A stretch of 64,000 nucleotides of DNA. Source: an uncultured archaeon. Its GTDB lineage: Archaea; Altiarchaeota; Altiarchaeia; JAFGQM01. The notes under the pieces were generated by a model. The model did no database searches, had not been told where the DNA came from, and was given only the letters and a program-made list of their open reading frames with translations. The stretch is from the NCBI GenBank assembly GCA_964592405.1, contig CAZQBY010000001.1, forward strand, positions 50,459 to 114,458. Reading direction: 5' to 3'. Every line of letters begins with the position of its first letter. The stretch's first letter is position 1. The position numbers were made by a program, and so were the translations under genes. Positions 1 to 64,000 of the stretch are shown piece by piece.

Positions 1-370
1 TAGATGCGACGATAATCTTGTCTCCCCCATTTACCGCCCCAGCATCATCCTGCTGGTTTGGCGGTATTAATGAGTCTCCACATGCCAGCTCAGCAATCAG
101 CCTGTGGACAAAAAAATCGCCCTCTCCCCTGCAGCCGACACCCAAATCATGCATGGTGGCGCCTGCAGTGGATGGCTTTAGAATAACTCTCAGCAACGGG
201 TCTTTGGCATGCCTGCGCGATAACATGACTTCGTCGAGGATAGCCCTGCCCATAGCCCCGGCATCCACTCCCTTCTTCCACGTAAGTATCTCCTCCTTCA
301 ACCTTTGTAATATCTCCTCCTGCCGAAGATTCCTCTCGAGAAGACGATTTACAAGCCCTTCCAGATCCAC
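1..370 (-). CDS. AIR synthase-related (PurM/HypE/SelD superfamily) protein, N-terminal part; runs off window start
   Basis: Not in ORF track. Manual translation from GTG at 370: MDLEGLVNRLL...GVGCRGEGDFFVHRLIAEL...QQDDAGAV, matching archaeal AIR-synthase-related proteins. Confidence 0.7.
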   Translation of the reverse strand, partial: MDLEGLVNRLLERNLRQEEILQRLKEEILTWKKGVDAGAMGRAILDEVMLSRRHAKDPLLRVILKPSTAGATMHDLGVGCRGEGDFFVHRLIAELACGDSLIPPNQQDDAGAVNGGDKIIVAS

Positions 371-400
371 GGTTTATTTACCGTTATCATAAAATAAAAG

Positions 401-1069
401 GTGGATCTGGACAACTGGATGAAGGAATACAGGCTAATCTGTAGGGATCTTGATATCCTGCCGAAAGACGACTATAGGGCCAGGGATTTTGCTGCCCGCA
501 TTATTGGCTCCAAAGAGCAGCCTCTGGGCAGACTGGAGGGACTTATTAAGGGCAGGAGCGTCATAATCTTCGGGGCCGGCCCATCCTTGGAAAGTAGTTT
601 TGGGGAGATAGAGAAAGAGACCAGAACCCTCATAGCTGCAGATGGGGCAGTATCATGTCTGTTGGAGAACGGAACTTATCCGGACATTGTGGTTACAGAT
701 TTGGATGGTCCGGCTGTTGACCTCCTCCTTGCCGACAGGCTTGGGGCTATCATGGTGGTTCATGCCCATGGCGACAATATACCGCAACTGGGAAGTCTTT
801 TGCCCGCATTCAGAAATCTGGTAGTTACGACGCAGGTCGAGCCACTGCCAAATGTCCACAACTTCTTTGGATTTACGGACGGAGACAGGGCCGTTTTCCT
901 AGCCAAGCGCTTCGGTGCATGTAACATAGAGCTCGTGGGTTTCGACTTCGGTGACACTGTGGGTCAATACTCCGACCCCCGGGATCCAACAGTCCACAAG
1001 GCATCTGAGAGGAAGAGAAAGAAACTGCGGATTGCTGAAAGATTGGTGAAGAAGATAATGGCGGATTAA
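401..1069 (+). CDS. mptE: 6-hydroxymethyl-7,8-dihydropterin diphosphokinase MptE-like (DUF115)
   Basis: Motifs GAGPSL, IAADGA, VVTDLDG, VHAHGDN, FxGFTDGDRA, GFDF, K-K-KL tail. Confidence 0.85.
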   Translation: MDLDNWMKEYRLICRDLDILPKDDYRARDFAARIIGSKEQPLGRLEGLIKGRSVIIFGAGPSLESSFGEIEKETRTLIAADGAVSCLLENGTYPDIVVTDLDGPAVDLLLADRLGAIMVVHAHGDNIPQLGSLLPAFRNLVVTTQVEPLPNVHNFFGFTDGDRAVFLAKRFGACNIELVGFDFGDTVGQYSDPRDPTVHKASERKRKKLRIAERLVKKIMAD

Positions 1070-1074
1070 GACTT

Positions 1075-1512
1075 CTATTCGAGGAAATGAATCCGCTCTG
1101 GGGCTATTCCCCATTCCCTCTCTATCCTCGCTCTCAGCCCTTCTCTTTTCTCTTGGGGTACGCGAGAAACCTTTGCAACAGCGTCTCTTCCAACCTTCCC
1201 CCTCCTAGTAATCCTACCAGTCCCGGGCTCAAGTAGCCGCCCCACTACAAATATGTGTCCGCCCCCCTTGACCAATAAATGATTCTTCCTCTCGTGCCTG
1301 ATTGTTTCTGGAAGAAGCAAAGCCTTCTCTTCGATGGGTATCCTTCTGGTAACTATTCTATCACCTATCCTATACCTGACAACGTGGTAACCTCTCCGCT
1401 TCACCATCACAGTACTCCCTACGATCCTTCGCTCATGTTGGGATGGTGCCCTATGCTCTATCATCAGATATGCGGCGGGCACACTTGTGGGTCTTGCTCT
1501 TCTTCGTGCCAT
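1075..1512 (-). CDS. Hypothetical highly basic protein
   Basis: 145-aa Arg-rich ORF filling the gap; N-terminus MARRRARP. Confidence 0.6.
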   Translation of the reverse strand: MARRRARPTSVPAAYLMIEHRAPSQHERRIVGSTVMVKRRGYHVVRYRIGDRIVTRRIPIEEKALLLPETIRHERKNHLLVKGGGHIFVVGRLLEPGTGRITRRGKVGRDAVAKVSRVPQEKREGLRARIEREWGIAPERIHFLE

Positions 1513-1521
1513 TTTTGATAC

Positions 1522-2055
1522 CTACTCATACATGTATGATTTTAGGTCCCCCATGACATCTGGCATTCTCTTGGGGATGACTCCTGCCGGCAGAGTGAAC
1601 TCACTGTCCGGTATGTCAGCGGTTTCTCGGCATTCTATATTGAGTCCGGCCTGCGGATTGGCCAGATTCTCCACAAGGTTTTTGGGTGTGGGTATGCCGA
1701 TACCCATGACATCTTCTGAATATACATACCACTCGTCGAACATGGGGAGATATACATATCCTACCCTGCTGTTGGTTATATAGGTAAAGTCCAAGCTCTT
1801 CAGTCTGCCATCCATTCTGGCATTTGGAGACTTGACCTTCACCTTGGCTGTTATAGCGCCGCCTGGCGGCTCAACATCATTGAAGAGGTTAATGGCAGCC
1901 AGATTTATGGTGAGATCGCACTCCACAGACTCTCCAGAGGAGATCGCTTTGATTATCTCTGACTGCCCACTACCTAACAGGACATTTCCGCCCATTAGGA
2001 GCAAAGCAATAACAATAACTATCAGCAGCACCACGATTGCTGCCCTGCCAGACAT
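1522..2055 (-). CDS. Membrane-anchored exported protein, paralog 3 of a tandem triplet (LolA/DUF4412-like beta fold, Cys pair)
   Basis: N-terminal TM helix, two Cys, C-terminal DIPDSEFTLPAGV shared with neighbours. Confidence 0.75.
   Translation of the reverse strand: MSGRAAIVVLLIVIVIALLLMGGNVLLGSGQSEIIKAISSGESVECDLTINLAAINLFNDVEPPGGAITAKVKVKSPNARMDGRLKSLDFTYITNSRVGYVYLPMFDEWYVYSEDVMGIGIPTPKNLVENLANPQAGLNIECRETADIPDSEFTLPAGVIPKRMPDVMGDLKSYMYE
1583..1618. repeat. 36-bp exact repeat shared by paralogs (second copy 2165-2200)
   Basis: cctgccggcagagtgaactcactgtccggtatgtca at both positions. Confidence 0.9.
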
Positions 2056-2103
2056 TTTGCACCTGTTCTATAAAGGAAGCGATAATAAAAAGCAATCCCA
2101 CAT

Positions 2104-2661
2104 CTACTCAAGTATGCTTGGGTCAACCAGTCCGGCGATTTCATCAAAGCTCTTTATCACGACCCCTGCCGGCAGAGTGAACTCACTGTCCGGTATGTCA
2201 TCGGTGATCTGGCAGTCCAGTACAATTCCCTCACGGAGGCTGTTCATCCTTTTCCTGATCTCGTCAGGCCTTGCAAGCGCTTTCTCGCTCAGGTTGGCTG
2301 GCACTTTATACCAACTCTCTCCCAATACAGGGCTGTTTATATAAACAGCTGAGCCGTCCGATATCATTGTGAAAGGGAAGCCTCCCGAGCGGCCCTCTAC
2401 CCTGAACCTTGTCCCCTCTATGCTCACATTGGAGCTTGCTTTTATGCCCTGCACATCCGGATTATCAGAAAGCATACCAAGGTCAACTGTCAACACACAT
2501 GACACCGGCCTGCCTTCTGAGATCGCAGTCGCGATATCCCCCTCCGGGACAGTTATCTGGGTTGGTTCATTATTCCTTAACACAAAATCACTTAACAGAA
2601 AAAACAAAACAAGGGCTATTATAACTACCAGGATTATTGCAGTTATCGCCTTCCTGCCCAT
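2104..2661 (-). CDS. Membrane-anchored exported protein, paralog 2 of tandem triplet
   Basis: TM helix; GRPVSC...LDCQITDDIPDSEFTLPAGV. Confidence 0.75.
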   Translation of the reverse strand: MGRKAITAIILVVIIALVLFFLLSDFVLRNNEPTQITVPEGDIATAISEGRPVSCVLTVDLGMLSDNPDVQGIKASSNVSIEGTRFRVEGRSGGFPFTMISDGSAVYINSPVLGESWYKVPANLSEKALARPDEIRKRMNSLREGIVLDCQITDDIPDSEFTLPAGVVIKSFDEIAGLVDPSILE

Positions 2662-2708
2662 CTTTTGTAAGAAGATAAAAAAGACAAAAAAGAAAAAAGA
2701 AAAATAAA

Positions 2709-2724
2709 GGCCCTTTGAGGGCCC
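2709..2724 (-). terminator. Hairpin followed (on the minus strand) by a long T-tract downstream of 2741..3388
   Basis: ggccctttgagggcc inverted repeat; A-rich 2672-2708 on plus strand. Confidence 0.5.
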
Positions 2725-2740
2725 CCATCACATCATCTCA

Positions 2741-3388
2741 TCATTGATACATCTCTGGATTATAGCCACCCATAAGCTCAGAGAAATCCTTTGGAACCAC
2801 TCCCGGCGGTAGCTGGAACTCACTGTCTGGTATATCGCCTGTAACCTGGCAGTCCAGGGTTGTCCCTTCTGGCAGATTCTGGAGCCCCTCTCTTATCTCA
2901 TCCGGCATCGGGATATCAATAGTTGCGGTCTCAGGAGTCATTATATACCAATCAGATCCCATCGCGGGCATCTGCATATAGACATTTGTTCCATCTGTTA
3001 TTACTGTAAACTCCATCCCCATCGTGGAACTCTCCGCTCTCATCTTCGGAGCCTCTATCTTCATATCTATGGTCGTTGTTGTGCCTGCTAGGTTTGGATC
3101 TCCGGACGCCACACCCATATCAATAGTCATCGTGCATAGGACTGGCATCCCTGCAGAGAGCGCTGCAGCCACGTCATTGCCTATTGGGGTACTGGGCTGT
3201 TCGGCACTAGACGGCCCGGTGCTAGGTGATTCTGTAGTCGGTTTTGGGCTTGCGCCCTCCGGGGCTGCTCCCGGGTAGGCTGGAAGGGTCTGCCGTCCAC
3301 CACCACCCATGAGCAGGGCAGCAGCCACGATTACGATAACAACAACTGCCAAAACAACCACCAATATAATTGTCTGATTTTTCTCCAT
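2741..3388 (-). CDS. Membrane-anchored exported protein with Pro/Ser/Thr linker, paralog 1 of tandem triplet
   Basis: TM helix, PST-rich stalk; GMPVLC...LDCQVTGDIPDSEFQLPPGV. Confidence 0.75.
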   Translation of the reverse strand: MEKNQTIILVVVLAVVVIVIVAAALLMGGGGRQTLPAYPGAAPEGASPKPTTESPSTGPSSAEQPSTPIGNDVAAALSAGMPVLCTMTIDMGVASGDPNLAGTTTTIDMKIEAPKMRAESSTMGMEFTVITDGTNVYMQMPAMGSDWYIMTPETATIDIPMPDEIREGLQNLPEGTTLDCQVTGDIPDSEFQLPPGVVPKDFSELMGGYNPEMYQ

Positions 3389-3452
3389 TTTAAATCCCGT
3401 TTTGTGGTCTCTCTAACTGAAGGTTTAATAAAAATACCTCTCTAACATAGTC

Positions 3453-4643
3453 ATGCAGATCGGCATTGTGGGGGCGCCAAACCAGGGCAAGAGTACTCTT
3501 TTCAACGCACTTACGCAGGCCGGAGCGGAGACTGCCCCCTATCCTTTCACAACCATAAAGGCCAATCAGGGGGTTGGTTTCCTGAGGGTCAGGTGTCCTT
3601 GTGTGGACTTTGGAGTAAAATGTAATCCCAAGCATGGATACTGCAGGGCAGGAGAGCGTTTTGTCCCGGTGACACTGCTTGATGTTGCAGGCCTTGTTCC
3701 TGGCGCCCACAAGGGCAGGGGTCTTGGCAACCAGTTCTTGGACAATCTACGCCAAGCTTCAGCCCTTATCCACGTGGTGGATGTTAGCGGGTCTACGAAC
3801 TCACATGGCGAGAAGGTTGCCAGAGGCAGTTATGATCCTGCAGAGACCATCAGGTTCTTGGAGGAGGAGATAGATCTCTGGTTTTTCGGCATCCTTGAGA
3901 AGAACTGGGATAAATTTTCCCGTAAGGTGAAACAAGAGAACAAAAAACTGACTGAACAAATTGCCATCCAGTTTACAGGCTTGGGAGTCAAAGAAGCACA
4001 AGTGGAAAGGGCTCTTCACGAGACCAGGCTTCCGGATGACCCAACAATATGGGGCAAGAGCGATCTTATCGGATTTGCGACACGATTGCGGGAGATAAGC
4101 AAGCCCATGCTCATAGCAGCCAACAAGATAGATATAGAGGGTGCGCAGGAAAATTATGAGCGGCTTACTATGGAATTTCCCAACTATCAGATAATTCCGG
4201 TCTCGGCTGAAAGCGAGCTGGCCCTGCGGAATGCAGCCAAGGCGGGAATAATAGATTATATTCCAGGAGACCTCCGATTCAGAATAAATGACAAGTCCGG
4301 GCTTGACGAGAAGCAAAGGCATGGTCTAGACTTTCTTAAGCACTTTCTTGAGATTCACAAAAAAACAGGTGTTCAGGAGGTCCTAAATATGGCAGTCTTT
4401 GATCTGCTGAAATATATAGTAGTCTACCCGGTAGGGCAAAAACTGGCTGACAAGGATGGCAACATACTCCCGGATGCCTATCTCATGCCTCCGGATACCA
4501 CTGCCTTGGATTTCGCCTACACTCTTCATACAGAATTCGGAGACAATTTTGTCGCTGCAATCGACATGCGAACCAAGAACAAGGTAGGCAAGGATCATGT
4601 TTTGAAGGATGGCGATGTCATAGAGCTCATCTGTGGCAGATGA
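3453..4643 (+). CDS. ychF: Obg-family YchF-like GTPase/ATPase with TGS domain
   Basis: GAPNQGKST, YPFTTI, DVAGLVPGAHxGRGLGNQFL, NKID, C-terminal TGS. Confidence 0.92.
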   Translation: MQIGIVGAPNQGKSTLFNALTQAGAETAPYPFTTIKANQGVGFLRVRCPCVDFGVKCNPKHGYCRAGERFVPVTLLDVAGLVPGAHKGRGLGNQFLDNLRQASALIHVVDVSGSTNSHGEKVARGSYDPAETIRFLEEEIDLWFFGILEKNWDKFSRKVKQENKKLTEQIAIQFTGLGVKEAQVERALHETRLPDDPTIWGKSDLIGFATRLREISKPMLIAANKIDIEGAQENYERLTMEFPNYQIIPVSAESELALRNAAKAGIIDYIPGDLRFRINDKSGLDEKQRHGLDFLKHFLEIHKKTGVQEVLNMAVFDLLKYIVVYPVGQKLADKDGNILPDAYLMPPDTTALDFAYTLHTEFGDNFVAAIDMRTKNKVGKDHVLKDGDVIELICGR

Positions 4644-4670
4644 CTGCCGTAATATGGGTACTAACCCCGG

Positions 4671-4717
4671 TTGATTTGGGTTGATTTGAATTGATTTATA
4701 CGATCTATGTACGATTT
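4671..4717 (+). promoter_or_regulatory. Phased direct repeats (putative antitoxin operator) upstream of TA operon
   Basis: TTGATTT at 4671, 4681, 4691 (10-bp period), then ACGATCT/ACGATTT merging into TTTAAATA TATA-like box. Confidence 0.55.
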
Positions 4718-4743
4718 AAATAGTTATACCACTAAAGTATAAC

Positions 4744-5022
4744 ATGGGGTTTGTAACCGTGAATTCCAAGAGCTTGGTAGTTATACCCAAGTCTGTCCGG
4801 GAGCAGTGTGGCATCACTCCCGGTGAAAAGCTCAAGGTATCCTACGATGCGGAGCAGAATGCCATAATCATGCGCAAGATAGATGACATTAGGGATCTCA
4901 GCGAGGCAATTTGCGGAATATGGGCCGACAACAAATTCAAACTTGAGGAGGTAAGGGAAACTGCAGATGAACGACTTGAGAAACTACTTAAAAACAAGCT
5001 TCAACAAAAGCGTTTTGTTTGA
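4744..5022 (+). CDS. AbrB/MazE/SpoVT-family antitoxin
   Basis: VTVNSKSLVVIPKSVREQCGITPGEKL swapped-hairpin signature; precedes PIN gene. Confidence 0.85.
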   Translation: MGFVTVNSKSLVVIPKSVREQCGITPGEKLKVSYDAEQNAIIMRKIDDIRDLSEAICGIWADNKFKLEEVRETADERLEKLLKNKLQQKRFV

Positions 5023-5386
5023 CACGGGCCTGATTGTCGATTTCCTGGTCGGGGATCCGAAGACCCGGCTCTTCTTCGAGGACTTTGTTTTTTCTGGTCA
5101 TCTGACACCAGTCATATCGGCCCAGACTGTCTGTGAGCTGTTCGCGGCCGCGCGCAATACCAAGGAGGAAAGCCACCTAAATTACTGGCTCACCAATGTT
5201 TTTGATGTGGTTGAAATCACATATGAGATAGGCAAGCGGGCAGGCCTGATGAAGAGGAACAGCGGGATCTATCTGGGAGATGCCATAATAGCTTCGACTT
5301 CCATACTGCTTGGCATTCCACTGGTCACCACAAGACCGGAGCTCTATCGCAAGACAGACATCAGAATATTCAGGCCTTACTCTTAG
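4967..5386 (+). CDS. PIN-domain VapC-like toxin
   Basis: VLFDTGLIVDFL, ISAQTVCEL, GDAIIAST, PLVT. Confidence 0.85.
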   Translation: MNDLRNYLKTSFNKSVLFDTGLIVDFLVGDPKTRLFFEDFVFSGHLTPVISAQTVCELFAAARNTKEESHLNYWLTNVFDVVEITYEIGKRAGLMKRNSGIYLGDAIIASTSILLGIPLVTTRPELYRKTDIRIFRPYS

Positions 5387-5439
5387 TTTTTTCCCAAGAG
5401 TTGCTTTTTAAGCCTTGCGCATTAATTAATCAACCCAAA

Positions 5440-5766
5440 ATGGCACTCGAGCAGATATGGGAAATTATAGTCTGGATAGTCCAGTTTGCTATAATACTCT
5501 TCCCGCTTGTTTATCTCCTTGACCTCATACGAAGCAGGATAGAAACAAAAACCATGCTACATAAGGTCATGCTCATATTCTTCATGAGCCTCCTGCTCTC
5601 ACTGGCCGTTTATCCGTTCATTGCTATGTTGGGAGAGTACATCCTTCTCTTGGAATACAACCTTGACATCAGCCTGACGCTCTTTGACTCAGACATCGGG
5701 ACATATCTTGTGGTCCTGCTGTTTGTCTTTATAATTTATCTCATCGTTTTCAACAAGACAAAGTGA
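5440..5766 (+). CDS. Small multi-pass membrane protein
   Basis: Three hydrophobic helices; ATG 5440 preferred over TTG 5401; overlaps next gene start. Confidence 0.7.
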   Translation: MALEQIWEIIVWIVQFAIILFPLVYLLDLIRSRIETKTMLHKVMLIFFMSLLLSLAVYPFIAMLGEYILLLEYNLDISLTLFDSDIGTYLVVLLFVFIIYLIVFNKTK

Positions 5767-8700
5767 TGAGAAGGTTATGGACCTCGCTGGTCCTAGCGGT
5801 TTTACTTATAAGTAGCTTCCCTGTCAGTCTAGCTCAGGAGCCGCCTGCCCCTGCCGACGTCCACTCATTCGAATGTGGTATAGGCAAGCTGACGCATGAG
5901 GAAATCAAGACCCTCTACAAGGAGCTGTATGGTGAGAGTTTCCAGAGCCGGGTTGAGGTGGGGCCAAGTCCGACGCACTCCCTAGAGCAGAATGTAAAGG
6001 AGGTTCTGAAGCGCACGCCACAGCAGATAATAGAGGAATTCAGGAACAGGACCAATCCAAATGCTAAAAACAGTGTCATAGGCGAGAACGAGATAGGCAC
6101 ACCTGATGGAAAGCTCAAGTTCGATTATGCCGGAGGGTGTGTAAGCTGTCAGTACTTTCCATTCACTTCCGGGACCGACACCCCGTATTTTGCCTGCACT
6201 AAGGACCTAACAACACGAGTAAGCTACTGTGAGAAGGGCATCGACCGGTGTGCGGAAAATGTCACCAACCAGAGTACCCCCCTTGCGGGCCTCTTCGGTG
6301 TTCTCAGCGGACCGGATCATGACAACCTGATGGCCATTGACGATTTCAAATTCTATGAGAGAAACGGTGCATTTGCACCTACCGATTACCACACCCTTGT
6401 CTATTCCAACCTCCAGAAGATTTATGACAACTATCTGCCAATTGCGACTGTGGTCTCAATATTCGTTCCAAATCCTGTGGGAATAGCCAGCCGAATCAAG
6501 AAGGGTGTAGGAGCTCTCGTAACTTGGGTCAAAACTATAGGACGTAGCCAAGTAGTCAAAACAGCTGCCAAAGTCGGCAGGACTCTTCCCTATTTTGGCT
6601 CCCGGGGCTCTCAGATACTGGCCACAAACCGTTATCTGGTTAAGGCTTTTGGACAGGCTGACGAGTTAATAAGTGCAACTGGCGGAGCATCGGGAGTAGC
6701 AGATGATGTGGTGAGGGAAGCAGCCGAAGCAGTTGTCAGGTTGCAGGACGATTTTGCCCGACCGGCTGCCGAAGTCTTCAGCAGATTTACAGAGAAACCG
6801 GTCAGCCATGTGGATGAAACCCTCTTCAATAATATATTCCAGCAGCAGGCCGCAGAGGCTCTACAGACAAAGCAGGGCAGCCAGCTCCTGAAGGAGCTCT
6901 ACGAACATTATGCAGCGCAGAACCTTGCCGAGGTTGAGGCCGCCTCCCTGAGGTCTATCGTAGTCAGAGGTTTTCAGGAAGGGCGTGTATCAGAAGATGT
7001 AGCCCGCGAGGTGCTTGAAGCGATAGGGGCGAGTACCAGCAAAACACTCGACAGGAGTCTGTCAATATTAGATGATCTTGCTAGGGGCTCAGTTGGGACT
7101 GCTGATGCAGAAGGGGCTATTGCCAGCATAATACGCTCTGCTGGTATGTGGCAGCCCGCCGGAGGTGAAACTGCTGAAATGGCAGCCAGGAACCTGATCA
7201 GCGGCTATACAAGTATATATCGGAGTGGAGGGAAAGATGCAGCTGAATCATTTGCCAAAAATGTGCTTAGAGGCTATGGAATAACCCCTGGTCAGATAGA
7301 CGATATATTGAAAAGTTCGGCAGATAGTTTTGCAAAAGAGGCAGAACTCGCCCTAAGGAGAAATCTAAAGGCTACAGAGAAAATAGGTGATATAGAAAGT
7401 ATTGGGGCTGCAAAGCAGGGGAAGCTAAAGAAACTGCAAAACCTGTTGTTGGGGACTACAAAAACAAAGACATCAACATTCCTCAGAGGGATAGTGTATA
7501 AAGCCGGATTTATCTACTACCTTGGTCACTCCCCTGGCGAGAATATCGGCTCCCAGCAGATGGTATTCTCAGTCAGTCCCACAGCAAAAGGCAAGGCAGC
7601 AATAAGAGAATACCTTGATGAAGAGCCGCCATATGTTGACATACTCTCTCATCAGTCCTCCTATCTGGAGGGGTGGCATAAGCTACTCAGCTATATCCAT
7701 ATACCTGATTTTTTTGAAAACTGGCTGAGTTTTCTCCAAGCCAGGTTCTCCGGACTAACAGGAAAGCGGTTCGGGGAGAGTCCGGAAGTGGAGAAAATTG
7801 AGCTGGAGTCCAAGTGTAGGGATGATATGTACAAGGTCAAGGATACGGCTTGGACATTCCGGAGCGGTAAGGGTGATGAAAGGTTTGTATTATCTCCGGG
7901 AACCCTGAGGATGTCCCTGTCGGGCGATGTCATGGTTCTAGAGTCGGATGGGAGTGCCCACAGCTATACAACTGAAATCGAAAGGGCAGGGTGTCTTCCG
8001 ACCATAATCCTAAAGACGCATGGGGTCGATATAACATCAGAGATATGGAAGAGCAGGGATGTATCGATAGACGGTCTCAAGAACCTAATGAGCTCCCTGG
8101 GCGGTAGGAGAGGTCCTGCGAGCATTGAGCGAACGGGTGAGGGTGTTCATTTCGGAGATTACCTCAGTCCGCCAGACGATGAAGTCAGATGTGCCATGTT
8201 TGATATGAGTTCATGGAAGAATGCAATGAGCTCGGCAGGATTTGGCCTGCTCGCCCAGACCCTGCCCTTGGTGGATCTGGCTACGGCACCATTCCTGTCA
8301 AAACATATGGGTGAGTGTATAGACAAGGACTACTGGGTCCATATGACAGTCATGGATGAGCAGGGCACATTGGATCTGATAGAGGATCTGTTTTCGGGGG
8401 CAGAATCTCAGGAGGTTGAGAAACTGAACTCCACGGAAAGTTCAACAGCGCCTTCTCCGGCCGGGGCCACAGTTGCTGTTACGGGCGAGGTGGCACAAAA
8501 GACTATGGAGGGTGGACAGGACTCTCGGGGCGGATATCCGACAGGAGCCGTTTCTGGTTCGCTGGTCATTGGCGGAGAAGAAAAAGAAAAGAAAACCGTA
8601 GCATATGCTGGCTCAGTACAGGGCTTCCTGAGCAAATTTGCGAATATGGGTGTTGCAGCCAAAGACTACGTTGAGAGGACTCTGAGGGAACAGGAGCTCA

Positions 8701-10397
8701 AACGGCTGAACAAGAACACCTTTTGGTTTAGGGGAGAGTACCCAAATGGTTTCTATGGGGCGCTGAAGATAAAGAACTGCTGCTATATATTCTTTGCCGG
8801 GAAATCCATTCAGCTGCCCATGGATACTGAAGTCAGGGAGAGGGCGATGGTTGACAACCTTGCTCCCGGTGAGAAGAAAAAGACAGTAGTCAAGATAACC
8901 AAGGAGGATGATGGGACGCCCACCTTGGAGATTGAGAAGGTGGACAAAGATGGAAAGAAGCGCACTGTCCTAAAGAAGACGGATGATATGCTGCGCCCAC
9001 AGGTTGACCAGCCAAAGACCGGAACTGTAATTCCAAGAAAGGTCAGTGAGATAGTATATGACCCGGAGAGCAGGGATATATTGTTCAGAAGCACCCTAGG
9101 GGGAGCATCCCCAACAGGGCAACTGCGTGCGGGTGATTATGGCAGCAGTTCGAAGGTAACAGAGGTGATAGACTGCATAACCAACTACCTAAATGGCATC
9201 CTCATGAAACATTATTCTCCGTTGGAACATGACCGTGCCCTTGCTGAGCTGGGGGGAATAACTCGGATAGTTCTAGATAACGGCATCCAGATAGAGAAGA
9301 AGGGTGAGAGATTTATACTTGCAAGCCCATCAGGCATAGGTTCGGGTTCAAATCTTGAGATACGCATGGACAGGATGGTAATTCTGGACGGTCTGGAGCT
9401 AGACAAAATCAAGATAATGCACACAGAGCGGGGACAACTCATGTGGCTTGCAGACAAGAACAAACTTGTAGTATGGCTCTATAAACTCGGCGAGGAGAAA
9501 GCGACCAAATTTGAGATAGATGAGAGGGAGACCGAAAAACTGCAGGAGGAAATAGACTCAGATGATGACGGCCTCACTGACTCAGAGGAATACGCCCTTG
9601 GAACAGATCCAAATGATCCTGACAGCGATGATGATGGCATACCAGATGGGGAGGAGGATGAAGACGGCGATGGCACACCCAATGCTGAGGAGATAGTCTG
9701 TAACTTCCATGGCTTTATGCTGGATCTCGGCCCAGACCTGAGGGAATACATGAACATGATAGGCCCTGTGCTGTCATTCGAAACAACAGACCACACAGTA
9801 ACATTCATAGCTGATGACAGCACTGGAACCTGCAGAAAGTATATAAGGATGTGTAACCGTGCTACAGGAGTTTGTGAGGATCCTGAGGAGATATCCAATG
9901 TTCAGGTGGCAGCCAATACAATAAGCATAACAACAACCGAGAATCACCTAAAGCTCTTGGAGGTAGGTCTGGACTCCAAAGGTAAACCTACTCTCAAATC
10001 AGTCCATAAGGACGAGAAAGGCAATATAGTCCAGGATGGGGAGACATTTGGCCCGGATGTTATAGAGAAGCTCCGGGGCACAAAGGGCGTTGGCGTTTAT
10101 GATCCGGATACTGGGAGGTGGACATTCTACAATGGTTTTGACATACCACGGGATCCGCGCTACAAGGATGGCATGACGCTGGCACCAACATACAACAACT
10201 CGCCCACCATCATGCCGGGTAATGTAATGGGTGAACCCCCAAAGACAGAAACGGCTAGCACCCAGACACTTCTGGCCGAACTTCCTTGGTCTCCTACCGG
10301 AAACTGCATGTTCCTGTTCATCGCATTTTTATTGATGGCTGTGTTATTCATACGCAGGAAAAGCATGGGTAAGCCTGTTGGATTATCCAGTAAATAG
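5763..10397 (+). CDS. Large secreted, C-terminally anchored Cys-rich surface protein with thrombospondin type-3-like Ca-binding repeats
   Basis: Signal peptide, many Cys, DSDDDGLTDSEE/DSDDDGIPDGEE/DEDGDGTPNAEE repeats, C-terminal TM plus basic tail. Confidence 0.8.
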   Translation: MMRRLWTSLVLAVLLISSFPVSLAQEPPAPADVHSFECGIGKLTHEEIKTLYKELYGESFQSRVEVGPSPTHSLEQNVKEVLKRTPQQIIEEFRNRTNPNAKNSVIGENEIGTPDGKLKFDYAGGCVSCQYFPFTSGTDTPYFACTKDLTTRVSYCEKGIDRCAENVTNQSTPLAGLFGVLSGPDHDNLMAIDDFKFYERNGAFAPTDYHTLVYSNLQKIYDNYLPIATVVSIFVPNPVGIASRIKKGVGALVTWVKTIGRSQVVKTAAKVGRTLPYFGSRGSQILATNRYLVKAFGQADELISATGGASGVADDVVREAAEAVVRLQDDFARPAAEVFSRFTEKPVSHVDETLFNNIFQQQAAEALQTKQGSQLLKELYEHYAAQNLAEVEAASLRSIVVRGFQEGRVSEDVAREVLEAIGASTSKTLDRSLSILDDLARGSVGTADAEGAIASIIRSAGMWQPAGGETAEMAARNLISGYTSIYRSGGKDAAESFAKNVLRGYGITPGQIDDILKSSADSFAKEAELALRRNLKATEKIGDIESIGAAKQGKLKKLQNLLLGTTKTKTSTFLRGIVYKAGFIYYLGHSPGENIGSQQMVFSVSPTAKGKAAIREYLDEEPPYVDILSHQSSYLEGWHKLLSYIHIPDFFENWLSFLQARFSGLTGKRFGESPEVEKIELESKCRDDMYKVKDTAWTFRSGKGDERFVLSPGTLRMSLSGDVMVLESDGSAHSYTTEIERAGCLPTIILKTHGVDITSEIWKSRDVSIDGLKNLMSSLGGRRGPASIERTGEGVHFGDYLSPPDDEVRCAMFDMSSWKNAMSSAGFGLLAQTLPLVDLATAPFLSKHMGECIDKDYWVHMTVMDEQGTLDLIEDLFSGAESQEVEKLNSTESSTAPSPAGATVAVTGEVAQKTMEGGQDSRGGYPTGAVSGSLVIGGEEKEKKTVAYAGSVQGFLSKFANMGVAAKDYVERTLREQELKRLNKNTFWFRGEYPNGFYGALKIKNCCYIFFAGKSIQLPMDTEVRERAMVDNLAPGEKKKTVVKITKEDDGTPTLEIEKVDKDGKKRTVLKKTDDMLRPQVDQPKTGTVIPRKVSEIVYDPESRDILFRSTLGGASPTGQLRAGDYGSSSKVTEVIDCITNYLNGILMKHYSPLEHDRALAELGGITRIVLDNGIQIEKKGERFILASPSGIGSGSNLEIRMDRMVILDGLELDKIKIMHTERGQLMWLADKNKLVVWLYKLGEEKATKFEIDERETEKLQEEIDSDDDGLTDSEEYALGTDPNDPDSDDDGIPDGEEDEDGDGTPNAEEIVCNFHGFMLDLGPDLREYMNMIGPVLSFETTDHTVTFIADDSTGTCRKYIRMCNRATGVCEDPEEISNVQVAANTISITTTENHLKLLEVGLDSKGKPTLKSVHKDEKGNIVQDGETFGPDVIEKLRGTKGVGVYDPDTGRWTFYNGFDIPRDPRYKDGMTLAPTYNNSPTIMPGNVMGEPPKTETASTQTLLAELPWSPTGNCMFLFIAFLLMAVLFIRRKSMGKPVGLSSK

Positions 10398-10423
10398 TGG
10401 GATATTCCCACCACAGAGGAAAA

Positions 10424-10765
10424 ATGGTTCATAGAATGCTCTTGGTCAGGGTTGGAGACAAGTATGTGCATCTTCTCAAGATGTTTGGCGCACTATTTAC
10501 ATTTGCATGCGCGTTCAATGTTCTGAGTGCCGCATATGAGCTAAACCAGGCCCTGAGAACCGGTGATCTGGCATACCCAGCGGCTTCTGTTGGAGATATA
10601 TTCGGCTCATTGACCGGACCCATAGCATCCCTCTTCTTCTGGCTGGGATTCATGATAATAGGGCTGATCCTCTATCGTTCTGACAGGACCTTCCTCCCTC
10701 TGGAAGAGGACATAATTGATTATCCCCCAGAGTCTCCTAGGTCTAGGGCCAAGGCCAAGAAGTGA
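10424..10765 (+). CDS. Two-TM membrane protein
   Basis: Two hydrophobic helices; ATG 10424 after GAGG. Confidence 0.65.
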   Translation: MVHRMLLVRVGDKYVHLLKMFGALFTFACAFNVLSAAYELNQALRTGDLAYPAASVGDIFGSLTGPIASLFFWLGFMIIGLILYRSDRTFLPLEEDIIDYPPESPRSRAKAKK

Positions 10766-10768
10766 AAA

Positions 10769-11683
10769 ATGTCCAAGATTCTCATAACTGATAAGATTAC
10801 GCCTGATGCTATCTCTGTGTTGAGGGAAAAACATGAGGTGGAAGAGTTTCTGGATTGGAAGCTGGAGGAACTTTTGGAGAAGATAAAAGACTTCGATGCC
10901 TTGGTTGTCAGGAGCCGGACCAAGGTAACAAAAGAGCTCATAGATGCCGGCAAGAAACTCAGGATAATAGCTAGGGCCGGTGCAGGCATTGACAATATTG
11001 ATAAAGATTATGCCGAATCCAAAGGTATTCAGGTATTAAACACCCCCACGGCAAACCTGCTCAGTGTAGCTGAATTGACATTGGGCCTTGCAATAGCGCT
11101 CCTCAGACACATCCCACGCGCTGACAGGGGCATGAGGCAGGGTCTTTGGGAGAAGAAGAAGCTTCGTGGTAGTGAAATATCCGGTAAAAAGTGGGGGATA
11201 ATTGGGTTGGGGAACGTTGGCAGGCTTGTTGTCGGTCTTTTGAAAGGCTTCAATTGTGATATCCTAACCTATGATCCATACGTCTCCAAAGAAACAGCGG
11301 TTGGTCTGGGGGCGAGATCTGTATCCCTTGATGAACTGCTAAGAGAATGCGATATAATCTCCATCCATGTCCCGCTTTTGGATTCCACCCGCGGTCTGAT
11401 AGGAGCTAGGGAACTATCCATGATGAAGGATTCTGCAGTTCTTATAAATACCTCCCGTGGCGGCATAGTGGATGAAAGCGCGCTGTATGAAGCCCTCAGG
11501 AAGAACAAGATAAGAGGAGCTGCACTTGACGTCTTTGAGAATGAACCCCCGGGCGACTCACTACTATTGACTCTGGAAAATACTGTTTATACCTGTCATC
11601 TTGGTGCCAATACCTCAGATGCCCTTGACCGCGTGAGTAAAGAGGTTGCAGAAAAACTTTTAAAGGCTCTGGAACCTGTTTAA
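10769..11683 (+). CDS. serA: D-3-phosphoglycerate dehydrogenase / D-2-hydroxyacid dehydrogenase (short form, no ACT)
   Basis: VRSRTKVT, RAGAGIDNID, GIIGLGNVG, INTSRGGIVDE, LDVFENEP, TCHLGANT. Confidence 0.85.
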   Translation: MSKILITDKITPDAISVLREKHEVEEFLDWKLEELLEKIKDFDALVVRSRTKVTKELIDAGKKLRIIARAGAGIDNIDKDYAESKGIQVLNTPTANLLSVAELTLGLAIALLRHIPRADRGMRQGLWEKKKLRGSEISGKKWGIIGLGNVGRLVVGLLKGFNCDILTYDPYVSKETAVGLGARSVSLDELLRECDIISIHVPLLDSTRGLIGARELSMMKDSAVLINTSRGGIVDESALYEALRKNKIRGAALDVFENEPPGDSLLLTLENTVYTCHLGANTSDALDRVSKEVAEKLLKALEPV

Positions 11684-11765
11684 TACCCTTGATGATAGAG
11701 AATCCTGATGATAGTGAGTGTCCAAAGCCCGGTTTTTGTTCCCCAATTCCAAGATTGAGGATAAT

Positions 11766-12089
11766 CTAACGATTATTTTTTAGAGAAATAAATTTTCTCG
11801 TAGCGTCTTCCATTACTCGATGCCAGTTGCTATCCAAACCGAGAGAGCCCCAACCGAGTCCGCATTTTCGAAGTAGATTCCTTACCCACATGCCCAAATC
11901 ATAATGTCTCTTGCTTGACCAGTCATTTTCCTTTTGCATCAACTCCCAAACTTCTAGAAAGGTCTCTTCGGGAATATTTTTTATCAAACAGTTTATAGCC
12001 TTCAACCATTCTTCTTTTGTTATTTTTCCTCTAGGAACCGGCTGGAACCCCTTGGGCAGCCCCTTTATTTTAAGATTTTCCTTTTTCAT
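11766..12089 (-). CDS. Hypothetical protein (DUF6794-like HxxLGMWVRN motif), AT-rich
   Basis: HYDLGMWVRNLLR; lower GC than neighbours. Confidence 0.6.
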   Translation of the reverse strand: MKKENLKIKGLPKGFQPVPRGKITKEEWLKAINCLIKNIPEETFLEVWELMQKENDWSSKRHYDLGMWVRNLLRKCGLGWGSLGLDSNWHRVMEDATRKFISLKNNR

Positions 12090-12251
12090 ATCTATTTAAA
12101 TTTCAAAACTCTTTTTTAATTCTTTTTGAGATCATCAGGTAAAGTTCAACAAATTACTATTAAAAAGGAAAAGAAAAATGTGGGGAACTGCCCAGTGGGA
12201 ACTGCCCATGACCCGTTTTTATCCCCAATTCCATAATGAATACAACCCAAA

Positions 12252-13862
12252 ATGCCAGAGCTTGATTTGCAGAAGTTACTAGCCAAGAATAATATTGACA
12301 GAAGTACAGGGCCTAAGGCAAAAGAACATCCTTCTGGCATAGGGAAATCTCCAGAAAAGACTCAAAAGCCTGAAGAAAGCAGGAAACCGACCCCTGCAGG
12401 AGACGGCCTTATGAAACTTCTCAGACAGGAGAAGGCCGTCAAAGAAAAACTCATTGACAGTTATGACAACGTTGAGATAGTGGATACTGGGGGAGAGTTA
12501 TACCTGTACCGGGTGAAATTACCCAACCTGACACCTGCCGACCATCAGATTATTGAGTCCATACAGAAGGTAGCCGTAAAGATAATCGATACCCGCCGGG
12601 AGAGTAGCAATTCCAAGATAAGAAAGCAGAGCCTTAGAGAGAAAATATACAGCATGATCGCAAAAACCTCCTCAATCAAGGTTTCTGAGACCAAGATGCA
12701 TGCGTATGCTGATATAATATCCAGAGAAATGGGGGGTTATGGCCTTCTGGACTATCTCATGGATGATGACCAACTTGAGGAGATCATGGTAGTTCCGCCG
12801 AAGCGCAAGGTCTATGTATTTCACCGGACTCACGGCATGCTTCTGACCAACATAGATATAGATTCTGACGAATATACCATAAACATTATAGAGAGGATAG
12901 CGCGGGATGTCTCGCGCAGGGTGGATACAAATAACCCTCTCCTCGATGCGCGCCTGCCATCCGGTGACAGGGTTAATGCCACTCTCCAGCCCGCATCTGT
13001 TGATGGACCGAGCCTTACAATAAGGAAATTCAGGGAGAATCCCTATACGATAGCAGACATGATAAAGTTCAAGACTCTTAACCCTGAGGTTGCAGCCTTT
13101 TTATGGCTCGCAGTAGAAGGCATACAGTCTTTTCCATCCAATGTGCTTATTTCCGGGGGAACGTCTTCTGGCAAGACCACACTCCTTAACTGCATCTCTA
13201 TGTTTATAAGACCAACCGAAAGGGTTTTGACAATTGAGGATACTGCTGAGCTGAAGCTACCGCTCAAGCACTGGATACGTCTGGAAACTCGCCCACCAGG
13301 CATAGAGGGAACCGGTGAAATAAGCATGGATGTCCTGCTGAAGAATGCACTGAGAATGAGACCAGACCGCATAATCGTTGGTGAGGTGAGGCACAGCGAG
13401 GCGTTCACCCTGTTCACAGCCATGAACACAGGTCATCAGGGTTCGATGGGAACTATACACGCCAATACCAGTGAGGAAACTCTAGTCAGGCTCATGTCGC
13501 CTCCAATGAATATCCCTGAGCAGATGGCGACTGCATTAAATCTGATAGTTGTCCTTAACCGTATAAATGTTCCAAAAGTCGGACTTGTAAGGAGGGTCAC
13601 GGAGATAGCTGAGGTAACCGGCACAAAGAAGCCGGAACTTCATATGATTTATGAGTGGAATTCTGAAAGTGATGATATAGTACCTGTCGACAGGGTATCC
13701 TCAGTGAAGAAAAAGATACAGAAGTATTCAGGGCTGTCCTCCAGCAGTATTGATAAGGAGCTCAGTATTCGTGAAGAGCTCCTGTCAGCGGCAGCCAAGA
13801 AAGATATAACGGCCTTGGACTCTTTTGCAACCTTTATACAAAAATATTATGAGAAACAGTAA
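12252..13862 (+). CDS. CpaF/TadA/VirB11-family pilus/secretion ATPase
   Basis: GGTSSGKTT Walker A, IEDTAEL, LRMRPDRIIVGEVR, MNTGH..GTIHAN. Confidence 0.93.
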   Translation: MPELDLQKLLAKNNIDRSTGPKAKEHPSGIGKSPEKTQKPEESRKPTPAGDGLMKLLRQEKAVKEKLIDSYDNVEIVDTGGELYLYRVKLPNLTPADHQIIESIQKVAVKIIDTRRESSNSKIRKQSLREKIYSMIAKTSSIKVSETKMHAYADIISREMGGYGLLDYLMDDDQLEEIMVVPPKRKVYVFHRTHGMLLTNIDIDSDEYTINIIERIARDVSRRVDTNNPLLDARLPSGDRVNATLQPASVDGPSLTIRKFRENPYTIADMIKFKTLNPEVAAFLWLAVEGIQSFPSNVLISGGTSSGKTTLLNCISMFIRPTERVLTIEDTAELKLPLKHWIRLETRPPGIEGTGEISMDVLLKNALRMRPDRIIVGEVRHSEAFTLFTAMNTGHQGSMGTIHANTSEETLVRLMSPPMNIPEQMATALNLIVVLNRINVPKVGLVRRVTEIAEVTGTKKPELHMIYEWNSESDDIVPVDRVSSVKKKIQKYSGLSSSSIDKELSIREELLSAAAKKDITALDSFATFIQKYYEKQ

Positions 13863-13892
13863 TCTATTTTTAAAAAACATCTATTAATTTAA

Positions 13893-15170
13893 ATGACAAT
13901 GCCTGATAGCAACAAGCCCAAGGATTTGAAGAAACTTGAGGAATGGGATGAAATGCTCAGCAAGATAAAACCAAAGACCCAATCAGCTGAGACAAAGACC
14001 CCTGTAACCAAAGAGCAACTTCCGTCATCAAGGGAATTTGAGCTAGAGTGGGAAAAAAGGATAAAATCAGGTGATAAGGCCATCCCCGCTTCCACCAAGA
14101 CAAAAAAGAGGGTCGATTCACTGGAGGAGGTTTTCCAGCACTTGGAGGAGCAGCCTGCTCCAAAATCTGCCAAAATATCCAAGACTCCGGGCAGGAAGGA
14201 AAAGAGGAGGCTGGAGAGAATTGGAGGCGCTATACGTGGTGAGGCCCCAACTTTAAGGGAGCGGGATATTACAGGCGAGGTTGTCGGAGGACTATACAGA
14301 CTCTACCCGATGGGAAATCTCCCTCCTCTCAATCTCCTCTCAAAATTCCTTCTGAAACTAAGCAAAGAATCCTTGGAGAAGGATCTCGTGAGGTCAAAGA
14401 TACCATTGTATCCCGATGAATATACATCTTTCTCAGTTGGCATTGGATTTATATTCTCCATACTGATTTTTGTCTTGATATTCCTGCTGGTTTTCCCCTC
14501 ATCCCCTACCCTATCCAGTTTGCTCATGCCATTGGTTGGGTTCATAGTCTCGCTGTTGCTGATTTCCATTTTTGTTACGAAACTGCCATCAATACAGATA
14601 AAATCCAGTTCTAGGGATGTTGATCGCCAGTTGCCCTATGCTCTCAGGCATATGTCGGCCCTGCTCAGCGCAGGCATAAGTATATTTGATTCAATAGTAT
14701 CAGTCTCTAAAGCGGATTACGGATTGCTGTCGGATGAGCTTGATAAGGTGGTCTGGGATGTTAAGTCGGGTGAGAACTTCTCAGAGGCTTTGGAAGATGC
14801 TTCCAATCGTGTAGGGTCCACATCCTTTACACGTGTAACAATACATATACGACGGGCTCTGCAGATGGGTGGGGATGTTGCAAGCATAATAGGTCAGATA
14901 GCCGAGGATCTGACCTTCGAAATGAGAATGAAGATATCGGACTTTGTCGAGAAGCTCAATGCATTTGCCATAGTCTATTTGATAGGGGGAATAGTTGGGC
15001 CGGTGGTCATAGCTGTTTTCACGGTTGTCGGAAGTGCCAAACCGCTTCAGGACGTGGGAAGTGGTGGCATGATAGATACAACCATGCTGATGTTCATGAT
15101 ACTTGTGATGTTCCCTCTGATAATGCTCTTCATAACATATATAGTCAGGCTTATGGAACCAAAAGTATAA
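13893..15170 (+). CDS. Type II secretion system F / TadC-like platform membrane protein
   Basis: LPYALRHMSALLSAG, YGLLSDEL, multiple TMs, adjacent to ATPase. Confidence 0.88.
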   Translation: MTMPDSNKPKDLKKLEEWDEMLSKIKPKTQSAETKTPVTKEQLPSSREFELEWEKRIKSGDKAIPASTKTKKRVDSLEEVFQHLEEQPAPKSAKISKTPGRKEKRRLERIGGAIRGEAPTLRERDITGEVVGGLYRLYPMGNLPPLNLLSKFLLKLSKESLEKDLVRSKIPLYPDEYTSFSVGIGFIFSILIFVLIFLLVFPSSPTLSSLLMPLVGFIVSLLLISIFVTKLPSIQIKSSSRDVDRQLPYALRHMSALLSAGISIFDSIVSVSKADYGLLSDELDKVVWDVKSGENFSEALEDASNRVGSTSFTRVTIHIRRALQMGGDVASIIGQIAEDLTFEMRMKISDFVEKLNAFAIVYLIGGIVGPVVIAVFTVVGSAKPLQDVGSGGMIDTTMLMFMILVMFPLIMLFITYIVRLMEPKV

Positions 15171-15219
15171 GGTATAAAACAGATCAAATCACAGACAACA
15201 TTTTAATTAAAACTTAACG

Positions 15220-16122
15220 ATGCCAAAGGATACAAACAGATCATCACAGAACCTTGGATATGGCCGGTATCTGGAGACAAGCAATATAAGGCTGTCCCCA
15301 ATACTTTGGTTCATTGTAGCCATAGTCATGGCTGCAGTCCTAAGTTTTATACTCTTTTTGGCCTTCCCAAATAGCCCGGCAATTTCCCTGATTGCCATAG
15401 TGGTAATCCCTATACTCATTATAGGCCTCCCCATAATCATGAAAGAAAGGCGTGATGGACATATTGAGGAGGCAATACCTGACGTGTTCGAGGAACTGGC
15501 CACCTCACTGAGGGCAGGTGCTACAATAGAGCAGGCCCTTCTAGACCTGACGAAGATACAGAAAGGTCCGCTCATAGATGAACTCAAGACCGCCCTGCAG
15601 GATATGGAGGGCGGGTTCAGCTTTGAGGAGGCATTAGAGAACCTCATTTCCCGGGTGGACATAGTCATGCTGAAGCGGATATTCAAGATAGTCATAGACG
15701 GCAAGAAGGCTGGTGGAGAGCTGGCTAACATACTGGATGCGGTAGCCTCCGATGCAAGGGAAATGGCGCGCCTGAGCAGAGAGCGGATGAGTAAGACCCT
15801 TATGTATGTAATATTCATCTTTGCAGCCGGCTCGGTGGTGGCACCTCTGATATTTGGATTCGTGACTGAGATAGGGTTTATGGTAGCAAATGTGGGAGCC
15901 ACAGTAGAGGTGGAAAACCCCCTTAATATACCCGGAACAGGCATAAACCTATTCTGGCTCTACCTCCTATTGGAGTGTTTTATCTCTGGCATAATGCTGG
16001 CCGTTGTCCGGGGTATCAAGATCTGGAGGGGGATAGTTTTCTATTCCCTATCCATGGCGCTTTTGGGCACCATAGTATTTGAAGTGGCCAAGACAATAGC
16101 AGCATATATGCTCGCTGTATGA
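15220..16122 (+). CDS. Type II secretion system F / TadB-like platform membrane protein
   Basis: IPDVFEELATSLRAGATIEQAL, GGELANILD, TMs. Confidence 0.88.
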   Translation: MPKDTNRSSQNLGYGRYLETSNIRLSPILWFIVAIVMAAVLSFILFLAFPNSPAISLIAIVVIPILIIGLPIIMKERRDGHIEEAIPDVFEELATSLRAGATIEQALLDLTKIQKGPLIDELKTALQDMEGGFSFEEALENLISRVDIVMLKRIFKIVIDGKKAGGELANILDAVASDAREMARLSRERMSKTLMYVIFIFAAGSVVAPLIFGFVTEIGFMVANVGATVEVENPLNIPGTGINLFWLYLLLECFISGIMLAVVRGIKIWRGIVFYSLSMALLGTIVFEVAKTIAAYMLAV

Positions 16123-16215
16123 GTCCTATTCCTGTTCCAATATAAGTTTTTGTTTCTCTTTAAGCAACACTTTTTATCACACAACACACAAAATAAAGCC
16201 GCTATATCTCATCTT

Positions 16216-16289
16216 GGGCCCATGGTCTAGCCTGGTATGACGTCGCCTTGACATGGCGGAGGTCGCCGGTTCAAATCCGGCTGGGCCCA
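16216..16289 (+). tRNA. tRNA-Val(GAC), intronless
   Basis: GGGCCCA/TGGGCCC acceptor stem, anticodon loop TT-GAC-AT, T-arm GCCGG-TTCAAAT-CCGGC. Confidence 0.96.
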
Positions 16290-16324
16290 TTCCAGTCTTC
16301 TCTTGGTTTACGGTTTTCTGAAAA

Positions 16325-16507
16325 ATGCCTGTTGTTAGAGTGAGTATGTGGGAAGGGAGAACGCGCGAGCAGAAGGCGGAGCTGGCCGAGGCTATAACCA
16401 AGGCGATCTCCGAAATCGCCAAGACGCCCAGGGAGCATGTATGGGTCATCTACGAGGACGTCAATAAGAGCGACTGGGCGATAGGCGGGAAACTCTGCGA
16501 CGAATAG
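16325..16507 (+). CDS. 4-oxalocrotonate tautomerase family protein
   Basis: Pro-1 after Met, EGRTREQKAEL, WAIGG. Confidence 0.93.
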   Translation: MPVVRVSMWEGRTREQKAELAEAITKAISEIAKTPREHVWVIYEDVNKSDWAIGGKLCDE

Positions 16508-16556
16508 GAGCCCCTGGCTGCGTAAGCCCTTTTATATCAAAAAACGCAAACTATAC

Positions 16557-16681
16557 GGGCCCGTAGCCTAGTCAGGATAGGGCGACAGCCTTCTACGGCC
16601 TTTTCTTCATTTGGGGAAGAACGGTTCGCTAAGAGATCCGGAGAAAGCTGTAGATCGCGGGTTCGAATCCCGCCGGGTCCG
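16557..16681 (+). tRNA. tRNA-Arg(TCT) with 50-nt BHB intron at 37/38 (16596-16645)
   Basis: Anticodon stem ACAGC/GCTGT, CT-TCT-A; central helix CTTC/GGAG with 3-nt bulges; T-arm GCGGG-TTCGAAT-CCCGC. Confidence 0.95.
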
Positions 16682-16687
16682 TCCTCA

Positions 16688-16749
16688 TTCTTCTTGGCTT
16701 AGCCTCGGCCGAACCCGGCTTATGTCAGGGAGGGTGGCTAAGCGAGGAA
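16688..16749 (+). repeat. tRNA 3' trailer hairpin module (5' half repeated after tRNA-Thr, 26869-26903)
   Basis: ttcttggcttagc and cccggcttatgtcag occur after both tRNAs; gcttagcc pairs with ggctaagc. Confidence 0.8.
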
Positions 16750-16855
16750 CTCCTCGAAATCCTGCCGGATCCACTTTAAATTCTTAAGCTCTTGTTGTAT
16801 TTTTTTAACTTTGTTGATTTAGCTCAATTCGCTACGTCTTCTAAATTTATAACCG

Positions 16856-17500
16856 TTATAGCTTCTTTGCCACAATAAACCAATAGACGTGAGTATGCGG
16901 ACTTCCGTGTGTATGTTCTTCACTCAATTTTTTTAATTCTATTGTCTCAAAATCTGAAAAATCAGACCTCACTTCATCCTCTTCAAAGAATCTGCCTATT
17001 CTGGCTTTTCGCTTTACGTAGAAGGTGCGTAGAGCTACTTCCTCGCCTTCTCCAAAGGTGGAATCATCTGTTGAGAAAAAGGATTGTATAATCAACCCCC
17101 CCGGTCTAAGGACTCTCTCACATTCCTTTAGGAACTTCCTTCTCACGTCATCCCGGTACAACAAATGCATAAAGAGGTGGCTAAACACAACATCAAATGC
17201 CTGGTCTTGAAAAGGCATATTAGTTGCATCCGCCTTTATGAATGTCCCATCTGGTACAAACTCTTCTGCAAGTTTTATCGCTTCGCCACTTGAATCCAAA
17301 CCTACAACATCAAATCCCTGCTCTATGAAGAATTTGCAATCTCTTCCGTAGCCACAACCAACATCAAGAATTTTGCTCTTCGGTTTTAGATACTTTATAG
17401 ATTCTAAGGCGGTTGGACTTTCTGTTTCGCCCCAAACATAGCCATTCTTCTTAAATCTCCTATCCCACTCTTCAGAACTTTCCATTGTTCTATTAAACAT
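16856..17500 (-). CDS. Class I SAM-dependent methyltransferase
   Basis: ILDVGCGYGRD, VVGLDSS, ADATNMPF..FDVV, RVLRPGG. Confidence 0.92.
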   Translation of the reverse strand: MFNRTMESSEEWDRRFKKNGYVWGETESPTALESIKYLKPKSKILDVGCGYGRDCKFFIEQGFDVVGLDSSGEAIKLAEEFVPDGTFIKADATNMPFQDQAFDVVFSHLFMHLLYRDDVRRKFLKECERVLRPGGLIIQSFFSTDDSTFGEGEEVALRTFYVKRKARIGRFFEEDEVRSDFSDFETIELKKLSEEHTHGSPHTHVYWFIVAKKL

Positions 17501-17648
17501 TATTTGTCATATCTGGAATAAGAATATCCAAAACACCTCGCAGCACCCTCAACTTTTCGGGGGCGCAACCTTAAACCAAAATTCCGTTTTTAGGCCTACG
17601 CCGGGTCCACACATTTTTTATTCAAGAATCTGCAGTTTACATAACAAG

Positions 17649-18146
17649 ATGTCTCCCAGAAGGCGCCCCCGAAGTCCAGAGGAATTGAAAGCCCTTAGGG
17701 CTAGGTTGGCCGACCGTCTTAGTGAGGGCGATCCTATGTGCAGGATTTGTGAGTTTAAAAGGGTACATCCGATGCCATCCAAATGCAAGATAAGGGGAAA
17801 TCCTGAAATAGCTCCATTTGGCCACGTCCTGGATCCCCTTTCTTGTGTGGGTGTAAGATGCAACCATGGTTTGGAGGCTGCCAGCAGGGCTCTTTCAAAA
17901 GCAAAGAGGGGGGAGATCAAATGGCAGAGAATAAAAACAGATATAGGTGAAGTTGAGGCCGTTCCCTGCCCCACCCATCTTGCCGGCCCGCCGGCCAGTA
18001 ATAAGTCTCATGTAGTCTCTCCAGTTCCAAAAACCGGCTATGTCGATCGGAATGGCCGCCTTTTTGTGGAAACTGAAGCCAAGGGTTTGATATTCAACCA
18101 CCAGACCCTGCCAGATGACAGAAACCCCTTCAAGAAAAAGGACTGA
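17649..18146 (+). CDS. Hypothetical basic Cys/His-containing protein
   Basis: 165-aa ORF; MSPRRRPRSP N-terminus, CRIC and further Cys/His. Confidence 0.55.
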   Translation: MSPRRRPRSPEELKALRARLADRLSEGDPMCRICEFKRVHPMPSKCKIRGNPEIAPFGHVLDPLSCVGVRCNHGLEAASRALSKAKRGEIKWQRIKTDIGEVEAVPCPTHLAGPPASNKSHVVSPVPKTGYVDRNGRLFVETEAKGLIFNHQTLPDDRNPFKKKD

Positions 18147-18265
18147 GTGGCCAACCAAAAATCTTTTCTCAGGAGGCGTTTATCTCTCCAGAAATGCACT
18201 GTAGCCCCTGCCAGATGGTTACTGTCTCCGGGAGAACTGCCTGCTGTTCATTCCTAAATCATTAT

Positions 18266-18844
18266 TCATCCTGAAGCCAGAATCAGGAACAGCAGACTCC
18301 CCAGGACTGCATGGCTGAATATGGGCCCCACAAGATTCCGCTCCTTCTCATAGGCCCATCCCCACGCGAAGCCGGCTATGAGGGTCGTCAGCATCACGAT
18401 TCCGACCTGCGGGATTCCTATGAAAAAATGGGAAAGCGAGAAGATGAGTGATACCGTGAAGACGTTCGCCAGGGTCGGCAGGGCCCCTCTGAGGACTCTC
18501 TGCCCATAGCCCCTGAATATGAACTCCTGCGCGGGCACGGAGATGCCCCAGTAGGTCAGATACTCAGGATTCGGCATCTTAAGCCCGTATCCGTTGGCCA
18601 GTGCGAATATCGCCAGCCCCGCGACGCCCGCTATAGTGAAAGGTAGTTGGATCTTGATTGCCGGCCATACCCTCTTGCTGGTTAGACCGAGATTCTCAGG
18701 CCTTTCCCGCCTCCAGTAGTTGAAGAGCGCGATGAAGCCTATCACAGTGCTCATGCTCATGTAATAGTCCGCGCCCCTCAGCAGCATGAAGGCAGAGATT
18801 GCCAGAATCACTGCGATTTCGAAAATCCTGCGGGCAGTATCCAT
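18266..18844 (-). CDS. CPBP (Abi/CAAX type II) intramembrane metalloprotease
   Basis: QEFIFRG, FSLSH, PIFSHAVLG motifs; multi-TM. Confidence 0.88.
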   Translation of the reverse strand: MDTARRIFEIAVILAISAFMLLRGADYYMSMSTVIGFIALFNYWRRERPENLGLTSKRVWPAIKIQLPFTIAGVAGLAIFALANGYGLKMPNPEYLTYWGISVPAQEFIFRGYGQRVLRGALPTLANVFTVSLIFSLSHFFIGIPQVGIVMLTTLIAGFAWGWAYEKERNLVGPIFSHAVLGSLLFLILASG

Positions 18845-18960
18845 CTATTATCTTACGTCTGCCGACTGAAAAACCGTTTTTACCGTTAAATAAATTATGC
18901 AGCAGGCAGAGTTATTTAACGGGTCAGGTCAAGTTGAAAGACGCTAGATGAAGACTTGAC

Positions 18961-19035
18961 CTTTTTATGTTCTCTTGCTATAATATCCCAGTCAGGCCGG
19001 CGAGTCGCTTATGCAAGCATCGCTCGCCCAGACTG
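18961..19035 (+). promoter_or_regulatory. tRNA-Trp promoter plus 5' leader hairpin (homolog at 26555-26635)
   Basis: CTTTTTATGT...AATATCCC then hairpin cagtc/gactg, ggcgag/ctcgcc, gctt/aagc. Confidence 0.75.
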
Positions 19036-19081
19036 TAACGGGGTCGTAGGGTAGTCTGGCATCCTCGCAGGCTCCAGAGAA

Positions 19082-19186
19082 CCCCTTTTCTTCAGAAGAA
19101 AAGGTGCGCGAGGTTCGCGAAAGCGAACCCGCGCCCAAGTTCACAAAAGTGAACTTCGGGCTTCACCCCCCTAAAAGAACGGGGTG
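19082..19186 (+). repeat. Four-hairpin intron-embedded element, copy 1
   Basis: Near-identical to 26707-26806 within tRNA-Thr intron. Confidence 0.93.
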
Positions 19187-19208
19187 TTTAGCATTTTTAA
19201 TTTTCAGG

Positions 19209-19265
19209 AAGAGGACTTTGGAGCACCGAGCCGCAAATCGCGGTGATGACGAAACGCGGGTATAC
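19209..19265 (+). ncRNA. Intronic box C/D guide RNA of tRNA-Trp (predicted Cm34 guide)
   Basis: Box C-like AAGAGGA, guide CTTTGGAGC complementary to GCTCCAGAG, D' CCGA, C' TGATGA, second guide GCGGGTAT complementary to ATACCTGC. Confidence 0.8.
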
Positions 19266-19392
19266 GCTTCGGCATGGAGATACCTGCTGACCCGGGTTCA
19301 AATCCCGGCGACCCCATCCTTACTTATGCTAGAGATAGCTCGGATGTGGTCGCCTTACGTTGGAGCCGTCTGCCTGGCATGTCCATCCCAAC

Positions 19393-19408
19393 ATCCCGGC
19401 GACCCCAT
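19393..19408 (+). repeat. 16-bp direct repeat of tRNA-Trp 3' end
   Basis: atcccggcgaccccat identical to 19302-19317. Confidence 0.9.
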
Positions 19409-20515
19409 TCATCCCAATCTAGGCTCGCACACTATATCGTATAGCTGACCCAGCCTTTTGACCATGACATCTAAGGAGTACTCTTTCTCCACCAGCTTCC
19501 TCCCATGTCTGGCAAGCTTCTTCCTCCTCTTCTTGTCCTCGATGAGCGCATCCACCTTCTCCGCCAGACCATTGGCGTCTCTTGGCTCTATCAGGAATTC
19601 GGGATCTATTACATCTTTAGCGATTCCTGTGTTGGTCGCTATACATGGTGTTCCAGAGGCGAGCGCCTCCAGCAGAACGATACCTTGGGTTTCCATCTCC
19701 GATGGCATAACAAACAAGTCAGCAGCTGCAAAAGCCTGCGGAATCAACTCATCTGGCAGATAGCCTGTGAAGATTATATTTGGCATGTCCCTGCACATTT
19801 TCCTAAGCTTCTCCTCGAGCTCTCCTCTGCCGGAAACAACAAAAACGGCATCAGATTTTGATTCTATAGCCGCGCGAAGGAAAGTTTGTGGGTCTTTCTT
19901 GTGCTCCAAACGCCCAGCAAAGAAGACCATCGGCCTGTCTGGTATTCCATAGCGGTCCCTGAATTGCTGGGAATCAATATCCGGGCTGAATTTTTTTATG
20001 TTAACCCCATTGGGTATTATCTCAATATGTCTTCCAAGCTTTCTTGCCTCCAGCTGGGTCTTCACCCATTCTGAGGTTGCAATAACAACATCACATTTTC
20101 TGTACAAATATATCAGATACTGCCATGTCGGCCATGTTAGCAACCTGCCACCTGCAGAGTCCAGGGGTACCAGTGCTCCGAAGATTGCAGCCGGATCAGT
20201 ATGGAAACTGCCTACCAATGGCTTTCCAAGCCTCTTTGAAATTTTTATTCCATAGTAAAACATCCCATAAGGAGTATGATTATGAATCAGGTCAAAGTCC
20301 CTTGCCTCTTTTTCCAGCCAGCCGGTGTTTAAGGCGATTTTATATTCGGGAAACAGAGGGAATGGAATACCTGATACCCCTGTCACGTCTGGATGCTTTA
20401 TTGGACCAAATATCTGGTCATCCCAACCTTTTTTTGTGTGGTGCAACCCATAGAGGATGGTGGCTATGCCGTTATTATGTGGAATATATGTATCCGTGAA
20501 GTTTGCAATTCTCAT
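19409..20515 (-). CDS. GT4 glycosyltransferase
   Basis: FTDTYIPHNNG, GRLEHKKD, PSEMETQGIVLLEALASG. Confidence 0.92.
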   Translation of the reverse strand: MRIANFTDTYIPHNNGIATILYGLHHTKKGWDDQIFGPIKHPDVTGVSGIPFPLFPEYKIALNTGWLEKEARDFDLIHNHTPYGMFYYGIKISKRLGKPLVGSFHTDPAAIFGALVPLDSAGGRLLTWPTWQYLIYLYRKCDVVIATSEWVKTQLEARKLGRHIEIIPNGVNIKKFSPDIDSQQFRDRYGIPDRPMVFFAGRLEHKKDPQTFLRAAIESKSDAVFVVSGRGELEEKLRKMCRDMPNIIFTGYLPDELIPQAFAAADLFVMPSEMETQGIVLLEALASGTPCIATNTGIAKDVIDPEFLIEPRDANGLAEKVDALIEDKKRRKKLARHGRKLVEKEYSLDVMVKRLGQLYDIVCEPRLG

Positions 20516-20520
20516 CTTTC

Positions 20521-21915
20521 TTACGCCACCTCATAGATTTGCGAATCCCCAGAGGAGAAGACAACCGTTCCAATCTCAGAAAATTTGTCTGTATCAAAGC
20601 CGTAATTCCAGACATCCCGCGCATCTACAACGACATAATCCACACCATATCTCCCCAATATGTTGCGCGCCTCTTCCGGATCGCTGGTTTTCAGCACATG
20701 ATACATTCTCTCCCATCTGGTGCTATCAGGTATGCATTCCAGAAACAAATCAAACTCCGTTCTTATTGAGGGAGACATTAGCAGTGTATTTATCGCTCCA
20801 GAGATCTCAGGATTTGCAAGCACTGTGCTGTCTCTAATATGATCCCTTATCCAGTAGATAACAGCCAAGTCATCATTCGAGAGGGCAGGCCTGACCATTG
20901 CCACGGCCAAGAAAGACATAACCAGCATCACCACCAACACAATTATAACATACCTCCTCTCAAGCCTTGCTTCAGGCAGTACAAAGCAGAGGCTAAAGCC
21001 AAAGAGCAGCAGTTGGTCATATGGATGCAGTTGTGGGAATATCAGAGAGAGCAGAAACCCCACAACAGCTAATCCCAATACCACCCTCCAAAACAACATA
21101 TAATCATCATTTCTTTTTCTGAGCCAATAAAGCAGGCCAAAGCCTATCAGAGTAACAAATGGGGCCATGATGAGGAGATAGCCCATGCCTGCGCTGGTCA
21201 CAGATGAGACTGCAGTTGACGGATCAAAACACTTACCTGCCCGACTGAATGATACCAACAACCAAGGGGATACCAGTCCGACACCAATGGTTATGATGAG
21301 TGCCGCATAGAGGAGGGAAAGCCTCCTGCCTCTTCCCAGCTTTATAAGGCTGAAGACTGTAATCACAGCCACTATTGTGAGGCTTATGAAATAGTTGAAG
21401 AGTATGCAAGTAGCCAGTATGCCGCCTCCCAGAATGTATCTGCCTCTGAGGAGACAATAGGCTATCAGTGGGAAGAGCAACAGGCCAAATATCTGCGGGC
21501 TGTCATAGGACTGCGCTGTTATTATCGGATTTAGGGCTGTGAAAGCAGCGCCCAGAACTGCAGCCTCTACGCTGCGGTATTTCCTTATCAGAAAGAAGAT
21601 AGGCAGGATAAGAAGTGCACTCGCCAGAGGCAGTATGTATTTTACCAGTTCAATAGCCGGGATTCCTGATATTATACTCGTATAACCCAACAACAGATGA
21701 TATAACGGCGGATACAGATGAGGTCTCCCTCCTGCTGCATAATCCCAAGATGGGACCCAGCCGGTTTCCGCCACAATCTGTCCTATGCGCGCGTGATATA
21801 TCGAATCAAAATTGACCAGAAAATCGTTGGTCAGTGGGGGGTATATCCGGATGCTCAGACTCAATAAAAACAGGCCTATGATAACATATCTAACCTTCAT
21901 TGAGAACCACCTCAT
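20521..21915 (-). CDS. Multi-pass GT-C-fold (STT3/PMT-like) membrane glycosyltransferase
   Basis: NFDSIYHARI, GRPHLYPPLYH, >10 TMs, soluble C-domain YGVDYVVV; located in GT cluster. Confidence 0.7.
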   Translation of the reverse strand: MRWFSMKVRYVIIGLFLLSLSIRIYPPLTNDFLVNFDSIYHARIGQIVAETGWVPSWDYAAGGRPHLYPPLYHLLLGYTSIISGIPAIELVKYILPLASALLILPIFFLIRKYRSVEAAVLGAAFTALNPIITAQSYDSPQIFGLLLFPLIAYCLLRGRYILGGGILATCILFNYFISLTIVAVITVFSLIKLGRGRRLSLLYAALIITIGVGLVSPWLLVSFSRAGKCFDPSTAVSSVTSAGMGYLLIMAPFVTLIGFGLLYWLRKRNDDYMLFWRVVLGLAVVGFLLSLIFPQLHPYDQLLLFGFSLCFVLPEARLERRYVIIVLVVMLVMSFLAVAMVRPALSNDDLAVIYWIRDHIRDSTVLANPEISGAINTLLMSPSIRTEFDLFLECIPDSTRWERMYHVLKTSDPEEARNILGRYGVDYVVVDARDVWNYGFDTDKFSEIGTVVFSSGDSQIYEVA

Positions 21916-22891
21916 AGACTTCTTTTAACTGCATGCCCACCTTCTCTAGGGAATGCTCCTTCACACTCTCCAGCCCATTCCTGATCAGGCGTTTCCTCAT
22001 GTTGCCATCCTCAATCAGTTGTCTTAGATAATCCTCAAATTCCTCATCAGTTTTCGCTCGTAGGCAGTCTTTTCCATCACGAGTCCAGTCGCGAAAGACA
22101 GGCAGATCGCGTATCAAAACAGGTCGCCCCATAGCCCAAGCCTCCAGTATGACTATGCCCTGCGTCTCTGCAAGCGATGGAAAAAAGAATATGTCTCCTG
22201 CTGAATAGGCTGCTACTATATTATTGACATAACCAGTAAACCTGACGTTATCCGGCTTGCTTTCTAGGGCTTCATCCAGCTCCTTGTTTCTGGCCAGACC
22301 TCCCCTGAAAACATTGCCAAACCATATGAACTGGTTCTCAAAACTCCGTGCCACTTCTATGAACGTTCTGACACCCTTTCGCATGAAGACATGACCCACG
22401 GAGAAGGGAACCATGCCTTCCATCCCGTATCTCTCCCTGTATTCCTGCCTTTCTCTTTTGCTAAACCTGAATCTGTCCAGGTCAACACCATTGCTCACAG
22501 TTGTTATTGACTGTTTCAGCCCGTATTTCTTAAGCTGGTTTTTTGTGTATTCGCTGGGACAAATTATATGATCAGCCTGACCATAAAAGAATTTGAGATA
22601 TCTCTTGAAAACCGGAGCCAGTGTGTTACTCATAACAAAGCTGTTACGGGTATCCTCCTCCAGTGTGTGGGCATGTATGATAACCTTTCTGCCCTTCTCT
22701 TTGGCTAGTTTGGTGTAGAACAGGGATTTTGGAAATATGGTATTTATATGGAGGATATCATAATCATCCAGCGGGTTTGTAGTGTATTCCACCCCGGCCT
22801 TTTCCAATGCCTTTTTTTGTCTCTCCAGTGCTACCCCTATGCCGCTTCTTCTCAGCAGCAGATTGCCCTCAAGATACAGGCACACCCTCAT
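21890..22891 (-). CDS. GT4 glycosyltransferase (CpoA-like)
   Basis: SGIGVALERQKKAL, HAHTLEED, FFPSLAETQGIVILEA. Confidence 0.9.
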   Translation of the reverse strand: MRVCLYLEGNLLLRRSGIGVALERQKKALEKAGVEYTTNPLDDYDILHINTIFPKSLFYTKLAKEKGRKVIIHAHTLEEDTRNSFVMSNTLAPVFKRYLKFFYGQADHIICPSEYTKNQLKKYGLKQSITTVSNGVDLDRFRFSKRERQEYRERYGMEGMVPFSVGHVFMRKGVRTFIEVARSFENQFIWFGNVFRGGLARNKELDEALESKPDNVRFTGYVNNIVAAYSAGDIFFFPSLAETQGIVILEAWAMGRPVLIRDLPVFRDWTRDGKDCLRAKTDEEFEDYLRQLIEDGNMRKRLIRNGLESVKEHSLEKVGMQLKEVYEVVLNEG

Positions 22892-23987
22892 TTTCTAAAT
22901 CCTCATAAATCCTCACAAGCTTTTTGATAGTATTCTCAATACTGTGCTTCCTTGCATGTTTTTTTGAGGACGATTTTAATCTTCTGAGATTCCTGTAGGA
23001 CATCTCTACTTTTGTCTTTAAGTCGCTCAGATCTCCGGGTTTGTAGTGGTAACCATTAACTCCAGCCTCTATGGTTGTCTTTAGAGCCATTGCATCAGCA
23101 CCCACTGCCGGCGTTCCACAGGCGTTTGCCTCTAAAACTACGAGTCCTTCTGTTTCAGCTGTGGAAGGCAATATCAGAAGATCCAGACAGGAATAAAACT
23201 CCGGTAGCCGGTTCCTCGGAAGAAAACCAAGAAAGCGGACGTTTTTCTTTCCCTCCGCAAGTTTCTTGTACTCTTCATGCTGTTTGCCCCCGCCGACTAT
23301 CAGAATTGTTCCGTCAAATTCGTCAGCAAAATTTATTAAATCCTCCAGACGCTTCTCCCAGGAGTGCCTGCCGGCGAATCCGATAATCCTACCGTCTGGA
23401 ATATCATAGTCACTTTTGAACTGGTCCGTTCTCGTCTCTTTGAAGAAGTCAGTGTCTATTCCATTTGAAAATGCTATTGTTTTGGAGATGTATCTGCCAA
23501 GACGCTCCCTGAGCAGATTTATCAGAACAGGGGATGGAGCAGTTATCAGCTGGCATCTCTCAAGAAGCTCCTTCTCATATCGGTAATAAAATACCTTGAG
23601 TGATGCTTCTACCAAGGGGTTGGAGCTTATCTGCCTGATATAGAGGTCGGGGGGAGTATGGTAGGTCAGCACCCGCGGCACCCTCTGCTTCCTAGCCACG
23701 GCCAGCCCGAGAGTTGCCATGGTGACGAAGCCGTGGAGGTGAACCATCTCCAAATTTTTTTCTATCTTCTTGAAGGAGGGCAGGCCTATCCTGTATCCCT
23801 CATAGAAGAAGAACGGAATGGAGGGGAGCGGAATCTCGTTATGCTGGGGTTTGTAACCCTCATCCTTTGGATAATAAAGGAAGACCTCATGACCCAGCTT
23901 CTCCAGCTCCCGCTTCCAGAGGCTGACCGTGTAGGTAACGCCGTTTATCTGCGGAAAATATGTGTCTGTGAAGAAGCCTATTTTCAT
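22869..23987 (-). CDS. GT4 glycosyltransferase (diacylglycerol glucosyltransferase-like)
   Basis: FTDTYFPQINGV, GRHSWEK, PSTAETEGLVVLEANACG. Confidence 0.92.
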   Translation of the reverse strand: MKIGFFTDTYFPQINGVTYTVSLWKRELEKLGHEVFLYYPKDEGYKPQHNEIPLPSIPFFFYEGYRIGLPSFKKIEKNLEMVHLHGFVTMATLGLAVARKQRVPRVLTYHTPPDLYIRQISSNPLVEASLKVFYYRYEKELLERCQLITAPSPVLINLLRERLGRYISKTIAFSNGIDTDFFKETRTDQFKSDYDIPDGRIIGFAGRHSWEKRLEDLINFADEFDGTILIVGGGKQHEEYKKLAEGKKNVRFLGFLPRNRLPEFYSCLDLLILPSTAETEGLVVLEANACGTPAVGADAMALKTTIEAGVNGYHYKPGDLSDLKTKVEMSYRNLRRLKSSSKKHARKHSIENTIKKLVRIYEDLENEGVPVS

Positions 23988-24000
23988 CTTAAAACATCCC

Positions 24001-24990
24001 CTAAATTATCTTTAAGAGAATGTAAAGCAAGGTCCAGAAGAGAGTGTTGTTGATTACTATCACGAGTATCTTTCGCGAGAGCGCCTTCTCGGTCATCGGC
24101 CCCAGCTTGCTTATGATGAGCTTGGCGAAATCCAGTTTGCCCGATTTGGGGACGTGCAACCTGCCGTCTTTCAAAACGTAGGGTCTCTCCTTCTTCTGGC
24201 TCATGTCCTCCGGATTGGTCTTCAGCTTGAGCAGTATGTCATATATGTGGGGCGCGAACAGCCCTAGGGCCAGATACCACTGATCTATGAAGAGGACCAT
24301 GCAGCCGGCGAAGGCACCGAAGAGGAGTGTGCCGCTGTCGCCGGGGAAGATGCGTGCAGGATAGCGGTTGAAATAAAATAATCCTCCTGCGGCCCCAACC
24401 ATTATCAGACCGAGGATTATAAGCGTGTCAGTATAAATGCGGGAGAAGGTAACCATGATTGTCAGACCTGCCAGCACTATCGTGGAGGATCCTGTCTCCC
24501 AGCCGTTGAGTCCGGCAAAGGAGTTGAACAGCGATGCTGTTGCAAGGATAAGGAAGCTCCCCAAGACCATATAAAGATACAACCCTATACCGCATTCGTT
24601 GATAACCGACGGGAGCACCAGATATGTGAAGGGCAGGGTAAAAATGAAGAGAACAATCGCGCGATTGACAACATATTTTGTCCACCTCTCCTCTCTCTTG
24701 AACAGCCGAAAGCCGTCATCAAAAAAGCCTATTGCGGCAAAGCATGTAGTGGTAAACAGAAATACGTATGCCAGCGGATTTATAACCTCAAAATGTACCA
24801 ACAGCAGGACGGGTATCCATATTCCGGGCAGGATGAGTATGCCACCGGATTCGGGAATGCGGGGTTTATCCCCTTTGTTTATATCCACGCCACTGATACC
24901 AAAAGACAGCATCCTGTCCTTCAGCAGCCGGATCAGGATCAGTACCAGCACAAAAGGGACAGCGAATACTAGGGGGTATGTCCACTCCAT
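24001..24990 (-). CDS. UDP-GlcNAc:polyprenol-phosphate GlcNAc-1-P transferase (MraY/Alg7/AglH family)
   Basis: GVDINK..IPESGG, IGFFDD, NSFAGLNGWE, NRYPARIFPGDSGT. Confidence 0.9.
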   Translation of the reverse strand: MEWTYPLVFAVPFVLVLILIRLLKDRMLSFGISGVDINKGDKPRIPESGGILILPGIWIPVLLLVHFEVINPLAYVFLFTTTCFAAIGFFDDGFRLFKREERWTKYVVNRAIVLFIFTLPFTYLVLPSVINECGIGLYLYMVLGSFLILATASLFNSFAGLNGWETGSSTIVLAGLTIMVTFSRIYTDTLIILGLIMVGAAGGLFYFNRYPARIFPGDSGTLLFGAFAGCMVLFIDQWYLALGLFAPHIYDILLKLKTNPEDMSQKKERPYVLKDGRLHVPKSGKLDFAKLIISKLGPMTEKALSRKILVIVINNTLFWTLLYILLKII

Positions 24991-25024
24991 GGTTTTGCCT
25001 TATGTCATTATACTCTTCCAAAAA

Positions 25025-26167
25025 TCATTTCATAAGCTCCCTCAGGAGTATTGTCGCATAGGTGCCAGGAGGGAGAACAAATCTTACCTTTATGTTAGAA
25101 TCTTCTTTATTAAAACCAAGAATCATGAAGTCGCTGAACTTGGCAAGACTGCTCCGCATTTCCCCCTCCATGGCCATCTCAGGCATGGAGGGAACCCGAA
25201 ACTGTCCTTTGTGGATTTCTTCTCTTTTGAGTATCTCTTCTGTAACGTTATCTAGTGGTGTAGTATAACCAACAAGCGGTAGCTCTTTTGGCATTTCTCC
25301 AGACCTAAGGTATTCGCTTAATGCAAGATTGAATATATACCCCTGATATGCATGGATAAACATTAGTCTCAGCTTCTTCGGAAGAACCCGCAATGCGCCG
25401 ATGTAGTCTGTAGGCGTTTTTGCCAGATGATTCAATACACTTTTCTCAAAGCCCAGATAGTTGGGGAACTCTTCAAAGGCTTTCTTAAAGTCTCCTGTTT
25501 CCCTCAGCCTTTCCCTGACTGTGGTGGCTTCCTCCGGCTCGTTGCCAGTATCACAGAGAAATGACATGACAGCCTCCTTGAACTCGCCCCCGAGTATATG
25601 CCGGCCTACAAGATGGTTGTTGAGCCGCAGACCAAAGCGTTGCGTGCCGAAGAAGTTGGGCATCTTTCCATCCAGTTGCCTGATGGTTTTCTTTACAAGC
25701 TTGTCAGCATTTTTTGCAACATCGTGGATGATGACCGTAAACCGGTTTCCCTTAAGCATCCCAAGATTGACCGGTCCATCCGAAACGGAAAAGTCGCGCA
25801 GGATTATGTCCCTAATGTGCACTCCTTCTAACCTCTCTTTCGGCACTTTCCATATGGAAACCCTCTGTGCACTGACTGACCGGCGGTCTTTCGTCCCGGC
25901 AAATTTCAGTCGTTTGTGGGAGACTCCGCATGCGCGTGCAATGGCCTTAACTGCACGCATGGTGTCCCAGTTGGTCTTCTCCAGCGTGAAGTGGGTGTAA
26001 TCTCCCTGAGTGTCCTTAAAGCACTGGTTTTTACCCACCTCCAGAATAACTCCCCCAGGGGTTATCTCCTCAACAATAAAATCTCTGGGCTCCCTCTTTA
26101 AGGTCCCGCCTATGCCCTTGGTTTTTGATAAATATGCGAGCAGTCCTACCCTCTCATCAGTGGACAT
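25025..26167 (-). CDS. truD: tRNA pseudouridine(13) synthase
   Basis: DFIVEEI, FAGTKDRR, GNRFTV, PNFFGTQRFG, FIHAYQ, LPPGTYAT. Confidence 0.95.
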   Translation of the reverse strand: MSTDERVGLLAYLSKTKGIGGTLKREPRDFIVEEITPGGVILEVGKNQCFKDTQGDYTHFTLEKTNWDTMRAVKAIARACGVSHKRLKFAGTKDRRSVSAQRVSIWKVPKERLEGVHIRDIILRDFSVSDGPVNLGMLKGNRFTVIIHDVAKNADKLVKKTIRQLDGKMPNFFGTQRFGLRLNNHLVGRHILGGEFKEAVMSFLCDTGNEPEEATTVRERLRETGDFKKAFEEFPNYLGFEKSVLNHLAKTPTDYIGALRVLPKKLRLMFIHAYQGYIFNLALSEYLRSGEMPKELPLVGYTTPLDNVTEEILKREEIHKGQFRVPSMPEMAMEGEMRSSLAKFSDFMILGFNKEDSNIKVRFVLPPGTYATILLRELMK

Positions 26168-26405
26168 CTCTGGTATCTGGGTTTCTGAGATTGATATAGA
26201 TGCCCTTCTTCAGACACTCCTTACAGAAGTATTGATTATCGCAATCAATAAGGATTGCTTCATCCCCTGATGTAACCTGCTCTATGATTGCCCTCACATA
26301 GCTGCTCCCCTTGCCGAGAACCCTTCCACAATTGGAGCAGTATTCCTTTATCTCTGTCAGGCTTTCGGGCAGCTGGGCCATTTCCGATTTATTTAGAGAG
26401 GGCAT
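26157..26405 (-). CDS. Small zinc-finger protein
   Basis: CSNC...CKEC; overlaps truD start. Confidence 0.65.
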   Translation of the reverse strand: MPSLNKSEMAQLPESLTEIKEYCSNCGRVLGKGSSYVRAIIEQVTSGDEAILIDCDNQYFCKECLKKGIYINLRNPDTRDVH

Positions 26406-26554
26406 ATTAAAAAACCTTTCTTTATAAACAAGGATGTTAAAGAGGAAAAGAATAAAAACCTCTTTAATGCGCCTTAAAAAGCTTTGCTATTCCGTTACTT
26501 TTCACCGGTGACAAGGAGTTACACTACACTTAAATGCTTTTTCGTTTTCGCACT

Positions 26555-26635
26555 CTTTTTATGTAGTGTAACACAAAATATCCCGCTTCAGATAGGCAAG
26601 TTGCTTATCCAAGCACCGCTCGCCCGAGTTAAGCG
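26555..26635 (+). promoter_or_regulatory. tRNA-Thr promoter plus 5' leader hairpin (homolog of 18961-19035)
   Basis: CTTTTTATGT...AATATCCC; cgctt/aagcg, ggcaag/ctcgcc, tgctt/aagca. Confidence 0.75.
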
Positions 26636-26665
26636 CGAGCATAATCCAAGCGAAATGAGCCGCTT

Positions 26666-26860
26666 GCCTCCGTAGCTCAGTCTGGTAGAGCGCGTCCTTG
26701 GTAGAGCCCCTTTCTTCAAAAGAAAGGTGCGCGAGGTTCGCGAAAGCGAACCTGCGCCCAAGTTCACAAAAGTGAACTTCGGGCTTCACCCCCAAAGAAC
26801 GGGGTGCTGTGGAAACAGCCAATGAGGACGAGGTCGCGGGTTCGGATCCCGCCGGGGGCT
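26666..26860 (+). tRNA. tRNA-Thr(GGT) with 121-nt intron at 37/38 (26704-26824)
   Basis: GCCTCCG/CGGGGGC acceptor, CGTCC/GGACG anticodon stem, TT-GGT-A, central helix TTGG/CCAA with TGA bulge, T-arm GCGGG-TTCGGAT-CCCGC. Confidence 0.94.
26707..26806 (+). repeat. Four-hairpin intron-embedded element, copy 2
   Basis: Near-identical to 19082-19186. Confidence 0.93.
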
Positions 26861-26899
26861 TTCCGTTATTCTTGGCTTAGCTTGAGCCCCCGGCTTATG

Positions 26900-28636
26900 T
26901 CAGTATCCTCTTTCAGACCTTCTGCGAAACTTCTCAATAATATCCAATTCAGAACGATCCCCGGGCAACTCATCTGTCTCGTAGATTCCCTCTCTTTCTT
27001 CCAGCAACCTCCTGTGGCGCCTCCTGATGAGCTTCAGCCGCTCTTCTTTGCTGAGAGGTGCCCTTTTCCGTCTCACTGGGCCTTCTAATGGCCCTCTGCC
27101 CCTCAGTTTGGCGATCTTTTCGTCTATCTCCACCATCTGCTCATCAAGTTCCTTCAGCTTTCTGAGTACGCCGGCCCGTTCCTTTCTGACTGCCGCACTT
27201 TCAGGTTGCTCCATAGTTGCCCTTAATCGTCCGGCAAATCTGCCCCTCTCAGCGGCCAGTTCTTCCCTTCTCTCTCGTAAAGAAGTCTCGGCCCGCTCTC
27301 TCATCGCCACTCTCCTGACAGCTTTCTTCCTTTCTCTTTCTGCTGCCCTGCGCAGCCTCTCTACAGCAGACTCCTTCAAATTGCCCTCATTCTCCAGCAA
27401 AAACCTTTCAAACAGTATAGCACCCTGAGGATCTATCTCGCGCATCGCCGGCAGAACCTCAGCCCACATGCGGTGCACTGTCATGTTTCCTGTCGGCAGA
27501 TGGTCAACCATCTGCCATACCTGATTTTTTGTGAGTCCATATTTTCTGGCCAGTTTTTTGACCTGACCCCTTTTGACCAGTCCTTTCTCATTCCTCGCAA
27601 GCTCTTTATACTCGGCTCTTATGCGCATGCAGAGTGCCGTCTTTCTGTATCTCTCTATACGTCTTCTGGTAAGACCTGCTAGAACTGACTTACTGCCCGT
27701 CCTTCTGTTGCCTTTCTCACCCGATCCCATCATGATTACACGCCTCAATTCCGGCAGGAAATACCGACTTTTCCTCTGATTGGTGCTGAGCCTCCGACCG
27801 CTCTTTGTAAGCGAATATGTCACAGCCCTGCCCCGTTTTCTGGCTTCCACGAGCCCGGCTGTGACGAACCTGTCAAGATATCTGTCAACGTGCTCTGTTT
27901 GTATTCCGGCAGCTTTTGCCAGTTCGCTGATGTTTTTGGGTTCAGTGCCAAGGACACTCCAGAGCTTGTATCCCATACTCTGTGTCGGAATGGGTGCCCG
28001 GTGGCTCCTCTCAGCAGCCATCCATCTGTAGGCCTGTTTGCTTCTGCGACTGCCCTCTATTGAGACCCGTTCAGCCATTCCAGCTGCTTCCAGCAGGTTC
28101 AGGGCATTTATAACCAACCGATGATTGTTTCCCGTTTTTTCGGCCAGCTCCAGAGAGGTGTGAGGACCATCCTTACGTGTCAGCTCTCTCCTGATATCAT
28201 GCAGGATATTCTTCCTCACTAGCTGATTCAGGGCTTCCAGCTTTCCGTTAATTATATCAATACCCTTAAGGCTCAGGCGTCTCTGGAGGGAAAGAGCGGC
28301 ATTCATCCATGGCAGTAGCTTATCCCTGTGCGTTCCCCTGCTCCGCACAAGCGCCTGTGCAACCTGCATGGCAGTCGGTTTATAGGGATGCCCTTTTAAT
28401 TCCCTGAGCAGGGCGCGTGCCATCTTCTTTGTGGGAAGCCTTTTGTGTCGCGGATTGCGGGCTTCAATCAACCTTATCTCCTCTGTAAGCTCTTTCTCGA
28501 TATCCTCGGGGAGTGGCTCTTTCTTGACAGGTTTGGACATATCCCTAGCAAAGCTTCCGAGCCTTTTCCTGCTCATTCCAAGGGCTTCTCTGAAAGATGG
28601 GTGTCTCGGTGGCTTTGCATTCTTCTTGGAAGCCAT
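26900..28636 (-). CDS. Large basic protein with winged-helix-like segments and C-terminal coiled coil
   Basis: TSLELAEKTG..LNLLEAAGMAER and NISELAKAAGI..LDRFVTAGLVE..YSLT resemble two wHTH domains; Arg/Glu-rich tail. Confidence 0.7.
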   Translation of the reverse strand: MASKKNAKPPRHPSFREALGMSRKRLGSFARDMSKPVKKEPLPEDIEKELTEEIRLIEARNPRHKRLPTKKMARALLRELKGHPYKPTAMQVAQALVRSRGTHRDKLLPWMNAALSLQRRLSLKGIDIINGKLEALNQLVRKNILHDIRRELTRKDGPHTSLELAEKTGNNHRLVINALNLLEAAGMAERVSIEGSRRSKQAYRWMAAERSHRAPIPTQSMGYKLWSVLGTEPKNISELAKAAGIQTEHVDRYLDRFVTAGLVEARKRGRAVTYSLTKSGRRLSTNQRKSRYFLPELRRVIMMGSGEKGNRRTGSKSVLAGLTRRRIERYRKTALCMRIRAEYKELARNEKGLVKRGQVKKLARKYGLTKNQVWQMVDHLPTGNMTVHRMWAEVLPAMREIDPQGAILFERFLLENEGNLKESAVERLRRAAERERKKAVRRVAMRERAETSLRERREELAAERGRFAGRLRATMEQPESAAVRKERAGVLRKLKELDEQMVEIDEKIAKLRGRGPLEGPVRRKRAPLSKEERLKLIRRRHRRLLEEREGIYETDELPGDRSELDIIEKFRRRSERGY

Positions 28637-28692
28637 ACCTAAAGTTAAGCCTTAAAAGAATAAAATAGCCTTTCTCGCGTCTGTAGTGTAAC

Positions 28693-28797
28693 TTACCCCA
28701 CGAACCTTGTCCAGAGCGCCCACGCGAACAGGACTATAGCTACCGCGAACAGCAGTATCAGCATCGCCCCGGCTGTGGCACTGACCTTTTTGCCCAT
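28693..28797 (-). CDS. Putative 34-aa single-TM peptide
   Basis: Manual translation MGKKVSATAGAMLILLFAVAIVLFAWALWTRFVG; fills the gap downstream of aldolase. Confidence 0.5.
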   Translation of the reverse strand: MGKKVSATAGAMLILLFAVAIVLFAWALWTRFVG

Positions 28798-28820
28798 TTT
28801 GTCAAAGAGTGCATAACCTC

Positions 28821-29753
28821 CTATTTGGCACCCTTTTCATAGATAGCCATGGCTTCATCTACGCTCTTTCCGTGCAGGGTGATGGCCGAGATGGCATTGC
28901 ACATGGCGACTGCTTCATTCAGCGGCTTCTGGTGGATGTTGCGTCCGGTCGCGTTGCCCCAGGCCCCGCTGATGTATATCTGGTCGTGCAATCGCTGCAG
29001 GAATTTTCTGACATCAGTTGAGGAGCCTCCGGCACAGACAACCTTGGTCCTGCCTGCCGCAGCTACCGCCTCCTTCATTATCTCTGCGCTGTTGGCACCT
29101 TCTTTCTTGGGGTAATTGACCTTGACAAAGTCTGCTCCCAGACAAGCACCCACACCGGTCGCTCCTGCAATCAGATGCGGGTCCTTTTCATCCGGCACTG
29201 CCTTGCCGCGGGGATATATCCAAAGAACCACCACCAGCCCGTTCTTGTGGGCATCATAGACTATGTTGGCAGCCTGCTGGAGCATATCCTTCTCAAACTC
29301 ACTGCCCAGATAAATCGTGTAGCCCACACCCACAATCTTCAGCCCGCTGTTCCTCTTGAACTCCACTATCTTATCCACGCTGAGCCACTGGTTACTGAAG
29401 GGATCCATTTGTTCAGTCTTCACTAAATTGGTCTTTGAGTTCAGCTTTACCAGATATGTTACGTCCCTATAATCCAAGCCATATCTGGCAATAAGCCCCA
29501 GCTGTGTGGCAAACACACCGATTTCACCTTGGGAAGCTATCCTAAAGAGATGCTCTGGATCCGCATCGTCTTCGGCAATGCCCTCGCCGTAGAAATCGTT
29601 ATTCAGATGTTCGACCTTCTGGTCTCCTGCAAACAGCATGAGCCTCCCGGTTCCCTTTGTTATCTCAAGATAGTTCTTGATATACTCTTCTCTGGCATCC
29701 TCCGGCACCCCTGCAGGCACCTTGACATCCTTGGCAGAAATACTAAGGTCCAT
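28821..29753 (-). CDS. DhnA-type class I fructose-bisphosphate aldolase
   Basis: FAGDQKVEH, YLVKLNSKT, VLWIYPRG, LGADFVKVNYP, CAGG, NATGRNIHQ; start at 29753 or 29771. Confidence 0.92.
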   Translation of the reverse strand: MDLSISAKDVKVPAGVPEDAREEYIKNYLEITKGTGRLMLFAGDQKVEHLNNDFYGEGIAEDDADPEHLFRIASQGEIGVFATQLGLIARYGLDYRDVTYLVKLNSKTNLVKTEQMDPFSNQWLSVDKIVEFKRNSGLKIVGVGYTIYLGSEFEKDMLQQAANIVYDAHKNGLVVVLWIYPRGKAVPDEKDPHLIAGATGVGACLGADFVKVNYPKKEGANSAEIMKEAVAAAGRTKVVCAGGSSTDVRKFLQRLHDQIYISGAWGNATGRNIHQKPLNEAVAMCNAISAITLHGKSVDEAMAIYEKGAK

Positions 29754-29820
29754 TTTTAATTTAGGAAACATTAACTAGTCTGATTATAAAAATTCTTTGA
29801 AAAAATATGAAAAACTAAAA

Positions 29821-30711
29821 ATGGAAAGAAAAAGCCTTGAGCAATCCATAGCCTGGATGAATCCCAATCTCCAGGAGATCATCCTAAGGATAGCTACAGT
29901 ATCCGCGGAGATGCGTCTTGACTTTCCTGGCAAGAGGGGTGCGGCGGAGACCAAGAACGTCTATGGCGAAACGCAGCAGAAACTGGATGTCTGGGCGGAT
30001 AAGGTGCTGACCAAGGAGCTACTTGCCACAGGTAAAGTGCGTGCAATAGTGTCTGAGGAGAGAGAAAAGCCGACAATGGGAAGTGGGAACTATGTGATTA
30101 CCATGGACCCGCTGGACGGCTCCTCTAATATAAAGAGCAACAATATCTTTGGGACAATAATAGGCATACACAATCAGCCGGAAATACTGACAGAGGGAAA
30201 AAACCAGATAGTCGCCTTCTACGTCATGTACGGCCCGCTGACCAGCATTGTTATGGCAACAGAAAAGGGTGTCAATGAGTATGACTATGACGAGAGGGCC
30301 GGGAGGTATTATCTGGTGAAGGAGAACATAACATTGCCCGAGGAGGGCAAGCTCTATAGTGCAGGTGGTGGCAATGATGGCTGGGATCCAAAATTCTCCA
30401 ACTTCATAGGTAGCTTGGTTGCGCGCAAGGTGAAACTGCGCTATGGGGGCTCCTTTGTGGGTGACGTCAATCAGGTGTTGAACTATGGGGGGATATTCTG
30501 CTATCCTGCGACCAGTAAAAAGCCAAAGGGCAAGCTCAGACTGGTCATCGAGTGCAATCCGATGGCGTTCATCATGACTAGGGCAGGTGGGGCGGCAAGT
30601 GACGGAAAAAAACCAATATTGGATATTCAGCCAGAGGATATAACCCAGCGGACACCCATATATATAGGCAACAGGGATTTTGTTGAGGAGCTAGAGAAAG
30701 CACTGAAGTGA
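29821..30711 (+). CDS. fbp: Class I fructose-1,6-bisphosphatase
   Basis: NVYGETQQKLDV, SEE, DPLDGSSN, LRYGGSFVGD, GKLRLVIECNPMA. Confidence 0.95.
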   Translation: MERKSLEQSIAWMNPNLQEIILRIATVSAEMRLDFPGKRGAAETKNVYGETQQKLDVWADKVLTKELLATGKVRAIVSEEREKPTMGSGNYVITMDPLDGSSNIKSNNIFGTIIGIHNQPEILTEGKNQIVAFYVMYGPLTSIVMATEKGVNEYDYDERAGRYYLVKENITLPEEGKLYSAGGGNDGWDPKFSNFIGSLVARKVKLRYGGSFVGDVNQVLNYGGIFCYPATSKKPKGKLRLVIECNPMAFIMTRAGGAASDGKKPILDIQPEDITQRTPIYIGNRDFVEELEKALK

Positions 30712-30721
30712 GCAATCAAAG

Positions 30722-31561
30722 ATGGCAAAACTTGAGATTCCGGAGATTCTCATGAAGTACGGGGAGATGCCTCCGGCCATGCAGAGGGCTGTGGAATTCG
30801 CCCTGAGCGGTCGCGGGCACCCATCCGAATCCGCATTCCTTTACCCGCTTGAAAAGGGTCTGGAGTCCGGAGAGTTTGGAGTCGATTCAATGTGGTTGGG
30901 GGAGGACTTTGCCTTTGGCGTTGTAAACTATCGCACTGGGGATTTGGAAGGTGTCAATACCCTCCCGCGATGGCATAAGGCCCATTCAGAACCCTGGTTT
31001 GAACGAAGCCGGATACTCCTCAACAGATACAAGGCGGAGGAGCTTGGCCTGTATGAGTCATATCTGGATCTCTTTGTCAGAGGCAGAAAACATCTTTGGA
31101 GGGAAGACAAGAGGGTGCTTACAAGAAAGGAGGCCTATGAGGGCCTTGGAGCTGAATTACTGGAAAGGGCCGTTCTGACGCCAGCTGAACAGACCGCTAG
31201 GATAAGAGAGATTACTGGATATCTGAGAACCGTCCGCCCGGAAAAGCACACTGGAGGCAGTAAGGCCTATGCTCTCCAGAGACGCCTGCTGAACCTGCTG
31301 GAACAGGATCCCAGATTTCAGAAGAGATTTGCGGGAGTCCCGATAATCACGGTTCGCAGGCAGACCGGAGCGGTTATAATGCAGCCAAAATCAGAGTCCT
31401 TGGATCCAAAGATCAATGAGTATACAATCCTTACCGGCGATGCAATAGTCAATGACCAGACACAGCTAACCGCACCCCAGCTGGAGGTGCACACTGCAGC
31501 CCTAAAACAGTTCCTTTTAATACAGCAGAGAAAGATAAAGAGAAACAAACCAAAGAAATGA
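30722..31561 (+). CDS. Hypothetical protein
   Basis: 279-aa ORF directly after fbp; basic C-terminus. Confidence 0.65.
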   Translation: MAKLEIPEILMKYGEMPPAMQRAVEFALSGRGHPSESAFLYPLEKGLESGEFGVDSMWLGEDFAFGVVNYRTGDLEGVNTLPRWHKAHSEPWFERSRILLNRYKAEELGLYESYLDLFVRGRKHLWREDKRVLTRKEAYEGLGAELLERAVLTPAEQTARIREITGYLRTVRPEKHTGGSKAYALQRRLLNLLEQDPRFQKRFAGVPIITVRRQTGAVIMQPKSESLDPKINEYTILTGDAIVNDQTQLTAPQLEVHTAALKQFLLIQQRKIKRNKPKK

Positions 31562-31649
31562 GGTACTGTTTATTGCAAATGCAAATGTCAATATTGCAAA
31601 TGCCAATAAGCGTGAGTGCGGTCCCGCAAAGGGACCGCCTCAACCTCCC

Positions 31650-31892
31650 TTACAGTCCGCCTCCTACTTTTACCCCGTAGCCGGGCCGGAACCCAGCCTG
31701 GGATAAAGATGAATCTGCACAGGACTTGCACAATCCGTGCTGGCTCCCACAGTTACAACAGAAATCAGAGTGGCAGTTCTTGCATCTGTCCGCATACGGC
31801 TCGTTGATTTCCATGACTCTTCCGCAGACCTCACAGACTCTTGTCTTGCACCGGATCCAGACGAGAGAGACCATTTCAGAACACACTGTCAT
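31650..31892 (-). CDS. Small Cys-rich zinc-finger-like protein
   Basis: CEVC, CKNC..FCCNC, LCKSC; start uncertain. Confidence 0.5.
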   Translation of the reverse strand: MTVCSEMVSLVWIRCKTRVCEVCGRVMEINEPYADRCKNCHSDFCCNCGSQHGLCKSCADSSLSQAGFRPGYGVKVGGGL

Positions 31893-31969
31893 ATATACGG
31901 GTTTAAACGTGTTATAGTTTCTGCCGGAAAAATTTTGGAGACCTGAATAATATTACTTTTTGGAAATAA

Positions 31970-32290
31970 TCAACACCGGACGCAGGACGGTCTAGCCTTC
32001 TCTATAGCTTCCCTGAGAATGCCGTCCAGATATTCTTTGAATCTCTTGCCCGGCTCTTTAACCTCTTTGTAGTCGGAGCCCCTTCTGTAAAAACTTATAG
32101 AGGCGACTTGTGCTATGCTCGAAGCAGGTGGCCGATATAGTGAGATTTGAACAGCCATGTCTCTGAACTCATCGGGAAGATAAGGATATGACAGTAAAAG
32201 GCTCTTGGTTATCGGATCGTATTTGAAACCATGCTCCTTCAGTGCCTTTATATAAGCCTCACCATTCACGTATTTGCCTATGCTATCCAT
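31970..32290 (-). CDS. Hypothetical protein
   Basis: 106-aa ORF with AAAATG start context. Confidence 0.55.
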   Translation of the reverse strand: MDSIGKYVNGEAYIKALKEHGFKYDPITKSLLLSYPYLPDEFRDMAVQISLYRPPASSIAQVASISFYRRGSDYKEVKEPGKRFKEYLDGILREAIEKARPSCVRC

Positions 32291-32403
32291 TTTTATCCAG
32301 ACTGAGCTAACGCTAATCTGTTTTGATGCCCCCAGCGGGCTGAGGCTTTATTTGACTGTTCGGGTATAAAAATATGAGCGGTGCTCCCACTCTGCATGGG
32401 CCT

Positions 32404-33291
32404 TTAGATCAGGAGAAGGGAAACCAGAAAACCGCCTATTGACAGCCCTATTATAGGGGGCAGGGCGGGCAGTGCCACCCTCCTAATCTGTGTGACATAA
32501 TATATGGTCAGCCCAAGACCGATGGTTGCCCCGACAACTGCCCCGAGGACAGGCAGCCAGTTTCGGAAGGTCCGGAGTATAGAAACGAAGAATATCAGCG
32601 GTATTGCAATATCTCCTGTCCCCAGCCCCAGAACATCCTTTCCTTTTTTGACACCTCTCCGTGCTCCGGTCTTGATGCCCTTGGATGGTGTTTCGAACAT
32701 CACAGGTATCTCCCTCAGACGTGACTGGTCTGCCAGTTTTATCATATGCCCGGTCTTGAAGACGGCTATGATATCATACGTGCCAAGCGCTACTACAAGG
32801 AGGAGTGATGGCAGAAATCCCATGAATGAGCCGAGTGTCCCACCAGCCCCTGCGATTGCTATGGCAAGGGTTATGTTCTTGACGGCAAAGGTGCGCCTGA
32901 TGAACCTCACGGCTACTGTAAGAGCAGAAACTATGATGACCCCTGCCATATACTGCTCCTGCGTCACAAATGGGATGGTCTTGAGAATGTCGAACAGGAC
33001 GAACTGCCAGACCATAAAGGAACCAATGAACACAATATAGATCTCAAGAAACAAAAACAACAGCCTTCCCCTATAGAATCTAAGAACCAGCAACAGAACC
33101 ACTGTGCTGACAAGCACAACTGCCAGTATATACAGACTCCCAGCCGGGTCATCAACACTGCCACCGGTCAGCGGATTGGTCTCACCCACCTCTGGAATGA
33201 GGTTATACCCGACATAGAGCCCCAAGATTGTAGAAAACAGGAATATTGAGACAAAGAAAAGTGTTTTATCTCCTGATAACACATGATTCAT
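32404..33291 (-). CDS. Presenilin/signal-peptide-peptidase-like GxGD intramembrane aspartic protease
   Basis: YDIIAVFKTGHM, LGTGDI, LPALP motifs; multi-TM. Confidence 0.92.
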   Translation of the reverse strand: MNHVLSGDKTLFFVSIFLFSTILGLYVGYNLIPEVGETNPLTGGSVDDPAGSLYILAVVLVSTVVLLLVLRFYRGRLLFLFLEIYIVFIGSFMVWQFVLFDILKTIPFVTQEQYMAGVIIVSALTVAVRFIRRTFAVKNITLAIAIAGAGGTLGSFMGFLPSLLLVVALGTYDIIAVFKTGHMIKLADQSRLREIPVMFETPSKGIKTGARRGVKKGKDVLGLGTGDIAIPLIFFVSILRTFRNWLPVLGAVVGATIGLGLTIYYVTQIRRVALPALPPIIGLSIGGFLVSLLLI

Positions 33292-35366
33292 CCTCTGCTC
33301 ACAGTCTTCAGATATCCATGCCTGGGCTCATAGAGATCTCCCTTGTTTATGAGCTCATTTATCAGCTTTTCTGATGTCTTCCTATCTATATTGTGGTATT
33401 CCTCCGCCTCATCCAAAATGCGGGCCAAAGGCACCATGTCGTATTCCTCCTCAAGGCCCTTGACAATCCCGGTTATTGCGTATATCTTATCGCGCTCTGA
33501 CTTCGGGTGTTCGGCGACAATTCTGTCTATGTCAAATACGCCTGCTTCCTTCTCCATGCCAACCTCCCTCAGCACAAATTCCACCAAACGTATTGCCCTC
33601 TCAGCATCTGACATTTCAACCCGGTTCCTCAGGTGGAGCTTGGCAGAGGCTTCAGCCAGTCTTACCAGACCCTCCAGCTGTCTGGGTGTCAGGGGGACAC
33701 TTCCCCCACTGCCGCGCTTTCTCAGATCGACATAATACTCCTGCAGCTTCCTTATGGCCTCGTCAGTCAGAACCGGATGACAGTTTCTTCTGCTGTATGC
33801 AATATACTTTTTCAGCAGTTCCGGATCTATTGGGGGAGCCTGTTTTTCGATATCCTCTCTCATCTCCTCTCTGGAGGAGCTGGCTATCTGCTGCGAGAGC
33901 TTGTGTCTGCTGAGTATGTGGCTGGCAAGTTCCCTGTCCCTTGTTTCATCCAATACATCCTTAACCGGGAATATCAGGTCAAATCTTGATATCAGGGTGG
34001 GAGGTATGTCAAACTGTTCTGCCGGAGTTTTATATGGATCGAAGCGGGAGTATTTTGGGTTGGCTGCAGCCAGCACAGCACTCTCCGACTTGAAGGTAGC
34101 AATGATTCCCGCCTTGGCCACACTTACCGTCTGCTGCTCCAGTGCTTCATGGATGGCAGAGCGGTCTTCCTCACTCATCTTGTCGAACTCGTCAATACAT
34201 GCCAGCCCGCCGCTGGCCAGCACCAAGGCACCTGCCTTCAGGACCCAGCCGCCCTCACCAAACTCATCCTTTTCTGCTATGGCAGTCAGACCTCCACCAG
34301 TAGCCGACTTGCCAGAAACATAAAGCGATTTGGGTGCCAGGCGGTCAACATATTTCAGCATCTGCGATTTAGCTGTTCCGGGATCGCCTATCAGGAGTAT
34401 GTGGATATTGTCTCTGATCTTCATTCCATCAGGAAGCCGCTTGTTGGGGGTTCCTCCACACAGCTGGAGAGCTATAGCCTCCTTCACTTCAGTATGGCCA
34501 TATATAGAGGGGGCGATTGATGCTATGAACTTGTCAACAATCTTTGGATCCTTGGCGAGCTTCTTTATCTCCTTCTCCTCTTCCCCACTTATCTCAAGCT
34601 CTTCGAATTCCTGCTCGGTGAAGGATATGCTGTTGGCCTCGATAAACTTCTGGTAGACTGTACCTTTGGTCTTGGGAGCCTCCATCCGGAGGATGCCTGC
34701 AATGATTATCCTCTGGCCCGGCAGAACCTTGTTGGTTAGATCATCCTCCAGCCAGACACTTATCCTCTTGGCCTGCTCACCTCCTTTGAGTATCTCCAGT
34801 GGCTCTTGGACCTCTATCTTCTGGAAGTCGATGAATTTGGACTTCTCCACCACAAGGTCGAACTCTTTCCTGCCGCACTGGTCACACGCTATGGGCGTCT
34901 TCAGGACCCTCTCCACTTGGATGGAACCGACCTCGGCCTTGCACCTCTTGCACATAAACACACCCTTCCAGACACGTGGCAGGACGTCTGTAACCTTTGT
35001 GACCAGACCCTGTACTGCGAAGAACTGGCCAAGATAATGGGAGGTACAGTCCCTGACCATTATCTCTCTCTCTGAGGGCAGGTTACAAAAGCGCACGGAT
35101 ATCCGCGGATCGTCATCAGCCTTGGAGAAGGTTATGTGTTTTTTTTCCTTTTCCAGTGCCCTGTTGAATTCAGCAATGACCTCATCCGGGCTGTTCAGCA
35201 GACGATCGCTCAGCAGTGGAGAGAACTCCTGCAGCTCCTGAAAATCTATCAAAACCGATTGTTTCTTTGGGTAGAGCTCTCCTATCAGATTCAGCTCATC
35301 CCTGCAGTGCTCAGTCAGGAAAGCCTCGATGTCGTTCCATTCAATTTCGCTGGCCTCTTCCGGCAT
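33288..35366 (-). CDS. mcm: Replicative helicase MCM (no intein)
   Basis: Zn finger CKRC/CDQC, IAPSIYG, GDPGTAKSQ, CIDEFDKM, SRFDL, TPRQLE. Confidence 0.97.
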   Translation of the reverse strand: MPEEASEIEWNDIEAFLTEHCRDELNLIGELYPKKQSVLIDFQELQEFSPLLSDRLLNSPDEVIAEFNRALEKEKKHITFSKADDDPRISVRFCNLPSEREIMVRDCTSHYLGQFFAVQGLVTKVTDVLPRVWKGVFMCKRCKAEVGSIQVERVLKTPIACDQCGRKEFDLVVEKSKFIDFQKIEVQEPLEILKGGEQAKRISVWLEDDLTNKVLPGQRIIIAGILRMEAPKTKGTVYQKFIEANSISFTEQEFEELEISGEEEKEIKKLAKDPKIVDKFIASIAPSIYGHTEVKEAIALQLCGGTPNKRLPDGMKIRDNIHILLIGDPGTAKSQMLKYVDRLAPKSLYVSGKSATGGGLTAIAEKDEFGEGGWVLKAGALVLASGGLACIDEFDKMSEEDRSAIHEALEQQTVSVAKAGIIATFKSESAVLAAANPKYSRFDPYKTPAEQFDIPPTLISRFDLIFPVKDVLDETRDRELASHILSRHKLSQQIASSSREEMREDIEKQAPPIDPELLKKYIAYSRRNCHPVLTDEAIRKLQEYYVDLRKRGSGGSVPLTPRQLEGLVRLAEASAKLHLRNRVEMSDAERAIRLVEFVLREVGMEKEAGVFDIDRIVAEHPKSERDKIYAITGIVKGLEEEYDMVPLARILDEAEEYHNIDRKTSEKLINELINKGDLYEPRHGYLKTVSRG

Positions 35367-35474
35367 TTTAGAATCAGATCTTGTCCTGCGGACCCCCCCA
35401 GACCTGGGGTTATCTTTGAAATATGGTATTAAAAAATGGATTGGTTTAAAATAGGAAATATATGACGGGCGGCC

Positions 35475-36029
35475 CTATTCCATGACAGCTCCGACCTCCC
35501 TCAATGACTTGTCCACTTGGGCAATGGCCTTGTCGATGTTTTTCCATTCCTTGGCCCCCACTACATTGATTTTCCCACTGGTGAAGACCAATGCAACGCA
35601 TTTCGGGTCCCTGACGCGGAAGATGAGCCCGGGAAACTGTTCCGGTTCATACTCAACATTATCCAGTTCAGTGGCTGCAACGTCAATGTTCACCTCATAG
35701 CCAAGGTTTGCTGAGACTACAAGATTCTGAACCTTGCTTTCTATCTTTTTGATTTTGAGGCCACCCTCCTTGAACTTCTTCTCCAACTGCTTGACAATTA
35801 TTGGTATCTCGTCCCAGTGGCGCGCGCCGGTGCAGTTGACCTTGCCCGAGGAGAATATGAGCGCGGACACCCTCGGCTCCTTCATGCGGTAAATCGCGCC
35901 TGGGAAGTGGTCGGGGTCGTATTCTATGTCCTTCGCCCTCCTGGCGAACTGCTCGAGGTTTATGCGCTGATCGATGGATACAGAAACGACCAGGTTCTCG
36001 AGTTTTTTGTCCCATTTGACTTTTGCCAT
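35475..36029 (-). CDS. tbp: TATA-box binding protein
   Basis: Two repeats: ENLVVS..YDPDHFPG..IFSSGKVNCTGA / QNLVVS..YEPEQFPG..VFTSGKINVVGA. Confidence 0.96.
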   Translation of the reverse strand: MAKVKWDKKLENLVVSVSIDQRINLEQFARRAKDIEYDPDHFPGAIYRMKEPRVSALIFSSGKVNCTGARHWDEIPIIVKQLEKKFKEGGLKIKKIESKVQNLVVSANLGYEVNIDVAATELDNVEYEPEQFPGLIFRVRDPKCVALVFTSGKINVVGAKEWKNIDKAIAQVDKSLREVGAVME

Positions 36030-36298
36030 TTTTGACTCCTAGAAATATGCGTGTATAGAACAAGCTTTTTATAGAAAACCGGGTCTTATTAGAAGGTTAT
36101 GGTATAAAAAGGTTTTTATAGGCGATTACTGCCTACCTGTCCTGCGGCGCGGGCGCAGCCCGCCTGTGATTTGCCCCAAGTTAGCGCATTCTGCCGACCT
36201 TCACCAGTCTCAGTACTCCTCGTACTGGAGTTCTGCGATTGTCTCCCCCCTTGCGGGCATTTTTGATTCCCCTCCTCTTCGCCATCTTCACTGGTAGG

Positions 36299-36562
36299 TC
36301 ACAACAGCCTCCGCCTCCTCATCCGGGCCCTCTCCTTCATCTTCTGTATGCGGTTGCCGGCCCGGTTCCAGGACTGGCCGACGCCCTCGCCCTTGATATT
36401 GTTCCAGAAGGTCGAGCGGGTGCTGTTGGCCTGCTGGAGGGCCTGCACCCACGGCGGCGGGCTGTTCTCGTCGCTCTTGGGGACCGGCCTGACGTAATAA
36501 GCACGCGGGTCGCGGTTCTTCTTCTTCTTTTCGTCTCCGCCGAAGAGTCCTAGGAGGCCCAT
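36299..36562 (-). CDS. Hypothetical basic protein
   Basis: 87-aa ORF MGLLGLFGG..KKKK..RRRRLL. Confidence 0.5.
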   Translation of the reverse strand: MGLLGLFGGDEKKKKNRDPRAYYVRPVPKSDENSPPPWVQALQQANSTRSTFWNNIKGEGVGQSWNRAGNRIQKMKERARMRRRRLL

Positions 36563-36638
36563 GATAGACTTGAAGCTAGCAGGTTAAAAATCGGGGGTTA
36601 AACCCAACCTTTTCTTTATCCTATCTCTAAAACCTCGG

Positions 36639-38030
36639 ATGACCTTTGAGCAGTTTTACCAGAAGTGCAAGAGCATAGCAGACCAGCTCGTCAAAGAGAA
36701 GAGGCTGACAGTCGTGGGGCATTACGACGCCGACGGCCTTGCCTCCACAGCCATAATGGTCAAAGCCCTGCGCCGCGCAGGGGTGGAGGCCGACTTCATC
36801 AACACCCGCCAGATAGACTCGGACCACATAAAGGAGGTCAACGGCTTTGACCACCCAATAGTCTTCGTGGACATGGGGTCCGGCCAGATAGAGCTTTTGG
36901 AGAAGGAGATAAAAGGCAAGTTCTACATAGTAGACCATCATCCTCCTGTGAAAGAAACCCCCAACCAAATCAATCCATTCCATCATGGCATCGACGGGAC
37001 GCGGGAGCTGTCCGCAACCGGGGTGGCCTATTTTGTCTCTAAGACCATGGATGAGAGGAACAGGGACCTGTCCCAAGTGGGTGTTGTGGGGGCCGTCGGT
37101 GATATGCAGGACTTGCACGGCGGGCTTGTGGGTGCAAACCGCAGGATAATAAAAGATGCTGAGGAGCTCGGCCTCCTGAACGCACACAGAAACCTCACAC
37201 TCTTCGGCCGGCACTCAAGGCCGCTCCCCAAGATGCTTGAATACTGCTCCGAGCCGATGCTCCCCGGTTTAACCGGCAACTATGTGGCCTGCCTCAAGTT
37301 CATAGAGCAGCTGGGGATAGATGTAAGGGATCCACAGACCGGAAAGCCCAGATACTATGTGGACCTGAACCATGAGGAGAGGCAGAAGCTCACTACAGCG
37401 CTTTATATGCTTTTACTGGATCACAACGCCCCCAATCTGGTTACTGATATGCTCATTGGAGAGGTCTATGAGTTCCTCAAGGAAAAGCCCAGGACCGAGC
37501 TGCGTGATGCCAAGGAATTTGCCACCGTTCTCAATGCCTGCGGCCGGCACGAGGAAGGTGAGGTTGGCGTGGCTATCTGTATGGGTGAGCGGGGGGAGGC
37601 ATGGTCCAAAGCCAAACGTCTTCTGGAGAAACACCGCAGGGATCTGCGCGCAGGTCTTGAGTGGGTCAGGTATAACGGAGTGAACGAGATGAAGAATATT
37701 TACTATTTCGACGCGAGTGGGGTTATAAAGGAAACGCTTGTCGGAGTCATTGCCGGTATGATTTATGGTTCTATGGACGTCAGGACTGACAAACCCATAG
37801 TGGCCTTCGGTCTCACGGATGAGGGAGAGATGAAGATATCCGCGCGTGGCAACTATGATCTTGTGAGAAAGGGACTGAGGCTGGGCGAGGCCCTTGATGA
37901 GGCAACCAGACCGCTGGGAGGGGAAGGCGGCGGGCACAATGTCGCTGCCGGTGCCAAGATACCTCCCGAAAAAAGAGAGGAGTTCCTCCAGCGCATGGAT
38001 GAGATTGTCGGGAAGCAGCTGAAGAAATAA
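36639..38030 (+). CDS. DHH phosphoesterase, RecJ/GAN-like ssDNA exonuclease
   Basis: HYDADG, DMGSG, DHH, GAVGD, DHHA1 GGGHNVAAG. Confidence 0.92.
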   Translation: MTFEQFYQKCKSIADQLVKEKRLTVVGHYDADGLASTAIMVKALRRAGVEADFINTRQIDSDHIKEVNGFDHPIVFVDMGSGQIELLEKEIKGKFYIVDHHPPVKETPNQINPFHHGIDGTRELSATGVAYFVSKTMDERNRDLSQVGVVGAVGDMQDLHGGLVGANRRIIKDAEELGLLNAHRNLTLFGRHSRPLPKMLEYCSEPMLPGLTGNYVACLKFIEQLGIDVRDPQTGKPRYYVDLNHEERQKLTTALYMLLLDHNAPNLVTDMLIGEVYEFLKEKPRTELRDAKEFATVLNACGRHEEGEVGVAICMGERGEAWSKAKRLLEKHRRDLRAGLEWVRYNGVNEMKNIYYFDASGVIKETLVGVIAGMIYGSMDVRTDKPIVAFGLTDEGEMKISARGNYDLVRKGLRLGEALDEATRPLGGEGGGHNVAAGAKIPPEKREEFLQRMDEIVGKQLKK

Positions 38031-38133
38031 AAACGTTTTTAAACGAGTTTATTCTATATTCCCGACTCTTTTGAGATTATATTAAGAATAGGGCGGACTA
38101 TCGCTCAAAAACATAAAACCGGATGTTTGGAAA

Positions 38134-39930
38134 ATGACTGAAAAAATGGTTGAGGTAAAACCAAAACTTATAAAAAAGCCATACTGTGAGAAGGACAACA
38201 TAGAACACAATCTTAAGGATTACGAGGAGGCAAGAAAGACATTCAGATGGGAAGATGTGCACAAAAATTTCTCATGGAACGAAACAGGCAAGGTCAATAT
38301 GGCCTATGAGTGTATCGATCGCCATTGCGAGAACGGCATAGCGGATAAGACTGCTTTGATATATGACAGTGATGAAGGAACCGAGAAGTACACTTATGAC
38401 GATTTGAGGAGGCTCTCCAACAAGTTCGCCAACGTGCTGCGCAAATACGGCATAAAGAAGGGCGACAGAGTCTTCATCTTCATGCCGCGCTCTCCGGAGA
38501 TGTATATAGCGATTCTGGGTATCCTGAAGATCGGGGCAATACCCGGCCCGCTGTTTGAGGCATTCATGGGAGAGGCTGTAAAGGACCGCATGCTTGACAG
38601 TCAGGCCGTCATGCTTATAACCACACCCGAGCTGCGCCAGCGTGTCCCTGTAAACGACCTCCCTGATCTGAAAAACATAATCTATGTCCTTGCTGACAAG
38701 GAGTCAAAGCAGGATTACAGACATGAGGCGGATGCAGACATAAGGGACGATATAAAGCTTATCAACTACCATGCAGAGATGGATGTCGCCTCGGAAGACG
38801 CAGAGATAGAATGGCTCGGTCTTGACGATCCTCTGATACTCCACTACACATCCGGCTCAACCGGCAAACCCAAGGGCGTCCTGCATGTCCAGAGGGCAAT
38901 GGTGGGGCACTACCAGACAGGGCTTTGGGTATTGGATCTGAAGCCGGATGATGTCTATTGGTGTACTGCTGATCCGGGTTGGGTGACCGGCACGTCCTAT
39001 GGAATATTTGCCCCTTTCCTGCTTGGAGTGACCAATGTTCTCAAGGGAGGGAGATTTGACGTTGATAAATGGTATAAGTGTATTCAGGAGCACAAGGTTA
39101 CGGTGTGGTATAGTGCACCAACCGCCTTTAGACTTCTGATGGCAAGGGGCCAAGGCAGGGAGAAGAACTATGATCTCTCCAGTCTCAGGGCGATCTACTC
39201 AGTAGGTGAACCCCTGAACCCCGAAGTCATATGGTGGGGTCTTGATGCTTATGGTGTTCCAATCCATGACACTTGGTGGATGACCGAGACCGGTCACCAG
39301 CTGATATGCAACTACCAGTGTATGCCCATAAAACCGGGTTCAATGGGAAAGCCGATACCGGGTGTTGATGCGACCATCCTTGATGACAATGGTAAGGAGG
39401 TGGGGCCGAATGTCATAGGAAATCTTGTTATTAAGAAGGGGTGGCCAGGTATGATGCAACAGATATGGAACAATCCTGAGAAATATAAGAGTTATTTCGA
39501 GTTCGACCCGTGGTACATGAGCGGCGACAGCGCATATGTAGACGAGGATGGCTACTTCTTTTTCGAGGGCAGGATAGACGACGTCATAAAGACCAGTGGA
39601 GAAAGGGTCGGGCCCTTCGAGGTTGAGTCTGCCCTCATCGAGCACCCTGCGGTCGCCGAGGCCGGCGTCATCGGGAAGCCAGACCCAATCAGGGGCCAGA
39701 TAATCAAGGCCTTCGTCTCCCTTAATCCGGGCGTCGAGGGCACGGAAGAGCTCAAGAAGGAGATAATGGACTTCGTCAAGACGCACCTGGCCGCGCACGC
39801 GAAGCCGAGGGAAATAGAGTTCGTGGACAAGCTCCCCAAGACGCGAAGCGGGAAGATAATGAGGCGCGTCCTGAAGGCGAGGGAGCTGGGTCTGCCGACC
39901 GGCGATTTGTCGACGATAGCGGACGACTAA
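38134..39930 (+). CDS. acsA: AMP-forming acetyl-CoA synthetase
   Basis: YTSGSTGKPKG, WCTADPGW, SVGEPLN, DTWWMTETG, PKTRSGKIMRR. Confidence 0.95.
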   Translation: MTEKMVEVKPKLIKKPYCEKDNIEHNLKDYEEARKTFRWEDVHKNFSWNETGKVNMAYECIDRHCENGIADKTALIYDSDEGTEKYTYDDLRRLSNKFANVLRKYGIKKGDRVFIFMPRSPEMYIAILGILKIGAIPGPLFEAFMGEAVKDRMLDSQAVMLITTPELRQRVPVNDLPDLKNIIYVLADKESKQDYRHEADADIRDDIKLINYHAEMDVASEDAEIEWLGLDDPLILHYTSGSTGKPKGVLHVQRAMVGHYQTGLWVLDLKPDDVYWCTADPGWVTGTSYGIFAPFLLGVTNVLKGGRFDVDKWYKCIQEHKVTVWYSAPTAFRLLMARGQGREKNYDLSSLRAIYSVGEPLNPEVIWWGLDAYGVPIHDTWWMTETGHQLICNYQCMPIKPGSMGKPIPGVDATILDDNGKEVGPNVIGNLVIKKGWPGMMQQIWNNPEKYKSYFEFDPWYMSGDSAYVDEDGYFFFEGRIDDVIKTSGERVGPFEVESALIEHPAVAEAGVIGKPDPIRGQIIKAFVSLNPGVEGTEELKKEIMDFVKTHLAAHAKPREIEFVDKLPKTRSGKIMRRVLKARELGLPTGDLSTIADD

Positions 39931-40024
39931 GTCCGCCTTTTAATTCTTTTCCTCTTTTTTCCTTGTTCTTTTTTACCTTAAGCCGGGTTAGATTCTGCAA
40001 AAAATAAAGAAAGAGCGCCACTTC

Positions 40025-40582
40025 TTACAGCGGCAGCACTCTCTTCCCGTAGACCTCATTCAGCACCTGCCCGGCGGCGGTGTAGATGGCGGAGAACCCG
40101 CACAATATGCCCTCAAAGCCCGCGATAACGGTTATCGCCGCGATGCCCGTGGCATCGCCGATTGCCAGCAGGAAGAACAGTATGGTCAGTGTCAGGAAGA
40201 CAACCTGCAAAGACCGGTTCAGCTTGAGCGTCCCCACGAACATGAACGCCGTGAACACGCCCCACATAGCCAGATAGGCGGCCATGGCGCCCTTGGAGAC
40301 GGCCACCGAGAGCCCCAGCTGGGGCAGCAGCAGTATTGCCACGAGCGACAGCCAGAAGAGCCCGTAGGACAAAAAGGCCGTAGTACCAAATGTATTTCCG
40401 TTCTTGTATTCCATGACCCCGGCGAATATCTGGGCGAGGCCTCCGTAGAATATCCCCATGGCCATTATCATGCCTAGGGAGTCCATCCCAAGGAGTCCTG
40501 CATTGTGGATGTTCAGCAGGACGGTCGTCAGTCCGAAGCCCAGCAGCCCCAACGGGGCTGGATTGGCAGTTCCTTCAACCAT
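40025..40582 (-). CDS. satP: Acetate/succinate transporter, GPR1/FUN34/YaaH family
   Basis: [30 protein letters not shown]. Confidence 0.95.
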
Positions 40583-40632
40583 TTGCCGGTAATTTGGAAT
40601 TCGACAAATAAATATTTTTCGGCGTTGCCCTC

Positions 40633-41115
40633 TCAGCGGCGGGGCTTCCTGCGACCGACTCTGACGCCCACTGGGCCGGCAGGCTTTGGCTTATTTCTAG
40701 CCCTCCGAGGCCTAATCGCAACAGGATCCCTTTTACTCCCTTTCTCTTGGAGTCTTTTCCTGAGGTCGTACTCTTCCAGGGCCTTCAGGGCTTTTTCAAG
40801 CCTCCTCTCAGCCTCTCGAGATCCTGTAACTATCATCGCACCCATCGTCGGAATCAGGCCGGACCCCCTTGTCCTTTTGAACTTCCTTTGTGCTTCTTCG
40901 ACCTTCCATATCAGGACCGCTCTCTTCGGATCTTCACCTCTCCTCATGGAATCTTCAATAATCCTGATGCCATCCTGCACATCCTTCAGCCTTGTTGTCA
41001 TCCACTCAGGGGCTTTCTGCCCGTCTTCACGACCTCCATGGGATTTAATAGCATTTCTAAGTTCTTCTGCCTCTCTTCTTAATCCTATCAGGACATCCTT
41101 GGGTCTCTCTTTCAT
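40633..41115 (-). CDS. Hypothetical basic protein
   Basis: 160-aa ORF, Arg/Lys/Pro-rich tail. Confidence 0.6.
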
Positions 41116-41123
41116 TTTCGGGT

Positions 41124-41239
41124 TTGTTGTTATTTGTTGTTATTGTGTTATCCGCGTTTATAGTATTTTGTACTGTGTTTATAGTATTTAGTATTTTTAT
41201 AGTATTAAATAGTGCCAATAAAATAGTGCCAATAGTGCC
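41124..41239. repeat. Intergenic short tandem repeats
   Basis: TTTATAGTATT x3 (41157, 41178, 41196); AATAGTGCC x3 (41208, 41222, 41231); TTGTTGTTATT x2. Confidence 0.8.
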
Positions 41240-41306
41240 CTTAGCGCCTTTCTTGGACCATTTCCTTTTGGGACTTTTAATATATCCTTACATAAGAAAA
41301 AAGAAC

Positions 41307-42194
41307 ATGCTTGAGTCAATAATCTCTCCCGGGACCGCAGAGAGAAAACCTTGGGACATGACAATCCTGGGTTTTGTCATAGCGAGTGTAGCGGTCTGGT
41401 TGGGTTATTATCTGGCAGGTTACATGCTGGTACCGGCCTCTATGGTGGTCCTCGCTGTGGCAATCATTGCCCTGGCACCGCTGATGCACCGGGTTATTGT
41501 CATAGAGGAATGGGAGGAGGAAGCCTGTTGCCATGGCTCTCTAACCGGTTTCATAACGCGGCACATAGATGTTATAGGCATGTATTCATTTCTGTTTGTT
41601 GGCCTCTTGGCGGCTTTTTCCTTCTGGTATGTGGTTCTCCCTTATGAGGCCGATGGCATGCCGTCCGGCAGTACAGTCTTCGGAGTTCAGGAGTCGGCCA
41701 TCACCGGCCTGCAGCAGCATATAACCGGCAGGGCACTGGAAGCTGCGAAGAGCGGGATGCCTGAGGACCCGGCCACAGTCAGTAACAGGTTTACTCTTCT
41801 GTATGAAAACAATATGCGGATAATGCTGTTCTGTTTTCTGGCATCCTTCCTCTTTGGTGCAGGGGCTATATGGCTAATAGCCTGGAATGCCTCCACCATA
41901 GGTGTTTTCATAGGCAGTCTAATAAGAACCGAACTGTTCCCGGTTTCACCGGTGTATGCCTACCTCATAGGCTTTCCCTACTACTCGCTGAGTATTGCCC
42001 TTTGGGCCATACCGGAGATTCTTGCCTATCTGGTCGCAGGCATAGCTGGTGGCATAGTCTCTGTTGCTGTAGCCCGCCACCATTTCAGGAGTGAGCGCTT
42101 TTGGCTGACAGTCTTCGACGGCATGCTTTTTATGATAATAGCAGCCCTGCTGGTCTTTCTGGGCGCATACATTGAGCACTTTTTTGTCATTTGA
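41307..42194 (+). CDS. Stage II sporulation protein M (DUF95)-like membrane protein
   Basis: LYENN, FLFGAGAIWLIAWNASTIG, IPEILAY..AG.AGG, GAYIE; ATG 41307 preferred because upstream extension is repeats. Confidence 0.8.
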   Translation: MLESIISPGTAERKPWDMTILGFVIASVAVWLGYYLAGYMLVPASMVVLAVAIIALAPLMHRVIVIEEWEEEACCHGSLTGFITRHIDVIGMYSFLFVGLLAAFSFWYVVLPYEADGMPSGSTVFGVQESAITGLQQHITGRALEAAKSGMPEDPATVSNRFTLLYENNMRIMLFCFLASFLFGAGAIWLIAWNASTIGVFIGSLIRTELFPVSPVYAYLIGFPYYSLSIALWAIPEILAYLVAGIAGGIVSVAVARHHFRSERFWLTVFDGMLFMIIAALLVFLGAYIEHFFVI

Positions 42195-42223
42195 TCCGGT
42201 AGATAAATGAATGCAGTAAGTAA

Positions 42224-42793
42224 ATGACCAGAATACTGATCGTAGATAACGGGGGACAGTACGTCCACCGCATCTGGCGCAGCCTGCGCGAGATAGGCAT
42301 GGACTCCAAGATGGTAAAGCCTGTCCGGGTTCATGAGAAGCTGGTATCCGAAAAACCCGCCGGTATCATACTAAGCGGCGGCCCCACATCCGTTTATGAT
42401 GATGATTTGGGTCTTTCCAGAGAGCTGCTTGAGCGGGACTTGCCCGTGCTTGGCATATGCTGGGGACACCAGTTCATAGCACATGCTATGGGGGGCAGGG
42501 TAAAGTACGGGGACAGGGGTGAGTACGGCTACAGTATGATAGTTGTGGATGATGAGGATATTATACTACGGGGGATGCCCAAGAGCTTTCAGGCGTGGGT
42601 GTCCCACCGTGATGAGGTTGTAGAGCTTCCACCGGGTTTTGTAGCACTTGCACATTCTGAGACCTGTAGAATCGAGGCCATGCGCCACAAAAATAGGCCG
42701 ATCTTCGGAGTCCAGTTCCATCCGGAGGTTTTCCATACCCACGGCGGCAAAACCATACTGAAAAACTTTGTGGAGGTGTGCAAAAACAGGTAG
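42224..42793 (+). CDS. guaAA: GMP synthase glutamine amidotransferase subunit A
   Basis: VDNGGQY, ILSGGP, GICWGHQ, SHRDEV, QFHPEV. Confidence 0.93.
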   Translation: MTRILIVDNGGQYVHRIWRSLREIGMDSKMVKPVRVHEKLVSEKPAGIILSGGPTSVYDDDLGLSRELLERDLPVLGICWGHQFIAHAMGGRVKYGDRGEYGYSMIVVDDEDIILRGMPKSFQAWVSHRDEVVELPPGFVALAHSETCRIEAMRHKNRPIFGVQFHPEVFHTHGGKTILKNFVEVCKNR

Positions 42794-42905
42794 CATCCCC
42801 CGGGCAAATCACATGCGCCGAAGGCTGCACCACGGGTAAAGGAATTATCCTCCCTTTTTCATAACCAAGACAGTAAATTAAACAACCCAAAATCTCGAGA
42901 GGTGT

Positions 42906-43343
42906 ATGATGGCCGACGAGAACGAAGAACTGATGGACCTTCTGGAAAAGCTGAAGGCAATGAAATCCCCGGGAGAGGGCGGGGACATGAAGGTCACACT
43001 TCCGGAAAAAACAGAAGAGAAACAGACAAAAGAGAAACAGACAAAAGAGGAAAAAACAGAAAAGACCGCAGGTGAAGAGAAGAAGGCCAGAGAAGAAAGT
43101 CCGGCGGTCATCACAAGGTCCATTCTGGAAAAGATTGAAGAGGTGGAGAAAGACATACGCTCAAAGGAAAATCAAATAAACATAGATCTGGAGAAGCTTG
43201 AGTCGCTTGTCGAGGATCTGGAGGAAAGGGAGAAGGAGCTCCTCAGGAGGGAAAAACGCGTCGCTGCCAAGGATAAACAGGTCACAAAGGAGCTTGAGGA
43301 TATGAGGAGGATAAAAGAAGAACTTCAGAAGATACTCAAATAG
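42906..43343 (+). CDS. Charged coiled-coil protein
   Basis: Glu/Lys-rich heptads; GAGGTG RBS upstream. Confidence 0.7.
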   Translation: MMADENEELMDLLEKLKAMKSPGEGGDMKVTLPEKTEEKQTKEKQTKEEKTEKTAGEEKKAREESPAVITRSILEKIEEVEKDIRSKENQINIDLEKLESLVEDLEEREKELLRREKRVAAKDKQVTKELEDMRRIKEELQKILK

Positions 43344-43727
43344 CTGCCTGGCCGGCCGAATCGGCATTTTTATAGGCCAATCATCTAGAATATACGCCAG
43401 CCGGAGAGGTATCACCTGATAACATGTCCCTGAACATATCTCTCAAACAAAAAACAAAAAATAAACAAAAACCATAACCCAAAAAAGGGTCGGGAAACGA
43501 AACCTTTTTATAGGTTGTGGGTTTAACATACACAAAAATCTAAGAGAATCCAAGAGAAGCGAAGTTTCAGGAGCAGGGTTTAGTCTCAGTTTTGTGACTA
43601 TCCCAGACGGAGTCGCAAAACACAAAACATAACGAAAACCAAAACAAAAAAATAACAAAACAAAGAAAAAATCATGTTTTTAACGGCGATTTGCCGTGTT
43701 ATCTACATAAAACAATTTGGTGAAAAA

Positions 43728-46700
43728 ATGAAGACCACAACAATTGGAAGGATCGGTGCTATTGTGACCGGTGCTGCAATGTTGGGTACTGCTATTGCCA
43801 GCGCTCTTGCGGGAGCGCAGGTAACCGTTCCGAATAATCTGGATAGCGGCTTCTTCCTCGACCAGAACATGAACCCCAACGTTCAGGTTGTGGTCGGTGA
43901 GAAGGCTCAGGCCTCGGACGGTGCAGTGGCAGGACAAATTGCAGCCATAATTGGCAACATGGCATTTAAGACTACCACGACCACTGCAAGTGGTGGAACC
44001 GTGGATGTCGAGGGTGGCACGACAACGTGCACGCCATCTTCAGCCGAGTGTCAGGCTGGTGAAGCTGAAGGCCAGGTGACACTTAGCTGGGAGGCCGTAG
44101 GAATGGTAGGTGAGTTGCAGCAGAAGCAGATGGACTGTGACATCTACGAGAATTCGGACGGTCTGTTAATGACCGACCTGGACGACGGAGGTGACAGTGG
44201 CTCCTTCTGTGATTCTGACAAGACCTCTTCGGAGGTGTACGGACCAGAGGATACAGTGGGAACCACGCTGGTAGGCGCCTGTGAGACTGGTGCCGGAGCT
44301 GATGTAACACTCCTGAAGTCAGGGGAGTTTGCAAATGAGATATGCACAGTCTGTTACAACTACTGTGACATAGCCCTTGGATGTGAGCCCCACCTCATGT
44401 CTGAGTGGGTGAACATAACCTGCGGCTACATGTCACTAGGATACGACTGCGACAACGAGGCACTTGTGCTTGTTGTGGAAGACAATGCCATCAAGTACAA
44501 TGTCTTCATGGACGATGTGCTGACCAAGGACGTCCTTGACGAGGACGGCGACCTGATAGGCCAGTCATACCTCGGGAAGATGATCTTGGGCCAGAACGAG
44601 TACTATGTTGAAGACATCACCGATGATTCGATAACCATAGTCTGCGGTGACACTGGTACAGCGACGACTTCGACCCCGATGGTCTACACACCTCCGGCTG
44701 AAGGAAGCGCCTGTGACGCTGCTGACAGCGGACAGGAATACTCCATAAAACTGGTCGGTGCGCAGACAATCGAGGAGAAGGGTGTTGTTGACGTAACCCT
44801 TGAGGTAACGAAGCCTGATGGAACCACCGAACAGGTGACCTCCGGAATCTCCGGAACACCGGTCGTTGGTGACATCAAGGTAAAGCTCCAGAAGGGAACA
44901 GCAGCATCCAATGTGATAACAGGTGAACAGTCCTTCTCGGCTGACCTGCTGGTCTGGTACGTCCCCTCCGAGTATACGTTTGAGGACGATGAGCGCTACA
45001 CGGCAGAGGGCGTAGAGGACAGCGACGGAATCTGGGAACTGGACTTCAACGGCGGAGAAACCCTGTACGTCACTGATGTCGAGGATCTGGAGGACGACGA
45101 GGAGCTTGTCAGCGGTGTGCCACTGCCGGACGACATAGAGGAGAACGACCAGTGGGATGACTGCTACGACGAGGTGGACGAGGACGACGAGGAAACCGAA
45201 ATCGTCAGGTACCTGGAGTTCTCTCTGCAGAGGGAGGACGACACAGAGCTGCCGGAGGGCGAGATGATACAGCTGCCGTTCAACGACGGTTTGTATCTAC
45301 TGAGCGACCTGCAGTTCGGCTACATGGGCCTGATGAACGAGGACTTCCTGCCGGACGACCTTGTGGACACCACGACCATCAACATCGATGTGAGCGACAT
45401 CAAGGTCCGCAACAACACTGATGAGGACGAGGCGCTCTACAGGGAGGTGACAGTCGATTTCGTCGACCAGTGGGGCGACATGATGGACGACGTCAGGATA
45501 GATGAAGGTCCATACCAGGAGGGCGATCTATTCTTCGACTGCAACACCGTCTACCGTGTGGACTCCATCGAGTATTCGGAAGATCGGGACGAGGTAGTAG
45601 TCGAATACTCCGCCAAGGAGGGCGCCGAGTGGACCGAGTACGAGAAGGAGAGCGACGCCGATGCCGGAGAAGCGTGTAACATCTCGACAGCCAACGCAGA
45701 AGGGACCTATGAGAACGTGACCGTCAACTCACAGGTGCAGGATGAGACAGTCAACTTCACGGAGGGCTGGCACACCACCTCATGTGGCTCGTCCACCAGT
45801 GACTGGATCGTCAGGAACCTAAGTGAGACCAACGAGAACGAGTGGGAGCTGTGGGTCGACAGGGACGCTGACCAGGACATGGAGCTCGCGAACACATGTG
45901 GCGACTCCTGCTGTGCTTCTTCAGGCGGCAGGGTCAGCACAGAGTTCAAGAACGATGTCTGGTTCTGCGCCTATGGCGACACCATAATCCTCGACGGTGC
46001 TACCGACACGGGCGGCGAGGATGAGGTTGAGATAAACCTGGCCGACACCACGTCGATAACCCTCAACGAGGAGGGTTGCAGCGCCTGCTCGTACGACGAC
46101 GGCGACTGTGAGGACTTCGGAAATGAGGAAGATGGCTCACTAATCTCACTGAGCGGTGCGCAGATAACCACCGACACCTCGGAGATTGAGGAGCCAGAGG
46201 ACTCCGGTGAGGACACAGATGTTCTATCCCAGGTAACCCTGGTAGTACCGGAGGATGAGCTAAGGCCGACCATCTTCTTCGGTGTCCAGAGCACACTGAA
46301 CACGTCCTCCATAACCATAACGGAGGCTGATGAGGGTTCAGTGGTCAACATCGGTGGAGTCGATGTGACAGTAGAGGACTTCGGCGTTTCAGTCACCGGA
46401 GGCGGACTGGTCGTCGGTGAAGAGGTGGAGGTGAGCTGTCCAGGACAGACAGTAACCTGCCCCGACGTCACCGTGGAGACCAAGGCCCCGGCTGATCTGA
46501 AATACAAGCTGGTTGTAGTTGAGGGCTCACAGACAGCTACCAACCTGGTGCTGATCGGTGGTCCGTCAGTCAACAGCTTGACGAAGGGCATCGTGTCAGT
46601 CGATGAGCTCTGTCCGAACAACGAGGTCATAAAGCTGAGCGGCAGCAAGCTGGTTGTAGCCGGTTGTGAGGCTGCTGACACAGCATCTGCTGCAGAAGCC

Positions 46701-46733
46701 CTACAGACCTGGTTGAAGGAGAAGCTCGCATAA
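43728..46733 (+). CDS. S-layer protein (acidic, Cys-rich)
   Basis: Signal peptide, VVVGEKAQASDG N-motif, NLVLIGGPSVN and VVAG..ADT..AA C-motifs; GGTGA RBS; biased codon usage. Confidence 0.88.
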   Translation: MKTTTIGRIGAIVTGAAMLGTAIASALAGAQVTVPNNLDSGFFLDQNMNPNVQVVVGEKAQASDGAVAGQIAAIIGNMAFKTTTTTASGGTVDVEGGTTTCTPSSAECQAGEAEGQVTLSWEAVGMVGELQQKQMDCDIYENSDGLLMTDLDDGGDSGSFCDSDKTSSEVYGPEDTVGTTLVGACETGAGADVTLLKSGEFANEICTVCYNYCDIALGCEPHLMSEWVNITCGYMSLGYDCDNEALVLVVEDNAIKYNVFMDDVLTKDVLDEDGDLIGQSYLGKMILGQNEYYVEDITDDSITIVCGDTGTATTSTPMVYTPPAEGSACDAADSGQEYSIKLVGAQTIEEKGVVDVTLEVTKPDGTTEQVTSGISGTPVVGDIKVKLQKGTAASNVITGEQSFSADLLVWYVPSEYTFEDDERYTAEGVEDSDGIWELDFNGGETLYVTDVEDLEDDEELVSGVPLPDDIEENDQWDDCYDEVDEDDEETEIVRYLEFSLQREDDTELPEGEMIQLPFNDGLYLLSDLQFGYMGLMNEDFLPDDLVDTTTINIDVSDIKVRNNTDEDEALYREVTVDFVDQWGDMMDDVRIDEGPYQEGDLFFDCNTVYRVDSIEYSEDRDEVVVEYSAKEGAEWTEYEKESDADAGEACNISTANAEGTYENVTVNSQVQDETVNFTEGWHTTSCGSSTSDWIVRNLSETNENEWELWVDRDADQDMELANTCGDSCCASSGGRVSTEFKNDVWFCAYGDTIILDGATDTGGEDEVEINLADTTSITLNEEGCSACSYDDGDCEDFGNEEDGSLISLSGAQITTDTSEIEEPEDSGEDTDVLSQVTLVVPEDELRPTIFFGVQSTLNTSSITITEADEGSVVNIGGVDVTVEDFGVSVTGGGLVVGEEVEVSCPGQTVTCPDVTVETKAPADLKYKLVVVEGSQTATNLVLIGGPSVNSLTKGIVSVDELCPNNEVIKLSGSKLVVAGCEAADTASAAEALQTWLKEKLA

Positions 46734-46742
46734 GCCAGTATT

Positions 46743-46797
46743 CCCCCCTAAAGGGGGGCCTTTTTCCTTTTTATTTTTCTTTTTCCAATTCCTTTTT
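46743..46797 (+). terminator. Hairpin plus T-tracts after S-layer gene
   Basis: CCCCCC-TAAA-GGGGGG followed by multiple T runs. Confidence 0.7.
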
Positions 46798-46840
46798 CTA
46801 ATTCCTGCTTCTAATATCCTGTCTGTTTAGCGTTAGCAGT

Positions 46841-47800
46841 ATGGTAAGGGCGAAGAAGAGGGAACCTGATTTGGACATCCCTGAGGGATGGGAGATCCAC
46901 GAGGAACCTGTGGAGGAGGAAAAAAAGAGCGGTTTTCAGATGAACAACAACCTGCTCTGGGCACTGTTTATAGTTCTAGTTATAGCCTTTACCCTGTTTT
47001 TCATGTCAAAAAATCTGCAACCAAAGGAGATGCAGACCATCTATATCAACGGCATAGAAATACAGGCCCCTTATGATCCGGAAGCCGCCGTCAGGGACCT
47101 TGTCAACATGCACATTGAGGGAAAACGCCTGGACGATCTGGAGGATTCCAAGAACGCCCTGAATGAGATATCCGTCATCATTGGTCAGTCCAGCCATTCT
47201 GCAGCCTCTCCGAGGAGTTACACACTCTATGCCGGTCTGGGGGACAGGACCGGGATATTCATAGATGATGGCATCATAAGGATAGAGGGAACTACAAGGA
47301 GCGAATTCTGGAAGGCCGTCTGGACTTTCAATTCCATAATCTCCGGACTTCAAATAAAATCTGATGTGGATATATTCGATGTTCCGAGACTCTTGGAAGG
47401 CAGGAGAGAGGTTTATCTTGTGCAGAATATGGAGAACACCTGTCCAAACTACGGCCATATAATAAGCGCTGAAGGCGACATACTCTCCTCACTGGGTTTT
47501 AAACAGGCTGAGCTGGGATTCGAGCTCAATCATTATCGCATGGAAGGTGATGTCTGCGCGCCCTTTGCCAATGAGACCTTTGTTGGGGAGTGCCCTCAGC
47601 CCAGTGATGATGTTTTTGTGATAAAAATGATGCGGGGCAGGTCCGACCTTCTAAATATAACAAGTAACGAGATAGTTTTCCAGTATTCCGACTGTAATAC
47701 TGTTGACAGAATTTCTATAATACTGGGGGATATTATATATCCAAACATAGCTTCTTCCATAGCATCTGTTGGACTCTCTCCCGAACTTGAAGTCCTATAA
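46841..47800 (+). CDS. Membrane-anchored hypothetical protein
   Basis: N-proximal TM, extracellular domain with Cys. Confidence 0.7.
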   Translation: MVRAKKREPDLDIPEGWEIHEEPVEEEKKSGFQMNNNLLWALFIVLVIAFTLFFMSKNLQPKEMQTIYINGIEIQAPYDPEAAVRDLVNMHIEGKRLDDLEDSKNALNEISVIIGQSSHSAASPRSYTLYAGLGDRTGIFIDDGIIRIEGTTRSEFWKAVWTFNSIISGLQIKSDVDIFDVPRLLEGRREVYLVQNMENTCPNYGHIISAEGDILSSLGFKQAELGFELNHYRMEGDVCAPFANETFVGECPQPSDDVFVIKMMRGRSDLLNITSNEIVFQYSDCNTVDRISIILGDIIYPNIASSIASVGLSPELEVL

Positions 47801-47813
47801 AAGGCCTATAAAA

Positions 47814-48884
47814 ATGAAGAACAGTCTTGTAGATAGAAGAATCGTGGATTCTCTTTATAGGGATGGTGCCATCTACTCCTCCTTTGGAGCATACTGGAGA
47901 AGAAAGTATGGCTACAAGGTTTTTAAGGTTCCTCTCAATGCCCAGTTTACCTGCCCGAACTGGGATGGCAGGATAAGTGACGAGGGATGCATATTCTGCC
48001 CCTCATTCGCCCGTCAGTTCACCTATGAGAGTTTCAGGAATGTCATGGACAAGGATATTAAAGAGCAGGTCAGACACCAGGTCAGGCATTACAAGGAGAT
48101 GGGAGCTGGCGACAAGGCGCTTGTTTACATAGCATTTGGGACAAACACATACAAGCCAGTAGGGGAGCTCAGGAAGCTGTTTGATGCCTCTTTGAAACAC
48201 AAGGATGTTGTCGGATTATCTATAGGAACACGTCCTGACTGCCTTCCGGATGAGGTTTTTGACCTTTTGGGCGGCTATGTCAAAAAGGGAAAACATATAT
48301 GGCTGGAGATAGGAACGCAGTCCGTTCATTATCATACCCTTGAGCGTATACAGCGGCGCCACGGCTTTGCAGAGAGCATACGCGCAGTTCAGGAGGCGCA
48401 TAGGAGGGGCATATCTGTCATATTCTTTCTGATACAGGGTCTGCCCTATGAAACCCCCGCCGAGACTGTGGAGACTGCACGTATAGTCTCTGCCTTGGGA
48501 GTAGATGCAGTCAAACTCTACCCTCTTATTGTCATGAGGAGAACCATACTTGAAAAACAATTTAAGAGTGGCAACTATCGCCCATTGGGAATGAGCGAAT
48601 ATGTTGGTCTGACGGCAGATTTTCTTGAAAACCTCAGCCGGTACGTGCTTGTCCAGAGACTCTCCAAGGACTGTGGCCTAGAAAGCAAGCTTGCTCCGGA
48701 CTGGAACACCTACCGGCTGATTATTGGTTCTCGTGTGGAGAAGGAACTCAAAGGAAGGGGTACCAGACAGGGAGACAAATTCAGCCTTACGCTCTCTGCA
48801 GATGAACTGGTTCCACTGAAGCCCAGTGAGACGAGGATAATACGCAGAAAAAAACAGGAGAACAAGAGGCCTGTGGTTCTTTAG
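47814..48884 (+). CDS. TIGR01212 (YhcC/YtqA-like) radical SAM protein
   Basis: FTCPNWDG..GCIFC, TNTY, IGTRPDC, IQRRH. Confidence 0.9.
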   Translation: MKNSLVDRRIVDSLYRDGAIYSSFGAYWRRKYGYKVFKVPLNAQFTCPNWDGRISDEGCIFCPSFARQFTYESFRNVMDKDIKEQVRHQVRHYKEMGAGDKALVYIAFGTNTYKPVGELRKLFDASLKHKDVVGLSIGTRPDCLPDEVFDLLGGYVKKGKHIWLEIGTQSVHYHTLERIQRRHGFAESIRAVQEAHRRGISVIFFLIQGLPYETPAETVETARIVSALGVDAVKLYPLIVMRRTILEKQFKSGNYRPLGMSEYVGLTADFLENLSRYVLVQRLSKDCGLESKLAPDWNTYRLIIGSRVEKELKGRGTRQGDKFSLTLSADELVPLKPSETRIIRRKKQENKRPVVL

Positions 48885-48930
48885 CAACCAGTAGCTGGCA
48901 GGTTGGTTCACCATATACCTATCCCACTAT

Positions 48931-49809
48931 CTATTTCCCCTCTTCTTGCTCCTTTTCCACTTCCTGGAGGAAAAGCAGATCATCAGTCTTGATAACCCCT
49001 CCCTTCCTAAGCTCTGATAACAAATCTATTTCCTTGGCTGCTTGTTCCTTCTTTAGATTCTTGCTCCTGACCTTTCTCTCCTGAATGCGTTTTATGCCGA
49101 GGCGCTTCTCTTCAGCCCTGAGCTCATTGAGGATTTCCACAAACCTCTTGTGGGCATCTTCGACTTTCTTCTTGATAGCTAGGAACTCCTCCTCAGCTTT
49201 CTTGGCCTTCTTTCGTTTGTTGTCGACCCTCTTGTAGATTTCATGCATCTCTATATGGGCTTTCTCACCCTCATCAGAACTTTCCAAGAGCTTTTTGTGA
49301 TATGAATCAGCTTTTTTTCTTGTTTCTTTAAGCTCCTTCTCAAGTTTACTTATCTCCTCCCCTACAGGATTCAGCAACTCATATTCCCTTAGCCTAATTT
49401 CGAGCTCTTCGAGTCGCTTCACCATGGCGGTTTCCTTGTCTTTTGGAAGAGGTGAGGTCTGGATTTTCCAGTTGAGCTTCTCATAGTCGGATTTGAGCCT
49501 CTCATACTCGCGCCTAGATGGCAACCCCCTGCTCTGGTTTTTGAGCTCGCCCAGCTTCTTGCCCAGTTCAGCCATTCTTGAATTGGCTTTATCTCGATTC
49601 TTTTTGTATTCAGACACCCGCTTGTTCGCTGCATCCCTAATCTCCTTCTGTTTTCTGGCTTCCTTCAATAATTTGTCTATCTCATTATAAAGCCCCATTA
49701 CACTATCCCTCTTTGACTTGAGCTTGGCATTGAGCCCATCCCTTACCTTCTTGGCCTCCTTGACCTTGTTGCGAAGCTCCTCTAATTTCTTATTTTCATT
49801 AGAAACCAT
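48931..49809 (-). CDS. Archaeal coiled-coil protein (COG1340-like)
   Basis: RDGLN, RDAAN, WKIQTSPL..E..VK, ADSYH pattern. Confidence 0.75.
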   Translation of the reverse strand: MVSNENKKLEELRNKVKEAKKVRDGLNAKLKSKRDSVMGLYNEIDKLLKEARKQKEIRDAANKRVSEYKKNRDKANSRMAELGKKLGELKNQSRGLPSRREYERLKSDYEKLNWKIQTSPLPKDKETAMVKRLEELEIRLREYELLNPVGEEISKLEKELKETRKKADSYHKKLLESSDEGEKAHIEMHEIYKRVDNKRKKAKKAEEEFLAIKKKVEDAHKRFVEILNELRAEEKRLGIKRIQERKVRSKNLKKEQAAKEIDLLSELRKGGVIKTDDLLFLQEVEKEQEEGK

Positions 49810-49894
49810 CTCTTCGTTTAACCTGATATAACCCTGATATGTGGGTTATCTGAAATAGTGCATATGAAAAATAATTATTGAATTATGCTATACC

Positions 49895-50236
49895 CTATCT
49901 TCTTTTCTCCACTACCACTGCTGTCCCATAAGCTATGAACTCAACTATGTCAGACTTGAACGTCAGGGCGGTCAGATTGACGCCAATAAGACCGTTTGCA
50001 CCCATCTTCTTTGCAGCCTGTATCATGCGGTCAACACTTACTCTGCGGGCTTCCATGGCCATGTTCTGTAACTCCGGGACATTACCTCCCTTGAAACTGC
50101 GCAGGAGGGCTACAATATTCCCGCTGGCACCTCTTGACTTGACTTCACTGCCCCACGCCATGCCCAAGACCTTCTTGAGTTTATATCCATCCGGCACGTC
50201 TGTGGTGCATAGCAAAAAATTGCCTTCTTTGGCCAT
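49895..50236 (-). CDS. YbjQ/UPF0145 heavy-metal-binding family protein
   Basis: TTDVPDGY, ARRVSVDRM..AKKMGANG, IAYGTAV; ATG 50236 preferred. Confidence 0.88.
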   Translation of the reverse strand: MAKEGNFLLCTTDVPDGYKLKKVLGMAWGSEVKSRGASGNIVALLRSFKGGNVPELQNMAMEARRVSVDRMIQAAKKMGANGLIGVNLTALTFKSDIVEFIAYGTAVVVEKRR

Positions 50237-50274
50237 GTTCGCTTTTATTTTGAAAGGATGTAAATAAAAGGCCA

Positions 50275-51225
50275 ATGGAACTGGAAACGCCGTGGGTGGA
50301 GAAATATCGTCCGAAGAAGATATCTGAGGTGGCCGGTCATGATGAGATAAAGAAGAGACTTCAGGTCTACGCCAGGGAGTGTTCAATGCCGCATCTGCTG
50401 TTTGCCGGTCCGGCAGGTACTGGAAAGACAACTTCGGCCCTTGCCTTGGCTAATGAGCTTTTCTCCGGGCAACTGGATGGCAATTTCCTGGAGCTGAATG
50501 CTTCAGATGATCGTGGCATAGATGTCGTGAGAAACAAGATAAAAGACTTTGCACGGACCATGAGTCTTGGTGCAATACCCTTCAAGATAATTTTTTTGGA
50601 TGAGGCAGATGCCCTCACTCCGGAAGCCCAGAATGCATTGAGAAGGACTATGGAGCGCTACACCCGCACGTGTCGTTTCATACTGAGCTGTAACTATTCC
50701 AGTAAGATAATTGCACCGGTTCAGTCGAGATGCGCGCTTTTCAGATTCACAAGAATAGGAGATGATATAATGGAGGAAAGGCTCAGATGGATAGCCGATA
50801 AAGAGGGCCTAAAATATGACAACGACGGCCTAAAGGCCATTCTCTATATCTCAGAGGGCGATATGCGCTATGCAATAAATGTCCTACAGTCCACAGCGGC
50901 TGTGGCTAAGTCCATAACGAAGGAGGAGGTCTTCAATATCGCTTCCCGTGCAAAACCTGAACTGGTAAGGAAGATGATGATGCTTGCTATGGGCGGAAAG
51001 TTCGTGGAAGCGCGCAGCATATTGGACGACCTGCTCATAAACCGCTCGATATCGGGCGAGGAGATACTCCTCCAGATGCACAAGGAGATAGAAAACCTGG
51101 ACGTGCCGAACGAGAAGAAGCTGGCGCTTGTCAACCTAATCGGCGAATACAACTTCCGCCTGGTGGAGGGGGCGAACGAGAAGATACAGCTGGACGCGCT
51201 CGCGGCGCAGATGGCTATGATCTAG
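50275..51225 (+). CDS. rfcS: Replication factor C small subunit
   Basis: PWVEKYRP, GPAGTGKT, ELNASDDRG, LDEAD, QSRC. Confidence 0.97.
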   Translation: MELETPWVEKYRPKKISEVAGHDEIKKRLQVYARECSMPHLLFAGPAGTGKTTSALALANELFSGQLDGNFLELNASDDRGIDVVRNKIKDFARTMSLGAIPFKIIFLDEADALTPEAQNALRRTMERYTRTCRFILSCNYSSKIIAPVQSRCALFRFTRIGDDIMEERLRWIADKEGLKYDNDGLKAILYISEGDMRYAINVLQSTAAVAKSITKEEVFNIASRAKPELVRKMMMLAMGGKFVEARSILDDLLINRSISGEEILLQMHKEIENLDVPNEKKLALVNLIGEYNFRLVEGANEKIQLDALAAQMAMI

Positions 51226-51287
51226 ATGCTGACCGGGAGTCAAAAAGCAGGCTGAAATAACAGGACCCAAGACCCAAAACCGGGGAC

Positions 51288-51920
51288 CTAATCTACATAA
51301 CCCTTCATCAGAAGCCTGCCCAGCAGCGAGAGCGTGACCTCCACACGACCCTTCTTGTTTATAGTCTCCACGAGAGCCATGTCCTTGAGGCCTTCGGACT
51401 TCGGGTTGCCATTTATGTGGTAGGAGACCAGCGGGAGGCTCATGCCGCACTTCTTGCTGAGCTGCTCCAGCGACGAGCAGCAGTCCTTCTCCCTGTAGAG
51501 CGTTTCCAGTATCTTCATCTTCCTGTCGGTGATGAGCTTGTAGTATGAAAACTTGAGCACGGGCAGCATGGAGACCTTCCCGTCCATGACGGAGAAGGCC
51601 TTCAGCCCGTTGACGAAGGCGGCTGAAGTCATCGCGCAGCGCGTTATCTTGTCGCCTGTCGAGACGTTTATCAGCAGGTCCTTTCCCTCATTGGCCTTCC
51701 TGATGCCGTGCACGACCTTGAACGTGTCCTCCCAGACGTTGTCCCTCGTCTCTATGATATTCACCGGGATCTTGAACCTGCCCAGCGCCTCTCGGGTCTT
51801 CTCCGCCGCGTCGCCCTTGCCGGGATAGTTTATCAGAATCACCTTCTCCGTCGAGAACTCGCGCACGGCTACGAAAAGGTCGTCCATGCTCTCACCGACC
51901 GCGGCGACGATAATCGACAT
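51288..51920 (-). CDS. DUF6293/CARF-like N-domain plus wHTH transcriptional regulator
   Basis: Rossmann-like N-domain INVSTGDK; C-terminal SLEQLSKKCGMSLPLVSYH wHTH. Confidence 0.75.
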   Translation of the reverse strand: MSIIVAAVGESMDDLFVAVREFSTEKVILINYPGKGDAAEKTREALGRFKIPVNIIETRDNVWEDTFKVVHGIRKANEGKDLLINVSTGDKITRCAMTSAAFVNGLKAFSVMDGKVSMLPVLKFSYYKLITDRKMKILETLYREKDCCSSLEQLSKKCGMSLPLVSYHINGNPKSEGLKDMALVETINKKGRVEVTLSLLGRLLMKGYVD

Positions 51921-52051
51921 CCTATTTAAAGAAGAAATTTAATTTTAAACCCTATGTTTAAGCGGACTGAAATATAAATATCGCAAACAGGGAGGTTTAA
52001 AACTCTCTTTTTTAATCAGGACCCCTAAAATTACCCGGGTGAATATCCAAA

Positions 52052-52282
52052 ATGAACATAACAGTGTACTCGACGCCGACTTGCCCTTACTGCAAGATGG
52101 TGAAGGAGTACCTAACCGAGAAGAAGGTGGAGTTCAAGGACGTGAACGTGGCTGCTGACAAGGCGAAGGCGCAGGAGATGATTGACAAATCTGGGCAGAT
52201 GGGGGTGCCGGTCATCGACATCGACGGCCAGATAATCATCGGCTTCGACAAGGCCGCGCTGGAGAAAAAGCTGGCCGGATGA
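52052..52282 (+). CDS. Glutaredoxin-like protein (YruB/NrdH family)
   Basis: YSTPTCPYC, GQMGVPVI, IGFD. Confidence 0.93.
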   Translation: MNITVYSTPTCPYCKMVKEYLTEKKVEFKDVNVAADKAKAQEMIDKSGQMGVPVIDIDGQIIIGFDKAALEKKLAG

Positions 52283-53184
52283 TCTACGACCTCGTCATCG
52301 TGGGGGGCGGACCGGCGGGCCTCAGTGCCGCCATCTATGCAGGCAGGTTTAGAATGAAGACCATAGTGCTGGCCCGGGAACCGGGAGGCACAGTGGTTAA
52401 TACACATCTGATTGAAAACTGGCCCGGGTTCAAGAGCATCAGTGGTGCGGAGCTGATGGAGAGGCTATCCGACCATGTCAGGAGTGTGGGCGTGGAGATT
52501 AGGCAGGCGGAGGTCAGGGAGATCAGGAAAAAGGCCGGGAACTTCCTGCTCAAGAGCGACGCAGGTGACTTCGAGGCGAGGTCTGTCCTGCTTGCTACAG
52601 GTACAAAGCACCGCAAGCTGGGCGTGCCCGGAGAAAAGGAGTTCTATGGCAGGGGCGTGAGCTACTGCGCCGTCTGCGATGCCGCCTTTTTTAAAGACAA
52701 AATAGTGGCTGTTGTGGGGGGCAGCGATTCCGCCGCAAAAGAGGCCCTTTTCCTAAGTAGATATGTCAAGAAGGTTTATATAATCTATAGAAGAGAGAAA
52801 ATACGCGCAGAGCCCATAAACACCGAGCGCGTGGAGGCCAACAGGAAGATCGAAGTAATAAACAACACGAACGTCCTAGAGATAAGGGGAGACAAGTTCG
52901 TGCAGTCAGTCGTGCTTGACAAGCCCTACAAGGGCAGCAGGGAGCTCAAGCTGGACGGCGTGTTCATTGAGATAGGCCACGACCCGCAGAGCGAGCTGGC
53001 GGAGGGGCTTGGCATCAAGCTGGACAAGGCCGGGGAAATCGTCATAGGCCGCGGTTCAGAGACCAACGTCGCGGGCGTCTATGCCGCGGGCGACGTCACC
53101 TCTGGCAGCTTCAAACAGGCGATAACCGGCGCCGCGCAGGGGGTCGTGGCGGCTAAGAGCGCTTACGATTATCTGAAAAAATGA
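52279..53184 (+). CDS. trxB: Thioredoxin-disulfide reductase
   Basis: GGGPAGLSAA, GVSYCAVCD, VGGSDSA, YAAGD. Confidence 0.93.
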   Translation: MIYDLVIVGGGPAGLSAAIYAGRFRMKTIVLAREPGGTVVNTHLIENWPGFKSISGAELMERLSDHVRSVGVEIRQAEVREIRKKAGNFLLKSDAGDFEARSVLLATGTKHRKLGVPGEKEFYGRGVSYCAVCDAAFFKDKIVAVVGGSDSAAKEALFLSRYVKKVYIIYRREKIRAEPINTERVEANRKIEVINNTNVLEIRGDKFVQSVVLDKPYKGSRELKLDGVFIEIGHDPQSELAEGLGIKLDKAGEIVIGRGSETNVAGVYAAGDVTSGSFKQAITGAAQGVVAAKSAYDYLKK

Positions 53185-53816
53185 AGGGTCCGACAGCCTT
53201 GGCGGCCATACTTGCGGTAGCGATGCTGTCCGCAGCCTTAGCCAGCATCCACTGCCAGTGCAACAGGCCCGGAGCCGAGGGTAAGGTAATAGGCTTCGAC
53301 TGCAGCATAGGTGAGGCCGTGAACCTGAGCTTCTACACGGAATCGGAGCCCGCTCTGGGCCAGAAGTTCGAATTCTGGGCGATCAAGGAGCTGGAGGGGA
53401 ATTACGTCCCGGCCAAGAACCTCGACGTTCGCGTGGCTCTCGACTCCCGGGAACTGCTGAATCTCATATCCAATGAAAACGGATATCTAAGCTTTACGAT
53501 CGAGGAAGCCGGGAGCTATGAAATATCGGGCGGAGACGCTGTTTTGAGTTTTGAAGTCGAGGCCGAAGACCCCCAGGAGCCCTCTTCTAACAGCACCGAG
53601 GACATGGTCGATGCAGGCGGCAACGCAAACGATGAGGGCAAGTCTGCCGGAGAAGTGGCCAGCGAAATCCCGCCACCAGAGCCGAAAAAGCTGGCCAAGA
53701 CCGAATTCAAAGCCGGTGGGGGAGGTGGACTTCCGTATCTCCTGGTCGCCGCAGCCATTCTCTTTGCGACGGCTTTAATCGCCTTGCTGATTAAAAAGAA
53801 GAAAATAAACATCTAA
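53181..53816 (+). CDS. Secreted, C-terminally anchored Ig-like surface protein
   Basis: Signal peptide, beta-rich domain, acidic linker, TM plus KKKK. Confidence 0.7.
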   Translation: MKGPTALAAILAVAMLSAALASIHCQCNRPGAEGKVIGFDCSIGEAVNLSFYTESEPALGQKFEFWAIKELEGNYVPAKNLDVRVALDSRELLNLISNENGYLSFTIEEAGSYEISGGDAVLSFEVEAEDPQEPSSNSTEDMVDAGGNANDEGKSAGEVASEIPPPEPKKLAKTEFKAGGGGGLPYLLVAAAILFATALIALLIKKKKINI

Positions 53817-53817
53817 A

Positions 53818-54378
53818 ATGCTGCCGACGGCCAAGGAATTCAGACATCTCAGGAAAAAAGCCGGACTGACGCAGAAGGAGCTGGCCGAAAGGGCTGGACT
53901 CAGCCAATCGCTGATAGCGCGCATAGAGAAGGGGGACATAGATACAAAACTGGGTACTGCGCGCAGAATACTTGATGTTATACGAGAGTCTGAGGGCTCT
54001 AAAGAATCAAGATCCTTGGAAATAAAAGATTATATGGTTTCTCCTGTCATATACTGCAAGGCTTTTGATCCTATAAAGAGGGTTGTAGCCCTGATGGAGG
54101 AAAATGCCATCTCCCAGATGCCGGTCATGGAGGGGGGAAAACCTGTAGGCTCCATAACAGACACGCATCTGGTGCGAATACTGGCCAAGAAGGGTGCCCG
54201 CTCCTCACGCAGAAAGATATCCTCTGTGATGTCAAAACCGCTCCCGGAGCTAGATATCTCAGCGCCTATGGACCGGGCTGTGCATCTTCTCACGAAGAGC
54301 CCGGCTGTTCTGATAAGGAACGGACCACATATAGCCGGCATTCTGACCAAGGCGGACGTCCTGCAGCTGATGATTTAG
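53818..54378 (+). CDS. XRE-HTH plus CBS-pair transcriptional regulator (COG3620-like)
   Basis: GLTQKELAERAGLSQSLIARIE; ISQMPV..VGSIT; GILTKAD. Confidence 0.9.
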   Translation: MLPTAKEFRHLRKKAGLTQKELAERAGLSQSLIARIEKGDIDTKLGTARRILDVIRESEGSKESRSLEIKDYMVSPVIYCKAFDPIKRVVALMEENAISQMPVMEGGKPVGSITDTHLVRILAKKGARSSRRKISSVMSKPLPELDISAPMDRAVHLLTKSPAVLIRNGPHIAGILTKADVLQLMI

Positions 54379-54836
54379 AGGACCTTTGGGTTTAGTTTGC
54401 CGCGCCTTCTTTCCTGGTCTCGCAGGAACTGCTCCCTGAACTGAGGAGCATTCACTATACTCGGCGGGTGGAATTCAATCTCGGTTACGTTGCTGACCCT
54501 TGACCGTCTTCTTGCCATACTATCACCCAGTCGCCTTCTCCCACTAATTGCTCTACCGCCGATAGGGAGCTCCTTCACAGGACCTTCGATTCTGTCATGT
54601 ATGAGCTCTCCTGGATCGGTACTGATGGCTCTATGTGTGGGTGTCACACCGTTCTTTGACCTCCTGCCGAAATAACTGCGCCGTCTTCCACCCTCCTCCA
54701 CATAGAAAGTCACGGGTGCTCCACGCGGAATCATCCAGGCACTCGCAGGAGTATGAATGGAACGTATGTGTTTTCTAGAGAGAACCGATTTATTCAGAAA
54801 AGGATGTTTGGGTTTTTCTGGGGATTTCCTTGGCAT
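54375..54836 (-). CDS. Hypothetical basic protein
   Basis: 153-aa ORF, MPRKSPEKPKHP N-terminus. Confidence 0.55.
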   Translation of the reverse strand: MPRKSPEKPKHPFLNKSVLSRKHIRSIHTPASAWMIPRGAPVTFYVEEGGRRRSYFGRRSKNGVTPTHRAISTDPGELIHDRIEGPVKELPIGGRAISGRRRLGDSMARRRSRVSNVTEIEFHPPSIVNAPQFREQFLRDQERRRGKLNPKVL

Positions 54837-54993
54837 TTTTCAATCACTTTAGTCTATACTATTAAAGATATATAAATCTTGAGAATTCTTGTCCCGGAAA
54901 AAACCCCCGGGAAAGTATGCTTTCAAATAGTTGAATTCCGCCCGAAAGCCGCAAAAACGGTTTGATTTTTATACCTAATCCCATAATAACCAG

Positions 54994-55041
54994 CAACAAC
55001 ATGTTGTTGTGTTTCGCGCCGAACACCACAATATGTTGTGG
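54994..55041. promoter_or_regulatory. Tandem NrdR boxes
   Basis: CAACAACATGTTGTTG (54994-55009, perfect palindrome) and CCACAATATGTTGTGG (55026-55041), 32-bp spacing, upstream of nrdR-nrdJ. Confidence 0.85.
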
Positions 55042-55074
55042 TCTTACACCAATTAGAAGAATCGGGCAATCGAG

Positions 55075-55539
55075 ATGAAATGTCCGCTCTGTGGATTCTC
55101 GGAAACAAGGGTTGTGGATAAACGTGACTCGGCCGAACTTGATGTCACTCGCCGGAGGAGGGAATGTCTGAAATGCCACAGAAGGTTCACTACCTATGAG
55201 CGCCCAGACATATCCCAGATAATAGTGAGGAAGAAGGATGGGCGTACAGAACCATTTGATAGGGCAAAGGTCCTGCGTGGTATAGTGCGGGCCTGTGAAA
55301 AGCGTCCAATCTCTGTCTCAGTCATGGAAAAGCTGGCGGATGATATCGAATCAGAACTCAGGAAAGACCCTTCTAGAGAGGTCTACAGCAGGAAGATAGG
55401 CCGGCTCGTCATGAAGCGCCTCAAGAAGCTGGATAAGGTTGCATATCTCAGATTTGCATCTGTTTACAGGGAGTTTGAGGGTATTGATGACTTCGAAAGA
55501 GAAGTCAGCAGACTTGTTAGACAACAAATAAGGACCTAG
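55075..55539 (+). CDS. nrdR: Transcriptional repressor NrdR
   Basis: MKCPLC, RRRRECLKC..RFTTYE, ATP-cone, VAYLRFASVY. Confidence 0.97.
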   Translation: MKCPLCGFSETRVVDKRDSAELDVTRRRRECLKCHRRFTTYERPDISQIIVRKKDGRTEPFDRAKVLRGIVRACEKRPISVSVMEKLADDIESELRKDPSREVYSRKIGRLVMKRLKKLDKVAYLRFASVYREFEGIDDFEREVSRLVRQQIRT

Positions 55540-55541
55540 AA

Positions 55542-57626
55542 ATGATGCAGACGAGTGTCAAGAAAATAAGAAAGAGGGATGGAAGGATAGTAAAGTTTGA
55601 CCAAGAGAAGATAACTAATGCCATATTCAAGGCAGCTCAGGCGGTTGGTGGTAGCGACAGAAAACTGGCCGAAAAGCTTTCTGACAAGGTGGTGGCCCTG
55701 TTGGAGGAGGAATATGATGGCCATACCATACCCACGGTAGAGGAAGTGCAGGATTTCGTTGAAAAGGTGCTGATAGAATCAGGACACTCCAAGACTGCCA
55801 AGGCATATATACTCTATCGGCAGAAACGGGCCGATATAAGGAAAGCCAAGTCCCTCCTTGGCGTGGAGGATGATATAAAGCTCACATTAAATGCAATAAA
55901 GGTCTTGGAGAAGCGATATCTCAAGAAGGATTTTGAGGGAAATGTCATAGAAACTCCCAAGGAAATGTTCCGGAGGGTCGCCAAGAACATCGCTCAGGCA
56001 GATTTGAAGTATGGAGCATCGGAATCAACTGTGCGAAAGACTGAAAAGGCGTTCTATACGATGATGACACGTCTGGAGTTTCTGCCAAACTCCCCGACCC
56101 TGATGAATGCCGGCAGGGATCTGCAACAGTTATCTGCATGCTTTGTCCTTCCGATCGAGGACGATATGGAGAGTATATTTGAGGCCCTAAAATACACCGC
56201 GCTTATACATAAGAGCGGTGGTGGCACTGGGTTTTCATTCTCCCGTCTCCGACAGGCCGGTGCCAGGGTAAGATCAACCAGCGGTGTTGCCTCCGGACCC
56301 ATATCATTCATGAAGGTCTTCAATGTTGCCACAGAGGTAATAAAACAGGGCGGGACACGAAGGGGTGCCAACATGGCTATCCTACGGGTTGATCATCCAG
56401 ACATATTGGATTTCATTGTGGCCAAGGAGAGGGAAAACTCCCTGAATAACTTCAATATCTCTGTCGGTATAACAGAAAAGTTTATGCAGGCAGTAGAAAA
56501 CGATGGGGATTATGAGCTTATTGATCCGCGAACAAAAAAACCGGTCAATACCCTAAGCGCCCGCAGGGTGTTTGATCTGATTATTACAATGGCTTGGAAG
56601 AATGGCGAGCCCGGGATAGTTTTCCTTGACCGCCTTAATAAGGACAACCCAACACCAAGTTTGGGTGAGATAGAGAGTACCAATCCCTGTGGAGAGCAGC
56701 CGCTTCTTCCATACGAGTCGTGTAATCTTGGTTCCATCAACCTCTCAAAAATGATTTCCTATCATGGGGGCGAGGCAAAGATAGATTATCCAAAGCTTAG
56801 GAAAACTGTAAGAACTGCTGTCCATTTCTTGGATAATGTTATAGATATGAACAACTATCCCCTCTCCGAAATAGCTGAAATGACACATGCGAACCGAAAG
56901 ATCGGACTGGGGGTAATGGGGTTCGCTGACATGTTAATAATGCTCAATGTGCCTTATAATTCGGAGGAAGCCATCAGGATAGGCGAGGAAGTGATGAAGT
57001 TTATTCATGATGAGGGTGTTCTGATGTCGCAGGAACTGGCTAGGGAGAGGGGACCATTCCCCAACTTCAAGGAGAGTATCTTCAGAAATGAGGAACCGAG
57101 GAGGAACGCAACCATAACCACCATAGCGCCTACAGGCACAATAAGTATAATAGCTGGATGTTCCAGCGGTATTGAGCCAATATTTGCCATATCCTATGTC
57201 AGAAAAAACATCCTTGATCAGGGTGATGAACTGATAGAAGTAAACCCCCTCTTTGAGAGGATTGCTTATGAAAAGGGTTTTTACAGTGAGGATTTAATGC
57301 GTGAGATAGCCACTAAAGGCAGCATCCAGAACATGCATAGGATACCTGAGGATATCCGCCGCATTTTCGTTACTGCACACGATATAACGCCGGAGGACCA
57401 CATCAGAATGCAGGCCGCCTTCCAGAAGTACACAGACAATGCAGTTAGCAAGACAGTCAATTTCCCAAGTTACGCTACGACCCAAGACGTTGAAAAGGTC
57501 TATCTATTGGCATACAAACTTGGATGCAAGGGAGTGACCATTTACCGGGACCAGAGCAGAAAGAAGCAGGTTCTTAATATAGTCAGCGAAAAAAGACAAG
57601 AAGTTTGTCCAAAGTGCGGAGAATAA
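55542..57626 (+). CDS. nrdJ: Adenosylcobalamin-dependent (class II) ribonucleotide reductase with N-terminal ATP-cone
   Basis: PNSPTLMNAG, LSACFV, TNPCGEQPL, CNLGS, IAPTGT, GCKGVTIYR; adjacent cobO. Confidence 0.94.
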   Translation: MMQTSVKKIRKRDGRIVKFDQEKITNAIFKAAQAVGGSDRKLAEKLSDKVVALLEEEYDGHTIPTVEEVQDFVEKVLIESGHSKTAKAYILYRQKRADIRKAKSLLGVEDDIKLTLNAIKVLEKRYLKKDFEGNVIETPKEMFRRVAKNIAQADLKYGASESTVRKTEKAFYTMMTRLEFLPNSPTLMNAGRDLQQLSACFVLPIEDDMESIFEALKYTALIHKSGGGTGFSFSRLRQAGARVRSTSGVASGPISFMKVFNVATEVIKQGGTRRGANMAILRVDHPDILDFIVAKERENSLNNFNISVGITEKFMQAVENDGDYELIDPRTKKPVNTLSARRVFDLIITMAWKNGEPGIVFLDRLNKDNPTPSLGEIESTNPCGEQPLLPYESCNLGSINLSKMISYHGGEAKIDYPKLRKTVRTAVHFLDNVIDMNNYPLSEIAEMTHANRKIGLGVMGFADMLIMLNVPYNSEEAIRIGEEVMKFIHDEGVLMSQELARERGPFPNFKESIFRNEEPRRNATITTIAPTGTISIIAGCSSGIEPIFAISYVRKNILDQGDELIEVNPLFERIAYEKGFYSEDLMREIATKGSIQNMHRIPEDIRRIFVTAHDITPEDHIRMQAAFQKYTDNAVSKTVNFPSYATTQDVEKVYLLAYKLGCKGVTIYRDQSRKKQVLNIVSEKRQEVCPKCGE

Positions 57627-57643
57627 ATCACGGGAACCCAGTC

Positions 57644-58207
57644 ATGGAAGGATTGGTAGAGGTTTATACAGGAAATGGAAAAGGGAAGACAACCACCGCC
57701 TTGGGATTGGCGCTCAGGGCAGTTGGTCATGGACTTAGGGTTTGTATGATACAGTTTCTGAAGGGTGCGCACTATCTAGGCGAGCTTGAATCTGCACGCA
57801 GGCTGAAGAACTTCAAGATATTCCAGTTTGGTGCTCCATGCCCGTGGTCCAAGGACATGGAGAAGGGCGTCATACATTGCGGCTCATGCAGATACTGCTT
57901 TAGCATACACAAGGAGGATATCAAAAAATCCCAGATAGGTATGGATTTTGCGCGCGAGGCCACAACATCCGGAGACTTTGACGTGGTCATCCTTGATGAG
58001 ATAAATGTTGTCATGGCCAAGAAGATTATTCCAGTTTCAGAAGTTCTTGACCTTATCAGAAGTAAATCTCCGGAGGTTGAACTGGTTCTGACCGGCAGGG
58101 GGGCACCGAGAGAGATAATTGAAATAGCCGACCTGGTTACAGAGATGCGGGAGATAAAGCATCCGATGAAGAAGGGCACTATATCAAGGGTCGGGATTGA
58201 TTTTTGA
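57644..58207 (+). CDS. cobO: Cob(I)alamin adenosyltransferase (CobO/BtuR)
   Basis: YTGNGKGKTT, IQFLKG, VILDEI, LTGR, ADLVTEM..IKHP; ATG 57644 preferred. Confidence 0.93.
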   Translation: MEGLVEVYTGNGKGKTTTALGLALRAVGHGLRVCMIQFLKGAHYLGELESARRLKNFKIFQFGAPCPWSKDMEKGVIHCGSCRYCFSIHKEDIKKSQIGMDFAREATTSGDFDVVILDEINVVMAKKIIPVSEVLDLIRSKSPEVELVLTGRGAPREIIEIADLVTEMREIKHPMKKGTISRVGIDF

Positions 58208-58230
58208 TATTATTGATTTTTGATATTATT
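58196..58230. repeat. 16-bp tandem duplication spanning cobO stop
   Basis: ATTGATTTTTGATATT x2. Confidence 0.85.
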
Positions 58231-58244
58231 TCTATAAAGATATC

Positions 58245-59162
58245 ATGGAAGTCAAGGGGGTTCCAGTGGAAGACACCTACTGCGAGGCATTTGATGGTCT
58301 CCTCGCGCGCATACTTGTCACAGCCAAGACAGAGAAACTTCTGCTGAGGGCCGTGAATTCTGCTACAGCCCTGCCATCTACGGTCTTCAATGAGGCTGAG
58401 GGCGGAATAGAAAAGCTCCTGAAGCCCTCTGAGACGCCTGATGGACGTCTAGGAGCCATAATACAGCTATGGGTAAATCACACCAAGAAAGCCCATGAGA
58501 CGCTGGAGCACGAGCTCGCAAAGCGCATCCGACAGGGGATACTTGTGGTCCCTACAACACGTATATTCAATGCCCTGAGCTCAAAAAACAAAGACCCCAA
58601 GCTGCAGGCTGAAGATTATATCGACACCATGGCCAAGGTGGGGCACTGTGGTGATGGCTACGAGAGGGTCATAAGGGCATTTGGGCGCGAGATGATAAGC
58701 ATTCCACTCATGATGGGTGATTTCCTCATTGAAAGAATGCTGGGTGTGAGAAGTGGAGTAATGGGCGGGAATGTGTGGTTCTTCTGTGAGAGCGAAAGCG
58801 CTGCCTTGGAAGCGGGCGACAGGGCGGTGGATGCACTAAGGGATGTAGGCGGAGTCATAACGCCCTTCGATATCTGCTCTGCAGGTTCAAAAGTGGAGAC
58901 AAACTTCCCGGAGATCGGGCCGACCACCAACCACCCATTCTGCCCGACATGCAGATCGGAAATACCGGATTCAAAGGTTCCGGATGGAATAAAATCAATA
59001 CCGGAGATAGTTATAGATGGTCTGGATCTGGAATCGGTGAAAGAGGGAATGAAAGTTGCAATCTATGCAGGGGCTGAGGTTGATGGTGTTGCGCGAATAT
59101 CCGCAGGCAACTATGGCGGGAAGCTTGGAAGATATCACATCCGACTGAGGGAACTAATCTGA
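58245..59162 (+). CDS. ftr: Formylmethanofuran:tetrahydromethanopterin formyltransferase
   Basis: VEDTYCEAF, ETPDGR.G, RIRQ..L..PT, GDGYE, GVMGGN, GSKV, EIVIDG, ISAGNYGGKLG. Confidence 0.92.
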   Translation: MEVKGVPVEDTYCEAFDGLLARILVTAKTEKLLLRAVNSATALPSTVFNEAEGGIEKLLKPSETPDGRLGAIIQLWVNHTKKAHETLEHELAKRIRQGILVVPTTRIFNALSSKNKDPKLQAEDYIDTMAKVGHCGDGYERVIRAFGREMISIPLMMGDFLIERMLGVRSGVMGGNVWFFCESESAALEAGDRAVDALRDVGGVITPFDICSAGSKVETNFPEIGPTTNHPFCPTCRSEIPDSKVPDGIKSIPEIVIDGLDLESVKEGMKVAIYAGAEVDGVARISAGNYGGKLGRYHIRLRELI

Positions 59163-59190
59163 CTCAGGATAATTTTGGGAGGATCTCAGG

Positions 59191-60171
59191 ATGATATTTG
59201 TATTTGATCTGGAAGGACCCCTAAGCCCGATGGACCATGCAGCTGAAGCCATGCGTATCATAGGCAACAAACTGGGGCGGCCGGATTTCTTTCAGTTCTT
59301 CCAGATGTTAAGCCTCTACGATGACGAGCTTACTCTAGAAGGCAAACCCGGATACAACCCCGGGGATACCCTGAGGCTAATAGCACCAATAGTCTCCACA
59401 CAACTGAGTGATGAAGAACTGACTGAGATATCAGAGGAAGCAGAACTCACCCCTGGTGCCAAGGATCTTATGACAATCTTGGACCCGGACAATGTCTATG
59501 TCGCCTCTACGTCCTACCAGCAACATGCCCTTACAATATCAAAAAGGCTGGGCATACCCCCGGAAAATGTCAACTGCACTCACTTACCAAAATACAGGGA
59601 TTTTCCCTACATGAACAGGCTTCTGGAATTATTTGAGAAATACAAAACAGGTGGTATGCAATCTGTCAAGCAGGATCTGGATGCTCTCTTCTGGGGTGAG
59701 ATGGAATACGATTATCTAAGGACAAAGGTGTGTGGAGGACAAAGAAAGTTGGACGTCGTCGAGAGAATATCCAAGGAGCGAAATGTTGCCGTGAGCAATT
59801 TCATAGTAGTGGGCGACTCCATAACTGACATAAACATGCTGGAGGGTGTCAGGAAGGCCGGAGGTGTAGCGATTTCATTTAATGGTAATCAGTACAGTGT
59901 GCCAAGGGCAAACCTGGCTGTCAGCTCGATAAGTCTTATGGCATTGTGGCCGATAGTCGATGCATATCCAGACGTATGGGATTTTGTGAGGAGGTGGAAC
60001 TACAGCCAAGACAAGCTGAAGCTTCTAAGGACCGAAATTCGGACATACTTTGAGGAACACGGGCTGAAACCCAAGTATGATGAGGTCCGACAGTCAAATA
60101 TAGAAGAGATAGTCACTAGACAGAAGGAAATGCGAATTGCCATAAGAAAGGAATATGGTGAGCTCACCTGA
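59191..60171 (+). CDS. HAD-superfamily hydrolase, EhaR-like (COG4030)
   Basis: FDLEGPLS, LSLYDD, YNPGDTLRLIAP, STSY, VGDSITD, SFNGN.Y. Confidence 0.85.
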   Translation: MIFVFDLEGPLSPMDHAAEAMRIIGNKLGRPDFFQFFQMLSLYDDELTLEGKPGYNPGDTLRLIAPIVSTQLSDEELTEISEEAELTPGAKDLMTILDPDNVYVASTSYQQHALTISKRLGIPPENVNCTHLPKYRDFPYMNRLLELFEKYKTGGMQSVKQDLDALFWGEMEYDYLRTKVCGGQRKLDVVERISKERNVAVSNFIVVGDSITDINMLEGVRKAGGVAISFNGNQYSVPRANLAVSSISLMALWPIVDAYPDVWDFVRRWNYSQDKLKLLRTEIRTYFEEHGLKPKYDEVRQSNIEEIVTRQKEMRIAIRKEYGELT

Positions 60172-60194
60172 TTTCTGATTTCGGCTCTCTTAGA

Positions 60195-61220
60195 ATGGTC
60201 TTTTCCAAAGCTGAATATAGGAGAAGGATAAGGAACGCCCAGGGCTGGCTTAGAGACCTAGATGCCCTGCTTGTAAGATGTGAACAAAACCTCCGCTACT
60301 TTACTGGTGTGGATAGTGGTCGCCTCCTGATATGGGACAGTGGTGCTATATTCTGGCTCAATGAGGTCTATTGGGACAGGGTCCACAATTCTTATTTGAA
60401 CCCTATACCCTACGAAAAGGACTGCGTGAAGAAATTCATCTACTCAAGAGGGTTTAAGAAGGTTGGGGTGGATGAAGTTACACTCTCTCACTATAACTCA
60501 TTTGAGCCAAAGCTTAGAAGACTTATAAAGCCAACAGATATATGTGAGAATCTGAGAAAGATAAAATCCAAAGCAGAGCTTGAACTCCTTTCGGTCGCAG
60601 GAGAGATAGCCTCTGATGCCATGCGCACAGTTATAGAATCCAGAGTCACCGGCATGACTGAGCTTGAGCTGGCAGCACTTGTGGAATCCCAGATACGCAA
60701 AAGTGGCTCCGAGAGGCCACCTTTCTCCAGCGGCATGCTCTGTCTGAGCGGTCCAAATACCAAATATCCACATGCACCATCCACACACCGGCGCATTCAA
60801 AAGGGCGACCTTCTGATATTGGACCTTGGTGCTGTCTTTCACGGATATCACAGCGATATGACAAGGACAATTGAAATTGGGAGGGTCTCCAGGCAGCGGC
60901 ATGTCTTGGCCGGCTTTGTAGGCGAGCTCAGGAAAGAAGCAATTGACATGATTAGGGTTGGTGGCAGGATATCTGAGATACATGAGTATATAGAGCGCAG
61001 GATAGAGGAAAGGGGTTATAAGTTTGCCCATCTCTCCGGTCATGGCGTAGGTCTGGATATCCATGAGAAGCCCTCTATAGGACCGGATGAGAAGGATGTA
61101 TTTCAGAACGGCATGGTCTTTACAATAGAGCCCGGGATATATACCCCAGATTTTGGCACAAGAAGTGAAGACACCATCGCCTTGGTCAGAGGGAAGAAAA
61201 AGGTTCTGACAGCGTGCTGA
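60195..61220 (+). CDS. Xaa-Pro aminopeptidase/prolidase (M24)
   Basis: NLRYFTG, DLGA..GYHSDMTRT, HLSGHGVGLDIHE, TIEPGIY, RSED. Confidence 0.93.
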   Translation: MVFSKAEYRRRIRNAQGWLRDLDALLVRCEQNLRYFTGVDSGRLLIWDSGAIFWLNEVYWDRVHNSYLNPIPYEKDCVKKFIYSRGFKKVGVDEVTLSHYNSFEPKLRRLIKPTDICENLRKIKSKAELELLSVAGEIASDAMRTVIESRVTGMTELELAALVESQIRKSGSERPPFSSGMLCLSGPNTKYPHAPSTHRRIQKGDLLILDLGAVFHGYHSDMTRTIEIGRVSRQRHVLAGFVGELRKEAIDMIRVGGRISEIHEYIERRIEERGYKFAHLSGHGVGLDIHEKPSIGPDEKDVFQNGMVFTIEPGIYTPDFGTRSEDTIALVRGKKKVLTAC

Positions 61221-61237
61221 ACGCGGATAGGCAGCAT

Positions 61238-62569
61238 CTAACCAGTCCTACTTCTTCTCCTGGTCACCAAGAGCAAGATTAACAAAAACAACACTATGCC
61301 AACAACAATTACCATATTTGTGTCCAACCCCACCACAGGTCCGGGTTCTGCCCTGCCGTAGGTGACTGTAAAAATCTCTCCAATTTCAGACATTGCAGAC
61401 CTGCTACTGGTGATGTTTCCCCCACTTACAGATTTTATTTCCATACCAGCTGGCACGTTAACGATTACATCAAAATCCAATGTCATCTCCTCCGGGAATG
61501 ATAACTGATACTCCCCACCGCTTTTTTTGCCCAGATCGATTATTCTCCCGCTGAGGGACTGCATAGCCATTCCGTCTTTGCCCCTGACAAGCGTGTAATC
61601 CAAGTTCTCGATGGTATAATCTCCCGGCATATAACTCCTCACTACACAAGTCATCAGAGTTTGTACATCCTTTACGATGACAGATCCTTGCAGTGTCATG
61701 GTCATCCCTGTTTTAGACAGCTCCGCATCCATGGATTCTAAAGATGGCCAGCTTGCGGTTTTGTCGTCCAGCAACACCGTATTCACACTGCCTGATATCC
61801 GATCACCAGAGCCCGACACGCTCATAGTGCTCCTGCTGCTGGACCCCAGCGTAGCGGAGACCAGCTCCTCGACGCTCAGGCCAAGGCATGTGAGGAAATC
61901 CCGGTCTTCATTATCTTGCTGATAGCTCATAGCTATCACAGAGGCTATAAAATCGCTCCATCCCTCTATGGTCATCTTTAGAGTGATGGAGAGGGTATCA
62001 CTCCCAGTTATACCTAGTTCATCTATGCTGATTCTGGGTCTCATATCAAGCGGCATTTGGGAGAACAGTTCATTCAGTTGTGCCTCAAACTCACTTTCCG
62101 CTACTGCCGGATCTGCCTGAATCGAGTCGACGTCTATCAGTAATAGGTCCTGCACTACACTCCTCTGAATCAAAGCTGATGCATCCAGTTTCAGCGCACC
62201 TGATGATTCCTCCACTGTGATGTCTAGGTTGAAATCTCCCAGGATCTCTAGGAGGCGGGCTATTTCAGCACCACTGGCCTCAAATGTCAGGTCAGCGACA
62301 TCCCCTTTGACATTGATATCGGCTTTGTAATCCGGGTTCAGGGCCAATGCCGTATCGGTAATGGTTCCGCTGAAGCTCACTACATTGCTTTTGGCATTGG
62401 CCGAGACCATAACATTAAGCTCCTGTGCCTCCCAGTCCAGGGCCTCCCGGAATATCATCCTCGCATTCCCAGTCGCATCCATCTCAAACACTGCTTCATT
62501 GATGCCTTGGGCTGATGCCATTGCAAGCAGCGCTGTGGAAAAGAGAAGAGCATGCAGTCTCAGGTCCAT
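61238..62569 (-). CDS. Secreted, C-terminally anchored acidic surface protein
   Basis: Signal peptide from ATG 62569 (MDLRLHALL..ASA), C-terminal TM plus RRRSR. Confidence 0.75.
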   Translation of the reverse strand: MDLRLHALLFSTALLAMASAQGINEAVFEMDATGNARMIFREALDWEAQELNVMVSANAKSNVVSFSGTITDTALALNPDYKADINVKGDVADLTFEASGAEIARLLEILGDFNLDITVEESSGALKLDASALIQRSVVQDLLLIDVDSIQADPAVAESEFEAQLNELFSQMPLDMRPRISIDELGITGSDTLSITLKMTIEGWSDFIASVIAMSYQQDNEDRDFLTCLGLSVEELVSATLGSSSRSTMSVSGSGDRISGSVNTVLLDDKTASWPSLESMDAELSKTGMTMTLQGSVIVKDVQTLMTCVVRSYMPGDYTIENLDYTLVRGKDGMAMQSLSGRIIDLGKKSGGEYQLSFPEEMTLDFDVIVNVPAGMEIKSVSGGNITSSRSAMSEIGEIFTVTYGRAEPGPVVGLDTNMVIVVGIVLFLLILLLVTRRRSRTG

Positions 62570-62618
62570 CTTCACTCCTGTCCCCCTTATTATTGAAGTT
62601 CCAATAAAAATAAGATAT

Positions 62619-63701
62619 TCAGGTCCCTTCAATTACTTTCTCATAGGCTAGGGTGGTCTCCACGATTTTTCTGCTCTTGGATGTAAAGATGCAGAGAATC
62701 TTCTTCCTTTGCACAAGTAGGTCAAGAAGTTCCTTTAGACCCCTTGGTACCCTGCAGTATTCTCTATACGCATCTATCTCGTGTTTTCTGTATTGTGATA
62801 CCCAGATGAGTGAGGACTGCAGGACTATGGCAACATCATCTATTGTAGGCTGTCTGTTTTCCCTCATCAATATCTGCAATAATCCGGCAGCAATGAACAG
62901 GGAGAACTGTTCCGGAGGAAAGATGCCGGCCAGCTCCCGGACTGTTATCCTATCCGGCAGGGTCTTTGTGTTAACAGGGATTCCGGCCCTCTTCGAGAGA
63001 TCATTCACACAACTGCACATGTCTTTATCAACTTCTGAATAAAGGACGGAAACCAGATCTCTTTCCTTCAGATCAAACAGGCGCAACAGAAAGAAGGAAG
63101 CGATCCTGGCCTCAGAGGAGTTCATACCTGGAAGACTGCCCAGTCTCTGCCACCCATTCTCAATTCTTATCCCGAATATTGCATCCTTCAGCTTTTTGTC
63201 CACCTTCTTTTCTTCCATTAGCTTGTCCACCTCCCATGTTGGCCAGTTTTTGTCAGTGAGCCTGTAGGCTTCTTCCCTGCCACCAATAATCAGGGTATCC
63301 CCAAGATCAAAACAGACAGCCTTTACCTTCTCAGCAAAATCAGGAAACTGCTTAAACCACCACCAGAGTTCGTTGTAGTTAAATACAACTATAAACTTGG
63401 GCAGCATGGACTTGTTTCTTTTCACAAATGCTCCTCCGAATTCTACATCCTCCTTCATGCTTTTGATAGTTGAGATATCCCTAACGAGCCCCTGAGCTAT
63501 CATGGCAAAGAATACCTTTGCCCTCTTGGCAGCAAGAAAATCATCGTGGCCATCCCCCACATAGAGCATCTCCCAGTTCTTTAGGTCCAGCCGGTTCTTT
63601 AGTTTCTCCAGACCCTTTGAGGACGGTTTCAGTTCCAGCAGATCCTCTCTAGTTATTATGTTCTCATTTCTGAAGTATCTGGATAGGAGTATCTTTCTCA
63701 T
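62619..63701 (-). CDS. Circularly permuted HAD-superfamily hydrolase (phosphoglycolate phosphatase-like)
   Basis: Motif III K25-P and motif IV GDGHDD (49-54) precede motif I FDLGDT (131-136); motif II TSKS (340-343) at C-terminus. Confidence 0.8.
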   Translation of the reverse strand: MRKILLSRYFRNENIITREDLLELKPSSKGLEKLKNRLDLKNWEMLYVGDGHDDFLAAKRAKVFFAMIAQGLVRDISTIKSMKEDVEFGGAFVKRNKSMLPKFIVVFNYNELWWWFKQFPDFAEKVKAVCFDLGDTLIIGGREEAYRLTDKNWPTWEVDKLMEEKKVDKKLKDAIFGIRIENGWQRLGSLPGMNSSEARIASFFLLRLFDLKERDLVSVLYSEVDKDMCSCVNDLSKRAGIPVNTKTLPDRITVRELAGIFPPEQFSLFIAAGLLQILMRENRQPTIDDVAIVLQSSLIWVSQYRKHEIDAYREYCRVPRGLKELLDLLVQRKKILCIFTSKSRKIVETTLAYEKVIEGT

Positions 63702-63827
63702 ATTCGGTTATCTTCTATCATTTGTTTTTTATGACGGAAGCTAAAACATAGAGGGTTAAAAGGAATCATACTTATTATAAATATGTTATGTAATTATGAT
63801 TGGCGGGTAAAAAACAATCGCACCAAA

Positions 63828-64000
63828 ATGAAACTCATAAATCAGGGCAAGGTGAAGGACATCTATGAGCTGAGTGGGGATGAACTTCTGTTCAGGTTTT
63901 CGGATCGCATATCCGTTTTTGACCAGATTATCCCATCCATGATACCCCGCAAGGGGGAGTCTTTGGCTAGGGAAAGTGCATTCTGGTTTGAAAAGGTCGC
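63828..64000 (+). CDS. purC: SAICAR synthetase, N-terminal part; runs off window end
   Basis: Manual translation MKLINQGKVKDIYEL..FRFSDRISVFD..IPRKGE. Confidence 0.9.
   Translation, partial: MKLINQGKVKDIYELSGDELLFRFSDRISVFDQIIPSMIPRKGESLARESAFWFEKV

What the first reader, a model, noticed from the sequence alone, without database searches (positions are those of the whole stretch)
19078..26824. Near-identical four-hairpin element inside the BHB introns of two different tRNAs (Trp and Thr)
Seen: 19082-19186 and 26707-26806 are nearly identical although the host tRNAs are unrelated and 7.6 kb apart. The element has four stem-loops: CCTTT(T)CTT-CAR-AAGAAA(A)GG (paired T/A indel), GCGCGAGGTTCGC-GAAA-GCGAACCYGCGC (GNRA loop), GCCCAAGTTCAC-AAAA-GTGAACTTCGGGC, and CACCCC...GGGGTG. 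Hairpins 2 and 3 are covarying relatives of each other. In both tRNAs it starts 3-4 nt after the 5' splice site and leaves the BHB core intact; in Trp it lies upstream of the C/D guide, giving a 204-nt intron. Known: archaeal BHB introns are excised by EndA and can be ligated into circles. Inference: either a non-coding mobile element using tRNA introns as a splice-out safe harbour, or a new structured circular RNA produced from several tRNA hosts. With the shared leader and trailer, tRNA genes here appear to act as modular ncRNA expression cassettes.
Basis: partly seen in the sequence, partly recalled or inferred. Interest (0 to 1): 0.9.

Follow-up and report, generated by a model that had tools for sequence, protein, structure and literature searches.

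The report
Nested palindromic repeat inside tRNA introns
The near-identical 100-base insert in two tRNA introns is real, but it is built from two kinds of hairpin-forming repeat that are spread through this group of archaea and cluster around tRNA and rRNA genes, which may help explain how archaeal tRNA introns grow and spread.

Summary
19082-19186 (tRNA-Trp intron) and 26707-26806 (tRNA-Thr(GGT) intron) are 93% identical. A third copy sits in the tRNA-Ala(TGC) intron on another contig, and a fourth in the tRNA-His intron of a same-genus genome. Independent assemblies support the copies, and no Rfam family matches.

The element is a composite, not one RNA.
- **Scaffold (hairpins 1 and 4).** This ~50-nt repeat occurs in 36 of 41 related genomes, with up to 54 copies. 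It almost always abuts stable-RNA genes: tRNA intron starts, tRNA and 5S 3' ends, truncated tRNA 5' fragments. As inverted pairs it fills whole tRNA introns and one 23S rRNA intron. In one closed genome it is mostly intergenic.
- **Doublet (hairpins 2 and 3).** This 54-nt inverted hairpin pair belongs to a family with a conserved base and variable tops, and it always sits in a hairpin loop.

The same 54-mer (51-54 of 54 identical) lies at the same scaffold site in four different introns, while the flanks are only 59-90% identical. Orthologous introns in sister genomes lack it.

Best reading: DNA-level copying of a palindromic module into intron-resident repeats, tolerated because splicing removes it. 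A functional or circular RNA could not be tested because no RNA data exist. This is a new variant of known kinds: transposed archaeal introns and REP/MITE-like repeats.

The parts
19040..19316 (+). tRNA-Trp(CCA) gene. 5' exon 19040-19077, intron 19078-19281 (204 nt), 3' exon 19282-19316.
   Evidence: ARAGORN -i. BHB check: central helix 4 of 4 pairs, stem 5 bp.
19082..19186 (+). Copy 1 of the composite element (scaffold plus doublet).
   Evidence: BLAST within the genome. Fold z = -7.1.
19084..19104 (+). Hairpin 1, the scaffold head: CCUUUUCUU / AAGAAAAGG, a pyrimidine/purine palindrome.
   Evidence: MFE fold. Class-wide alignment: 99.3% of 909 cells paired, and 8 of 10 pairs have changes on both sides.
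19108..19161 (+). 54-nt hairpin doublet (hairpins 2 and 3). It is inserted between GGUGC and UUCAC of the scaffold; the boundary is ambiguous by the dinucleotide GC.
   Evidence: Absent from the orthologous Trp introns of G002 and G007. 53 of 54 identical to the Thr and Ala copies. Folds as a 5'-bulged hairpin followed by a 3'-bulged hairpin.
19164..19186 (+). Hairpin 4, the scaffold tail: CACCCC..GGGGUG around AAAAGAA.
   Evidence: MFE fold. The tail motif UUCAYCCCCAAAAGAA is conserved class-wide.
19243..19290 (+). C/D-box-like part of the Trp intron: GUGAUGA at 19243-19249, CUGA at 19287-19290. It is not part of the repeated element.
   Evidence: Read from the sequence. Only a sub-threshold Rfam match nearby: sR23, 16.1 bits against a gathering score of 45, at 19207-19251.
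26666..26860 (+). tRNA-Thr(GGT) gene. 5' exon 26666-26703, intron 26704-26824 (121 nt), 3' exon 26825-26860.
   Evidence: ARAGORN. Boundaries fixed against the intronless G002 allele.
26707..26806 (+). Copy 2 of the composite element.
   Evidence: 93% identical to copy 1. Fold z = -7.0.
26731..26784 (+). 54-nt hairpin doublet of copy 2 (equally 26729-26782).
   Evidence: Contigs of the paralogous tRNA-Arg(TCG) short-form intron align to this intron with a skip of exactly 54 nt, from 26728 to 26783 with 2 nt ambiguous. 54 of 54 identical to the Ala copy.
16557..16681 (+). A further intron-bearing tRNA. I read the anticodon as UCU (Arg); ARAGORN miscalls it Ser. Its intron starts with a hairpin-1-like pyrimidine/purine hairpin.
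   Evidence: Rfam tRNA, 55.1 bits. Sequence.

Best explanation
The 'four-hairpin element' is a nested composite of two palindromic DNA repeat modules that live around stable-RNA genes in this archaeal class.

**Module 1, the scaffold.** This is hairpin 1 + GGUGC/UUCAYCCCC + AAAAGAA, with hairpin 4 in this family. It is a ~50-nt conserved repeat whose 'AACCCC' head always abuts tRNA- or rRNA-derived sequence. In this family it sits in the sense direction, 1-4 nt after the 5' splice site of canonical tRNA introns of at least 12 isoacceptors. In other families, two inverted copies plus inner hairpins make up whole tRNA introns and a 23S rRNA intron. There the two heads pair right next to the BHB bulges.

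**Module 2, the doublet.** This is hairpins 2 and 3, 54 nt. It is an inverted pair of GC-clamped, singly bulged hairpins with a conserved base (CGAGG..CCUGYGC-MCARG..CYUYGKG) and free upper stems. It is found only in loops of other hairpins.

**What happened here.** In this genus, one doublet variant was copied at the DNA level into the same loop (GGUGC^UUCAC) of four different intron scaffolds: Trp, Thr and Ala here, and His in the sister genome. This happened after or around the split of the sister species.

Shown:
- the composite anatomy;
- the class-wide spread of both modules;
- filled and empty orthologous sites;
- the step in identity at the doublet's ends;
- the intact BHB core.

Inferred:
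- Copying is by loop-targeted insertion (about 55%) or short-tract gene conversion between paralogous scaffolds (about 30%).
- The insert is tolerated because the splicing endonuclease and ligase remove the whole intron, so it is neutral cargo rather than a working RNA.
For: **Short forms without the doublet**
- The tRNA-Arg(TCG) and tRNA-His introns of this genome carry hairpins 1 and 4 without hairpins 2 and 3.
- Contigs of the Arg intron align to the Thr intron with a skip of exactly 54 nt.

**Ortholog matrix**
- Trp: doublet in G000; none in G002 (same genus) or G007; no scaffold in G003 or G005.
- His: short in G000; the same doublet in G002; a different hairpin insert at another site in G003.
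- Thr: G001 has a different doublet, in the hairpin-4 loop. G007 has the short form. G002, G003 and G005 are intronless.
- Ala: G002 and G007 have another scaffold subtype without a doublet. G005 is intronless.

**Identity step**
- Doublet: 51-54 of 54 identical among the four copies.
- Left flank: 21-26 of 28-30. Right flank: 19-24 of 29-32.

**Scaffold census with covariance model R1**
- 36 of 41 related genomes match; copies per genome range from 0 to 54.
- The best hit abuts tRNA-derived sequence in 23 of 29 genomes, 21 confirmed by ARAGORN and 2 judged by eye.
- G008: 25 of 28 loci lie at stable-RNA genes. These are 10 in tRNA introns, 6 after tRNA 3' ends, 6 after tRNA 5' fragments, 2 in 23S and 1 after 5S.
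- Family relatives: 19 of 20 loci lie inside tRNA introns, all in the sense direction.
- Own genome: all 5 distinct loci found by the model, plus the Thr copy, are intronic.

**Signs of DNA-level palindromes**
- Sense and antisense strands fold equally well: z -7.1 and -7.0 against -7.0 and -6.4.
- Hairpin 1 keeps 99.3% of 909 cells paired with only 3 G.U cells.
- Antisense scaffold copies exist as the second arm of inverted pairs.

**Doublet family**
- 17 of 17 collected doublets from 8 genomes fold as a 5'-bulged hairpin followed by a 3'-bulged hairpin.
- The strict base pattern hits 25 times in 7 of 41 genomes, against 0 for the reversed control. Nearly all hits have different upper stems.
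- Insertion sites are all hairpin loops.
Against: - **No enzyme or mechanism identified.** There is no target-site duplication at the doublet, only a 2-nt GC ambiguity.
- **No link to Y1 transposases.** They occur in only 13 of 41 genomes. They are missing from scaffold-rich genomes, and their flanking hairpins are unlike these.
- **No viral source.** The scaffold pattern has 0 hits in IMG/VR. The 9 doublet-pattern hits there do not fold as doublets.
- **Orientation bias.** All 19 intronic scaffold loci in family relatives, and all 6 in this genome, are in the sense direction at the same distance from the splice site. This could mean an RNA-level role, for example a stand-in for the outer BHB helix. 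Many of these loci are orthologous, so they are not independent events.
- **Signs of selection on structure.** Most doublets are unique in their upper stems rather than identical copies. One lies at an orthologous place upstream of the S6e gene in two genera, with different stems. That looks more like a selected structure than a proliferating parasite.
- **Conservation is unusually deep.** The scaffold's unpaired stretch is conserved across families of a class, which is more than usual for selfish repeats.
- **The Ala case.** The whole hairpin 1 to hairpin 4 block differs in subtype from the orthologous introns, so at least one event moved more than the 54-mer.
- **Missing data.** No RNA data. 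All relatives but one are draft MAGs.
Confidence: 0.6

Rival explanations
1. It is a functional structured RNA module. One option is a protein-binding or splice-site-defining domain. Another is a stable circular RNA released by the splicing endonuclease from several tRNA hosts and kept by selection on the RNA.
For: - Strict sense orientation and fixed position: 1-4 nt after the 5' splice site in 19 of 19 intronic loci of family relatives and 6 of 6 here.
- Compensatory changes in hairpin 1: 146 cells changed on both sides, and 0 of 500 shuffles reach the observed value. The alignment was fitted to the model's structure.
- Doublets keep their pairing with entirely different upper stems over four families.
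- GNRA and UUCG-type loops occur.
- Hairpin 1 begins right after the 5' bulge, where the outer BHB helix would stand.
Against: - It is dispensable between sister genomes: empty Trp and His sites, and intronless Thr and Ala genes.
- Both strands fold equally well.
- G.U pairs are almost absent: 3 of 909 cells.
- Modules also occur antisense, after stop codons, in 23S rRNA and in intergenic DNA.
- No Rfam family matches.
Confidence: 0.2
2. Nothing moves. The four copies are kept alike by concerted evolution, that is, ectopic gene conversion between paralogous intron scaffolds that all descend from one ancestral long-form intron. The short forms are deletions.
For: - All four sites share homologous flanks (hairpins 1 and 4), which could prime recombination.
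- In tRNA-Ala the whole hairpin 1 to hairpin 4 block, not only the 54-mer, differs from the orthologous introns of G002 and G007, while the intron's 3' end is orthologous.
- A doublet with the same framework sits at the same scaffold site in a distant family, in the G020 tRNA-Lys trailer. This is as expected if the long form is ancient.
Against: - Identity drops sharply exactly at the doublet ends: 51-54 of 54 against 59-90% in the flanks.
- In Trp the hairpin-1 loop (CAG), 8 nt from the insert, matches the G007 ortholog and not the paralogs. Conversion tracts would therefore have to end within a few bases of the insert each time.
- Doublets also sit at other sites of the same scaffold (hairpin-1 loop, hairpin-4 loop) and outside scaffolds.
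Confidence: 0.25
3. It is an assembly artefact. One copy of the repeat was wrongly threaded into the other tRNA loci of the MAG.
For: - Logan contigs break inside the repeat.
- One run holds a chimeric contig, Ala 5' exon - doublet - Thr 3' side.
Against: - An independent metagenome contig spans the whole Trp locus with the same 204-nt intron.
- A 2520-nt contig with 0 differences links unique upstream DNA through the Thr 5' exon to hairpin 3. Other contigs link hairpins 3-4 to the unique downstream parts, in runs X1 and X2.
- The copies differ from each other by private substitutions and indels in hairpins 1 and 4.
- The sister genome has the same doublet in a fourth host.
Confidence: 0.02
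4. It is a REP/BIME-like repeat mobilised by a Y1 (RAYT or IS200/IS605-type) transposase acting on single-stranded hairpins.
For: - Inverted pairs of imperfect, bulged palindromes are the BIME/REPIN architecture (recalled).
- A Y1_Tnp fragment lies at G000:C1:66-212.
Against: - That fragment carries a TAG stop and sits at a contig edge.
- Y1_Tnp is found in only 13 of 41 genomes. None was found in G016, G023, G022, G035, G040 or G014, which hold 13-24 scaffold copies each.
- The hairpins beside the Y1 genes of G007 and G002 (CCCCGGAC..GUCCGGGG type) are unrelated.
Confidence: 0.05

Closest known systems
Transposed tRNA introns of Thermoproteales (Fujishima et al. 2010). I did not see the paper itself. 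It is cited in passages of PMC4090602 and in section 2.5 of bioRxiv 10.64898/2026.10.13.758758.
   Same: Near-identical intron sequence in tRNAs of different isoacceptors within one genome. The gain is thought to be at the DNA level. The mechanism is unknown. The BHB motif is kept.
   Different: - Here the shared part is a discrete 54-nt palindromic insert nested in a scaffold, and that scaffold is itself a class-wide repeat.
- The scaffold also lies outside introns: tRNA and 5S 3' ends, tRNA 5' fragments, 23S rRNA, intergenic DNA.
- All hosts here are at the canonical 37/38 position.
- The lineage is an uncultured archaeon of unknown class (record title). Its splicing endonuclease is closest to those of Methanopyrus and Methanocaldococcus among solved structures.
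Bacterial REP / BIME / REPIN elements (recalled).
   Same: Short imperfect palindromes whose bulge gives them an orientation. They are paired in inverted orientation, combined into mosaics with other motifs, extragenic, and often at gene 3' ends. The closed genome G029 shows this placement.
   Different: - No associated RAYT was found.
- Copy numbers are tens, not hundreds.
- The base sequence is conserved across families of a class.
- There is a strong tie to tRNA and rRNA genes and to BHB introns.
MITEs, miniature inverted-repeat transposable elements. Archaeal examples are recalled; PMC3718332 was seen only in a search listing.
   Same: In relatives the scaffold occurs as ~50-nt terminal inverted repeats around a short non-coding core. 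Once this unit is flanked by a 7-nt direct repeat, in the G008 23S rRNA gene.
   Different: - The copies in this window have a single scaffold and no inverted partner. The Ala copy keeps a 6-nt remnant.
- No target-site duplication is seen at tRNA sites.
- No parent transposon was found.
SOS splicing of DNA transposons from animal mRNAs (PMC12779559; abstract start seen in the listing).
   Same: Pairing of a transposon's inverted terminal repeats in the RNA marks it for excision independent of the spliceosome. Here the paired scaffold heads stand next to the BHB bulges.
   Different: This is a different domain of life and different machinery (archaeal EndA and a ligase, inferred). Nothing is shown experimentally here.
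C/D box guide RNA in the archaeal pre-tRNA-Trp intron (recalled).
   Same: It is a precedent for a working RNA housed in a tRNA intron. The Trp intron here has C and D box motifs downstream of the element.
   Different: The repeated element has no C/D or H/ACA boxes and no Rfam match. It is also absent from the orthologous Trp introns.
tRNA-Thr(GGU) disruption by a mobile element in Caldiarchaeum subterraneum (PMC3293823, abstract).
   Same: Within-population or between-species differences in intron content of tRNA-Thr(GGU). A tRNA 5' fragment lies upstream of the full gene, with inserted DNA between them.
   Different: There the insert is 1.8 kb and encodes a recombinase. Here the inserts are 50-150 nt and non-coding.

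Membership tests
Archaeal BHB tRNA intron (the host, not the element) | Intron at the canonical 37/38 position with a 4-bp central helix between nt 32-35 and the intron's 3' end. | tested here: met
   Trp CUCC/GGAG, Ala UUUG/CAAA and His CUGU/GCAG are each 4 of 4 pairs. Thr UUGG/CCAA was read by hand after fixing the boundary against the intronless allele.
Archaeal BHB tRNA intron (the host, not the element) | Two 3-nt bulges on opposite strands, an exon-exon helix below and an intron-intron helix (h') above. | tested here: inconclusive
   The bulges and the 5-7 bp exon helix are present. The outer helix h' is 1 bp (Trp), 0 (Thr), 6 (Ala) and 3 (His). Hairpin 1 starts where h' would be. Cleavage was not tested.
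Transposed tRNA introns (Thermoproteales type) | Introns of different isoacceptors in one genome share high sequence identity (70-80% or more). | tested here: met
   93% (Trp and Thr) and 88% (Trp and Ala) over about 100 nt. The rest of each intron is host-specific.
Transposed tRNA introns (Thermoproteales type) | Member of the order Thermoproteales. | not testable with these tools
   No taxonomy is given. The sister record is titled 'uncultured archaeon'. The Atlas look-up gave no usable lineage.
MITE | Terminal inverted repeats. | tested here: not met
   The window's copies have one scaffold only. Inverted scaffold pairs exist in relatives: G008 tRNA-Ala and 23S, G031 tRNA-Asn, G034 tRNA-Val.
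MITE | Target-site duplication. | tested here: not met
   There is only a 2-nt GC ambiguity at the doublet, and no direct repeat at the intron ends. One 7-nt direct repeat (GTACACA) flanks the unit in G008 23S rRNA.
MITE | Many dispersed non-coding copies and a related autonomous transposon. | tested here: inconclusive
   Scaffold: up to 54 copies per genome. No parent element was found. Y1 transposases are unlinked. Other transposase families were not searched.
REP/BIME-RAYT system | Imperfect palindromes in inverted pairs. | tested here: met
   17 of 17 doublets fold as mirror-bulged hairpin pairs, with equal energy on both strands.
REP/BIME-RAYT system | A cognate Y1 (RAYT) gene flanked by the repeats. 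| tested here: not met
Any Rfam RNA family | A score at or above the family's gathering threshold. | tested here: not met
   The whole window gives only two tRNA hits. With the E-value threshold on 18950-19450, nothing over the element reaches threshold. The best is isrB at 19.4 bits against 35, on the minus strand.

The most novel reading that the evidence does not exclude
The scaffold is the terminal repeat of a family of miniature transposable elements specialised for stable-RNA genes, and these elements bring part of their own archaeal splice signal with them. When two inverted heads pair in the transcript, they form the outer helix directly beside the BHB bulges. The host's tRNA-splicing endonuclease and ligase then cut the element out of tRNA and rRNA precursors.

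In the G008 23S rRNA case, a 7-nt direct repeat beginning with the palindrome GUAC supplies both strands of the 4-bp central helix and both 3-nt bulges. Cutting 2|1 in each bulge restores the uninterrupted rRNA.

Such elements would be a concrete source of new BHB introns, and the introns of this window would be their decayed, further-invaded descendants.
Probability: 0.3. Interest if true: 0.9.

Novelty: new variant of a known kind. Interest (0 to 1): 0.72.

Why it matters
How archaeal BHB introns arrive in tRNA genes is still open. The 2026 Asgard census states this in its abstract and found no general route. The Thermoproteales intron transposition also has no known mechanism.

Here one conserved repeat family accounts for the 5' part of the introns of at least 12 tRNA isoacceptors in one family. 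It also makes up whole tRNA and 23S rRNA introns in others, and it lies at tRNA ends and next to tRNA fragments. A second palindromic module has visibly been copied between these introns since sister species split.

This gives a defined sequence family, filled and empty alleles, and a closed genome on which gain, loss, targeting and RNA-level excision can be tested directly. It also warns annotators: Rfam's tRNA model and default ARAGORN missed both tRNAs.

Tried and rejected
- **Known RNA family.** Rfam gathering scan of the window and E-value scan of 18950-19450. Nothing over the element reaches threshold.
- **Y1/RAYT or IS200-type mobilisation.** Rejected. The TnpB-type domain PF07282 gave only sub-threshold hits in the genome.
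- **Viral or plasmid-like source.** The scaffold pattern has 0 matches in IMG/VR. The doublet pattern has 9, and none folds as a doublet, so they are chance matches in GC-rich contigs. The phage and plasmid BLAST collections were not searched.
- **Doublet as a nested BHB intron.** Checked by hand in both registers on GGUGC|...|UUCACC. No 4-bp central helix with 3-nt bulges can be drawn. Rejected; this rests on inspection, not on a tool.
- **Direct repeats as the source of the central helix in tRNA introns.** Rejected. The 3' strand is a true complement of nt 32-35 and differs per tRNA. The repeat alone therefore cannot create a tRNA intron. It either entered older mini-introns or another step is needed.
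- **Expression.** No RNA holder is listed for 18900-27000, so splicing, circles and strand could not be examined.
- **Exact-match scans of the hairpin 2/3 junction.** These found only the sister genome's tRNA-His (genome contigs) and one contig of the same organism (metagenome contigs).
- **Literature.** Four term searches found no description of this scaffold or doublet. The sequence-string search gave only chance hits such as the HIV polypurine tract. Fujishima et al. 2010 is not held, so I could not compare its intron groups. Supplements were not opened. Tables S11-S12 of the 2026 preprint and the intron catalogues of the Thermoproteales papers might list similar sequences.
- **Taxonomy.** The Atlas look-up of the TruD protein gave mixed phyla. 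The class remains unnamed.
- **Direction of change.** Intron gain against loss for tRNA-Thr and tRNA-Ala could not be polarised without a species tree. By leader identity (G002 90%, G001 72%), the intronless G002 Thr allele looks more like a loss.

Full report
**Check of the observation**

Window 19082-19186 and 26707-26806 align at 93% identity (E 4.2e-38).

ARAGORN run with introns allowed on the laid genome places them in two genes:
- tRNA-Trp(CCA), 19040-19316, with a 204-nt intron from 19078.
- tRNA-Thr(GGT), 26666-26860, with a 121-nt intron.

Default ARAGORN and Rfam's tRNA model miss both genes.

A third copy (88%, E 1.7e-31) lies in the 125-nt intron of tRNA-Ala(TGC) on contig 13.

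RNAfold returns the four hairpins as the minimum-energy fold, with z about -7. It gives the same for the reverse complement: -7.0 and -6.4.

The splice motif is intact. The central 4-bp helix between nt 32-35 and the intron's 3' end is complete in Trp, Ala and His, above a 5-7 bp anticodon stem. For Thr, ARAGORN's boundary is one base off. With the intronless allele of G002 as guide, the helix is UUGG/CCAA with bulges UA^G and UG^A.

**Not an assembly artefact**

An independent 1250-nt metagenome contig carries the same tRNA-Trp with a 204-nt intron.

I laid Logan contigs of four DNA runs on 18900-27000. The contigs break inside the repeat, as k-mer graphs do, but each side is tied to unique DNA:
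- 24264-26783 (2520 nt, 0 differences) runs from unique upstream sequence through hairpin 3 of the Thr copy.
- 26764 onward runs from hairpin 3 into the 3' exon.
- 19051-19160 and 19141-20479 do the same for Trp.

One chimeric contig (Ala 5' exon, doublet, Thr 3' side) shows what the repeat does to graphs.

The copies carry private differences in hairpins 1 and 4.

**The element is a composite**

Listing all 16 intron-bearing tRNAs of the genome shows three things:
- Hairpin 1 followed by GUGC-UUCACCCC..GGGGUG (hairpin 4) also occurs without hairpins 2 and 3, in tRNA-Arg(TCG) (69-nt intron) and tRNA-His (78 nt). A miniature form occurs in tRNA-Phe.
- Hairpin-1-like pyrimidine/purine hairpins open the introns of Glu, Leu(TAA), Gly(TCC) and Arg(TCT).
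- In all, 10 of the 16 introns start this way.

Contigs of the Arg(TCG) intron align to the Thr intron with one skip of exactly 54 nt (26728 to 26783, 2 nt ambiguous). The long form therefore equals the short form plus a 54-nt insert between GGUGC and UUCAC.

Among the four long-form copies, the insert is 51-54 of 54 identical. The 28 nt on the left are 21-26 of 28-30 identical, and those on the right 19-24 of 29-32.

**Filled and empty orthologous sites**

I fetched the orthologous genes from five genomes of the same family.

| tRNA | G000 | Same genus | Other genera of the family |
|---|---|---|---|
| Trp | scaffold + doublet | G002: scaffold only (146 nt) | G007: scaffold only (200 nt); G003, G005: introns without scaffold |
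| His | short form | G002: long form with the same doublet (52 of 54) | G003: a different hairpin insert after UUCACCCCC |
| Thr(GGT) | long form | G001: same scaffold, a different doublet in the hairpin-4 loop; G002: intronless at the syntenic locus (leader 90% identical) | G007: short form; G003, G005: intronless |
| Ala(TGC) | long form | G002: another scaffold subtype without a doublet | G007: as G002; G005: intronless; G003: unrelated intron |

In G000 Ala, the intron's 3' end (GGUUCCAAAYC) is shared with G007 but the scaffold block is not. That event therefore replaced the whole hairpin 1 to hairpin 4 block. In Trp, the hairpin-1 loop (CAG) matches the G007 ortholog, so only the 54-mer was added.

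**The scaffold is a class-wide repeat at stable-RNA genes**

I built a covariance model of the short form (9 sequences). It matches 36 of 41 related genomes at E<=0.01. Copies per genome run from 0-7 in this family to 54 in G036, 29 in G008 and 24 in G016.

*Best hit per genome.* Looking at the best hit in each of 29 genomes, the 'AACCCC' head abuts tRNA-derived sequence in 23 (21 with an ARAGORN call, 2 by eye).

*Full census of G008* (29 hits, 28 loci, all fetched):
- 10 in tRNA introns.
- 6 within 0-5 nt after a tRNA 3' end.
- 6 right after a truncated tRNA 5' fragment that lies upstream of the full gene.
- 2 as an inverted pair inside the 23S rRNA gene.
- 1 starting 7 nt after the 5S rRNA.
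- 3 elsewhere.

*Closed genome G029.* Only 3 of 18 hits touch tRNA sequence. The rest lie a few bases after stop codons and just upstream of promoter-like TTATAAGAC boxes.

*This family.* 19 of 20 loci in relatives lie inside tRNA introns, all in the sense direction, 1-4 nt after the 5' splice site. They sit in at least 12 isoacceptors. In the window's genome all model hits are intronic.

*Hairpin 1 pairing.* It is kept in 99.3% of 909 cells. 8 of 10 pairs change on both sides, and only 3 cells are G.U. The alignment was fitted to the model.

**Inverted scaffold pairs make whole introns**

In G008 tRNA-Ala (158 nt), G031 tRNA-Asn (122 nt) and G034 tRNA-Val (136 nt), the intron is scaffold(+), one to three hairpins, scaffold(-). 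The two heads pair directly beside the BHB bulges.

The same unit interrupts the G008 23S rRNA gene (Rfam LSU 750 bits across it). It is flanked there by the direct repeat GTACACA. In the minimum-energy fold:
- the two GUAC copies pair as a 4-bp helix;
- the two ACA copies are the bulges on opposite strands;
- the paired heads form the outer helix.

Cutting 2|1 in each bulge would restore one copy of the repeat.

tRNA introns show no such direct repeats.

In the G000 Ala intron, the head GAGCCC pairs with GGGUUC at the intron's 3' end (6 bp). This looks like the remnant of a second head.

**The doublet is its own family**

Hairpins 2 and 3 are an inverted duplication. The first hairpin has a bulged purine on its 5' arm, the second a bulged pyrimidine on its 3' arm, and they share a GC.

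Seventeen doublets from eight genomes of four families all fold this way, with equal energy on both strands.

Their bases are conserved (CGAGG..CCUGYGC-MCARG..CYUYGKG) while the upper stems differ freely.

The strict pattern occurs 25 times in 7 of 41 genomes, 6 of them in this family, against 0 for the reversed control. Almost every locus has different upper stems. Only the variant in this window is multi-copy.

Besides the three intron copies, this genome holds three more doublets:
- one in the tRNA-Glu trailer;
- one in the T-loop of a duplicated tRNA-Pro 3' fragment;
- one upstream of an S6e-like ORF. I named this ORF from its reading; it was not searched. The G006 ortholog of this locus has a doublet with other stems.

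Every insertion site seen is the loop of another hairpin:
- the mini-hairpin GGUG-CUU-CACC;
- the hairpin-4 loop (G001 Thr, G003 His);
- the hairpin-1 loop (G008 Ile, G022);
- a T-loop.

**How it most likely works**

Shown: the anatomy, the spread, the filled and empty sites, the identity step and the intact splice core.

Inferred: the 54-mer was copied at the DNA level into paralogous scaffold loops. My split is about 55% loop-targeted insertion by an unidentified activity and about 30% short-tract gene conversion. It persists because the intron is removed.

The scaffold itself behaves like the end of a miniature element tied to stable-RNA genes. Its T-rich head right after tRNA and 5S ends suggests it may also serve as a terminator there. 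That is an inference from archaeal oligo-T termination, which I recall rather than tested.

What speaks against a purely selfish reading:
- the strict sense orientation in this family;
- the deep conservation of unpaired scaffold bases;
- doublets that keep their structure with new stems at an orthologous site.

I therefore keep a functional-RNA rival at 0.2.

**Comparison with the known, and novelty**

The nearest precedents are the following:
- The transposed introns of Thermoproteales (seen only through passages in PMC4090602 and section 2.5 of the 2026 Asgard preprint).
- Bacterial REP/BIME elements (recalled).
- MITEs.
- The mobile-element model for tRNA-Thr disruption in Caldiarchaeum (PMC3293823, abstract).
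- As an analogy, SOS splicing of transposons in animals (PMC12779559, abstract start in a listing).

None of my four literature searches turned up this scaffold or doublet.

I file it as a new variant of known kinds. Interest is 0.72. It ties introns, gene ends, gene fragments and an rRNA intron to one repeat family, and it makes intron arrival testable. Mechanism and expression remain unshown.

Noticed in passing
window 19302-19316 and 19393-19407; L003 about 1064-1255: The last 15 nt of the tRNA (ATCCCGG + acceptor 3' strand + discriminator) recur downstream: once after tRNA-Trp and twice after tRNA-Ala, about 77-90 nt apart. Each spacer holds a near-complement of the tRNA 3' end followed by CCTTATGYCARG. 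Similar motifs follow Thr (26884-26903), Arg(TCT) (16722-16738) and Glu. They look like arrays of tiny integration scars or tRNA-end mimics.
   Followed up: partly
G000:C3:108000-108595 (L144): Upstream of tRNA-Arg(GCG) there are two tandem units. Each consists of the leader plus the first 19 nt of the tRNA plus a hairpin-1-type module. Part of the stretch reads N (withheld). The same fragment-repeat-full-gene layout is seen in G003, G008, G012, G026, G029, G030 and G035.
   Followed up: partly
L124 (G008:C5:5700-6700), about 405-547: A 23S rRNA gene is interrupted by an inverted scaffold pair. A 7-nt direct repeat, GTACACA, folds with the paired heads into a bulge-helix-bulge motif.
   Followed up: partly
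L045, L048, L054, L059 against window 26666-26860 and L003 877-1079: tRNA-Thr(GGT) is intronless in G002, G005 and G003. tRNA-Ala(TGC) is intronless in G005. Congeners carry 50-136-nt introns at the same site, so whole-intron gain or loss is fast. G005 has no scaffold match at all although its congener G007 has five.
   Followed up: partly
G000:C6:6850-7450 (L142): The tRNA-Pro(TGG) 3' part and its trailer are repeated at least twice downstream. One repeat has a hairpin doublet in the T-loop. Part of the stretch reads N.
   Followed up: no
G000 C4:59200-59296, C7:61938-62087; L053, L021: A second intron scaffold subtype (hairpin 1 + GCGCCGGCGGAAAGAAA) is shared by the tRNA-Glu and tRNA-Leu(TAA) introns here, by G001 tRNA-Thr(TGT), and by a G003 tRNA-Arg fragment. 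A third subtype (AACCTTTTCTTT..AAAACGTTGACGAAAAGAAA) is in the Ala and Leu introns of G001, G002 and G007 and in G029.
   Followed up: no
window 18985-19030 and 26583-26625: The leaders of tRNA-Trp and tRNA-Thr share a hairpin-like GGCGAG..GCTTATSCAAGCA..CGCTCGCC motif. CGCTCGCC also stands in the G007 leaders.
   Followed up: no
G000:C1:66-212 (L032): A fragment of a Y1 transposase (positions 71-119 of Pfam Y1_Tnp) with an in-frame TAG lies at the contig edge.
   Followed up: yes
whole genome and loci: ARAGORN miscalls several long-intron tRNAs. His(GTG) of G002 is called Asp. Arg(TCT) at window 16557-16681 is called Ser. Arg(TCG) of G008 and G019 is called SeC. The Thr(GGT) splice site is placed one base off.
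   Followed up: partly

What the first reader, a model, noticed from the sequence alone, without database searches (positions are those of the whole stretch)
62619..63702. Circularly permuted HAD hydrolase flanked by a 10-bp direct repeat
Canonical HAD order is I (DxD/GxT), cap, II (T/S), III (K), IV (GDxxxD). Here the protein begins with the usual second half (SRYF..IITRED..LKPS..GL; LYVGDGHDDFLAAKRA; PKFIVVFNYNEL, the usual C-terminus). A short linker leads to the usual N-terminus (KVKAVCFDLGDTL), a ~200-aa cap, and finally motif II (GLKELLDLL..LCIFTSKSRKIVETTL). All motifs are retained, so it may be active. TATGAGAAAG (minus strand) occurs at both the start codon (63693-63702) and the 3' end (62636-62645), exactly at the permutation point. 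This could be a scar of a circular intermediate or duplication-deletion. The copies are 1057 bp apart, so simple rejoining would be 1 nt out of frame.
Basis: partly seen in the sequence, partly recalled or inferred. Interest (0 to 1): 0.75.

Follow-up and report, generated by a model that had tools for sequence, protein, structure and literature searches.

The report
Naturally circularly permuted HAD hydrolase
This archaeal gene encodes an enzyme of the very common HAD phosphatase fold whose two halves are encoded in swapped order; the swap is real, old and conserved in one small archaeal family, but the short DNA repeat at the gene's ends is a coincidence.

Summary
The 360-aa ORF (62619-63701, minus) is a real circular permutant of a C1-capped HAD-IA hydrolase. 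Pfam matches it in swapped order. BLASTP against a canonical HAD gives two swapped segments. Of 149 nearest representatives among 1.84 billion proteins, 109 match both parts of the family profile, and all 109 do so in swapped order.

Nineteen full-length homologues of 53-76% identity exist. They occur in the window's genome and 5 of 7 other genomes of one archaeal family, and in none of 53 other genomes of the phylum. Synonymous sites are saturated while pN is 0.20-0.29. AlphaFold2 gives one confident fold: pLDDT 91.5, pTM 0.83.

The 10-bp repeat exists. It is out of frame, absent from 5 of 5 homologous loci and within chance, so it is not a scar.

"All motifs retained" is only partly right. 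Motif I is an invariant DLGDT, with Gly where phosphatases have the second Asp; this is seen in 0 of 147 canonical relatives.

The substrate is unknown. I found no described natural HAD permutant in four literature searches. This is a new variant of a known kind, of moderate interest.

The parts
62619..63701 (-). Whole gene: 360-aa circularly permuted HAD-IA-type hydrolase (P0001), stop codon included
   Evidence: ORF list and translation. Pfam HAD_2 scores 47.6 bits against a cut-off of 23.8. 19 full-length homologues exist.
63384..63701 (-). Residues 1-106: the usual C-terminal half of a HAD core (strand 3, motif III, strand 4, motif IV, strand 5 and a small hairpin), now at the N-terminus
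   Evidence: HAD_2 profile 118-177/178 matches residues 6-67, E 9.9e-9 when the 118-aa N-terminal piece is scanned alone. VIA aligns model 3..121 with residues 123..224 of 3qu2_A: Z 7.0, rmsd 2.4, 100 aligned. 23 of the 50 rows shown are of this kind.
63627..63629 (-). Motif III lysine, K25 (KPS)
   Evidence: Invariant in 20 of 20 sequences. Aligns with the KP of canonical HADs.
63540..63557 (-). Motif IV, G49-D50-G-H-D53-D54
   Evidence: G49, D50, D53 and D54 are invariant. They align with GDSxxD of solved HADs.
63321..63383 (-). Residues 107-127: the old C-terminal helix (invariant W114, W115) and a short new linker that joins the old C-terminus to the old N-terminus
   Evidence: Helices 109-118 and 120-125 lead straight into strand 128-131 in the model. 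W114 and W115 are invariant.
63294..63320 (-). Residues 128-136, strand 1 and motif I: AVCFDLGDT, with nucleophile D132, G134 in place of the usual second Asp, D135 and T136
   Evidence: Invariant V129-T136. CFDLGDT is present in 20 of 20 members, and 0 of 147 canonical representatives have DxGDT. Aligns with the N-terminus of a canonical HAD: query 125-179 to subject 6-59.
62739..63293 (-). Residues 137-321: enlarged all-helical cap inserted after motif I (C1 position), with many invariant residues
   Evidence: The model shows only helices from 142 to 314. Invariant residues include R142, E144, Y146, D150, W153, W156, W184, N194, R199, Y221, Q265, W300, Y304, R305 and K306. 85-92 residues superpose on caps of canonical HAD clusters at TM 0.32-0.34.
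62622..62738 (-). Residues 322-360: helix, strand 2 with motif II (T340-S341-K342, at 62676-62684) and the helix after it, now the C-terminus
   Evidence: HAD_2 profile 65-114 matches residues 300-352. S341 and K342 are invariant and T340 is in at least 90% of sequences. The model has strand 335-339 and helix 344-352.
63693..63702 (-). Copy 1 of TATGAGAAAG, over the start codon (a coincidental repeat, not part of the mechanism)
62636..62645 (-). Copy 2 of TATGAGAAAG, over codons Y353-E354-K355 in another frame than copy 1 (a coincidental repeat)

Best explanation
The gene encodes a functional, naturally circularly permuted member of the HAD superfamily, of subfamily IA type with the cap inserted right after motif I.

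Compared with an ordinary HAD, the chain starts just before core strand 3. It runs through motif III (K25), strand 4 with motif IV (D50, D53, D54) and strand 5. It crosses a short new linker (about residues 119-127) into strand 1 with the nucleophile (D132). It then makes a 185-200 aa helical cap and ends after strand 2 with motif II (T340, S341, K342) and one helix. The two parts fold into one Rossmannoid core with the active site assembled from both (inferred from the model, not seen in coordinates).

The rearrangement arose once, before the divergence of one family of Altiarchaeota-like archaea. The most likely route is fusion of two tandem HAD genes, or a tandem duplication, followed by loss of the outer halves (inferred). 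The two chain ends still overlap by about 12 residues of the same ancestral segment. The 10-bp DNA repeat in this genome is a coincidence of purine-rich codons.

Mechanistically it most likely works as a Mg2+-dependent phosphoryl-transfer enzyme through an aspartyl-phosphate on D132, with the large conserved cap selecting a specific small substrate (inferred, about 60%). The usual general acid/base Asp at +2 is a Gly, so either D135 takes over or the chemistry differs from a plain phosphatase.
For: Swapped order:
- Pfam HAD_2 positions 118-177 match residues 6-67, positions 65-114 match residues 300-352, and PF00702 positions 1-130 match residues 126-350.
- BLASTP against a canonical 253-aa HAD (L007) gives query 125-179 to subject 6-59 and query 6-60 to subject 152-205.
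- With the family profile, 109 of 149 nearest representatives match both profile parts, and 109 of 109 are in swapped order. None is collinear; 40 match one part only (per-stretch E up to 1).

One fold:
- AlphaFold2 gives pLDDT 91.5 and pTM 0.83, with no stretch under 50.
- VIA aligns model 1-125 with the C-terminal halves of HAD-IA structures in 23 of the 50 rows shown, best Z 7.0.
- Rossmann-like chains align across model 22..356, skipping the cap.
- The Atlas's own model aligns residues 3-131/144 and, separately, 119/125-355 with HAD clusters.

Real and selected:
- 19 homologues of 53-76% identity and 98-100% coverage, 354-367 aa long.
- All four motifs are invariant or nearly so.
- Full-length intact copies are in G000 and in 5 of 7 other genomes of family f1.
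- pN is 0.20-0.29 against pS 0.79-0.92.

Overlapping ends:
- In 98 canonical HADs aligned to both profile ends, the permuted termini hold 9-17 (median 12) residues more than the canonical junction.
- The head consensus is MxEKILLS and the tail consensus AYEKEI.

Repeat a coincidence.
Against: - I could not read model coordinates, so strand pairing between the N-terminal part and strands 128-131 and 335-339 is inferred from pTM and from aligned ranges, not seen.
- Foldseek against the PDB gave no match at E <= 0.001 for the whole model, only HAD fragments of 60-81 columns. That is expected for a permutant but is no positive support.
- The C-terminal part alone matches Pfam only weakly: E 0.03-0.04.
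- Motif I lacks the Asp at +2 that 116 of 147 canonical relatives have, so activity as a phosphatase is not assured.
- The cap does not align with the large cap of the sister family's HAD: hhalign probability 2%.
- The ancestor is unresolved. The head resembles PGP-like and TIGR01548-like HADs, while motif I resembles a CTE7-like HAD.
- No expression or biochemical data exist.
Confidence: 0.88

Rival explanations
1. Chimeric origin. The protein is a permutant in topology only. It was made by fusing the 3' half of one HAD gene with the 5' half, including the cap, of a different neighbouring HAD paralogue, not by duplication of a single gene.
For: - The N-terminal part is closest to PGP-like and TIGR01548-like HADs: hhalign probability 98%, E 1.7e-13, against the tail of the sister family's 335-aa HAD; 38% identity over 96 aa.
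- Motif I (AVCFDLGDTLI) is identical over 12 residues to a CTE7-like HAD, L007.
- DxGDT is absent from 147 of 147 representatives that were picked up mostly through the N-terminal part.
Against: - L007 was found by a pattern search for that very peptide, so the likeness is ascertained, not independent.
- Outside motif I the match is weak.
- The head and tail of the protein overlap on the same canonical segment, which fits either origin.
- No tandem intermediate was found among 1.84 billion representatives.
Confidence: 0.3
2. The 10-bp direct repeat is a scar or substrate of the rearrangement (a circular intermediate, or duplication-deletion at the repeat), or marks a recent recombination or assembly join.
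For: The repeat is exact and sits within 10 nt of the start and 26 nt of the stop. Only 2 of 64 ORFs in the window show an end-to-end word this long.
Against: - The permuted order is shared by 5 other genomes with saturated synonymous divergence.
- None of them has an end-to-end word longer than 6 nt.
- The copies are in different frames, 1057 = 3 x 352 + 1 nt apart.
- 6 of 100 shuffles hold the word twice.
- Both copies are purine-rich Glu/Arg/Lys codons.
Confidence: 0.02
3. Artefact or pseudogene: two HAD gene fragments joined by misassembly or decay, not a working protein.
For: None beyond the unusual order.
Against: - The same 354-367 aa architecture occurs in 19 other protein clusters from several sources and in 5 other species-level genomes without internal stops.
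- The catalytic residues are invariant.
- pN is much lower than pS.
- The single-fold model is confident.
Confidence: 0.01
4. The two parts do not complete one core within a chain but complement each other between chains (a domain-swapped dimer), or the N-terminal part is a degenerate appendage.
For: Not excluded by any search. Only a monomer was modelled, and I could not inspect contacts.
Against: - The monomer model has pTM 0.83 with pLDDT above 85 on both sides of the linker.
- The linker is short and conserved, with invariant W114 and W115.
- Motifs III and IV are invariant, which argues against a degenerate appendage.
Confidence: 0.06

Closest known systems
HAD superfamily, subfamily IA (Pfam HAD_2 PF13419 / Hydrolase PF00702): phosphoglycolate phosphatase and PpaX-like enzymes, e.g. 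Bacteroides thetaiotaomicron pyrophosphatase BT2127 (PDB 3qu2/3qyp) and Aquifex PGP (2yy6)
   Same: Same fold elements and catalytic motifs: nucleophile Asp, Thr/Ser of motif II, Lys of motif III, acidic motif IV. The cap is inserted directly after motif I. Best structural matches have Z 6.4-7.0 over 92-100 residues. HAD_2 scores above Pfam's cut-off.
   Different: - The chain order is III-IV-linker-I-cap-II instead of I-cap-II-III-IV.
- The cap is about 185-200 aa against roughly 60-90 (the latter figure is recalled).
- Motif I is DLGDT instead of DxDxT.
- All NCBIfam equivalog scores are far below their cut-offs, e.g. PpaX 38.8 against 218.
TIGR01548-like 335-aa large-cap HAD of the sister archaeal family (alignment A2; e.g. 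L014:820-1827, next to hisD)
   Same: Found in the same phylum and of similar length, with a cap of about 190 aa. Its C-terminal 100 residues align with the N-terminal 100 of the permuted protein: 38% identity, E 9e-13; hhalign probability 98%. The distribution is complementary: A2 is in 19 of 22 f7 genomes and 0 of 8 f1 genomes, while the permuted form is only in f1.
   Different: It has canonical order and a canonical WDxDGVL motif I. The caps do not align: hhalign probability 2%. The neighbour is different: hisD against purC. Orthology is not shown.
CTE7 / REG-2-like HAD-IA (TIGR02253, TIGR02252), e.g. the Bathyarchaeia protein L007:4986-5747
   Same: Shares the unusual motif I, AVCFDLGDTLI, with Gly at +2 and Asp at +3. 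This shows that this active-site variant also exists in canonical-order HADs.
   Different: It is 253 aa, in canonical order, with a small cap. It was found by a pattern search for that peptide, so kinship beyond motif I is weak.
Other natural circular permutants of enzyme folds, e.g. GH70 glucansucrases versus GH13
   Same: Same principle: the catalytic motifs are kept while the chain starts at another element of the fold (passages of PMC11046441).
   Different: A different fold. For the HAD fold I found no such case described.

Membership tests
HAD superfamily (Pfam clan HAD; PF13419/PF00702) | Significant match to the family profile above the curated cut-off | tested here: met
   HAD_2 scores 47.6 bits (cut-off 23.8) and Hydrolase 33.7 bits (cut-off 26.4), each in two stretches.
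HAD superfamily | Motif I nucleophile Asp at the end of strand 1 | tested here: met
   D132 is invariant in 20 of 20 sequences and directly follows strand 128-131.
HAD superfamily | Motif II Ser/Thr at the end of strand 2; motif III Lys; motif IV acidic pair (motif definitions recalled from Burroughs et al. 2006, which is not held) | tested here: met
   T340 (at least 90%) and S341 (invariant) follow strand 335-339. K25 is invariant. D50, D53 and D54 are invariant and follow strand 45-49.
HAD superfamily | Canonical sequential order of the motifs, I-II-III-IV, with sheet order 32145 (order from a passage of PMC6957218) | tested here: not met
   The order is III-IV-I-II. This is the finding itself. 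The spatial sheet order could not be read because no coordinates were available.
HAD phosphatases (as opposed to ATPases, phosphonatases and dehalogenases) | Second Asp at nucleophile +2 acting as general acid/base (DxDxT; its role is recalled) | tested here: not met
   G134 is at +2 and D135 at +3 in 20 of 20 members. 116 of 147 canonical relatives have Asp at +2 and 0 have DxGDT.
HAD subfamily I (C1 cap) | Helical cap inserted between motif I and motif II, directly after the motif I loop | tested here: met
   Only helices from 142 to 314, lying between D132 and T340. 85-92 cap residues superpose on caps of HAD clusters, but only at TM 0.32-0.34.
NCBIfam equivalogs: PpaX (NF009804), phosphoglycolate phosphatase (TIGR01449, NF009695), TIGR01548 | Whole-protein score above the curated cut-off | tested here: not met
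   Scores against cut-offs: 38.8 against 218, 25.8 against 180, 31.2 against 225, 14.7 against 140.2.
Circular permutant (as opposed to domain shuffling) | The two segments together cover one copy of the domain, are contiguous across the old termini, and the new termini map to adjacent positions of the canonical domain | tested here: met
   HAD_2 position 114 ends the C-terminal match and position 118 begins the N-terminal match. In 98 canonical HADs the two matches abut, with the permuted ends overlapping by a median of 12 residues.

The most novel reading that the evidence does not exclude
This is the first natural circular permutant of the HAD fold. It was built by fusing halves of two different HAD paralogues. 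Together with the loss of the general-acid Asp (DLGDT) and a 200-aa conserved cap, the rearrangement gave an enzyme with a chemistry or substrate not found among canonical HAD phosphatases. That could be a phosphotransferase or mutase with a long-lived aspartyl-phosphate, which in this archaeal family takes the place of the canonical large-cap HAD that the sister family keeps beside hisD.
Probability: 0.15. Interest if true: 0.7.

Novelty: new variant of a known kind. Interest (0 to 1): 0.5.

Why it matters
HAD enzymes are among the largest and best-studied enzyme superfamilies. Their classification rests on the fixed order of four motifs and on where caps are inserted.

A conserved natural permutant shows that the Rossmannoid HAD core tolerates new termini between strand 2 and strand 3, and a covalent link between the old termini. 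That is useful for protein engineering and for understanding folding of this fold.

It also matters for annotation. Sequential tools see only a fragment here: Pfam covers about 60 residues well, and Foldseek found nothing at E <= 0.001. Such proteins will therefore be systematically under-annotated or taken for truncated genes.

The overlap of the two chain ends gives a small piece of evidence for the duplication-and-trimming route of permutation. The practical importance is limited: the family is small, confined to uncultured archaea, and its substrate is unknown.

Tried and rejected
- Foldseek of the whole model against the PDB gave no match at E <= 0.001, only HAD fragments of 60-81 columns at ranks 9, 34, 40 and 45. 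I read this as a limit of sequential alignment, not as a new fold.
- hhalign of the C-terminal part and of the cap against the sister family's large-cap HAD found no credible match: probability 1.5-2%. A weak likeness of cap residues 228-282 to a HAD C-terminal half (E 0.024) was rejected as noise, because the model is all-helical there.
- The Atlas search by features on the cap alone gave scores of 0.86-0.89, below the level that means anything.
- Gene context did not give a substrate. purC is a divergent neighbour in 5 of 5 related loci and in the window, but all loci are from one archaeal family. The other neighbours are unrelated housekeeping genes: NrdR, ribonucleotide reductase, corrinoid adenosyltransferase, FTR, M24 peptidase.
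- The promoter and terminator scan showed nothing above its shuffles, and it is of bacterial type anyway.
- Earlier notes of this scan held nothing near this place, nothing by sequence, and only permutants of other folds by words.
- Literature. Four searches returned 9, 6, 8 and 34 papers. I read passages in six of them. None describes a permuted HAD. The key review, Burroughs et al. 2006, is not held, so I cannot exclude that it or a subscription paper mentions one.
- P0168 (245 aa, the HAD half at residues 65-125) looked like a possible second permutant.
- One Pfam call failed on wrong coordinates of my own. It was repeated with the valid protein only.
- Complex prediction was not used. I make no binding claim, so the domain-swapped-dimer rival stays untested.

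Full report
**What is there**

The finding's coordinates hold one open reading frame, 62619..63701 on the minus strand, 360 codons. An in-frame TAA lies nine bases upstream of the ATG, so no longer N-terminus is possible. The gene is transcribed divergently from a purC-like gene that runs off the window end. It is followed by a 464-codon ORF for a protein with a signal-peptide-like start and a C-terminal hydrophobic anchor, without a Pfam match.

**The permutation is real**

- Pfam matches residues 6-67 to positions 118-177 of the 178-position HAD_2 profile, which carry motifs III and IV.
- When the rest of the protein is scanned alone, residues 300-352 match HAD_2 positions 65-114. Residues 126-350 match positions 1-130 of PF00702, weakly (E 0.03-0.04).
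- The profile therefore breaks between positions 114 and 118, and the two pieces stand in swapped order.
- BLASTP against an ordinary 253-aa HAD (L007, a Bathyarchaeia MAG) gives the signature of a permutation: query 125-179 aligns with subject 6-59, and query 6-60 with subject 152-205.
- A profile of the family (A1) was run against 1.84 billion representative proteins. It found 325 hits at E <= 0.001. Only one is a full-length relative (P0018) and two are fragments; the rest are ordinary HADs.
- I re-scored the 149 listed representatives locally, with per-stretch E up to 1. Of these, 109 match both the head and the tail part of the profile, and all 109 do so in swapped order. None is collinear, and 40 match one part only.

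**It is one fold, as far as I can tell**

- AlphaFold2 on the 20-sequence alignment gives mean pLDDT 91.5 and pTM 0.83, with no disordered stretch.
- The secondary structure reads: strand 45-49 (ending in motif IV), helix, strand 64-68, a small hairpin region, helices 109-125, strand 128-131 (ending in D132), helices only from 142 to 331, strand 335-339 (ending in T340-S341), and helix 344-352.
- An aligner that compared the model with 48,161 solved chains put HAD-IA enzymes on top. In 23 of the 50 rows shown, model residues 1-125 align with the C-terminal half of a HAD; the best is 3qu2_A with Z 7.0, rmsd 2.4 and 100 residues.
- Other Rossmann-like chains align across model 22..356 while skipping the cap. 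That is what one expects if the N-terminal strands and strands 128-131 and 335-339 form one sheet.
- The Atlas's independent model aligns residues 3-131/144 and, separately, residues 119/125-355 with HAD clusters.
- Foldseek on the whole model found nothing at E <= 0.001, which I attribute to the swapped order.
- I could not read coordinates, so strand pairing is inferred. A domain-swapped dimer is not excluded.

**It is conserved and under selection**

- Nineteen other proteins, 354-367 aa long, share 53-76% identity over 98-100% of the length. One is labelled as from an Altiarchaeota MAG.
- In the alignment, K25, G49, D50, D53, D54, the whole V129-T136 stretch, S341 and K342 are invariant, together with many cap residues and W114-W115 in the linker helix.
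- Among 61 genomes of the phylum, full-length intact copies occur in the window's genome and in 5 of 7 other genomes of its family. The two without a copy are 81% and 64% complete.
- They occur in none of the 53 genomes of other families. Of those 53, 17 match only the profile's head, through ordinary HADs.
- Against the five other loci, pN is 0.20-0.29 while pS is 0.79-0.92, that is, saturated. L009-L013 proved to be the same loci as L001-L005.
- An assembly artefact or pseudogene is therefore excluded.

**The 10-bp repeat**

TATGAGAAAG occurs exactly twice in the window, at 63693-63702 and 62636-62645, 1057 bases apart. It cannot be a scar of the permutation, for four reasons:

- The event predates lineages whose synonymous sites are saturated.
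- In 5 of 5 homologous loci the longest word shared by the two gene ends is 5-6 nt.
- One copy reads ATG-AGA-AAG and the other TAT-GAG-AAA-G, so they are in different frames.
- Chance is sufficient. Six of 100 shuffles hold the word twice, and 2 of 64 mechanical ORFs of the window have an end-to-end word of 10 nt or more.

**A more interesting trace of origin is at the protein level**

In 98 ordinary HADs that align with both ends of the family profile, the two matches abut or even overlap. The permuted protein's two termini together hold 9-17 (median 12) more residues than the uninterrupted junction. The family's head (MxEKILLS...) and tail (...AYEKEI) also share an EK-hydrophobic word. This fits the classical route of tandem copies fused in frame and then trimmed from both sides with a little overlap left. 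A plain terminal extension is not excluded, and the word is too short for statistics.

**Ancestor**

The ancestor is unresolved.

- The head is closest to PGP-like HADs and to a 335-aa large-cap, TIGR01548-like HAD of the sister archaeal family. The figures are 38% identity over 96 aa, hhalign probability 98% and TIGR01548 at 106 bits, below its cut-off.
- That canonical protein is present in 19 of 22 genomes of family f7 and in 0 of 8 of family f1, the reverse of the permuted form.
- However, its cap does not align, its motif I is canonical, and it sits beside hisD rather than purC.
- Motif I of the permuted family is identical to that of a CTE7-like HAD. That protein was found by searching for this very peptide.
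- A chimeric origin from two paralogues is therefore a live alternative; I put it at about 0.3.

**How it probably works**

- All residues that bind phosphate and Mg2+ in HADs are invariant. The motif roles are recalled from the HAD literature; the key review is not held.
- I therefore expect phosphoryl transfer through an aspartyl-phosphate on D132, under a large, highly conserved helical cap that should select one particular small substrate.
- One defining feature of HAD phosphatases is missing. The Asp two residues after the nucleophile is Gly in 20 of 20 members, with Asp at +3. Of 147 canonical relatives, 116 have Asp at +2 and none has DxGDT.
- Either D135 substitutes, or the enzyme is not a simple phosphatase.
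- Gene context gives no substrate. The purC neighbourhood is conserved but only within one family of archaea.

**Comparison and novelty**

The protein passes Pfam's HAD_2 and Hydrolase cut-offs and fails every NCBIfam equivalog cut-off. It is a HAD in residues and fold elements, but not in the order that defines the family's motif numbering.

Four full-text searches and passages of six papers gave no description of a natural HAD permutant. Subscription literature, including Burroughs et al. 2006, could not be checked.

I rate it a new variant of a known kind. It is clearly real and neat for fold evolution and annotation, but it is a small family of unknown substrate in uncultured archaea. Interest 0.5.

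Noticed in passing
window 59191-60171 (+): A 326-aa protein two genes from the permuted HAD has only sub-threshold HAD matches at its C-terminal part: PF00702 E 8e-4, PF12710, PF08282. It has a 65%-identical partial homologue in the same relative position in L002. It may be another divergent HAD.
   Followed up: partly
window 61238-62632 (-): A 464-aa ORF directly downstream has a signal-peptide-like start, a C-terminal hydrophobic anchor and no Pfam family. Homologues of 22-37% identity follow the permuted HAD in L001, L002 and L004. It is probably a fast-evolving surface protein.
   Followed up: partly
window about 20521-21915 (-): Another mechanical ORF, also 464 aa long, has a 12-nt word (TCTATGAGGTGG) shared between its start and stop zones. 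I used it only as a chance control and did not examine it further.
   Followed up: no
L014:820-1827 (+) and L014:1831-3105 (-); also L015-L019: The sister archaeal family carries a canonical-order 335-aa HAD with a cap of about 190 aa. It is TIGR01548-like at 106 bits, below the cut-off, and is present in 19 of 22 genomes. In L014 it lies tail to tail with histidinol dehydrogenase. It is a candidate histidinol-phosphate phosphatase.
   Followed up: partly
L006:5007-5252 (+): In a Treponema MAG, an 81-aa ORF right after carB begins with MKIKAVCFDLGDTLIY and then ends. It looks like a truncated HAD N-terminus with the same DLGDT motif I.
   Followed up: no
window 55075-57626 (+): An NrdR-like repressor (Zn ribbon plus ATP-cone) lies directly upstream of a ribonucleotide reductase with its own ATP-cone, in an archaeal genome that also encodes formylmethanofuran:H4MPT formyltransferase at 58245-59162.
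   Followed up: no
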